Assembly (NCBI RefSeq): GCF_044324785.1
Contig: NZ_CP172127.1
DNA from: Escherichia coli
Lineage (GTDB): Bacteria > Pseudomonadota > Gammaproteobacteria > Enterobacterales > Enterobacteriaceae
Direction: 5' to 3' (one strand)
DNA: 64,000 nucleotides
Shown: positions 1 through 64,000 of the stretch, one piece after another
How positions within the stretch are numbered: the first letter of the stretch is position 1
Layout: every line of letters starts with the position of its first letter
The notes under the pieces: generated by a model
The model's input: the letters and a program-made list of their open reading frames with translations, nothing else
The model's database searches: none
Told to the model about the DNA's origin: nothing
Made by a program: the position numbers and the translations under genes

Positions 1-127
1 GGGAAAAGTTACGCGCGATGGTGTCGAGCAATGGCTGGGCGTAATAGTTGCTGGCGACCGCCAGACCGGTGGCGATAGACATCAGCACGATCAGTGCCGG
101 GCTAAGCTCATGGTTTGTTTTAGTCAT
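1..127 (-). CDS. ygaY: N-terminal fragment of an MFS-type transporter (ygaY-like); gene runs off the window edge
   Basis: Reverse-complement of 1..127 translates from ATG (125-127) as MTKTNHELSPALIVLMSIATGLAVASNYYAQPLLDTIARNF, a hydrophobic transporter-like N-terminus; position upstream of proX matches K-12 synteny. Confidence 0.55.
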   Translation of the reverse strand, partial: MTKTNHELSPALIVLMSIATGLAVASNYYAQPLLDTIARNFS

Positions 128-228
128 TATTTTTGTTCATCAGGTGATGATTAAGCTGGAAATCAATAATAGCGGATGTTGATGAATATGGGATGAAAGA
201 TAGATTGTTGAAATGTGCGGTGTGGTTT

Positions 229-309
229 GTAGGCGTGATAAGACGCGTCAGCGTCGCATCAGGCATTGTGTACAGAGCGGCGGATGAGGCGAAAACGCCT
301 TATCCGCCC
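229..309. repeat. Pair of REP (repetitive extragenic palindromic) units downstream of proX
   Basis: gtaggcgtgataagacgcgtcagcgtcgcatcaggc and cggcggatgaggcgaaaacgccttatccgcc both match the REP/PU family pattern. Confidence 0.7.
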
Positions 310-318
310 GAATAAAAA

Positions 319-1311
319 TTACTTCTGCGCTGCCAGCGCCTCATTCACCCAGCCATCGAACTGCTGCTGGTGGGCTTTGATCCAGCCATCAACGTGGCCC
401 TGAATATCGCCTTCTGAGGCTTTGCCGTCATGCATAATGGCGTTCTGGGCGTTAATATCTGCCACTGGCAACTGCATAATGGCAAACAGTTTCGCTGCCG
501 CCGGGTTTTTCTCGGCCCAGGCTTTGTTGGCAACGATATGCATGGTGCTGACCGGGAAGCCATAATTCGCACCATTCGGCAGTTTGGTATCGGCGTTTTT
601 ATCGCCTGGCAGTGCGGAGAACGGCACCTGCAACCAGACGACATCTTTGCCCGGCTTCAGTTCGTTACTCACCCAGTACGGCGTCCAGGTGTAGTAAAAC
701 ACCGGTTTGCCCTCTTTATAGCGACTGATGGTGTCGGCCATCATCGCTGCGTAGTTCCCCTGATTATGCGTCACGGTATTGGTCAGTTCATACGCGGCAA
801 GCTGGTGGTTGATGGCACCTTCGCAGCCCCAGCCTGGGTTACAGCCAGTTAAATCCGCTTTACCGTCGCCGTTGGTATCGAACAGTTTGGCGATCTTCGG
901 ATCTTTCAGTTGCGCGATGTTGGTGATTTTGTACTGGTCGGCGGTTTTCTTATCGATCAGGTAACCCTGTGCCGCGCCGTTAACGAATACCCCTTCACGA
1001 TAAAATTTCTTATCGCCACCGGCAGCTTCGTACATGTTGTCATGCAGCGGCGTCCAGTTCACGGCGGTGAAGGTTGCATCGCCGGAAGCAAGTGAGGTGT
1101 AGCCAACGTTGTAATCCACTTCGCTGGGTTTATTGACGGTATAACCTAATTTCTCCAGTGCACGACTGACCAGCAGCGTCTGGAAGGTTTCTTCAGTGAT
1201 GGTACTCTGAACTGGATTAACAGTAATGCCTTTGCCCGGCAGATCGGCTGCAAAAGTTTGTGTAGAGATAAGCGTGGCAAACGCTGTCGCAAAAAGTACG
1301 CTATGTCGCAT
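319..1311 (-). CDS. proX: Glycine betaine/proline ABC transporter, periplasmic binding protein ProX
   Basis: ORF 319..1353; start moved to the Met of [21 protein letters not shown] (signal peptide), giving 330 aa; last gene of proVWX. Confidence 0.93.
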
Positions 1312-1368
1312 TGTTATTCCTTTTTTTGGCAGGGTGATAATGCCCGGCGTCACCGGGCAAGTGCAGAG

Positions 1369-2433
1369 TTACTTAATGAATGGGCGGGTCAGCAGACCGA
1401 CAGGGCCAGTGGTGTACCAGCGACGGTTGCCGCGACTGCGTGAGTCGCGTCCAACGGCCTGCGTCAGGCGGTCGAGGATAATGGCGAGGATCACAATCCC
1501 GACGCCGCCAACGGTGGCAAGGCCCATATCCAGACGACCGATACCGCGAAGTACCATCTGACCCAGCCCGCCGACGGCAATCATCGAGGCGATGACCACC
1601 ATAGAAAGAGCCAGCATCAGCGTCTGGTTAACGCCCGCCATAATGGTCGGCATCGCCAGCGGTAACTGAACTTTGAACAGCATCTGGCGCGGGCTGGCAC
1701 CGAATGAGCGCGAGGCTTCAATCAGATCCGCCGGAACCTGGTTAATCCCCAGAATAGTCAGACGGATAATCGGCGGCAGAGCAAAGATGATCGTCACCAC
1801 CACGCCCGGCACGTTACCGATACCAAACAGCATGACGATTGGTACCAGATAAACAAACGCTGGCGTGGTCTGCATGGCATCAAGCAGTGGACGAATAATT
1901 TTCGCCGCTCGTGGACTTCTCGCCAGCCAGATCCCCAACGGCAAACCGATGACGATACAGAACAGCAGGGCGGTTAACACCAGCGCCAGAGTAACCATTG
2001 CCTGTGACCAGGCACCGATTGCGCCGATGGCAATCAGTGAAATCAGCGTCGCGACGCCCATTCCGACACCGGAAATTTGCCAGGCGATGAGAGCGAAAAC
2101 GATAATCGCCACCGGCGCAGGCATACCCAGCAGCAATTGCTGGAAACCGTTAAGGATGTAATCGACCGGAACGCGCACGCCCTGGAAGACCGGGCGAAAA
2201 TGAGTCACGACCCAGTCGATCCCTTCAGTGACCCAACTGTCGAGCGGGATCAGCGTCTTATGGAACGGATCGAGAATATTAAAATGCTCGACGTTTGGCG
2301 CAGGCGTACTGGTCAGCCAGTCAGCGCCACCGCCGTCAGTCGGTGCAGTCGCCGGTGTACCCCAGGCGTCTGCGGATTGTGCGGCACTGTCCGCCGCTGG
2401 CGTGGTATCCCACGGATTATTTTGATCAGCCAT
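1369..2433 (-). CDS. proW: Glycine betaine/proline ABC transporter permease ProW
   Basis: 354-aa polytopic membrane protein; 8-nt overlap with proV typical of the proU operon. Confidence 0.93.
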
Positions 2434-3628
2434 TATTTACCCCCTCACGATCTAAAGCGCGCAGCAGCATTCCTTTCGAAATGATGCCGACATACTGTTG
2501 GTCCTCGTCGACCACGGGCACCGCACAGGGGGCCTGTCCGACATGAGAGAGCAACTCGCTAAGAGGCGTTTGCGCATCGACCGCTAATGGCGCATCAATC
2601 AGCGCCGCATCAAGACCTTGCTGCTGCGTTAACGCGGTTTTAAGCGAATCGATGGAGACTGCGCCGACAAACTTATTACCGCGTTCGATAACGTAGCCAT
2701 ATTCGCGATCTTCATCCTGCAATAATTTCAGTGCCGAACGTGGGCCGAAGCCAGGGGTTTTACGAATTAAGCCATTCGGTGTCCGGCGGGCAATATCTTT
2801 CGCACTGAATACCTGACTAATATCGACGCCGCGGAAGAAGGTACGGACATAATCATTCGCCGGATTATTGAGAATTTCATCCGGTGTGCCGACTTGTACC
2901 ACTTCACCATTTTGCATAATGGCAATTCGGTCGCCAATACGCATGGCTTCATCGAGATCGTGGGAAATAAAGACAATGGTGCGCTGATGTTTCGCCTGTA
3001 ATTTTACCAGCTCATCCTGCATCTCGGTGCGAATTAATGGATCGAGTGCCGAGAAGGCTTCGTCCATTAATAATATATCCGGATTAATCGCTAACGCGCG
3101 GGCTAATCCCACACGTTGACGCATCCCGCCAGAGAGTTCATCCGGGTAGCTGTGGGCATAATTTTCCAGCCCGACCTGACGCAGTGCATCAAGGGCTTTT
3201 TCACGGCGTTCTTCGGCATTAATTCCGGCCAGTTCCATACCGAACGCAGTATTGTCCAGCACGGTCATATGCGGCATTAAGGCAAAGGACTGGAAGACCA
3301 TCGCAATCTTTTTTCTGCGCACCTCACGGAGTTCGGCGTCGGATATTTTGGCAATATCCACACCATCAATCAGCACTTGCCCGCGGGTGGGTTCAATCAG
3401 GCGATTGAGAAGGCGTACCATTGTGGATTTACCCGAACCGGATAATCCCATGATGACAAATATCTCGCCTTCTTCAATGGCCAGACTGGCGTCTTTTACG
3501 CCAAGCGATAGCCCAGTTTTTTCCAGAATTTGTTCTTTTGAAAGTCCTTGTTCGATATATTTGAAAGCTCGCTGTGGATGCTCACCAAATATTTTATAAA
3601 GATTTTTAATTTCTAATTTAATTGCCAT
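2426..3628 (-). CDS. proV: Glycine betaine/proline ABC transporter ATPase ProV
   Basis: 400 aa with Walker [13 protein letters not shown] signature LSGGMRQR and C-terminal CBS-type region. Confidence 0.95.
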
Positions 3629-3983
3629 GCAATAGAAAGATTCCTGTTATTTGTTTATGTCGATACATTACCCAATGGAAATAGTCACTTTTTTCTACCC
3701 TAACATACTGAGAATCTGAGGCAACCCCTGATGGCAAATGTGGCATGAATATTGATGTGAGCAAATCGCCGGAATTTCCCATGATATAAGGGCTGAGAGC
3801 AAATCGAGAAAAGTTGATATTTTTTGTCAAAGATAGCGAAAAAACGCCTGAATATTGTGGTTTCAGGCGAATAATGCAACAGAGTGTCAGTGTAGATCAC
3901 CACAAAATATTTGCGTGATAAAAAGCTATTTGGCGGGAATTATTTCCCTGCTGCGGGTAGTGATATTTTTGAAAATAACCCCC

Positions 3984-4952
<969 letters not shown>

Positions 4953-7097
4953 TTAAAGTGCACAGGAGACGCAGCCTTCAATTTCAGTGCCTTCCAGCGC
5001 CATCTGACGCAGGCGGATGTAGTAGAGCGTTTTGATACCCTTGCGCCAGGCGTAAATCTGCGCTTTGTTGATATCGCGAGTGGTGGCGGTATCGGGGAAA
5101 AACAGCGTCAGCGACAGCCCCTGATCGACATGGCGAGTCGCTTCCGCGTAGGTGTCGATGATCTTTTCTGCGCCAATTTCGTAAGCGTCCTGATACAGCG
5201 CCAGATTTTCGTTAGTCATAAATGGGGCAGGGTAGTAAACGCGTCCTGTTTTGCCCTCTTTGCGTATCTCTACTTTCGCCACAATCGGATGAATACTCGA
5301 CGTGGCATGGTTGATATAAGAGATAGAACCGGTTGGCGGCACCGCCTGAAGATTCTGGTTGTAAATGCCGTAGCGCATCACGTCGTCGCGCAGCTGCGCC
5401 CACATCTCACGGGTAGGTAACGTAATACCGCTGCGGGCAAACAGTTCGCCAACTTTCGCCGTTTTCGGCTGCCAGTTCCCTTGCAGATATTGGCTAAAAT
5501 ATTCACCACTGGCATAGCGTGACTGTTTGAACCCGGCGAAGGTTTCACCGCGTTCGCGCGCCAGCAACATCGAGGTACGCAGTGCGTGCCAGGTGATGGT
5601 ATAGAAATAGAGATTGGTGAAATCCAGAGCTTCCGGCGAACCATAGGCGATGCCTTCTCGCGCCAGGTAACCGTGTAAATTCATCTGCCCCAGACCGATG
5701 GCATGCGAGGCGGCATTTCCGGCTTCGATGGACGGCACGCTGCGGATATGGCTCATATCTGACACCGCTGTTAAACCGCGTACGGCAGTCTCTACCGTGC
5801 GGGCAAAGTCGGGGGAATCCATGGTGTGGGCAATATTCAACGAACCTAAATTGCAGGAAATATCATGGCCTGTGCGGGCATAGTCGAGATTCTCGTCATA
5901 CTCTGAGGCGCTGTTAACCTGCAAAATTTCTGAGCAGAGATTGCTCATATTTATGCGCCCGGCGATAGGGTTAGCACGGTTTACCGTGTCTTCATACATG
6001 ATGTAGGGATAGCCGGACTCAAACTGGATTTCTGCCAGTCGCTGGAAGAAATCACGGGCGTTGAGGTATTTTTTGCGGATGCGTTCATCGGCAACCAGTT
6101 CGTCATAGTGTTCGCTGATGGCGATATCAGCAAACGGCTTGCCATAAACCCGCTCAACGTCATAAGGCGAAAACAGTGCCATCTGCGCATTCTCTTTTGC
6201 CAGATGGAAAGTGATATCCGGGATCACCACGCCCAGCGACAGTGTTTTAATGCGGATTTTCTCGTCGGCATTTTCCCGTTTCGTATCGAGAAAACGCAGA
6301 ATATCGGGATGATGGGCATGTAAATAGACTGCGCCAGCCCCCTGACGAGCGCCGAGTTGGTTGGCATAGGAAAATGCGTCTTCCAGCATTTTCATCACCG
6401 GAATTACGCCAGAAGATTGATTTTCAATACGTTTAATTGGCGCGCCCGCTTCCCGCAGATTCGACAGCAAAAATGCTACGCCGCCGCCGCGTTTCGACAG
6501 TTGCAGTGCGGAATTTACCGCCCGACCAATCGACTCCATATTGTCTTCAATACGCAGCAAAAAACAGGAAACCAGTTCGCCGCGCTGCTGCTTACCGCAG
6601 TTGAGGAATGTTGGCGTGGCTGGCTGAAAGCGTCCTGACAGCATCTCATCAGTGAGCTGCGCCGCCAGTGTTTCATCGCCTTGTGCCAGCGTCAGCGCCA
6701 CCATCGTGACGCGATCGGCAAAATCTTCCAGATAAAGCTTACCGTCGAATGTCTTCAACGTATAGCTGGTGTAAAACTTCCATGCTCCGAGGAATGTCTG
6801 GAAACGAAACCCGCTGGCGTGCGCGTGGGCAAACAGCGTAATGACAAAATCGCGAGAGTAGCGATTAAGGACACTTTCATCATAGTAACCTTCGTTAACC
6901 AGCCAGTTCAGGCGCTGCTGCTGGCTACTGAAGGCCACACTGTTCGGACGCACATGCGTCGCAATAAAGGCGTCAACGGCCTGGCGGTCTTTATCGAACT
7001 GAATGCGACCTGCGCTATCGTAAAGGTTAAGCATCGCATTCAGAGCGTGATAATCCATCGTTTCCTGCGTCAGGCGTTCTACGGTTGTCGTTGCCAA
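4953..7097 (-). CDS. nrdE: Class Ib ribonucleotide reductase alpha subunit NrdE
   Basis: 714-aa RNR large subunit ending in the C-terminal cysteine pair (…GCVSCAL). Confidence 0.95.
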
Positions 7098-7480
7098 AAT
7101 TCGGTTACTCCTTTACGAACGTTTTCGATATCGCTTTGCGTACCCATGAGTTCAAAGCGGTACAGCCACGGCACGCCGCATTTCCGGGCTATCACATCTC
7201 CGGCGCGGCCATACGCCTCACCAAAGTTGCGATTACCCGAAGCAATAACGCCGCGCAGCAACACCCGGTTGTGCTCGTCGTTTAAAAAGCGAATGACCTG
7301 TCGTGGCACTGCGCCAGCCGTACCGCCGCCGCCGTAAGAGGGCACGATCAGGATGTAAGGTTCGTCTACCTGAATCCGTTCCCGCTCATTGAGCGGGATG
7401 CGCACCGCGGGCAGTCCTAAACGTTCGATAAAACGCTGCGTATTTTCGGAGCTACTGGAGAAGTAGACGAGCTGGCTCAT
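7079..7480 (-). CDS. nrdI: Flavodoxin-like NrdI
   Basis: 133-aa ORF between nrdH and nrdE, overlapping both; exact start uncertain (the real start may be a non-ATG codon upstream). Confidence 0.85.
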
Positions 7481-7722
7481 GCACTGGCCGCGTGTGGTGC
7501 TGGATGCAGACGGTTGATCATGTCCGGGCGGAAACCAGACCAGCTAAGATCGCCAGCAATCACTACCGGCAACTGACGAAAGCCCTGAGCACGCAGCACT
7601 TCCGCCGCTTCAGGAACGCGATCGACATTAATCATTTCAAAGTCAAAGCCCCGGGTTTCCATCGCCCGTTTGGTGGCGTGGCACTGAACGCAATCGTTAC
7701 GAGTGTAAATAGTAATGCGCAT
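7477..7722 (-). CDS. nrdH: Glutaredoxin-like protein NrdH
   Basis: 81 aa with redox motif CVQC; first gene of nrdHIEF. Confidence 0.93.
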
Positions 7723-7908
7723 GATTCGTATTTCCGTTTAAAATGAAGATACGGCGCGATGATACGCGTCGGGTTGTCTCTCTGTTGATACAGAGATACT
7801 AGATGTAGTTGAAAAAAGATTCAACCACACAATATATAGCAAATAGTGGTCGAAATTACCCTGGGTATGAGCGTGACGGGGTAGGGGGATTTTTGTGATT
7901 CACCAGGC

Positions 7909-7940
7909 AAAAAGAAACCCCGAAGCCAGGCTTCGGGGTT
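7909..7940 (-). terminator. Rho-independent terminator downstream of ygaM
   Basis: Hairpin aaccccgaagcc/ggcttcggggtt followed by a T-run on the minus strand. Confidence 0.6.
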
Positions 7941-7968
7941 AAAGACGCGTATTTATTATCATGTTGCA

Positions 7969-8298
7969 CTACGATTTGCGCATGCTTAACAGTGCGCCGA
8001 TAAAAATACCTACCGCAGCTGCTGTACCCACGCTACACCAGGGTCTTTCACGAACAAAAGAATCCGCGCAGCCAACGGCATCACGCGCGGCTTGCTGGAC
8101 GCGAGTACGACCATGCATTCGCGCCCTGGTTTCTTTCAGTAGAGCCTGCGCTTTACTGCGTGCGGCTTCAGCTTCCCCTTTAGCGTCGCTGCCCCAGGAC
8201 TTCAACACAGATTCGAGGCTGTCAGCTAATTGATTGACATCATTCTGGATATCCTGCACGCCATCATCGACGTCGTTGCGGTTCGGTCGGTTAAACAT
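7969..8298 (-). CDS. ygaM: ElaB/YqjD-family membrane-anchored ribosome-associated protein YgaM
   Basis: ORF 7969..8310; the second Met (MFNRPNRNDV…) gives about 109 aa; C-terminal transmembrane anchor. Confidence 0.8.
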   Translation of the reverse strand: MFNRPNRNDVDDGVQDIQNDVNQLADSLESVLKSWGSDAKGEAEAARSKAQALLKETRARMHGRTRVQQAARDAVGCADSFVRERPWCSVGTAAAVGIFIGALLSMRKS

Positions 8299-8449
8299 AT
8301 GATCCCCCATTAGAATTCGATGTAATTTTCAGTGTAGACCATAATTTTCTTAACTGAGGTTCATCGCGGCTTTATGGACTTTTCTGAAAGCGTTGTGAAT
8401 GCGCAATCAGGTAAGGTAGGCCCGCGGTTGATAATAACGAGGATCAAAT

Positions 8450-8794
8450 ATGTATTTACGACCAGACGAGGTGGCGCGCGTACTTGAAAAAGTCGGTTTT
8501 ACTGTCGATGTGGTAACTCAGAAAGCGTATGGTTACCGCCGTGGGGAAAATTATGTCTATGTTAATCGCGAAGCGCGAATGGGACGTACCGCCCTGGTAA
8601 TTCATCCAACATTAAAAGAACGCAGTTCAACACTGGCTGAACCCGCTTCCGATATTAAAACTTGCGATCATTACCAGCAATTTCCGCTCTATTTAGCGGG
8701 TGAACGTCATGAGCATTACGGTATCCCGCATGGCTTTAGTTCGCGTGTTGCGCTTGAACGTTATTTGAATGGTTTATTTGGCGAAGCCAGTTAA
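8450..8794 (+). CDS. ygaC: Uncharacterized protein YgaC
   Basis: 114-aa ORF in the K-12-syntenic position between ygaM and alaE. Confidence 0.8.
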
Positions 8795-8830
8795 AGACGC
8801 GACTGGCGATGCCAGTCGCGAAAAGAAGGG

Positions 8831-9280
8831 TCAGGCTTTTACCTGCTGGTAACGGCTGACTTTAAACAGTCGGCGGCAATAATCGAGGAAGTAGCCATAA
8901 ACCGCCCCCATCAACATCGAAACAACGATGTTTGAACTGACCGCCGCCATAATCTGATGCCAGTCTGCGCCCACCACTAACAAGATCGCCACATACACCG
9001 GTGACTGGAACGTCACATAAGCCATGATATCCGCCAGATTTTTTATCCAGCCCGACGGGCTAACTTTGCGTGCTGCGCGCATAAACAGATCGCGGTACAT
9101 ACCGTATGGCCATGCAATTAAGATGTTCACCGGAATCGCTACCAATCTGGAATAAAGAGACTGTTCGAAGCTCATTCCGGAGAGGAAAACTTCAATACAC
9201 ATGTTCACGACAGAACAGTAAACAACCATCGCGAACGTATCTGCAACTGCATGACGCAAGCGTGACTGCGGTGAGAACAT
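8831..9280 (-). CDS. alaE: L-alanine exporter AlaE (YgaW)
   Basis: 149-aa small membrane protein next to stpA. Confidence 0.85.
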
Positions 9281-9947
9281 GCTAATGCTCCTTAATAAAA
9301 GCGTAATGGGACGTTAATGGAGATGAAAGCAGTGGATCTCATTGCCATCTGCATTTTCGCATAGCGTATATCGCTGGCTATGACTAATCAATTAGTGAAA
9401 AATTTTTATTTAAACTGTTTTTGTAGATAAAATATTCCGTAACGGCGCGTTTTTTGTACATTGTGGATTTTTACATGCCGATATGGTTTATTTTCAATTT
9501 AATCAATTAGATATGATCCTGCCTTTAATTACACTAATGAAAGTTTGGGGGTGAGATAACGCTATAAGCGTAGAGAATTCGGTGTATGTCGTGACCGGGT
9601 CATTTTCAGCATTTTTTATGCCAGAAAATGTACATTGACAGCAGAAAGCACCAGTGAGGGGTGTTTCCATTTATTCAGTTAAATTGCATTTTTATTCATT
9701 TTTGTTTTGTCAGGCTTGCGGAATTAGCGAGCAGAGAGCGCCGCTCTGCTCACAAATAACCTAAATTACTCATCAAAATGGCTAATATATAATCTTGAAA
9801 TTATTCTGAGAGTTTCAGAAAATAACAGCTGAAATAATCTCGCGCAGGACTGTAAATAGATTAAATTTTGTGGAAATATAATAAGTGATCGCTTACACTA
9901 CGCGACGAAATACTTTTTTGTTTTGGCGTTAAAAGGTTTTCTTTATT

Positions 9948-10352
9948 ATGTCCGTAATGTTACAAAGTTTAAATAACATTCGCACTCTCCGTGCGATGGC
10001 TCGCGAATTCTCCATTGACGTTCTTGAAGAAATGCTCGAAAAATTCAGGGTTGTCACTAAAGAAAGACGTGAAGAAGAAGAACAGCAGCAGCGTGAACTG
10101 GCAGAGCGCCAGGAAAAAATTAGTACCTGGCTGGAGCTGATGAAAGCTGACGGAATTAACCCGGAAGAGTTATTGGGTAATAGCTCTGCTGCTGCACCAC
10201 GCGCTGGTAAAAAACGCCAGCCGCGTCCGGCAAAATATAAATTCACCGATGTTAACGGTGAAACTAAAACCTGGACCGGTCAGGGTCGTACACCGAAGCC
10301 AATCGCTCAGGCGCTGGCAGAAGGTAAATCTCTCGACGATTTCCTGATCTAA
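9948..10352 (+). CDS. stpA: H-NS paralog StpA, nucleoid-associated DNA-binding protein and RNA chaperone
   Basis: 134 aa, [33 protein letters not shown]… with the H-NS-type C-terminal DNA-binding motif TWTGQGRTP. Confidence 0.95.
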
Positions 10353-10398
10353 TTACTGAGGCCGGATGCCGCCGCTATGGCGCGTCCGGCGTCGCTTC

Positions 10399-10923
10399 TC
10401 AAGCTCGTTGGTTCCACGGCATCTTACCTAACAACCTTGCCATCCCACAAAAACCGCTAATTCCTGCAAACAGTAACCCGGCACCAACAAAGCCGCTTAA
10501 TAAGAAGAAACCGCTATTTACGGTATAACCTAGTATAACTCCGATTAATATTAAACCACCCGCAGCGATCTGCACCTGGCGCATTAACGGCAAGGGTTGA
10601 GATTTATTTACCGCTACTGGTAATCCTGCTTTTTTCCAGCCATCAATCCCATCTTCGAGTAAAAAGATTTCTGCGGGGGCGGCAATCGCTGCTAATTTAT
10701 CGGCGTTATTACTGGTGCGTTTACCTGCCTGGCAGTGGAATATAATTTGCTCGTGACGTAATTTAGCCGGAAGACCTGACTGTTCCAGCACGGATAATGG
10801 AGCCAGATCTGCTTCAGGAATATGCTCACGAAGATATTCATCAGCGTCACGAATATCGATTAACTTTGCGCCGCGTGCGATTAATTCTTGTGCATCATGC
10901 GGCGAAATGGTTGTCAAAGCCAT
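10399..10923 (-). CDS. ygaP: Rhodanese-domain inner membrane protein YgaP
   Basis: 174 aa; N-terminal rhodanese fold with active-site Cys (…FHCQAGKRT…) and C-terminal transmembrane helices. Confidence 0.85.
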
Positions 10924-10932
10924 AGTGACTCC

Positions 10933-11232
10933 TTACGGACAATAGACATTTTTCAGGGTGGCGATAATGGCATTTACCGCCTCATTTTTAATGGAATATA
11001 GAATGCGTTGGGCATCCCGTTGGCTGTCGATAAGCCCTTCGTCCCGCATACGAGCGAGATGCTGTGATGTTGCAGAGGCACTCAGTCCGGTAATGCGCGT
11101 CAGCTCTCCCGCGCTCGTGCCGGGGGAACCGCTAAGCATGCACAGAATCAGCAACCGTTTAGGGTGGCTCATTGCTTTCAATAAGGCCGCTGCCTGTTCG
11201 GCACTGGCCTGTAATTGCGCGAGTTCAGTCAT
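10933..11232 (-). CDS. ygaV: ArsR/SmtB-family transcriptional regulator YgaV
   Basis: 99-aa winged-helix protein immediately upstream of ygaP. Confidence 0.85.
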   Translation of the reverse strand: MTELAQLQASAEQAAALLKAMSHPKRLLILCMLSGSPGTSAGELTRITGLSASATSQHLARMRDEGLIDSQRDAQRILYSIKNEAVNAIIATLKNVYCP

Positions 11233-11414
11233 AGTTATTTAAGTGTTTTCTAAATTAAGTAAACTCTAAACTAAAAATGCAACATATACCAGCATCAGCA
11301 GCGTAAATGAGAGTAAAAGCGTAAGCTGAAACTGGCAGGCTCCGCTAAAATTACTACGCTTAAGAGATAAAATCTCTTTTTAAACAATGAGTAATTTTCT
11401 TATAGGGAGTACAT

Positions 11415-11573
11415 ATGGGTTTCTGGAGAATCGTCATCACCATTATTCTGCCGCCGCTCGGCGTGCTGCTCGGTAAAGGGTTCGGTTGGGCGTTCATTAT
11501 TAATATTCTGCTTACACTGCTTGGCTATATCCCCGGTTTGATTCACGCGTTCTGGGTGCAAACCCGCGATTAA
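11415..11573 (+). CDS. yqaE: Small membrane protein YqaE (Pmp3/UPF0057 family)
   Basis: 52-aa ORF MGFWRIVITIILPPLGVLLGKGFGWAFIINILLTLLGYIPGLIHAFWVQTRD, below the ORF-track length cutoff; found by reading the sequence. Confidence 0.85.
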   Translation: MGFWRIVITIILPPLGVLLGKGFGWAFIINILLTLLGYIPGLIHAFWVQTRD

Positions 11574-11656
11574 ACTTGTCCTCACCCCCGCGGCGTTAAC
11601 GCGCCGCGTTCCTCTGCTACACTTTCTGAGTGTTTCCGTTAACGAATGAGGTAGCT

Positions 11657-12106
11657 ATGGGTCTGTTCAATTTTGTGAAAGATGCCGGAGAAAAACTCTG
11701 GGACGCGGTTACAGGTCAGCACGATAAAGACGATCAGGCGAAGAAGGTGCAGGAGCATCTGAACAAAACCGGTATACCTGATGCCGATAAAGTGAACATT
11801 CAAATTGCCGACGGCAAAGCGACGGTCACTGGTGACGGCTTAAGTCAGGAGACAAAGGAGAAAATCCTTGTTGCGGTGGGGAATATTTCCGGTATTGCCA
11901 GTGTCGATGATCAGGTGAAAACGGCGACACCAGCCACTGCCAGCCAGTTTTATACCGTTAAGTCTGGCGACACTCTGAGTGCCATTTCCAAACAGGTCTA
12001 CGGTAACGCCAATCTGTACAATAAAATCTTCGAAGCGAATAAACCGATGCTAAAAAGCCCGGATAAAATTTACCCGGGGCAAGTGTTGCGTATTCCTGAA
12101 GAGTAG
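11657..12106 (+). CDS. ygaU: BON- and LysM-domain protein YgaU (Kbp)
   Basis: ORF 11630..12106; start set at [15 protein letters not shown] with RBS gaggtag; C-terminal LysM (…[31 protein letters not shown]…); 149 aa. Confidence 0.88.
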
Positions 12107-12769
12107 TTAATTGCCATCCATTGCCTGCTGGATAATGGGAATTGGCGTCAGTAAATGCTGGCGCATTAACTCACTGGCGCGCGCGGTATCTCGCGCCAGT
12201 ACCGCCGCAGTCAGGGTCTGGTGCTGATCGTGTTTATCCTCCAGCATCTCCACCGAAAGCACTGTTCGCCGCAGCCAGATAAATCGATAGCGCGCCGCCA
12301 GATCAAACAACCGTTCACGCATTTGCAGCAAATAGTGAGAACCACAGCCCGCCACAATTGCAGTATGAAACGCCTGATGACGCAGATCCCACTCATCAAG
12401 CATTTTCTCACTGGCGTCACAGGCCTCAAGTTTACTGAGCAGATGCGCTTTTGCGAGAACGTCTGCCTCCCACTCATCGCCACCGCGGGCAATCGCCAGA
12501 CTGACCAGCATCGCTTCCATATTGGCGCGGGCGTCGAAAATATCGAGCAGTTCCTGTTCTGACATAGACGCCACCCGATACCCTTTTTGATTCACCACCG
12601 TGACCAGTCGTTCTGCTACCAGTTGCGAAAGCGCTTCCCGCAACGGCCCAACGCCAAGTGCATAACGCGATGTCAGCAAACTCATCCGTAATTTTTCATC
12701 CGGTTGAAAATTACCGCGAATAATATCGTTCTTCAGCCAGCGATAGCCATCCAGAGACGTAATGGTCAT
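12107..12769 (-). CDS. csiR: GntR/FadR-family repressor CsiR (GabC)
   Basis: ORF 12107..12787; start at MTITSLDGYRWLKNDIIRGNF with RBS ggag; directly downstream of gabP. Confidence 0.88.
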   Translation of the reverse strand: MTITSLDGYRWLKNDIIRGNFQPDEKLRMSLLTSRYALGVGPLREALSQLVAERLVTVVNQKGYRVASMSEQELLDIFDARANMEAMLVSLAIARGGDEWEADVLAKAHLLSKLEACDASEKMLDEWDLRHQAFHTAIVAGCGSHYLLQMRERLFDLAARYRFIWLRRTVLSVEMLEDKHDQHQTLTAAVLARDTARASELMRQHLLTPIPIIQQAMDGN

Positions 12770-12789
12770 GGTGTGACTCCTGATCATTA

Positions 12790-33118: not shown

Positions 33119-34780
33119 TTACGCCGCAAGTAGTTCTTTCGCATTCGCCAGTGTGTTACGTGTGACTTCACTGCCACCAAGCAGGCGCGCCAGCTCTTGT
33201 AACCGCGCTTTTTTATCCAGGGATTGCATATGCGTTTCTGTCATCGCACCATCGGTTTCTTTGCTGACAAAATAGTGTTGATGACCACATCCCGCGACTT
33301 GTGGCAGGTGGGTAACACACATCACCTGAGTTGATTCGCCGAGTTGACGCAGCAGTTTGCCAACAACTGCCGCTGTTGGGCCGCTAATCCCTACATCCAC
33401 TTCATCAAAAATCAGTGCCGGGGTTTCCATTTTACGCGCCGTGATGACCTGAATTGCCAGTGCGATGCGTGACAATTCACCACCGGATGCGACTTTGGCA
33501 ATAGGCTGCATTGGCTGACCTGGGTTGGTGGTCACCCGAAACTCAATACGATCAGCGCCGTCAGCGCCCAGGTGATGCTCGTCAAATTTAACATCAATCG
33601 TAAACTGCCCATGCGGCATAGAGAGTGCATGCATACTGTCGGTGATCAGCTGTGCAAGTTCTTCTGCATAGTGCTGGCGTTGCAGGTGTAATGCGTGCGC
33701 GGTTTCCAGTGCCTGCTGATGATGTTTCGTTACCGCCAGCGCGAGCGTTTCTTGTGAGTCGGCCTGATCGTCCAGTTGCTGCTGTTCTTCCAGTAGCGAC
33801 TGGTAATACTGTGGCAATGCCTCAGGGCTGACGTGATGTTTACGTGCCAGCGAAATCTGTTTTGAGATGCGCTGTTCAAGTTCAAACAGTCGGTTGGGAT
33901 CGAGATCCAGACGATCGCAGTAGTGGCGCAGTTCATCGCTGGCTTCAGCAATCTGGATGGTAGCTTCTTCCAGCATATCAAGTACGCCGGACAGTTTGCT
34001 GTCCATGCCAATCAATTCGCTCACCAGTTGTTTAGCCGTGTAAAGCTGACTTTGCAGGTTTGCGTCTTCACCGTCGGCCATTACTGCCAATGCATTCTGG
34101 CTGGTAGTCAGCAATTGACCGCTGTTCGCCAGACGTTTGTACTCTTCGTCGATTTGCTCAAACTCTCCGGGCTGCGGATTAAATTCGTTAAGTTCTTTTA
34201 ATTGGTATTGCAGCAGTTCCGCACGGGCGGCGCGTTCCTGACTTAACTGTTGATGATGCGCGAGGTCACGGCAGCTTTGATGCCACAACTGATAACGTGC
34301 GGTCATTTCCTGGAGCAGAGAGGTTTCATTGGCATAGCCATCAAGCAGGAATTTTTGGTGCTCGGGTTTGGTGAGTAACTGATGGGCGTGCTGACCATGG
34401 ATCTGAATCAACAACTGGCCCAGTTCGCGAAGTTGTGACAGAGGAACAGCTGTACCGTTGATAAAACCTCGTGAGCGACCATCGCTACTGATTACGCGAC
34501 GAAGCAAACATTCATGACCGTCTTCAAGCTGGTTTTCTTCCAGCCAGCGCAGGGCCGCTGGCGTATCTTTCAGAGAAAAACGGGCGCACAGGTCGGCACG
34601 AGCAGCGCCGGTACGCACCATGTCGGCTTCAGCGCGACCACCGAGACAAAGGCCGAGGGCATCTATTGCAATAGATTTACCCGCGCCGGTCTCGCCAGTT
34701 ATTACGGTCATGCCGCTATGAAAATCAATCTCAAGCTCACGAACGATAGCAAAGTTGCTGATGGTCAGTTGTGCCAACAT
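33119..34780 (-). CDS. recN: DNA repair protein RecN (SMC-like ATPase)
   Basis: 553 aa, N-terminal Walker A GETGAGKS, coiled-coil middle, C-terminal signature region. Confidence 0.95.
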
Positions 34781-34865
34781 AGTTGTTTTCCTGTATGAAA
34801 AACCATTACTGTTATTGTGTACAGTATAAACTGGTTTTATATACAGTAAAGAGGCTGGCGTAAAA

Positions 34866-35744
34866 TTAGAATAATTTTTTTGACCAGCCGAGCTTGGTGC
34901 TTAATGTATTGAAATAACTGTAATCTTTCGGATGAATCAGATTCAGATGGTAATCACAGCGACGAATCAGGACATCTTCGCCCTCCTGAATCGGCAGTGC
35001 TATCTGGCTGTCGCAACTGATTTCCAGGTCGTTACGGCGATGCGAAAAACGCAGACGGATCGTGCTGCTGCTGTTTATAACCAGTGGTCGTGCTGACAAC
35101 GTATGCGGGAACATGGGCACCAGGGTAATCGCATCCAGAGACGGTGTCAGAATCGGACCTCCCGCTGAGAGGGAATAAGCGGTGGAACCTGTTGGCGTCG
35201 AAATAATCAGGCCATCGGAACGCTGAGAAAACGCAAAGATCTCGTCGATATACACTTCGAACTCAATCATATGCGCCACTTTGCCAGGGTGAAGTACCAC
35301 TTCGTTAATCGCCGTGCTGATGCGTTTCTGGCAATCTTGCTGACAGACTTGCGCTTCCAGCAAAAAACGTTTTTCGCTGATGTAGTGGCCTTCCAGCACA
35401 TCGGCTAACTGTTGCTGGGCGTTATCGGGATCAAGGTCGGTCAGGAAACCCAGGTTGCCACGGTTGATTCCAATAACTTTAATATCGTAACGGGCGAGCG
35501 TGCGCGCCGCGCCCAGCATATTACCGTCGCCGCCAACGACAACCGCGAGATCAGCCTGTTGCCCAATCTCCGCGAGCGTGCCAGTTTTCACATTCTTCAG
35601 TTGCAGTTCGTGAGCGATTTGTTGCTCAACGATGACCTCGTAACCTTTTGTGCACAGCCAGCGGTAGAGCATTTCATGTGTTGTCAGTGCAGTGGGGTGC
35701 CGTGGGTGTCCCACAATGCCAATACACTTGAAATGATTATTCAT
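34866..35744 (-). CDS. nadK: NAD kinase NadK
   Basis: 292 aa with GGDG motif (…[12 protein letters not shown]…). Confidence 0.95.
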
Positions 35745-35833
35745 TTTTCCGAGGTCCTTGTTGCGAAGATTGATGACAATGTGAGTGCTTCCCTTGAAAC
35801 CCTGAAACTGATCCCCATAATAAGCGAAGTTAG

Positions 35834-36460
<627 letters not shown>

Positions 36461-36482
36461 TTTCTGTTTTCGTAATAATTCA

Positions 36483-36514
36483 CGGCCCTGCATGCGAATG
36501 CAGGGCCGTTTTCG
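36483..36514. terminator. Bidirectional Rho-independent terminator between convergent grpE and yfjD
   Basis: cggccctgcatgcgaatgcagggccg hairpin with flanking T/A runs. Confidence 0.7.
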
Positions 36515-37777
36515 TTACTCCGCCACACTCTCGCGCAGCGGTTTCACAGGAAAAACTTTTACCTGCTTAATCATATTGTCCTGTACGTCGAGAATGTCGA
36601 TGTCGTACTCGCCAATACGTACACGGGTGCCCGCGACCGGGATCTCTTCCAGTGCCTCAAGAATGACGCCATTAACAGTGCGGGCATCATCTTCCGGTAG
36701 ATGCCAGTTAAAGGCTTTGTTGATTTCCCGCACGTTGGCGGTGCCATCAATAATCACTGAACCGTCGTTTTGCGGCGTGACCTCTTCGGCAAGTGTTGGC
36801 GACATGGACGTGGTGAAATCGCCGACAATCTCTTCCAGAATATCTTCAACCGTCACCAGCCCCTGAATGTCTCCATACTCGTTGACGACCAGGCCGACTT
36901 TCTTTTTGTTGCGCTGAAACTTTACCAACTGCGTGCTGAGCGGCGTACCTTCTGGCACAAAATAGATCTCGTCCGCAGCACGCAGCATCGTCTCTTTGGT
37001 GAACTCTTTTTTCTCCGACATCAACCGCCAGGCTTCACGTACTCGCAGCATACTGATGGCGTCGTCCAGCGAATCACGGTAGAGCACGATGCGCCCGTGA
37101 GGTGAGTGGGAGAGTTGGCGCAGAATCGATTTCCAGTCATCGTTGATATCAATACCGATAATTTCACTGCGCGGCACCATGATGTCATCAACGGTCATTT
37201 TTTCCAGATCGAGCACCGACAGCAGCATATCCTGATTGCGACGGGAAATTTGTGAGCGCGATTCGTGCACGATGGTGCGCAACTCTTCTTTGCTTAAAGA
37301 GCCGCTAACAACGATATCGGTTTTGATGCCCATCATGCGCATTAACATGCGGGTAATAGCGTTCAGCAACCAGACCAGCGGCATCATCAAAATTTGCAGC
37401 GGAGCCAGCAGAAAACTACTCGGATAAGCGACTTTTTCCGGGTACAGCGCGGCAATGGTTTTCGGCAATACCTCAGCAAAAACCAGTACGACAAAAGTCA
37501 GCACACCAGTCGCAATTGCCACGCCCGCATCGCCGTACAAACGCATCCCAACAATAGTGCCGAGCGCGGAGGCAAGAATATTGACCAGGTTATTGCCGAT
37601 TAACACCAGGCTAATCAGGCGGTCTGGCTTACGCAGCAATTTTTCGACGCGTTTGGCCGAGCGATTACCCTGTTTCGCCATATGTCGCAGACGATAGCGG
37701 TTGAGGGTCATCATTCCGGTTTCGGACCCGGAAAAATAGGCTGAAATGACCACCATGATGATCAGAATAATGATCAA
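36515..37777 (-). CDS. yfjD: CNNM/CorC-family inner membrane protein (DUF21–CBS pair–CorC domains), YfjD
   Basis: 420-aa ORF; N-terminal transmembrane region, CBS pair, CorC/HlyC C-terminal domain; true start may be slightly upstream. Confidence 0.85.
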   Translation of the reverse strand: MIIILIIMVVISAYFSGSETGMMTLNRYRLRHMAKQGNRSAKRVEKLLRKPDRLISLVLIGNNLVNILASALGTIVGMRLYGDAGVAIATGVLTFVVLVFAEVLPKTIAALYPEKVAYPSSFLLAPLQILMMPLVWLLNAITRMLMRMMGIKTDIVVSGSLSKEELRTIVHESRSQISRRNQDMLLSVLDLEKMTVDDIMVPRSEIIGIDINDDWKSILRQLSHSPHGRIVLYRDSLDDAISMLRVREAWRLMSEKKEFTKETMLRAADEIYFVPEGTPLSTQLVKFQRNKKKVGLVVNEYGDIQGLVTVEDILEEIVGDFTTSMSPTLAEEVTPQNDGSVIIDGTANVREINKAFNWHLPEDDARTVNGVILEALEEIPVAGTRVRIGEYDIDILDVQDNMIKQVKVFPVKPLRESVAE

Positions 37778-37821
37778 CGTAGTAGTAGAAATGTGTTCCA
37801 GGGGAAACTCCTTTTCTGGGT

Positions 37822-38613
37822 TTAGCTGATTAACTGCTGGACAATTCGGCTGCCGAAGTAGGCTAGTGTCAGAATGACTGCACCCGCAACGTTAAACCAG
37901 ACGACGCGGCGTCCACGCCATCCTTCATGATAATGTCCCCACAGCAGCACAATATAGACAAACCACGCCACGATAGAGAGCACGGCCTTGTCGATATTTT
38001 CCATGCTAAATAAGTTGTGCATGTAGAACAGGCCAGTGCAAAGAGTGAGCGTTAGCAGCACCACGCCAATCTGCGTGATGTGGAACATTTTACGCTCGAT
38101 ACTCATCAATGGCGGCATTTCCTGGTTAAACGCCAGCTTCTTGTTCTTCAGTTGGTAATCAATCCACGCCAGTTGCAGCGCGTACAGGGCGGCGATAATC
38201 AGCGTGGCATAGGAAAAGAGCGATAAGCCAATGTGCACCAGCATCCCAGGCGTAGCTTCCAGATGGGTGATGTATTCATTGGGCATGAAGGTCGCCAGCG
38301 CCAGGTTGATAAGCGCAAAGGCATAGACAATGGGTAGCAGCAACCAGCCACGATTGCGAGAAGCCACAATGGTCATTACCGTACAGATCATCAAACTGAC
38401 CAATGAACCAACATTCAGCAGGCTGAGGTTTTGTCCGCTATCACCGTCGGGAAGGATGCGGGCTTCCAGAGCGATTGCGTGGCAGATCAGCGCGATGACC
38501 GCAGAAATAATAGCCATGCGCCGCCAGCCGCCGTTTTTTTGCAGCAGACCGGGAACAATCAGCGCAAGACTGACGGAGTAGGCGACAAGCGCGAGCAGAG
38601 CAAAAACGGGCAT
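37822..38613 (-). CDS. ypjD: Inner membrane protein YpjD (cytochrome c assembly/CcsA-like family)
   Basis: ORF 37822..38688; the internal Met (MPVFALLALVAYSV…) gives about 263 aa; multi-TM. Confidence 0.8.
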   Translation of the reverse strand: MPVFALLALVAYSVSLALIVPGLLQKNGGWRRMAIISAVIALICHAIALEARILPDGDSGQNLSLLNVGSLVSLMICTVMTIVASRNRGWLLLPIVYAFALINLALATFMPNEYITHLEATPGMLVHIGLSLFSYATLIIAALYALQLAWIDYQLKNKKLAFNQEMPPLMSIERKMFHITQIGVVLLTLTLCTGLFYMHNLFSMENIDKAVLSIVAWFVYIVLLWGHYHEGWRGRRVVWFNVAGAVILTLAYFGSRIVQQLIS

Positions 38614-38779
38614 AGTAATGTCGACAGTTTGAGCAATAAGAAAGAGAAGCAGTATAGCGTTAGGTGAACGCTGCTCCAACCGTTGCATAACAACAAAGAC
38701 GCCTTCATGTTATACTGCGGCAAAATACTGATGATGTGTCGCGATTGCGGCCAACCGTTTCCACCCCAGGCGAGAGACA

Positions 38780-40141
38780 ATGTTTGATAATTTAACCGAT
38801 CGTTTGTCGCGCACGCTGCGCAATATCAGTGGCCGTGGACGCCTCACTGAAGACAACGTAAAAGATACGCTGCGCGAAGTGCGCATGGCGCTGCTGGAGG
38901 CGGACGTCGCTCTGCCGGTAGTGCGTGAGTTTATCAATCGCGTAAAAGAGAAAGCGGTTGGTCATGAAGTTAATAAGAGCCTGACGCCGGGGCAGGAGTT
39001 CGTCAAAATCGTCCGTAACGAACTGGTTGCGGCGATGGGCGAAGAGAACCAGACCCTGAACCTGGCTGCGCAACCGCCTGCGGTCGTGCTGATGGCGGGC
39101 CTGCAAGGTGCCGGTAAAACAACCAGCGTTGGTAAACTCGGTAAGTTCCTGCGCGAGAAGCACAAGAAGAAAGTGCTGGTGGTTTCCGCCGACGTTTATC
39201 GCCCGGCGGCAATCAAACAGCTTGAGACGCTGGCAGAGCAGGTGGGCGTTGATTTCTTCCCTTCTGATGTTGGTCAGAAGCCGGTAGATATCGTTAACGC
39301 GGCGCTGAAAGAAGCCAAACTGAAATTCTACGACGTGCTGCTGGTGGATACCGCTGGTCGTCTGCACGTTGACGAAGCGATGATGGATGAGATCAAACAA
39401 GTCCATGCGTCGATTAATCCGGTTGAAACCCTGTTTGTGGTTGACGCCATGACCGGTCAGGATGCGGCCAATACGGCAAAAGCATTCAATGAAGCGTTAC
39501 CGCTTACCGGTGTAGTGTTGACCAAAGTGGACGGCGATGCCCGCGGTGGTGCGGCGCTCTCTATTCGTCACATCACTGGCAAACCGATCAAGTTCCTCGG
39601 TGTTGGCGAGAAAACTGAGGCGCTGGAGCCGTTCCATCCGGACCGCATCGCGTCGCGTATTCTAGGCATGGGCGACGTACTGTCGCTGATCGAAGATATC
39701 GAAAGCAAAGTTGACCGCGCGCAGGCAGAGAAATTAGCCAGCAAGCTAAAAAAAGGCGACGGCTTCGATCTCAACGACTTCCTTGAGCAACTGCGCCAGA
39801 TGAAAAATATGGGCGGCATGGCCAGCTTGATGGGCAAACTGCCGGGCATGGGGCAGATCCCGGATAACGTCAAGTCACAGATGGACGATAAAGTGCTGGT
39901 GCGTATGGAAGCCATCATCAACTCGATGACGATGAAAGAGCGCGCTAAGCCAGAAATCATCAAAGGTTCGCGTAAGCGTCGTATCGCTGCCGGTTGCGGT
40001 ATGCAGGTGCAGGACGTTAACCGCCTTCTGAAGCAGTTCGACGACATGCAGCGCATGATGAAGAAAATGAAGAAGGGCGGAATGGCGAAGATGATGAGAA
40101 GCATGAAGGGTATGATGCCGCCGGGATTTCCTGGTCGCTAA
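38780..40141 (+). CDS. ffh: Signal recognition particle protein Ffh
   Basis: 453 aa, NG domain with GLQGAGKTT and a Met-rich M domain. Confidence 0.96.
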   Translation: MFDNLTDRLSRTLRNISGRGRLTEDNVKDTLREVRMALLEADVALPVVREFINRVKEKAVGHEVNKSLTPGQEFVKIVRNELVAAMGEENQTLNLAAQPPAVVLMAGLQGAGKTTSVGKLGKFLREKHKKKVLVVSADVYRPAAIKQLETLAEQVGVDFFPSDVGQKPVDIVNAALKEAKLKFYDVLLVDTAGRLHVDEAMMDEIKQVHASINPVETLFVVDAMTGQDAANTAKAFNEALPLTGVVLTKVDGDARGGAALSIRHITGKPIKFLGVGEKTEALEPFHPDRIASRILGMGDVLSLIEDIESKVDRAQAEKLASKLKKGDGFDLNDFLEQLRQMKNMGGMASLMGKLPGMGQIPDNVKSQMDDKVLVRMEAIINSMTMKERAKPEIIKGSRKRRIAAGCGMQVQDVNRLLKQFDDMQRMMKKMKKGGMAKMMRSMKGMMPPGFPGR

Positions 40142-40199
40142 ATGACCTTATGCGACAGAGTTATTAACTGCTGATTGCATTTTCTCCAGAAATCAGTAA

Positions 40200-40526
<327 letters not shown>

Positions 40527-40544
40527 TCTGTCACGGTGGTCATG

Positions 40545-41093
40545 ATGAGCAAACAACTCACCGCGCAAGCACCTGTTGATCCCATCGTTTTGGGAAAAAT
40601 GGGTTCGTCTTACGGTATTCGTGGGTGGCTCAGAGTGTTTTCTTCCACCGAAGACGCCGAAAGCATTTTTGACTATCAGCCCTGGTTTATCCAGAAGGCG
40701 GGTCAGTGGCAGCAAGTCCAGCTGGAAAGCTGGAAGCACCACAATCAGGACATGATCATCAAGCTGAAAGGCGTTGACGATCGTGATGCGGCGAACCTGC
40801 TGACGAATTGTGAAATTGTCGTGGATTCATCGCAGCTGCCTCAGCTTGAAGAGGGTGACTACTACTGGAAAGACCTGATGGGCTGCCAGGTAGTAACCAC
40901 TGAAGGCTACGATCTCGGTAAAGTCGTCGATATGATGGAAACCGGATCTAATGACGTTCTCGTCATTAAGGCAAACCTGAAAGATGCGTTTGGTATCAAG
41001 GAACGTCTCGTACCGTTCCTCGATGGGCAGGTTATCAAGAAAGTCGATCTCACTACTCGTTCAATCGAAGTAGATTGGGATCCTGGTTTTTAA
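40545..41093 (+). CDS. rimM: Ribosome maturation factor RimM
   Basis: ORF 40536..41093; ATG at 40545 ([20 protein letters not shown]…) gives 182 aa. Confidence 0.93.
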
Positions 41094-41123
41094 ACCACCG
41101 GATAAACGGTAAAAGACGGCGCT

Positions 41124-41891
41124 ATGTGGATTGGCATAATTAGCCTGTTTCCTGAAATGTTCCGCGCAATTACCGATTACGGGGTAACTGGCCGGGCAGT
41201 TAAAAATGGCCTGCTGAGCATCCAGAGCTGGAGTCCTCGCGACTTCACGCATGACCGGCACCGTACTGTGGACGATCGTCCTTACGGCGGCGGACCGGGG
41301 ATGTTAATGATGGTGCAACCCTTGCGGGACGCCATTCATGCAGCAAAAGCCGCGGCGGGTGAAGGCGCAAAGGTGATTTATCTGTCACCACAGGGACGCA
41401 AGCTTGATCAAGCGGGCGTCAGCGAACTGGCAACGAATCAAAAATTGATTCTGGTGTGCGGTCGCTACGAAGGTATAGATGAGCGCGTGATCCAAACCGA
41501 AATTGACGAAGAATGGTCAATCGGCGATTACGTTCTCAGTGGTGGTGAGTTACCAGCAATGACGCTGATTGACTCCGTTTCCCGGTTTATTCCGGGAGTA
41601 CTGGGACATGAAGCTTCGGCAACGGAAGATTCCTTTGCTGAAGGATTGCTGGATTGCCCGCACTATACGCGGCCTGAGGTGTTAGAAGGGATGGAAGTTC
41701 CGTCAGTGTTACTGTCGGGCAACCATGCCGAGATACGTCGCTGGCGTTTGAAACAGTCGCTGGGCCGTACCTGGCTTAGAAGACCTGAACTTCTGGAAAA
41801 CCTGGCTCTGACTGAAGAGCAAGCAAGGTTGCTGGCGGAGTTCAAAACGGAACACGCACAACAGCAACATAAACATGATGGGATGGCGTAA
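41124..41891 (+). CDS. trmD: tRNA (guanine37-N1)-methyltransferase TrmD
   Basis: 255-aa SPOUT-class methyltransferase within the rpsP-rimM-trmD-rplS operon. Confidence 0.96.
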
Positions 41892-41929
41892 GCCCCCGAG
41901 ATATCAGTTTACCCAGGATAAGAGATTAA

Positions 41930-42280
<351 letters not shown>

Positions 42281-42308
42281 GGTTTCGCTTAAGCGACATC
42301 CTGTTAAG

Positions 42309-42340
42309 AAGGGCTGGCCAATTGGCTGGCCCTTTTTTTA
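42309..42340 (+). terminator. Rho-independent terminator of the rpsP-rimM-trmD-rplS operon
   Basis: gggctggccaattggctggccc hairpin followed by ttttttta. Confidence 0.8.
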
Positions 42341-42356
42341 TCTGTTTGCTCGTGTT

Positions 42357-42839
42357 TTAAGGGGTAGTAATCACCACTGCGACGCGGCGGTTCTCGGCGC
42401 GGCCCTGGGCGGTCTTGTTACTGGCTATGGGATATTTTTTTCCTAAACCCTGTGTGGTGAGATTGCTGCGCGGAATTTGTCCACCTATAGCCCATGCATC
42501 GGCCACAACATTCGCCCGTTTCAATGATAAGGCTTCGTTGTAACTGTCTTCACCATAGTTGTCGGTGTGTCCATCCATACGGGCATGCGTTAGCCCTGTC
42601 GAGGCCAATTTGGCTGCCATGGTTTGGATCTGTTGCTGGCTTTCCGGGAGCAATTTGTAGTCATTTTTTGCGAACAGAATGGCATCTGATAAGCCCAGCG
42701 ACCAGTCGCCGGCGGATTCAGTAAATCCATAAGATTGCATAGCGGCGACTTGCTCAGGAGTAAACTTTCCCTGAGGGGACTGGCAGCCAGTCAGTATTAG
42801 TGAGGTGAAAATCAGGGGTGCTACCAGGTGCTTTATCAT
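42357..42839 (-). CDS. yfiB: OmpA-family outer-membrane lipoprotein YfiB
   Basis: 160 aa with lipobox LTGC and a C-terminal OmpA-like peptidoglycan-binding domain. Confidence 0.9.
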   Translation of the reverse strand: MIKHLVAPLIFTSLILTGCQSPQGKFTPEQVAAMQSYGFTESAGDWSLGLSDAILFAKNDYKLLPESQQQIQTMAAKLASTGLTHARMDGHTDNYGEDSYNEALSLKRANVVADAWAIGGQIPRSNLTTQGLGKKYPIASNKTAQGRAENRRVAVVITTP

Positions 42840-42854
42840 ATCGATATATCCTTG

Positions 42855-44081
42855 TTATCTCACCAGCTTTTCGGCACGCTGGTGTTTGGCCTGATACATA
42901 TTGTGATCGGCCAGCTCTTGTAATTTTTCCGCAGAAGCGTGCGCAATGGTCATTGCGTAACCAATGCTTAATGTCATGGTGGTCTGATGGCCATTATGAA
43001 GATCAAACGGGTGATTAAAGATTTGTGTCAGTGCTGAGCATATCTGCTGCACTTCAGATTCCGACTGTACATCATAGAGCACCATCGCGAATTCATCGCC
43101 GCCCAGGCGGTATGCTTTATGTCGCAGCCCGCCAAATTCAGCTAACCGTTTTGCGATTTCAATCAAGACTCTATCGCCCGTCGCATGACCCCAGGTATCA
43201 TTGATATATTTGAAATTATCGCCATCAAGAAATAGTAACGCCGACGTTTTTCGGGCATCGGAATTGTTCATCAACGTGTTGATGCCGCTACGAAACGCTG
43301 CGCGGTTAGCCAGCCCGGTTAATGGGTCATGTAGCGCGGTACGTAGAAGCTGCGCATTTTTGGCCTGTAAACGAAGCTGCCACTCTTCCATTTCATCCAG
43401 CAGACTGTTGAAGTCGAGTGCGAAGCGGTGAAACTCAGCGATACGTTCTTCCGAAACTCGCCGGGAAAAATTGCGGTTGGAACGTACGTCATGCACGACA
43501 TCGGTGATATTTTTCAATGCTTCCACCAGACCATTGTGCAAATGACGGGTGAGGGTAATTGCGATGCCTGATGCCAGCAGAATACAACCGGTCAGTACGG
43601 CGAGCGAAAACCAGATAAAATGGCTGATTGAACTGTCGCGAGCGGTTAAGCGTACTTCGCCAATGGTTTCACCATTGTGACGAATCGGCTGAATGATGGG
43701 GGCAGGGAAGAGCCAGTGGCTTATGAAATTACTGAAAGTATCGCCTGGATCCTTACGGGTGTAATGCCAGGATGCCAGAATATTTTGCTGCTTATCACGC
43801 ACTTCTGCAGTTGAAAATTGCCCTTGCTGCCCCAGCGCTGCCAGTGTTTCAGTTGCTGCAGGGCCATCGGCAAAAACGACCGCTGCTTCCAGACTGTAAG
43901 TCATTGTTGCTGCTGTCAGTGCCAGGTTTTTTTGCGCGTACTGTTTCAGGGTCAGCACCGAGGTCACGGAAAGCAGCAACCAGATCAGCATCATAGTGAT
44001 AAATATGCTGGTCATACTGATGTTGCGTAATGCTCTTTTAAACGTGGGGCGCTTATTAAGAGAATTATCGTTATCCATCAT
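42855..44081 (-). CDS. dgcN: Diguanylate cyclase DgcN (YfiN), HAMP-GGDEF
   Basis: 408 aa, N-terminal transmembrane/periplasmic region, GGDEF motif (…[10 protein letters not shown]…). Confidence 0.92.
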
Positions 44082-44589
44082 TTTTCTTCCGTGCGAGCAT
44101 TAAGACATCCGGGTTGACCTTTACACCGCTACGCGATAAGGCATCCAGGTTTACGGCAAATCTGACGTCATTATTGTGGATGATCAGACAAAAGGCGCTA
44201 CCAATAATGCACTCGGTATTTTGTTCGGCAATTAATAATAACGCCTTTGACGGATATTGTTCGGTTAATTCCATCTGGAATGTCGGTGACTCGTTGCCAA
44301 AATAAAAACCATTGCAGCCTGAAATCATCGCCTCTTGTTGAGTGTGAATGATGACAGGCAGATAAGGCAAAGATGTCGCGGCATTCTCTTGTAGGGCGGT
44401 ACTAAAACGTGAAGATGAAAAGATACATAACTTTGGTGGCCCTGATAGCGCAGGCCAGCGGGTGTAACTGACAATACCGGAAACCATCATACGCACGTTT
44501 TTCGCAACGTCAGAAGGTTCCTGAGCGAGTATTGGTGCTCCCGTCAGCAGGAGAATCAGCAGTAAGAACAGTCGGTGAGAAAAACGCAT
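44071..44589 (-). CDS. yfiR: Periplasmic repressor of DgcN, YfiR
   Basis: 172 aa with signal peptide; overlaps the dgcN start by 11 nt. Confidence 0.9.
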
Positions 44590-44738
44590 TCAGGGATCCT
44601 CACCATCTTCGCTCGAAATGCATCGATATTTTTTAAGAATGCTCATTAAAATATCATTCTTTCATGCGGTCGTCATCAATGTGAGAAATAAAACACAATG
44701 AGTAAAATCTCATGCTTAATTTATTTGCGGGGGTTTAA

Positions 44739-45104
44739 TTAATTTAATCGTATTGTGCTGGCATTTTCATCAGCCCCTTTTTGCCATACTTCATGCAGTT
44801 GGCTGGCATTTTCAACATTGTTGCAGCTGGCAGGAAAGCTTTTACCGGAAAGTCCTCGGGCATAAGTAAAATCGGTCTGGCAAGTTTTCTTTTGTCCTTC
44901 GGCATATCCTTTAAGGTATAGACTGCGATCCGCCTGTGAATCGCTAAATGCATCGTCATCTTTTATGGCGTTGCCCGATATCGCATCTTCCATACCGACA
45001 TCATACCAGTCGGTGCTGGTCAAGGTTGGCGCGTGAGTATAAGGATCAATCTGACATCCGCTAACCAGTAAAGCCAACAAGGGGGCGATAAACTTTTTCA
45101 TCAT
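44739..45104 (-). CDS. yfiL: Lipoprotein YfiL
   Basis: ORF 44739..45143; start at MMKKFIAPLLALLVSGC (lipobox) with RBS ggagaaag gives about 121 aa. Confidence 0.8.
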   Translation of the reverse strand: MMKKFIAPLLALLVSGCQIDPYTHAPTLTSTDWYDVGMEDAISGNAIKDDDAFSDSQADRSLYLKGYAEGQKKTCQTDFTYARGLSGKSFPASCNNVENASQLHEVWQKGADENASTIRLN

Positions 45105-45149
45105 TTCTTTCTCCTTTTTCAAAGCATAGCGGATTGTTTTCAAAGGTGG

Positions 45150-45167
45150 TGTAAATTTATTTATACA
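45150..45167 (+). promoter_or_regulatory. TyrR-box-like operator upstream of aroF
   Basis: tgtaaatttatttataca approximates TGTAAA-N6-TTTACA; further partial boxes follow at 45200-45260. Confidence 0.55.
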
Positions 45168-45313
45168 TAAACAAGGGTTAAAAGCGCGAATAAATTGCTT
45201 ATGTAAAGAAAAATGTACGAAATATGGATTGAAAACTTTACTTTATGTGTTATCGTTACGTCATCCTCGCTGAGGATCAACTATCGCAAACGAGCATAAA
45301 CAGGATCGCCATC

Positions 45314-46384
45314 ATGCAAAAAGACGCGCTGAATAACGTACATATTACCGACGAACAGGTTTTAATGACTCCGGAACAACTGAAGGCCGCTTTTCCATTA
45401 AGCCTGCAACAAGAAGCCCAGATTGCTGACTCGCGTAAAACCATTTCAGATATTATCGCCGGGCGCGATCCTCGTCTTCTGGTAGTATGTGGTCCTTGTT
45501 CCATTCATGATCCGGAAACTGCTCTGGAATATGCTCGTCGATTTAAAGCCCTTGCCGCAGAGGTCAGCGATAGCCTCTATCTGGTAATGCGCGTCTATTT
45601 TGAAAAACCCCGTACCACTGTCGGTTGGAAAGGGTTGATTAACGATCCCCATATGGATGGCTCTTTTGATGTAGAAGCCGGGCTGCAGATCGCGCGTAAA
45701 TTGCTGCTTGAGCTGGTGAATATGGGACTGCCACTGGCGACGGAAGCGTTAGATCCGAATAGCCCGCAATACCTGGGCGATCTGTTTAGCTGGTCAGCAA
45801 TTGGTGCTCGTACAACGGAATCGCAAACTCACCGTGAAATGGCCTCCGGGCTTTCCATGCCGGTTGGTTTTAAAAACGGCACCGACGGCAGTCTGGCAAC
45901 AGCAATTAACGCTATGCGCGCCGCCGCCCAGCCGCACCGTTTTGTTGGCATTAACCAGGCAGGGCAGGTGGCGTTGCTACAAACTCAGGGGAATCCGGAC
46001 GGGCATGTGATCCTGCGCGGTGGTAAAGCGCCGAACTATAGCCCTGCGGATGTTGCGCAATGTGAAAAAGAGATGGAACAGGCGGGACTGCGCCCGTCTC
46101 TGATGGTAGATTGCAGCCACGGTAATTCCAATAAAGATTATCGCCGTCAGCCTGCGGTGGCAGAGTCCGTGGTTGCTCAGATCAAAGATGGTAATCGCTC
46201 CATTATTGGTCTGATGATTGAAAGTAATATCCACGAAGGTAATCAGTCTTCCGAACAGCCGCGTAGCGAAATGAAATACGGCGTGTCTGTAACCGATGCC
46301 TGCATTAGTTGGGAAATGACCGATGCCTTGCTGCGTGAAATTCATCAGGATCTGAACGGGCAGCTGACGGCTCGCGTGGCTTAA
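45314..46384 (+). CDS. aroF: Tyrosine-sensitive DAHP synthase AroF
   Basis: ORF 45245..46384; start at [25 protein letters not shown] gives 356 aa. Confidence 0.95.
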
Positions 46385-46394
46385 GAGGTTTATT

Positions 46395-47516
46395 ATGGTT
46401 GCTGAGTTGACCGCATTACGCGATCAAATTGATGAAGTCGATAAAGCGCTGCTGAATTTATTAGCGAAGCGTCTGGAACTGGTTGCTGAAGTGGGCGAGG
46501 TGAAAAGCCGCTTTGGACTGCCTATTTATGTTCCGGAGCGCGAGGCATCTATGCTGGCCTCGCGTCGTGCAGAGGCGGAAGCTCTGGGTGTACCGCCAGA
46601 TCTGATTGAGGATGTTTTGCGTCGGGTGATGCGTGAATCTTACTCCAGTGAAAACGACAAAGGATTTAAAACGCTTTGTCCGTCACTGCGTCCGGTGGTT
46701 ATCGTCGGTGGTGGCGGTCAGATGGGACGTCTGTTCGAGAAGATGCTGGCACTCTCGGGTTATCAGGTGCGGATTCTGGAGCAACATGACTGGGATCGAG
46801 CGGCTGATATTGTTTCCGATGCCGGAATGGTGATTGTTAGTGTGCCAATCCACGTTACTGAGCAAGTTATCGGCAAATTACCGCCTTTACCGAAAGATTG
46901 TATTCTGGTTGATCTGGCATCGGTGAAAAATGGACCGTTACAGGCCATGCTGGCGGCGCATGATGGTCCGGTGCTGGGGCTACACCCGATGTTCGGCCCG
47001 GACAGCGGTAGCCTGGCAAAGCAAGTTGTGGTCTGGTGTGATGGACGTAAGCCGGAAGCATACCAATGGTTTCTGGAGCAAATTCAGGTCTGGGGCGCTC
47101 GACTGCATCGTATTAGCGCTGTCGAGCACGATCAGAATATGGCGTTTATTCAGGCACTGCGCCACTTTGCTACTTTTGCTTATGGGCTGCACCTGGCAGA
47201 AGAAAATGTTCAGCTTGAGCAACTTCTGGCACTTTCTTCGCCGATTTACCGCCTTGAGCTGGCGATGGTCGGGCGACTGTTTGCTCAGGATCCGCAGCTT
47301 TATGCCGACATTATTATGTCGTCAGAGCGTAATCTGGCGTTAATCAAACGTTACTATAAGCGTTTCGGCGAGGCGATTGAGTTGCTGGAGCAGGGCGATA
47401 AGCAGGCGTTTATTGACAGTTTCCGCAAGGTGGAGCACTGGTTCGGCGATTACGCACAGCGTTTTCAGAGTGAAAGCCGCGTGTTATTGCGTCAGGCGAA
47501 TGACAGTCGCCAGTAA
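46395..47516 (+). CDS. tyrA: Bifunctional chorismate mutase/prephenate dehydrogenase TyrA
   Basis: 373 aa, 10 nt downstream of aroF. Confidence 0.95.
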
Positions 47517-47523
47517 TAATCCA

Positions 47524-47556
47524 GTGCCGGGTGGCGTGTTTCACCCGGCACGATTT
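47524..47556. terminator. Bidirectional terminator between convergent tyrA and pheA
   Basis: gtgccgggtggcgtgtttcacccggcac hairpin. Confidence 0.75.
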
Positions 47557-47558
47557 CA

Positions 47559-48719
47559 TTATGCCGGATCGACTGGTACCACATTCTCGCTTGGGTAACA
47601 GCCCAGGACTTTCATCGAGCGAGTGATTTCACCTAGCTCTTTCAACGCCTGTTGCATTTCCGCTGATTCCAGATTGGCCTGAATATCCAGATAAAACATC
47701 TCTTCCCACGGGTTTCCGTGAATCGGGCGTGATTCCAGACGGGTCATAATCAGATTGTGGTTGCGCAGTACCAGCAACGCTTCAACCAGCGCACCAGCTT
47801 GTTGGCCGGTCGCCATTAACAACGTCGTTTTCGCCGGAACCTGGTCAGAAACGTTAATGGCTTTACGTGCCAACACCACAAATCGGGTGAAGTTTTGTCG
47901 CTGATTCGCTTCAATACGCTCCAGTACTTGCAAACCGTACAAAGTGCCGCCAGCTTCGCTTCCCAACGCAGCAATATGCGGTGATTTTGCCTGTGCAACC
48001 TTTTCCATTGCCGCAGACGTACTTTCGGTATATTCAATCTTCCAGTGCGGATAACGATTAAGGAATTTGCTGCATTGCTGGAATGGCTGCGGATGGCTGT
48101 AGACCGTATTAATGGTGGATAAATCAGTAGTGCCGGAGACCAACAAACAATGATCGATAGTTAACGTCATCTCGCCAACAATCGACAAACTGGTATGTTG
48201 CAGCAGATCGTAAACGTCGTTTATGGCACCGGAGCTGGTATTTTCAATCGGTACGACGGCATAGTCGGCCTGGCCGGTTTCCACCTGATTAAAAATATCG
48301 GCAAATTTGGCGCAGCCACTTTCAATGAATTGCTCAAAGTGACGGGCAGCGTACTGACGAGCGGCAAGATGTGAATAGGAGCCTTTGGGGCCGAGAAAAG
48401 CAATGCGGGCAGAGTGTGGATTAATTTTATTGAGATGTTGCTGGAGCAAAGCCTGCTGAGTTAATACGGAATCTTCAATGATGAGCTGGAACAGGCGAGT
48501 AATGTAATGGGCGTCCAGATGGTGCGCTTTACCGAGCGTAATTAATCTTTCCAGTAAATCGCGTTCACGATCAATATCACGTACCGGGCGATGCGAGAGC
48601 AGTTTGGCTTTTCCCACCTCGACGGCCAGTTCGCGCCGCTCTGCCAGTAATGCTAATAATTTTTCATCCAGCGCGCTGATTTTCTCACGCAGCGCCAGTA
48701 ACGGGTTTTCCGATGTCAT
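47559..48719 (-). CDS. pheA: Bifunctional chorismate mutase/prephenate dehydratase PheA
   Basis: 386 aa, [30 protein letters not shown]…. Confidence 0.96.
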
Positions 48720-48818
48720 AGTGTTGCCTTTTTTGTTATCAATAAAAAAGGCCCCCCGATTTGGGAGGCCTTATTGTTCGTCTTCGCATTCTGTTTCACA
48801 CGACGAAACGCCTCCCAT
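48720..48818 (-). promoter_or_regulatory. pheA transcription attenuator (alternative hairpins and terminator between pheL and pheA)
   Basis: GC-rich stem ggcctcccaaatcggggggcc followed by a T-run on the minus strand, just downstream of the Phe-rich leader ORF. Confidence 0.8.
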
Positions 48819-48866
48819 TCAGGGGAAGGTAAAAAAGAATGCGAAGAAAAACGGTGTGTGTTTCAT
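48819..48866 (-). CDS. pheL: pheA leader peptide PheL (15 aa, 7 Phe codons)
   Basis: Minus strand ATGAAACACACACCGTTTTTCTTCGCATTCTTTTTTACCTTCCCCTGA = MKHTPFFFAFFFTFP*. Confidence 0.9.
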   Translation of the reverse strand: MKHTPFFFAFFFTFP

Positions 48867-48921
48867 GTTTGTTTCCTTAAGTGACTTCAGTACAGTACCC
48901 GTACTGTTTTCACGCTGTCAA

Positions 48922-48950
48922 CAAAAAACGCGCCCGAAGGCGCGTTGGCG
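48922..48950 (-). terminator. Rho-independent terminator of raiA
   Basis: Minus-strand aacgcgccttcgggcgcgtt hairpin followed by TTTTTTGTT. Confidence 0.75.
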
Positions 48951-48969
48951 ATACACTCAATATAAAGGA

Positions 48970-49365
<396 letters not shown>

Positions 49366-49581
49366 TCAAAATGTGTGATGGAAATCTCATAATTTTGTCA
49401 CTTTTTGTCAACGAATCTTTTTTGTGAGAAATCGCAGGAAGAGATGTTTTTTTACTTGAGGAATATCTCAAAGCGAGCCATATTTGATGAGATCGATAGT
49501 GACTAAATCGCTTCAGTTTCACAACAAACAGAATAAAAAAACGGCAGCTCAAGGGCTGCCGTTTTGTGTTTCAGGTTTCTG

Positions 49582-50319
49582 TTATGTATTGCTGCTGTTT
49601 GCGGCGATGATTTTCGCTACTTTTTCAGCTTGCGCATTCATTTGCATCTGACGGTATGCATTTTCCATCAGCGGCAGCGCATCACGCGTAGCCTGGGTAT
49701 CCGGGTAGTCGCGCAACATGCCTTCTACGCGGTTAACGACGGCAACCCATGCGCCACGTTCTGTATAGTACTCGGCCACGGAGTATTCATATTTCGCCAG
49801 ACGATCTTTCAGGAATACCAGACGTTTGGTGGCATCGGTGGTGTACTGACTGTTCGGATAGCCGCGCACCAGTTTGGAAAAGTCACTAAACGCAGCTCGT
49901 GCATGTTGAGGATCGCGATCGCTACGGTCAACGCCAAAGAACCCTTGCAGCGCACTGTCATCCAGCGCCATATTGGTCAGGCCACGCATGTACATGACAT
50001 AATCGATATTCGGATGGGTCGGGTTAAGGCGAATAAAACGATCGATGGCAGCCTGTGCTAACGGCAAATCGGCGTTTTTATAGTAGGCGTAGATGAGATC
50101 CAGCTGCACCTGCTGCGAATACGGACCAAACGGATAGCGATTATCTAACGCTTCCAGTTGCGTTATTGCCTGTCTCCAGTTACCGTCCTGCAGCTTTTGT
50201 TGTGCAGTCGCGTAAATTTCATTTGGCGGATTATCAGGTACTTCTTCCTTTGACCCCGAGCAACCCGCCAAAAACAGGCTTAGTGTGGCGGCTGCCACCA
50301 GATATTTCATGCGCGTCAT
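49582..50319 (-). CDS. bamD: Outer membrane protein assembly factor BamD (YfiO), TPR lipoprotein
   Basis: 245 aa with lipobox LAGC. Confidence 0.95.
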
Positions 50320-50453
50320 GACGTTTTGACTTTCCTCAAAATGTAATACGGGAGATTCTCTGTTCCTGCTCCCGGTTAAGACCAGCTACAATAGCACACT
50401 ATATTAAACGGCAAAGCCGTAAAACCCCAACGATAAACGAAGAAGCAGTATAT

Positions 50454-51434
50454 ATGGCACAACGAGTACAGCTCACTGCAACGGTGTCCGAAAACCAACT
50501 CGGTCAACGCTTAGATCAGGCTTTGGCCGAAATGTTCCCGGATTATTCACGTTCGCGAATAAAAGAATGGATCCTCGACCAGCGCGTGCTGGTTAACGGC
50601 AAAGTTTGTGATAAGCCGAAAGAAAAAGTATTGGGTGGCGAGCAGGTTGCCATCAACGCTGAGATTGAAGAAGAAGCGCGTTTTGAACCGCAGGATATCC
50701 CGCTGGATATTGTCTATGAAGATGAAGATATCATCGTCATTAATAAACCACGCGACCTGGTGGTACATCCTGGCGCGGGTAACCCGGATGGCACGGTACT
50801 GAATGCGTTGCTTCATTATTATCCGCCCATTGCCGATGTACCGCGTGCGGGCATCGTCCATCGTCTGGATAAAGACACCACCGGCCTGATGGTTGTGGCA
50901 AAAACCGTTCCGGCTCAGACGCGTTTAGTCGAATCTTTGCAACGGCGTGAAATTACTCGTGAGTACGAAGCGGTGGCGATTGGTCATATGACCGCAGGTG
51001 GCACGGTGGACGAGCCAATCAGTCGCCACCCGACCAAACGTACCCATATGGCGGTGCATCCGATGGGCAAACCAGCGGTGACTCACTATCGCATCATGGA
51101 ACACTTCCGTGTGCACACGCGTCTGCGGTTGCGTCTGGAAACTGGACGTACGCACCAGATCCGCGTGCATATGGCCCATATCACTCATCCGCTGGTGGGC
51201 GATCCGGTTTATGGTGGCCGTCCGCGTCCGCCAAAAGGTGCTTCGGAAGCGTTTATCTCCACGCTGCGTAAGTTTGACCGCCAGGCGCTTCATGCAACCA
51301 TGCTGCGTCTTTATCACCCGATCTCCGGTATCGAAATGGAATGGCATGCGCCTATTCCAGAAGATATGGTGGAGCTGATTGAGGTGATGCGCGCCGATTT
51401 CGAAGAGCATAAGGATGAAGTGGACTGGTTATGA
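50454..51434 (+). CDS. rluD: 23S rRNA pseudouridine synthase RluD
   Basis: 326 aa, S4 domain plus RluA-family catalytic core (…HRLDKDTTGL…). Confidence 0.95.
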   Translation: MAQRVQLTATVSENQLGQRLDQALAEMFPDYSRSRIKEWILDQRVLVNGKVCDKPKEKVLGGEQVAINAEIEEEARFEPQDIPLDIVYEDEDIIVINKPRDLVVHPGAGNPDGTVLNALLHYYPPIADVPRAGIVHRLDKDTTGLMVVAKTVPAQTRLVESLQRREITREYEAVAIGHMTAGGTVDEPISRHPTKRTHMAVHPMGKPAVTHYRIMEHFRVHTRLRLRLETGRTHQIRVHMAHITHPLVGDPVYGGRPRPPKGASEAFISTLRKFDRQALHATMLRLYHPISGIEMEWHAPIPEDMVELIEVMRADFEEHKDEVDWL

Positions 51435-52162
51435 GTAAGCTGATTGTCCCGCAGTGGCCGCTGCCAAAAGGTGTTGCGGCCTGTAGCTCTACCCGTATCG
51501 GCGGCGTGAGCTTGCCGCCTTACGACTCTCTCAACCTTGGCGCTCATTGTGGTGATAACCCGGATCACGTTGAGGAGAATCGCAAGCGACTTTTTGCTGC
51601 GGGCAATTTGCCTTCTAAACCGGTCTGGCTTGAGCAGGTACACGGCAAAGATGTGCTTAAGCTTACTGGTGAACCTTATGCCTCAAAACGAGCAGATGCC
51701 TCTTATAGCAATACGCCCGGCACGGTTTGCGCAGTGATGACTGCCGACTGCCTCCCCGTGCTGTTTTGCAATCGAGCGGGAACGGAAGTCGCCGCCGCTC
51801 ATGCTGGCTGGCGTGGACTGTGCGCTGGCGTGTTGGAGGAGACGGTTTCCTGTTTTGCTGATAATCCGGAAAATATTCTCGCCTGGTTAGGGCCGGCAAT
51901 TGGTCCACGCGCGTTTGAAGTGGGGGCGGAGGTTCGCGAGGCGTTTATGGCAGTAGACGCCAAAGCGAGTACAGCTTTCATTCAGCATGGTGATAAGTAT
52001 CTGGCGGATATTTATCTCCTTGCCCGGCAGCGTCTGGCGAACGTCGGTGTCGAACAAATTTTCGGCGGCAACCGTTGTACATATACGGAAAATGAGACTT
52101 TCTTCTCTTATCGTCGCGACAAGACCACTGGTCGTATGGCAAGTTTCATTTGGCTGATATAA
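51431..52162 (+). CDS. yfiH: Purine nucleoside phosphorylase/laccase-domain protein YfiH (PgeF)
   Basis: 243 aa; overlaps the rluD stop by 4 nt. Confidence 0.9.
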   Translation: MSKLIVPQWPLPKGVAACSSTRIGGVSLPPYDSLNLGAHCGDNPDHVEENRKRLFAAGNLPSKPVWLEQVHGKDVLKLTGEPYASKRADASYSNTPGTVCAVMTADCLPVLFCNRAGTEVAAAHAGWRGLCAGVLEETVSCFADNPENILAWLGPAIGPRAFEVGAEVREAFMAVDAKASTAFIQHGDKYLADIYLLARQRLANVGVEQIFGGNRCTYTENETFFSYRRDKTTGRMASFIWLI

Positions 52163-52224
52163 CCTAAAGAATCAAGACGATCCGGTACGCGTGATTTTCT
52201 TTTCACATTAATCTGGTCAATAAC

Positions 52225-52253
52225 CTTGAATAATTGAGGGATGACCTCATTTA
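52225..52253 (+). promoter_or_regulatory. Sigma-32 (heat-shock) promoter of clpB
   Basis: cCTTGAAtaattgagggatgaCCTCATTTA matches the RpoH -35 CTTGAA and -10 CCCCATnT pattern with suitable spacing. Confidence 0.7.
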
Positions 52254-52291
52254 ATCTCCAGTAGCAACTTTGATCCGTTATGGGAGGAGTT

Positions 52292-54865
52292 ATGCGTCTG
52301 GATCGTCTTACTAATAAATTCCAGCTTGCTCTTGCCGATGCCCAATCACTTGCACTCGGGCACGACAACCAATTCATCGAACCACTTCATTTAATGAGCG
52401 CCCTGCTGAATCAGGAAGGGGGTTCGGTTAGTCCTTTATTAACATCCGCTGGCATTAATGCTGGCCAGTTGCGCACAGATATCAATCAGGCATTAAATCG
52501 TTTACCGCAGGTTGAAGGTACTGGTGGTGATGTCCAGCCATCACAGGATCTGGTGCGCGTTCTTAATCTTTGCGACAAGTTGGCGCAAAAACGTGGTGAT
52601 AACTTTATCTCGTCAGAACTGTTCGTTCTGGCGGCACTTGAGTCTCGCGGCACGCTGGCCGACATCCTGAAAGCAGCAGGGGCGACCACCGCCAACATTA
52701 CTCAAGCGATTGAACAAATGCGTGGAGGTGAAAGCGTGAACGATCAAGGTGCTGAAGACCAACGTCAGGCTTTGAAAAAATATACCATCGACCTTACCGA
52801 ACGAGCCGAACAAGGCAAACTCGATCCGGTGATTGGTCGTGATGAAGAAATTCGCCGTACCATTCAGGTGCTGCAACGTCGTACTAAAAATAACCCGGTA
52901 CTGATTGGTGAACCAGGCGTCGGTAAAACTGCCATCGTTGAAGGTCTGGCGCAGCGTATCATCAACGGCGAAGTGCCGGAAGGGTTGAAAGGCCGCCGCG
53001 TACTGGCGCTGGATATGGGCGCGCTGGTGGCTGGGGCGAAATATCGCGGTGAGTTTGAAGAACGTTTAAAAGGCGTACTTAACGATCTTGCTAAACAGGA
53101 AGGCAACGTCATCCTGTTTATCGACGAATTACATACCATGGTCGGCGCGGGTAAAGCCGATGGCGCAATGGACGCCGGAAACATGCTGAAACCGGCGCTG
53201 GCGCGTGGTGAATTGCACTGCGTAGGTGCCACGACGCTTGACGAATATCGCCAGTACATCGAAAAAGATGCTGCGCTGGAGCGTCGTTTCCAGAAAGTGT
53301 TTGTTGCCGAGCCTTCTGTTGAAGACACCATTGCTATTCTGCGTGGCTTAAAAGAACGTTACGAACTGCACCACCATGTGCAAATTACTGACCCGGCAAT
53401 TGTTGCAGCTGCGACGTTGTCTCATCGCTACATTGCTGACCGTCAGCTGCCGGATAAAGCCATCGACCTGATCGATGAAGCAGCATCCAGCATTCGTATG
53501 CAGATTGACTCAAAACCAGAAGAACTCGACCGACTCGATCGTCGTATCATCCAGCTCAAACTGGAACAACAGGCGTTAATGAAAGAGTCTGATGAAGCCA
53601 GTAAAAAACGCCTGGATATGCTCAACGAAGAACTGAGCGACAAAGAACGTCAGTACTCCGAGTTAGAAGAAGAGTGGAAAGCAGAGAAAGCATCGCTTTC
53701 TGGTACACAGACCATTAAAGCGGAACTGGAACAGGCGAAAATCGCTATTGAACAGGCTCGCCGTGTGGGTGACCTGGCGCGGATGTCTGAACTGCAATAC
53801 GGCAAAATCCCGGAACTGGAAAAGCAACTGGAAGCCGCAACGCAGCTCGAAGGCAAAACTATGCGTCTGTTGCGTAATAAAGTGACCGACGCCGAAATTG
53901 CTGAAGTGCTGGCGCGTTGGACGGGGATTCCGGTTTCTCGCATGATGGAAAGCGAGCGCGAAAAACTGCTGCGTATGGAGCAAGAGCTGCACCATCGCGT
54001 TATTGGTCAGAACGAAGCGGTTGATGCGGTATCTAACGCTATTCGTCGTAGCCGTGCGGGGCTGGCGGATCCAAATCGCCCGATTGGTTCATTCCTGTTC
54101 CTCGGCCCAACGGGTGTGGGGAAAACTGAGCTTTGTAAGGCGCTGGCGAACTTTATGTTTGATAGCGACGAGGCGATGGTCCGTATCGATATGTCCGAGT
54201 TTATGGAGAAACACTCGGTGTCTCGTCTGGTTGGTGCGCCTCCGGGATATGTCGGTTATGAAGAAGGTGGCTACCTGACCGAAGCTGTGCGTCGTCGTCC
54301 GTATTCCGTCATCCTGCTGGATGAAGTGGAAAAAGCGCATCCGGATGTCTTCAACATTCTGTTGCAGGTACTGGATGATGGGCGTCTGACTGACGGGCAG
54401 GGGAGAACGGTCGACTTCCGTAATACGGTTGTCATTATGACCTCTAACCTCGGTTCCGATTTGATTCAGGAACGCTTCGGTGAACTGGATTATGCGCACA
54501 TGAAAGAGCTGGTGCTCGGTGTGGTAAGCCATAACTTCCGTCCGGAATTCATTAACCGTATCGATGAAGTGGTGGTCTTCCATCCGCTGGGTGAACAGCA
54601 CATTGCGTCGATTGCGCAGATTCAGTTGAAACGTCTGTATAAACGTCTGGAAGAACGTGGTTATGAAATCCACATTTCTGACGAGGCGCTGAAACTGCTG
54701 AGCGAGAACGGTTACGATCCGGTCTATGGTGCACGTCCTCTGAAACGTGCTATCCAGCAGCAGATCGAAAACCCGCTGGCACAGCAAATACTGTCTGGTG
54801 AATTGGTTCCGGGTAAAGTTATTCGCCTGGAAGTTAATGAAGACCGGATTGTCGCCGTCCAGTAA
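52292..54865 (+). CDS. clpB: Disaggregase chaperone ClpB (Hsp100 AAA+)
   Basis: ORF 52280..54865; start at [18 protein letters not shown] with RBS gggaggag; two AAA+ modules (GEPGVGKT and GPTGVGKT) with a coiled-coil middle domain; 857 aa. Confidence 0.97.
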
Positions 54866-54870
54866 TGATA

Positions 54871-54897
54871 AAACGAGCCCTTCGGGGCTCGTTTTTG
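54871..54897 (+). terminator. Rho-independent terminator of clpB
   Basis: aaacgagcccttcggggctcgttttt. Confidence 0.85.
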
Positions 54898-54979
54898 TCT
54901 ATAAATTAGACGGAAAAGACTATGTTTAAGATGTTTTGCCTGAAAAATGAGCGAACGATAAAGTTTTTATATTTTTCGC

Positions 54980-55010
54980 TTGTCAGGCCGGAATAACTCC
55001 CTATAATGCG
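54980..55010 (+). promoter_or_regulatory. rRNA operon promoter P1 (with AT-rich UP/Fis region upstream)
   Basis: cTTGTCAggccggaataactcccTATAATgcgccacca. Confidence 0.85.
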
Positions 55011-55098
55011 CCACCACTGACACGGAACAACGGCAAACACGCCGCCGGGTCAGCGGAGTTCTCCTGAGAATTCCGGCAGAGAAAGCAAAAATAAATGC

Positions 55099-55128
55099 TT
55101 GACTCTGTAGCGGGAAAGCGTATTATGC
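55099..55128 (+). promoter_or_regulatory. rRNA operon promoter P2
   Basis: TTGACTctgtagcgggaaagcgTATTATgcacaccc. Confidence 0.8.
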
Positions 55129-55163
55129 ACACCCCGCGCCGCTGAGAAAAAGCGAAGCGGCAC

Positions 55164-55176
55164 TGCTCTTTAACAA
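55164..55176 (+). promoter_or_regulatory. rrn leader boxA antitermination element
   Basis: tgctctttaacaa. Confidence 0.8.
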
Positions 55177-55307
55177 TTTATCAGACAATCTGTGTGGGCA
55201 CTCGAAGATACGGATTCTTAACGTCGCAAGACGAAAAATGAATACCAAGTCTCAAGAGTGAACACGTAATTCATTACGAAGTTTAATTCTTTGAGCATCA
55301 AACTTTT

Positions 55308-56849
<1,542 letters not shown>

Positions 56850-56934
56850 CCTTAAAGAAGCGTTCTTTGTAGTGCTCACACAGATTGTCTGATAGAAAGT
56901 GAAAAGCAAGGCGTCTTGCGAAGCAGACTGATAC

Positions 56935-57010
56935 GTCCCCTTCGTCTAGAGGCCCAGGACACCGCCCTTTCACGGCGGTAACAGGGGTTCGAATCCCCTA
57001 GGGGACGCCA
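56935..57010 (+). tRNA. gltW: tRNA-Glu (anticodon TTC) in the 16S-23S spacer
   Basis: gtccccttcgtctagaggcccaggacaccgccctTTCacggcggtaacaggggttcgaatcccctaggggacgcca. Confidence 0.95.
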
Positions 57011-57194
57011 CTTGCTGGTTTGTGAGTGAAAGTCACCTGCCTTGATATCTCAAAACTCATCTTCGGGTGATGTTTGAGATATTTGCTCTTTAAAAATCTG
57101 GATCAAGCTGAAAATTGAAACACTGAACAACGAAAGTTGTTCGTGAGTCTCTCAAATTTTCGCAACTCTGAAGTGAAACATCTTCGGGTTGTGA

Positions 57195-60099
<2,905 letters not shown>

Positions 60100-60191
60100 A
60101 CAACGCCGAAGATGTTTTGGCGGATGAGAGAAGATTTTCAGCCTGATACAGATTAAATCAGAACGCAGAAGCGGTCTGATAAAACAGAATT

Positions 60192-60311
60192 TGCCTGGCG
60201 GCCGTAGCGCGGTGGTCCCACCTGACCCCATGCCGAACTCAGAAGTGAAACGCCGTAGCGCCGATGGTAGTGTGGGGTCTCCCCATGCGAGAGTAGGGAA
60301 CTGCCAGGCAT
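60192..60311 (+). rRNA. rrfG: 5S ribosomal RNA (120 nt)
   Basis: TGCCTGGCGGCCGTAGCGCGGTGGTCCCACCTGACCCCATGCCGAACTCAG … GGGAACTGCCAGGCAT. Confidence 0.97.
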
Positions 60312-60323
60312 CAAATTAAGCAG

Positions 60324-60351
60324 AAGGCCATCCTGACGGATGGCCTTTTTG
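60324..60351 (+). terminator. rRNA operon terminator
   Basis: aaggccatcctgacggatggcctttttg. Confidence 0.85.
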
Positions 60352-60369
60352 CGCTGGTGCGGAATAAAT

Positions 60370-60405
60370 GCCGGATGCGACGCTGGCGCGTCTTACCCGA
60401 CCTAC
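60370..60405. repeat. REP element downstream of the rrn terminator
   Basis: gccggatgcgacgctggcgcgtcttacccgacctac matches the REP/PU pattern. Confidence 0.75.
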
Positions 60406-60674
60406 GAAGAGTTGCGGCGAGTGTAGATATCCGCATTATCCCCCCACATACGCCAGATTCAGCAACGGATACGGTTTCCCCAAATTGCCCACTTCCATAC
60501 ATCCTCCTTACCAGAAATCTATCCTTAAGCTCCTTAATAACCATTTTCCTGCTAACTAAATTCATGGTTAAGGTTGCATAATGATACGCAACAAATGTAT
60601 AACATTTTCTTTACCAAAAAAATAAACAACAGCGACCGACAAAAGCATCGGATTACGGCAGGAGACATAATGGC

Positions 60675-61973
60675 ATGGCTGAAAGTACTGTAACGGCAGA
60701 CAGCAAACTGACAAGTAGTGATACTCGTCGCCGCATTTGGGCGATTGTGGGGGCCTCTTCAGGTAATCTGGTCGAGTGGTTCGATTTCTATGTCTACTCG
60801 TTCTGTTCACTCTACTTTGCCCACATCTTCTTCCCTTCCGGGAACACGACGACTCAACTACTACAAACAGCAGGTGTTTTTGCTGCGGGATTTCTGATGC
60901 GCCCAATAGGCGGTTGGCTATTTGGCCGCATAGCCGATAAACATGGTCGCAAAAAATCGATGCTGTTATCGGTGTGTATGATGTGTTTCGGCTCACTGGT
61001 TATCGCCTGTTTGCCAGGCTACGAAACAATCGGTACCTGGGCTCCGGCATTATTGCTTCTTGCTCGTTTATTCCAGGGATTATCCGTTGGCGGAGAATAT
61101 GGCACCAGCGCCACCTATATGAGTGAAGTTGCCGTTGAAGGGCGCAAAGGTTTTTACGCATCATTTCAGTATGTGACGTTGATCGGCGGGCAACTGCTAG
61201 CTCTACTGGTTGTCGTGGTTTTACAACACACCATGGAAGACGCTGCACTCAGAGAGTGGGGATGGCGTATTCCTTTCGCGTTAGGAGCTGTGTTAGCTGT
61301 TGTGGCGTTGTGGTTACGTCGTCAGTTAGATGAAACTTCACAACAAGAAACACGCGCTTTAAAAGAAGCTGGATCTCTGAAAGGATTATGGCGCAATTGC
61401 CGTGCATTCATCATGGTTCTCGGTTTTACCGCTGCGGGCTCCCTTTGTTTCTATACCTTCACCACTTATATGCAGAAGTATCTGGTAAATACTGCGGGAA
61501 TGCATGCCAACGTGGCGAGTGGCATTATGACAGCCGCATTGTTTGTTTATATGCTCATTCAGCCACTTTTTGGTGCCTTGTCAGATAAGATTGGTCGCCG
61601 AACTTCGATGCTTTGCTTCGGTTCTCTGGCTGCTGTTTTTACCGTTCCGATACTCTCAGCATTACAGAATGTATCTTCTCCTTATGCCGCTTTTGGTCTG
61701 GTGATGTGCGCCCTGCTGATCGTGAGTTTTTATACTTCAATCAGTGGAATACTGAAGGCTGAAATGTTCCCGGCCCAGGTTCGCGCATTAGGTGTTGGTC
61801 TGTCGTATGCCGTCGCTAATGCGATATTTGGTGGCTCAGCAGAGTATGTAGCGTTATCGTTAAAATCGGTAGGAATGGAAACATCTTTCTTCTGGTATGT
61901 CACCTTTATGGCAGTGATTGCATTCCTGGTATCACTAACATTGCACCGTAAAGGAAAAGGGATGCGTCTTTAG
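60675..61973 (+). CDS. kgtP: Alpha-ketoglutarate:H+ symporter KgtP (MFS)
   Basis: 432 aa, [41 protein letters not shown]… 12-TM MFS protein. Confidence 0.95.
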
Positions 61974-62314
61974 TTACGGGTCAGTTGCCAGACGGTATAG
62001 CCGGTGCTTGCACCGGCGACATCCCAGGCCAAATCCTTCCAGCTCCAGCCGCTCCCTTCGGGGCGGCTATCCCAAAGCTCTTTTGACGCGCCCAGCCCAA
62101 CAGAGAACATCAGCCCGAAAGTGGCACTGCGATCGCGACTCATCCCCTGATGCTGTGCATATTCATTTCCGGCGGCGGAAAGCATCGCCGAGGCGATAAA
62201 GTGTTGAGCTTTATCCTGCCCGCTCCAGCTATCGTTAGCCATATGGCTGCATCCAGAAAGTAACAATAGCGAACAGACAAAAAGAATACGCAAAACGTGG
62301 CCTCCAAAAAACAA
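61970..62314 (-). CDS. yfiM: Lipoprotein YfiM
   Basis: 114-aa ORF with lipobox LLSGCS; convergent with kgtP with a 4-nt overlap; start codon uncertain. Confidence 0.75.
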
Positions 62315-62338
62315 ACCCCGTACAGGACGGGGTTGTGA

Positions 62339-64000: not shown

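Follow-up and report, generated by a model that had tools for sequence, protein, structure and literature searches.

The 667-bp stretch that separates the divergently transcribed genes alaE and stpA in Escherichia coli contig NZ_CP172127.1 (RefSeq assembly GCF_044324785.1) is very probably the known regulatory spacer shared by the two genes. Within this spacer the sequence-specific information resides at the two ends, enclosing a centre without conserved sequence. The interpretation of the region as being under Lrp and H-NS control is already known for K-12, and nothing that we describe here is new in kind. In the following, the window denotes the whole stretch of DNA that was analyzed, 64,000 nucleotides in length, and all positions refer to it.

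Arrangement and composition of the spacer

The left flank of the spacer is formed by alaE (8831–9280, minus strand), which encodes the L-alanine exporter of 149 aa, and the right flank by stpA (9948–10352, plus strand), which encodes the H-NS paralogue of 134 aa; both coding sequences are supported by the list of open reading frames and by RefSeq annotation. The spacer therefore spans exactly positions 9281–9947, that is 667 bp, with a GC content of 0.349 and without any annotated feature. The coordinates and names of alaE and stpA agree with the RefSeq annotation of NZ_CP151004.1, the closest complete genome, which is 99.4% identical over the query. The position-for-position match between NZ_CP151004.1 and the window is limited to approximately 8–14 kb, with identity at chance level elsewhere at a fixed offset (1–8000 and 14000–64000), and the annotation coordinates of NZ_CP151004.1 are therefore valid for the window only near the spacer.

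In the equivalent 64 kb of NZ_CP151004.1, the spacer ranks second in length among 65 inter-feature gaps, which have a median of 85 bp; the sole longer gap is the junction of the tRNA-Ile island (751 bp). The initial annotation had pointed to a long divergent gap between alaE and stpA, and a length of exactly 667 bp, second of the 65 gaps, bears this out. The same annotation described the region as AT-rich, which holds relative to the window: the GC content is 0.349 in the spacer versus 0.494 in the window, and equally low or lower values occur in 3% of 667-bp segments. Within the set of 30 intergenic gaps that measure 100 bp or more (median 0.39), however, the spacer has only the sixth lowest GC content, so that it is AT-rich compared with the genome and ordinary for intergenic DNA. 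Thus, it is the length that is the unusual property of the spacer, whereas its AT-richness is normal for intergenic DNA.

The other 667-bp segments of the window with a GC content of 0.349 or less are all located at approximately 21500–24600, with a minimum of 0.285 near 21841. The counterpart of this stretch in NZ_CP151004.1 contains tRNA-Ile and adjacent hypothetical, adhesin and IS genes, and because of this gene content we regard it as probably a horizontally acquired island.

Relation to the K-12 control region

Alignment of the spacer with that of the stpA-alaE (ygaW) region of E. coli K-12 (b2669/b2670) gave 94.9% identity over near-equal lengths (667 bp versus 668 bp). The two regions share the flanking genes and their divergent orientation, they are syntenic, and the spacers can be aligned, which identifies them as orthologous. 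Of 5426 complete E. coli genomes, 5416 contain the spacer, once per genome and on the chromosome, and neither the RefSeq record of MG1655 nor the other RefSeq records listed annotate a feature within it. Differences from the K-12 allele cluster at approximately 9400–9760, whereas both gene-proximal ends are nearly unchanged. For the central 280 bp, the allele found in the window is rare, and K-12-type strains are about 90% identical to it; this divergence implies no difference in function. An allele of the centre at least 99% identical to that of the window was found in 8 of 5419 complete E. coli genomes, while 4337 genomes carry one that is 90–95% identical and 885 one that is 80–90% identical.

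The evidence for Lrp and H-NS binding and for its effects comes from published work on K-12, in which the central spacer differs by approximately 10% from the allele in the window. Ziegler et al. (PMC10127797) used “the stpA-alaE region” to exemplify a double Lrp ChIP peak, and reported that (i) alaE and stpA are both regulated in an Lrp-dependent manner, (ii) the activity of a PalaE-lacZ fusion depends on Lrp and leucine, (iii) the second Lrp peak is situated inside ygaP, more than 1 kb away, and its deletion reduces the Lrp activation of stpA more than fivefold, and (iv) Lrp bridges stpA-alaE DNA in a leucine-sensitive fashion as observed by AFM. Shimada et al. (PMC3946193) found the spacer between stpA and alaE to be marked by H-NS and to contain one RNA polymerase-bound promoter per direction, for which they selected back-to-back hexamers for both genes in the centre, near 9471–9536. 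Expression of stpA has been summarized as Lrp-dependent, silenced by H-NS, and responsive to osmotic and temperature shifts (PMC4668568), and a ChIP peak of RNA polymerase-sigma S has been assigned to alaE (PMC4447067). The proposal that alaE and stpA share a divergent control region with sites for nucleoid proteins (H-NS/Lrp) is accordingly correct, and had already been published for K-12 (PMC10127797, PMC3946193, PMC4668568).

Two classes of known promoters provide a frame of reference. With the Lrp-bridged double-site promoters, such as dadAX and oppA (PMC10127797), the region shares an Lrp peak in the promoter spacer, a second one about 1 kb away in ygaP, and leucine-sensitive bridging; no difference from this class exists, since stpA-alaE is one of the examples on which that study itself relies. 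With the H-NS-silenced promoters in AT-rich curved DNA, such as proV and hns, it shares AT-richness, a predicted curvature above that of shuffled sequences, and the reported silencing of stpA by H-NS. Unlike in these promoters, the high-affinity H-NS motif is not enriched in the spacer, whose AT content does not stand out among intergenic DNA.

Conservation across and within species

We scanned one genome per species and obtained 80 loci with alaE. In 58 of these 80 species, stpA is located divergently upstream of alaE, across a spacer of 475–789 bp (median 557) with a GC content of 0.31–0.43 versus 0.47–0.56 for the surrounding 5 kb. An alignment of 28 representatives revealed that conservation is confined to the two ends of the spacer: 9361–9510 on the alaE side, and 9870–9947 on the stpA side. 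The diversity among eight E. coli strains follows the same division, with pi values of 0.018 for the alaE-proximal 200 bp, 0.074 for 9481–9760, and 0.010 for the stpA-proximal 187 bp. At third codon positions in six neighbouring genes pi ranges from 0.009 to 0.085, and the centre therefore drifts at an approximately neutral rate.

The stpA-ygaP-ygaV block is absent from 19 of the 80 species, all of them Enterobacteriaceae (Kosakonia, Silvania, Superficieibacter and others; loci L042, L044, L045, L047, L048, L051–L054, L058, L059, L061–L063, L065, L066, L071, L074 and L082 of the scan), where alaE faces yqaE across 600–960 bp. This distribution suggests that the stpA block was either gained by insertion or lost as one unit.

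The alaE side

The Shine-Dalgarno sequence of alaE, AAGGAG (9288–9293, minus strand), precedes the ATG by 7 nt and has a GGA core that is invariant in 24 species. Further upstream, position and conservation point to two promoter hexamers on the minus strand: a putative –10 element TACGCT (9363–9368), whose T, A, C and T (TAnnCT) do not vary among 24 species, and a putative –35 element TTGATT (9386–9391), of which TTGA(T/C) is retained in all 28 aligned species. At a spacing of 17 bp, these elements would constitute a weak sigma-70-type core promoter, TTGATT-17-TACGCT, with transcription predicted to start near 9356 and to generate a leader of approximately 76 nt.

The most conserved block of the whole spacer, GAAAAATTTTTATTTA ... 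TTTTTGTAGATAAAATATTCCG (9397–9439), is located directly upstream of this candidate promoter, at approximately –41 to –83 relative to the predicted alaE start. It is an invariant A/T block, GAAAAATTTTTATTTA...TTTTTGTAGATAAAAT, with phased A/T tracts, and its identity to genera other than Escherichia is 0.74–0.96 per 10 bp, with 96% at 9401–9410. Phased A/T tracts and a peak of predicted curvature, which falls on the conserved block, are located at 9398–9495. Species without stpA can still carry a portion of the A/T block upstream of alaE, which argues that the block belongs to the control of alaE; partial retention was seen in 5 of the 19 stpA-less species. The block at 9397–9439, extending to approximately 9510, is a probable Lrp-binding array and/or a site of UP-like contacts with alpha-CTD. 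In a published DNase footprint Lrp reportedly lies at approximately –161 to –83 relative to the start codon of alaE, which would match the position of this block. We infer the assignment of Lrp to 9397–9439 from the K-12 ChIP data (PMC10127797).

An exact 11-nt direct repeat, TAATCAATTAG, occurs twice on this side with a spacing of 115 bp. The first copy (9385–9395) overlaps the putative alaE –35 element, and outside Escherichia only its ATCAA(T/C) is conserved. In the second copy (9500–9510) ATCAAT is conserved across genera; this copy falls inside the region from which Shimada et al. selected their back-to-back hexamers (PMC3946193).

Three further observations concern the surroundings of the alaE start. 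An upstream reading frame of 20 codons (9292–9354, minus strand) begins within a few nucleotides of the predicted alaE start of transcription; both E. coli and E. albertii have it in full, whereas three cryptic-clade species retain 5 codons of it and other genera lack it. In Citrobacter amalonaticus (L012), a GC-rich insertion of approximately 130 bp, which begins with TATACTCGTTATACTTCAGGTTG, separates the alaE Shine-Dalgarno sequence from the promoter and is aligned beside window position ~9296; presumably, this TATACTCGTTATACTTCAGGTTG insertion is similar to the terminal part of an ERIC/IRU intergenic repeat. Inside the alaE coding sequence, at codons ~5–10, CATGACGCAAGCGTGACT (9250–9267) corresponds, when reverse-complemented, to the PhoB site AGTCACGCTTGCGTCATG, which is listed as intragenic within alaE by a study whose title calls many such intragenic sites transcriptionally inert (PMC10294691).

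The stpA side

The candidate core promoter of stpA (9870–9882, plus strand) comprises GTGGAAA followed by a perfect –10 element TATAAT (9877–9882), combined with a poor –35 element. It is conserved, with an identity of 0.78 in genera other than Escherichia. Transcription would start near 9889, giving a predicted 5′ leader of approximately 59 nt (9889–9947, plus strand) with the Shine-Dalgarno sequence AAGG at 9933–9936. In this leader AAAAGGTTTT is conserved (0.80), and the predicted fold is not unusually stable (z = –0.6). A perfect TATAAT together with a poor –35 element fits activator dependence of stpA.

With TTGATT-17-TACGCT conserved in its key bases upstream of alaE and TATAAT conserved upstream of stpA, the spacer would contain a divergent pair of sigma-70 promoters. 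A generic promoter scan called neither the putative alaE nor the putative stpA core promoter, because one hexamer of each is weak. Among published TSS data, those of Mendoza-Vargas 2009 and Yan 2018 have no entry for these genes.

Curvature and binding motifs

We predicted curvature with a wedge model based on dinucleotide parameters and implemented in our own script. In this model the spacer has a mean curvature of 8.4 degrees per turn versus 6.0 for the window, which places it in the top 0.4% of 667-bp segments. The predicted value is reached by 2% of dinucleotide shuffles, a modest excess, and the number of A/T tracts is 21 versus 15.1 ± 2.6 in shuffles. Curvature is predicted to peak at 9381–9460, 9601–9630, 9761–9780 and 9841–9870, and no 10.5-bp periodicity was found across the spacer as a whole. 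The description of the region as probably curved is favoured by a predicted curvature above 98% of shuffles and by the surplus of A/T tracts, but finds no counterpart in a region-wide 10.5-bp periodicity; overall, the wedge model lends it moderate support.

Scans with mismatches allowed showed no enrichment in the spacer of the Lrp SELEX consensus YAGHAWATTWTDCTR (two matches with three mismatches) or of the high-affinity H-NS motif TCGATAAATT (one match with two mismatches). Both YAGHAWATTWTDCTR and TCGATAAATT are too information-poor to be useful in such scans. Since neither motif is enriched, Lrp and H-NS binding is not demonstrated by the sequence alone.

The centre of the spacer

The fast-evolving, AT-rich centre (9481–9760; pi 0.074) contains no conserved element. 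Approximately 9481–9850 can hardly be aligned, not even when E. coli is compared with E. albertii or with the cryptic clades, for which the identity over the whole spacer is about 68%, and the same part is rich in indels across genera. The repeats that we detected in the spacer amount to a weak 10-bp A/T array at 9670–9703 and short pairs at chance level. The centre is single-copy in every genome and is therefore not a mobile element. A GC-rich hairpin, GAGCAGAG-N7-CTCTGCTC (9729–9751), was considered as a terminator or conserved element and rejected: although stable on the minus strand (z = –2.2), it lacks a U-run on either strand, is restricted to E. coli and the closest clade, being absent or gapped in other genera, and was not called by the terminator scan.

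Despite the lack of sequence conservation, the centre (approximately 280–350 bp) remains long and AT-rich in 58 species. The spacer measures at least 475 bp and has a GC content of 0.31–0.43 in all 58 of them, with a sequence that is unalignable between genera. Tentatively, and as a possibility that we consider somewhat unlikely, selection may maintain the length and AT-richness of the centre (~9481–9850), which would then serve H-NS/StpA filaments and Lrp bridging as a scaffold irrespective of its sequence and would insulate or couple the two promoters; the centre might also harbour cryptic promoters that fire only upon removal of H-NS or StpA. The centre would, we infer, serve at most as such a composition-dependent scaffold for nucleoid proteins.

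Alternatively, the extra length could be functionless, the centre being evolutionary debris (a decayed gene or a scar from the insertion of stpA-ygaP-ygaV between yqaE and alaE) that is tolerated because it is harmless. Such an origin would account for the neutral-rate divergence and the many indels of the centre, the range of spacer lengths from 475 to 789 bp, the 19 species without stpA-ygaP-ygaV in which alaE faces yqaE, and a spacer GC content that is unexceptional for intergenic DNA. We nevertheless regard it as unlikely, as the shortest spacer in 58 species still measures 475 bp and the GC content remains at 0.31–0.43, Lrp/H-NS bridging and silencing are known to make use of extended AT-rich DNA (PMC10127797, PMC4668568), and searches with Pfam/NCBIfam revealed no vestige of a protein family. 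A functionless centre overlaps in part with the best explanation, a shared regulatory spacer, and differs from it solely on whether the length and AT-richness are selected.

Search for hidden genes

That the spacer hides an unannotated sRNA gene or a translated small ORF is very improbable. Points that could be taken in favour of such a gene are the length of the gap (667 bp), the presence of mechanical ORFs of up to 55 aa and of a weak terminator-like site (9646–9666), and the promoter hexamers that Shimada et al. placed in the centre, near 9471–9536 (PMC3946193). Searches for RNA genes, however, were negative. Rfam, applied to 8700–10500 at E ≤ 10, returned only chance-level matches to a CRISPR repeat, a miRNA and Listeria rli43, far below their gathering scores, and returned nothing for 20 orthologous loci at the gathering score. 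The generic scan identified three sigma-70 consensus-like promoters in the spacer versus 3.6 expected, which is no enrichment, and the terminator scan yielded two unconvincing sites, one inside stpA and the weak one at 9646–9666. The curated Term-seq 3′ ends and the table of Rho termination from Adams et al. (PMC7815308), obtained for MG1655 grown in LB at two densities and in M63 glucose, have no entry within K-12 coordinates 2,798,400–2,799,299, a range that spans the whole spacer. Added to these results are the approximately neutral rate of the centre and the absence of an annotation at this place among the RefSeq records listed. The characteristics of a small RNA gene, i.e. an Rfam match, a convincing terminator, a conserved sequence in the centre and Term-seq 3′ ends, are thus all lacking.

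The ORFs fare no better. None of the seven ORFs of 20–55 aa stays uninterrupted in both K-12 and the other Escherichia; for the 55-aa ORF, K-12 lacks the start and has an internal stop. Three shorter ORFs preceded by a Shine-Dalgarno sequence were likewise rejected, as they are broken in close relatives and have no significant family match, and among ORFs of at least 5 codons preceded by a Shine-Dalgarno sequence none is conserved within Escherichia. The ORFs of the spacer gave no significant match to Pfam/NCBIfam, the single Pfam match having an E value of 0.15 and a score of 12.7 bits against a cut-off of 27. Candidates for a small protein gene are, in short, broken within Escherichia and without a significant family match. 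The statement in the initial annotation that the region contains no ORF is accurate for conserved ORFs and needs amending for mechanical ones, of which there are several of 20–55 aa, and its suggestion that small unannotated transcripts or ORFs might be found here received no support from Rfam, ORF conservation, Term-seq and Rho data, the neutrally drifting centre, the alaE leader structure, and the promoter scan.

It is, finally, extremely unlikely that the conserved 150 bp upstream of alaE act as a transcribed cis-regulatory leader (an alanine-sensing RNA or attenuator) instead of as protein-binding DNA: the better conservation of 9361–9510 than of the sequence beside the start codon, a 20-codon uORF (9354..9292, minus strand) that stops on the alaE Shine-Dalgarno sequence in E. 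coli and E. albertii, and the induction of alaE by alanine would all suit a leader of this kind, but RNAalifold detected no covarying structure in 24 species (–2.8 kcal/mol, five invariant pairs at the Shine-Dalgarno sequence and start codon, no compensatory changes), and the fold computed from one sequence alone is unremarkable (z = –1.35). Conservation falls on A/T runs and on TAnnCT and TTGA, paired at the spacing of a promoter. In three Escherichia clades the uORF comprises just 5 codons, in other genera it lacks an ATG, and published genetics credit the induction to Lrp (PMC10127797).

Discussion

For the shared regulatory spacer, the published K-12 work provides a mechanism of action. 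In K-12, Lrp occupies the spacer together with a second site approximately 1 kb away inside ygaP and, in minimal medium, bridges the two; this bridging activates stpA. Leucine or alanine alters Lrp binding, and alaE shifts from slight repression to activation. The silencing of stpA is brought about by H-NS, and also StpA, which coat the curved, AT-rich DNA.

Our analysis adds a map of constraint to this framework: approximately 150 bp beside alaE and 80 bp beside stpA. It ties the A/T block to alaE, and identifies a central half that drifts neutrally yet stays long and AT-rich. The searches for hidden sRNAs, small ORFs and structures in the leader came out negative, and annotators can keep the spacer as non-coding regulatory DNA. 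The alaE-stpA spacer is a composite control region of a textbook style, whose regulators, Lrp and H-NS/StpA, have been published for K-12, and the present observations matter little beyond book-keeping.

Follow-up and report, generated by a model that had tools for sequence, protein, structure and literature searches.

How a small RNA and a heat-shock promoter can share the short spacer between yfiH and clpB, and what their overlap means for translation of clpB, is the question raised by this locus, which we analyzed within a 64,000-nucleotide stretch of Escherichia coli DNA (the window, to whose first letter all positions refer unless K-12 coordinates are given). The first-pass annotation had pointed to a small RNA reported in K-12, ryfD, covering the clpB leader and the start of clpB, had measured the yfiH-clpB spacer at 129 bp, and had noted an internal GTG start yielding a shorter ClpB isoform. 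Comparison with K-12 bears out all three statements, and places the following features in the region:

51431-52162, plus strand: yfiH (pgeF) coding sequence, a 243-aa open reading frame with a yfiH annotation in K-12 and other E. coli genomes.
52170-52312, plus strand: the 143-nt RyfD small RNA, from K-12 ryfD mapping, Rfam, Term-seq, the published transcription start and the predicted fold.
52282-52294, plus strand: clpB Shine-Dalgarno sequence GGGAGGAG (52282-52289) and ATG (52292-52294), as at the K-12 clpB start.
52292-54865, plus strand: clpB coding sequence, 857 aa plus stop, from the open reading frame, its translation and annotation.
52736-52738, plus strand: internal GTG start (codon 149) of ClpB80, with GGAGG upstream, from K-12 annotation.

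The spacer runs from 52163 to 52291, between the yfiH TAA (52160-52162) and the K-12 clpB ATG at 52292, and the K-12 RefSeq ncRNA ryfD (b4609; 2734153..2734295, minus strand) maps onto 52170-52312 with identical sequence, so that position 52312, where the first-pass annotation had ended its region, is the exact RyfD 3' end. K-12 MG1655 is 100% identical over 52130-52374, and a segment at least 95% identical is present in 5425 of 5426 complete E. coli genomes. The sole Rfam match here is RF02768 (Ysr155_RyfD), which aligns over its full model (1-140 of 140) to 52173-52311 on the plus strand with 125.3 bits (E = 2.3e-28; gathering score, 42 bits), and no ligand-sensing motif was found. RyfD lies between yfiH and clpB, in sense orientation to clpB and overlapping its start; the Yersinia context is the same (y0913 > Ysr155 > clpB), and there Ysr155 has been validated by northern blotting. 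The ClpB80 GTG is preceded by GGAGGTG and coincides with the K-12 RefSeq ClpB80 start (2733729, corresponding to 52736). The region is therefore the gene of the already catalogued RyfD small RNA, overlapping the heat-shock promoter and the translation start of clpB; the K-12 reference annotation contains ryfD, ClpB80 and the sigma-32 promoter of clpB, all of them already known. The opposite strand carries an 89-aa open reading frame (52108-52377, minus strand) and has a fold with z = -4.4; an RNA from that strand was dismissed, since nine G.U pairs and the A-to-G substitutions described below can pair on the plus strand only.

Within the limits of RyfD lie the heat-shock promoter and a hairpin whose DNA overlaps it:

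52225-52253, plus strand: sigma-32 (RpoH) promoter of clpB, from its match to the consensus, with a start at about 52260 predicted from spacing.
52224-52239, plus strand: internal hairpin CCUUGA-AUAA-UUGAGG of RyfD, from the Rfam consensus structure and the RNAalifold consensus; its DNA overlaps the sigma-32 -35 box.

The -35 box CTTGAA (52225-52230) and the -10 box CCTCATTTA (52245-52253) are separated by 14 nt, inside the 13-15 nt that we required between CTTGAA and CCCCATnT-like boxes, and the pattern CTTGAA-N14-CCYCATNT is matched with zero mismatches (CCTCATTT, 52245-52252), an exact consensus match in agreement with the RpoH promoter initially proposed for the spacer. With one mismatch tolerated, 0.16 matches are expected by chance per 64-kb window, and the only other match in this one is the heat-shock promoter of grpE. 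The sigma-32 dependence of clpB in K-12, as a member of the heat-shock regulon, we take to be established. A base-level start of the sigma-32 clpB transcript was found neither in the literature nor in the Cappable-seq or Kim et al. (2012) supplements. The pattern used to retrieve homologs included part of the hairpin segment at 52224-52239, whose conservation in our sample is therefore not independent evidence.

The published start of RyfD lies well upstream of this promoter. In Table S2 of Kim et al. (2012), three methods place a transcription start at the 5' end annotated for ryfD: two named 5'-triphosphate methods and the profiling of Cho et al. Immediately upstream, in the last yfiH codons, we identified a candidate promoter for it:

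52136-52163, plus strand: candidate sigma-70 promoter of ryfD, from sequence reading and conservation, its function inferred from the published start.

This candidate comprises a weak -35 box, ATGGCA (52136-52141), a 16-nt spacer and an extended -10 box, TG-A-TATAAC. The extended -10-like element TGATATAAC (52155-52163) overlaps the yfiH stop and ends 7 nt upstream of 52170, within the 6-8 nt expected of a TGnTATAAT-like element, with C as the last -10 base, a position that is normally invariant. Among 59 distinct upstream sequences, 53 have a [TG]ATAA[CT] hexamer in this register, ending 10 nt before the helix arm described below, and 53 have TGn in front of it, a conservation that is partly due to coding because the element overlaps conserved YfiH codons; it is nevertheless kept although the last YfiH residue varies (I, L, R). 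A strict sigma-70 scan did not flag this promoter, because of the C that replaces T at the last -10 position and of the weak -35 box. Given the mapped start at 52170 and the conserved -10-like element, we consider RyfD most likely to be transcribed as a primary RNA from a promoter of its own, with the sigma-32 promoter of clpB nested within the ryfD gene, and on sequence grounds TGATATAAC is likely to be that promoter.

The first-pass annotation had suggested looking by term-seq for a short transcript ending near the clpB start, and published Term-seq data contain one, with a 3' end at K-12 position 2734153 (window position 52312) whose signal is very strong (scores, 2.6e7 and 7.4e7). RyfD stops there at clpB codon 7, 3 nt beyond the closing helix. 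The Rho score of this end is 1.28, which argues against classical Rho dependence and for a weak dependence at most, and the downstream/upstream read ratio is 0.35. A scan for intrinsic terminators found none ending near 52312 and none between yfiH and 52312; the helix is long-range and is followed by the tail UUACUAAU. Cleavage of the 23-bp helix by RNase III was also considered, but the mapped ends lie outside the helix (by 4 nt on the 5' side and 3 nt on the 3' side), a pattern unlike that of a staggered cut inside the helix.

These ends bear directly on what RyfD is. The suggestion that it might be no more than a 5' UTR fragment, processed or attenuated, survives in one respect, in that an RNA initiated upstream does stop at clpB codon 7, and fails in another, in that the coordinates speak against a product of the clpB leader. 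The overlap of RyfD with the leader and the first seven clpB codons, its 3' end inside clpB and the point, discussed in the Y. pestis paper, that short sense-overlapping RNAs found where genes begin often arise by attenuation would all agree with a processed or prematurely terminated fragment of the sigma-32 leader that lacks its own gene. The -35 box at 52225, however, comes 55 nt downstream of the RyfD 5' end (52170), and no transcript from the sigma-32 promoter can contain that end; the 5' end in common with the mRNA that marks attenuation sRNAs is accordingly missing for the sigma-32 clpB leader. With a transcription start mapped at 52170, and with Yersinia RyfD constitutive at both tested temperatures, we consider an origin from the heat-shock leader very improbable indeed. 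An origin from the other side, with RyfD mainly the 3' module of the rluD-yfiH operon, cut as a 3'-UTR RNA from read-through transcripts and using the helix as terminator or exonuclease block, would account for the start of RyfD 8 nt past the yfiH stop, for the lack of an intrinsic terminator between yfiH and 52312, and for position 52312 being the only strong 3' end nearby. Yet the mapping of a start to the RyfD 5' end, in part by 5'-triphosphate enrichment, the correctly spaced -10-like element and the very high Term-seq signal, which suggests a strong dedicated promoter, make this main route improbable, although read-through from rluD-yfiH may contribute a minor share of RyfD.

RyfD is predicted to fold with an MFE of -52 kcal/mol (z = -5.6), whereas a transcript starting at 52260 yields z = +0.35. 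The predicted fold is closed by a 23-bp helix that joins the RyfD 5' end to the clpB AUG and codons 2-6:

52174-52197, plus strand: 5' arm of the closing helix (AAGACGAUCCGG-U-ACGCGUGAUUU), from the minimum-energy fold.
52287-52309, plus strand: 3' arm of the closing helix, from the fold: end of the spacer between Shine-Dalgarno and AUG, the AUG itself and codons 2-6 (CGU CUG GAU CGU CUU).

In this fold the AUG is paired with C52190, G52191 and U52192, and a second helix of 4 bp is predicted in RyfD-type transcripts between the Shine-Dalgarno GGAG (52283-52286) and CUCC (52256-52259). The predicted probability that the AUG is unpaired is 0.02 in the long transcript, as against ~0.5 in an RNA that begins near 52260. 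In the sigma-32 mRNA, too, pairing of the Shine-Dalgarno sequence is predicted to predominate (P unpaired, 0.15), which leaves the AUG and the stability of the helix as the basis of the on/off contrast. Long-range pairs (median, 26) were present in all 106 of the 106 distinct homologs folded. An alternative helix obtained with RNAalifold from a MAFFT alignment, between GACCUCAU and AUGCGUC, was set aside, its columns being invariant and offering no variation to assess; folding of individual sequences was preferred because indels misalign the inner 5' arm.

Sequence variation across the Enterobacterales demonstrates that this helix is maintained. In its 11-pair core, 99.6% of cells are paired across 107 distinct sequences, compared with 36-57% in slid controls. 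The frequent changes in the core 5' arm are all A-to-G or C-to-U and keep the pairing, with pair-keeping transitions at seven of the eight positions where they are possible and pair-breaking ones at none of three; these controls and the direction of substitution were used because the 3' arm columns are invariant, which makes a shuffle control uninformative. The inner arm varies by lineage yet remains complementary (median z = -2.1; 81 distinct arm pairs), and compensatory changes occur at CDS nucleotides 6, 15 and 18, including A-U to U-A and A-U to G-C replacements. On the coding side, the entropy of codons 2-6 is at most 0.08 bit in the 107 distinct Enterobacterales sequences, and from codon 7 onward rises to 1.1-2.3 bits at comparable codons. 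We also collected 98 distinct clpB starts from metagenomes with a degenerate N-terminus pattern that allowed Leu or Phe at residues 3 and 6. In each of the 49 starts that carry the frozen codons, a complementary stretch of 10 nt or more lies upstream, and 48 of 49 starts with other codons lack an arm, a contrast in which codons and arm co-occur along the phylogeny and which does not represent independent events. The sole Enterobacterales lineage to have lost the arm (L041 and L140, the former of Cedecea type) shows synonymous changes, with an arm-less Pantoea MAG (L037) that keeps the frozen codons as a counter-example. Together, these comparative sequence results show strong purifying and compensatory selection on the long helix across the Enterobacterales, which accounts for the otherwise puzzling conservation of synonymous sites where the coding sequence of this major chaperone begins.

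A role in trans is suggested by published work on RyfD. It is a major ProQ ligand in Salmonella, as determined by ProQ co-immunoprecipitation, and TRIC-seq in E. coli detected its contact with the lpp 5' UTR. We located within RyfD a segment that could account for this contact:

52251-52265, plus strand: UUAAUCUCCAGUAGC, complementary to lpp mRNA nucleotides 1-16 and holding the anti-Shine-Dalgarno CUCC (52256-52259).

A local calculation predicts a duplex of 15 bp with one bulge (-21.6 kcal/mol) between the two RNAs; a global RNAduplex calculation was discarded in its favor, as it returned long, loop-ridden duplexes. Each position of UUAAUCUCCAGUAGC, a segment outside the retrieval pattern, is at least 90% conserved in 117 loci, an invariance that may have other causes given its overlap with the sigma-32 -10/start region. 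The lpp 5' end is likewise conserved in Klebsiella, Serratia and Erwinia, where the single change falls on the bulged base, and with both sides invariant covariation is impossible to score. The lpp 5' end of Photorhabdus is changed. Inside RyfD the segment is mostly paired (P unpaired, 0.35). RyfD has further been reported to elute in high-molecular-weight complexes, and its overexpression to cause phenotypes unrelated to heat shock. A ProQ-linked action of RyfD on lpp mRNA is thus plausible.

These observations can be combined in a mechanism that we regard as rather probable, in which transcripts initiated upstream are clamped and ended as RyfD, the sigma-32 mRNA alone is readily translated, and RyfD acts on lpp. 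RNA polymerase with sigma-70 would make RyfD from TGATATAAC, overlapping the yfiH stop. Any transcript begun upstream of the sigma-32 promoter, whether at the ryfD promoter or by rluD-yfiH read-through, would fold into the clamp, closing the clpB start, and would end or be trimmed 3 nt past the helix to leave stable RyfD. Sigma-32 polymerase would start inside ryfD, near 52260, and yield an mRNA devoid of both the 5' arm and the anti-Shine-Dalgarno, so that only heat-shock transcripts would be readily translated into ClpB. Free RyfD would then use the invariant UUAAUCUCCAGUAGC to act in trans on lpp mRNA at its 5' end, with the probable involvement of ProQ. A need to stabilize RyfD and set its ends would by itself select for the same helix, and its control of ClpB synthesis is a prediction from sequence and folding.

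The position of the AUG and the Shine-Dalgarno sequence, both paired ahead of a heat-shock gene, also invites the view that the structure is an RNA thermometer opening the clpB ribosome-binding site at heat-shock temperature. To this we give next to no credence: in silico, the probability that the AUG is unpaired stays at 0.013-0.018 from 30 to 50 °C, with no melting predicted between ~30 and 45 °C, the 23-bp GC-rich helix (~-52 kcal/mol in total) is far more stable than known thermometers, and the sigma-32 promoter already explains heat induction; the folding model thus speaks against it. It is possible, if on balance unlikely, that RyfD is a purely trans-acting, ProQ-associated RNA whose helix provides stability and ends and whose overlap with clpB reflects a crowded 129-bp spacer, without effect on ClpB. 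Binding to ProQ, the contact and complementarity with lpp, the high-molecular-weight complexes and the overexpression phenotypes outside heat shock would all fit, and RNA stability explains the signals of selection on the helix equally well. Against it, no transcript initiated upstream can form the helix without burying the clpB AUG, and between the rluD-yfiH operon and clpB there is no other terminator; some effect in cis on read-through transcripts is therefore hard to avoid.

The clamp mechanism, with its action in both cis and trans, can be extended to a nested switch, which as a whole we hold only tentatively and consider doubtful. Constitutive sigma-70 transcription of the spacer would end up as RyfD, an inert clamp that terminates itself, so that ClpB synthesis would stay strictly dependent on sigma-32, and the sigma-32 start would give the only translatable mRNA. 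Initiation by sigma-32 might also cut RyfD output by occupying the template, and the RyfD 5' arm would be complementary in trans to the start region of the sigma-32 clpB mRNA. If this holds, the lpp seed of RyfD would couple heat-shock status to synthesis of the most abundant envelope lipoprotein. More generally, the analysis provides a testable hypothesis for RyfD, namely that it insulates clpB translation from upstream transcription. The value added here is anatomical: a heat-shock promoter inside an sRNA gene, a helix built from the clpB AUG and codons 2-6, and five codons frozen. The RyfD literature that we examined discusses neither the nesting of the sigma-32 promoter in ryfD nor the burial of the clpB AUG.

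With RyfD/Ysr155 as catalogued (b4609; RF02768), the RNA described here shares locus, length and a consensus structure with a terminal 5'-3' helix; the yfiH-clpB synteny is common to E. coli and Yersinia, and there is no sequence difference from K-12. Its nested promoter fits the consensus (CTTGAA / CCCCATnT) and spacing of sigma-32 promoters such as those of grpE, dnaK and clpB in the form CTTGAA-N14-CCTCATTTA, but unlike the others that of clpB lies wholly inside the ryfD unit, and its -35 box forms part of a RyfD hairpin. SroA and SroG are small RNAs produced from riboswitches and leaders. Like RyfD, such leader or attenuation sRNAs overlap in sense and end at or just inside the downstream gene, but they share their start with the attenuated mRNA, whereas RyfD is initiated separately, ~90 nt before the predicted start of the mRNA. 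In hok mRNA, pairing of the 5' and 3' ends (fbi) keeps the transcript inert until its 3' end is trimmed. The likeness of RyfD to this hok/sok element is one of architecture, a long-range end-to-end helix in a stable and translationally inert transcript, with no sequence relationship and no toxin-antitoxin context; and whereas hok mRNA becomes active when its own 3' end is trimmed, the translatable form in the RyfD/clpB case would come from a separate, internal promoter.

The first-pass annotation had described the yfiH-clpB region as a 129-bp spacer with an RpoH promoter, had placed a small RNA (ryfD) over the clpB leader and start together with an internal GTG start for a shorter ClpB isoform, and had viewed that RNA as a possible processed or attenuated fragment of the clpB leader. 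Features in the region and at grpE are as follows.

51431-52162, plus strand: yfiH open reading frame, TAA stop at 52160-52162
52155-52163, plus strand: extended -10-like element TG-A-TATAAC, ending 7 nt before 52170
16 nt further upstream of that element: weak -35 ATGGCA
52163-52291: yfiH-clpB spacer, 129 bp
52225-52230, plus strand: sigma-32 -35 box CTTGAA, 14 nt before the -10 box
52245-52253, plus strand: sigma-32 -10 box CCTCATTTA, a consensus pattern match
52292, plus strand: clpB ATG start codon, equivalent in position to the K-12 annotated start
34866-35744, minus strand: 292-aa open reading frame divergent from grpE, presumably nadK by its position in K-12
35867-36460, plus strand: grpE, downstream of a second sigma-32-type match

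Of the first-pass views, all but that of a leader fragment were confirmed. The yfiH TAA and the K-12 clpB ATG bound the 129-bp spacer, and a pattern scan of the window for CTTGAA-N14-CCYCATNT found the clpB site with zero mismatches; because this is an exact match against a chance expectation of 0.16 matches per window with one mismatch allowed, the clpB sigma-32 promoter holds beyond chance. The only other match (CTTGAAACCCTGAAACTGATCCCCATAA, 35793-35820, plus strand) lies 47 nt 5' of grpE, a classic heat-shock gene, and is its expected heat-shock promoter. The K-12 RefSeq ncRNA ryfD (b4609; 2734153..2734295, clpB strand) corresponds to 52170..52312, and Rfam family RF02768 (Ysr155_RyfD) matches at full length at 52173-52311 (125.3 bits, gathering score 42). 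The K-12 annotated ClpB80 start (2733729) corresponds to 52736, a GTG at codon 149 with GGAGG just upstream. Three known elements, each already present in reference annotation, make up the locus: RyfD, the sigma-32 promoter of clpB and, farther along, the start of ClpB80. An additional in-frame ATG at 52280, 12 nt 5' of the annotated clpB start (ATG GGA GGA GTT ATG), overlaps the clpB Shine-Dalgarno sequence; ORF prediction begins there, and the K-12 annotation at 52292.

Of 5426 complete E. coli genomes, 5425 carry the segment at no less than 95% identity. Positions 52130-52374, which cover the spacer and clpB up to its base 83, show 0 mismatches to K-12 MG1655, whereas the neighbouring yfiH coding sequence (51826-52129) shows 15 differences, so that conservation is higher in the non-coding spacer than in the gene beside it.

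The view of RyfD as a fragment of the sigma-32 clpB leader did not stand. RyfD begins at 52170, 55 nt before the sigma-32 -35 box, and therefore no sigma-32 transcript can contain its 5' end. We likewise rejected RyfD as a leader-derived attenuation RNA, a class that shares its start with the mRNA, since RyfD has no start in common with the clpB sigma-32 mRNA. In Kim et al. (2012, Table S2), three mapping methods place a transcription start at the 5' end annotated for ryfD, and the entry lacks the asterisks with which these authors mark starts within or upstream of an sRNA. The extended -10-like element overlaps the last yfiH codons and stop codon (CTG ATA TAA C). In 53 of 59 distinct upstream sequences [TG]ATAA[CT] keeps its register, and in 53 it is preceded by TGn; the final residue of YfiH is variable (Ile from ATA, Leu from TTA/CTA, Arg from CGA/AGA). 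Because the hexamer nucleotides are retained though this residue changes, the pattern points to selection on the DNA element and not on the YfiH protein. A strict sigma-70 scan made no promoter call here, missing the element because of the C at its last -10 position and its weak -35; we thus infer the TGATATAAC element as the candidate ryfD promoter, supported by the published start mapping.

At the other end, the Term-seq supplementary tables of Adams et al. (2021) place a 3' end exactly at 2734153 (minus strand; very high scores, 2.6e7 and 7.4e7), with a Rho score of 1.28 and a downstream/upstream read ratio of 0.35 untreated and 0.45 with bicyclomycin. Our scan found no canonical intrinsic terminator at the RyfD 3' end, and by the published Rho data it is not clearly Rho-dependent. 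Northern blots in Y. pestis and Y. pseudotuberculosis validated a 138-nt Ysr155/RyfD between y0913 and clpB, expressed independently of temperature and of hfq. In Salmonella, RyfD ranks among the most abundant ligands of ProQ. It elutes in high-molecular-weight fractions, with no sign that it carries an ORF, and reduces swarming and biofilm formation when overexpressed. No mechanistic link between RyfD and clpB was found in the RyfD literature searched.

The predicted fold of the 143-nt RyfD has an energy of -52 kcal/mol, compared with -31 ± 3.7 in shuffled sequences (z = -5.6), while a transcript from ~52260 is unremarkable (z = +0.35). With 9 of its 48 pairs being G.U, the fold is plus-strand specific. 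Its predicted 23-bp closing helix, also present as the terminal helix of the Rfam consensus structure, pairs 52174-52185 and 52187-52197 with 52287-52309, a 3' arm made up of the AUG (opposite C52190, G52191 and U52192), the bases just 5' of it, and clpB codons 2-6. On this helix stacks a predicted pairing of CUCC (52256-59) with the Shine-Dalgarno GGAG (52283-86). The predicted probability that the AUG is unpaired is 0.02 in a RyfD-type transcript versus ~0.5 in one from ~52260. In both transcripts the Shine-Dalgarno sequence has a low predicted probability of being unpaired (0.13 and 0.15), but its partners in the short one differ and are much weaker. An RNA thermometer is unlikely, as the closing helix did not melt in silico up to 50 °C. 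A terminator-like hairpin (UGAGG-GAUGA-CCUCA followed by UUUAAUCUCC; 52235-52259, plus strand) was flagged inside RyfD, between the sigma-32 -35 and -10 boxes, a possible end point for a shorter RyfD species of about 85 nt.

Homologous loci were retrieved from GTDB species genomes with a pattern comprising the promoter core only, leaving out both arms, which yielded 120 loci (Escherichia, Enterobacter, Klebsiella, Citrobacter, Pantoea, Erwinia, Serratia, Yersinia, Rahnella and others), 117 of them aligned. The core 11 pairs form in 99.6% of alignment cells, versus 36-57% when the partner is slid by 1-3 columns. Double changes are impossible in this set because the 3' arm is invariant. Variation in the 5' arm is almost solely A->G or C->U, both of which keep the pair; such transitions occur at 7 of 8 possible positions, and pair-breaking ones (G->A, U->C) at 0 of 3 (Fisher's exact p ~0.02, calculated by hand). 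The inner 5' arm is lineage-specific (ACGCGUGAUU in E. coli, GCGCAUGAC in Yersinia, ACGUAAC and others) and still complementary to the Shine-Dalgarno-AUG stretch (median z = -2.1 over 81 distinct arm pairs, 64% below -1.64). End-to-end long-range pairs formed in all 106 distinct homologues folded (median 26). Together, these comparative sequence data show that the RyfD closing helix is real and under selection. In two metagenome contigs with non-Enterobacterales clpB (promoter CTTGAAAGCAATCCCGGCATCCCCATCTT), folding prediction pairs clpB AUGCGUCU with GGACGCAU, which lies in the conserved G-R-M codons of a yfiH-like gene upstream; this may be chance, since ATGCG and CGCAT are near-palindromic, or else an older version of the RyfD long-range pairing.

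Across 107 distinct sequences, clpB codons 2-6 (CGT CTG GAT CGT CTT) show at most 0.08 bit of codon entropy, identical amino acids further downstream show 0.8-2.3 bits, and the boundary falls exactly at codon 7, the end of the helix. We scanned metagenomes for clpB starts with a degenerate N-terminus pattern ending KFQ, allowing Leu/Phe at residues 3 and 6. The E. coli codons occur in 49 of 98 distinct starts, all 49 with an upstream complement of at least 10 nt, and 48 of the 49 starts with other codons (1-7 differences) lack the arm motif, although this contrast tracks phylogeny and the 98 starts are not 98 independent events. Codons 2-6 are thus free to vary without the arm. Among the exceptions, two loci (L215, L219) with CUA at codon 6 have an arm starting with U instead of A (A-U to U-A), L183 has CGC at codons 2 and 5, each opposite G instead of A (A-U to G-C), and in L023 and L241 codon 2 is CGC, facing G; as judged from sequence, these are compensatory changes. 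The arm has been lost in a Cedecea-like lineage (L041, an uncultured Cedecea sp., and L140, from a metagenome), with GAC and CGC changes. In this natural loss-of-arm variant, the changes in codons 4-5 are synonymous, unrelated sequence replaces the RyfD 5' arm and TATAAC element after the yfiH stop, and the sigma-32 promoter and clpB start are retained. In one Pantoea metagenome-assembled genome (L037) the codons are still the frozen ones although the arm is missing, perhaps because it was lost recently.

A 2025 TRIC-seq preprint reports contact of RyfD with the lpp 5' UTR, in agreement with a predicted duplex between RyfD 52251-52265 (UUAAUCUCCAGUAGC) and lpp mRNA nt 1-16 (GCUACAUGGAGAUUAA) of 15 bp with one bulge (-21.6 kcal/mol). 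Each base of this segment, which lies outside the retrieval pattern, is at least 90% conserved over 117 loci; Klebsiella, Serratia and Erwinia have an identical lpp 5' end, and the sole change in the complementary stretch in Photorhabdus (L247) is the bulged A (GCUACAUGG to GCUACUUGG). The lpp leader and promoter are nearly identical from E. coli to Photorhabdus. These data are consistent with a conserved RyfD-lpp interaction, falling short of proof because neither partner varies, conservation extends over the whole lpp leader, and the segment overlaps the sigma-32 -10/start region and the anti-Shine-Dalgarno sequence and is predicted to be mostly paired inside RyfD (mean unpaired probability 0.35).

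RyfD identity, its published ends, its structure and the conservation of that structure are established. In the most likely reading, transcripts from 52170, or read-through from rluD-yfiH, would fold into a clamp burying the clpB AUG, and would end or be trimmed 3 nt past the helix. The sigma-32 polymerase would initiate inside the RyfD gene, and because of this start its mRNA would lack the 5' arm and CUCC. The rluD (50454-51434) and yfiH reading frames overlap by 4 bases (51431-51434), consistent with a translationally coupled operon; a terminator scan found no terminator between this operon and the RyfD helix. That the locus acts as a nested sigma-70/sigma-32 switch, keeping ClpB synthesis insulated and tying heat-shock status to lpp by way of RyfD, is a tentative and rather unlikely proposal. 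What is added here is the nested arrangement of two promoters, that of ryfD putative, and the evidence for a freezing of clpB codons 2-6 by the RyfD terminal helix, overall a modest refinement of a known element. RyfD works somewhat like hok mRNA, which end-to-end pairing keeps inert, the analogy being functional only.
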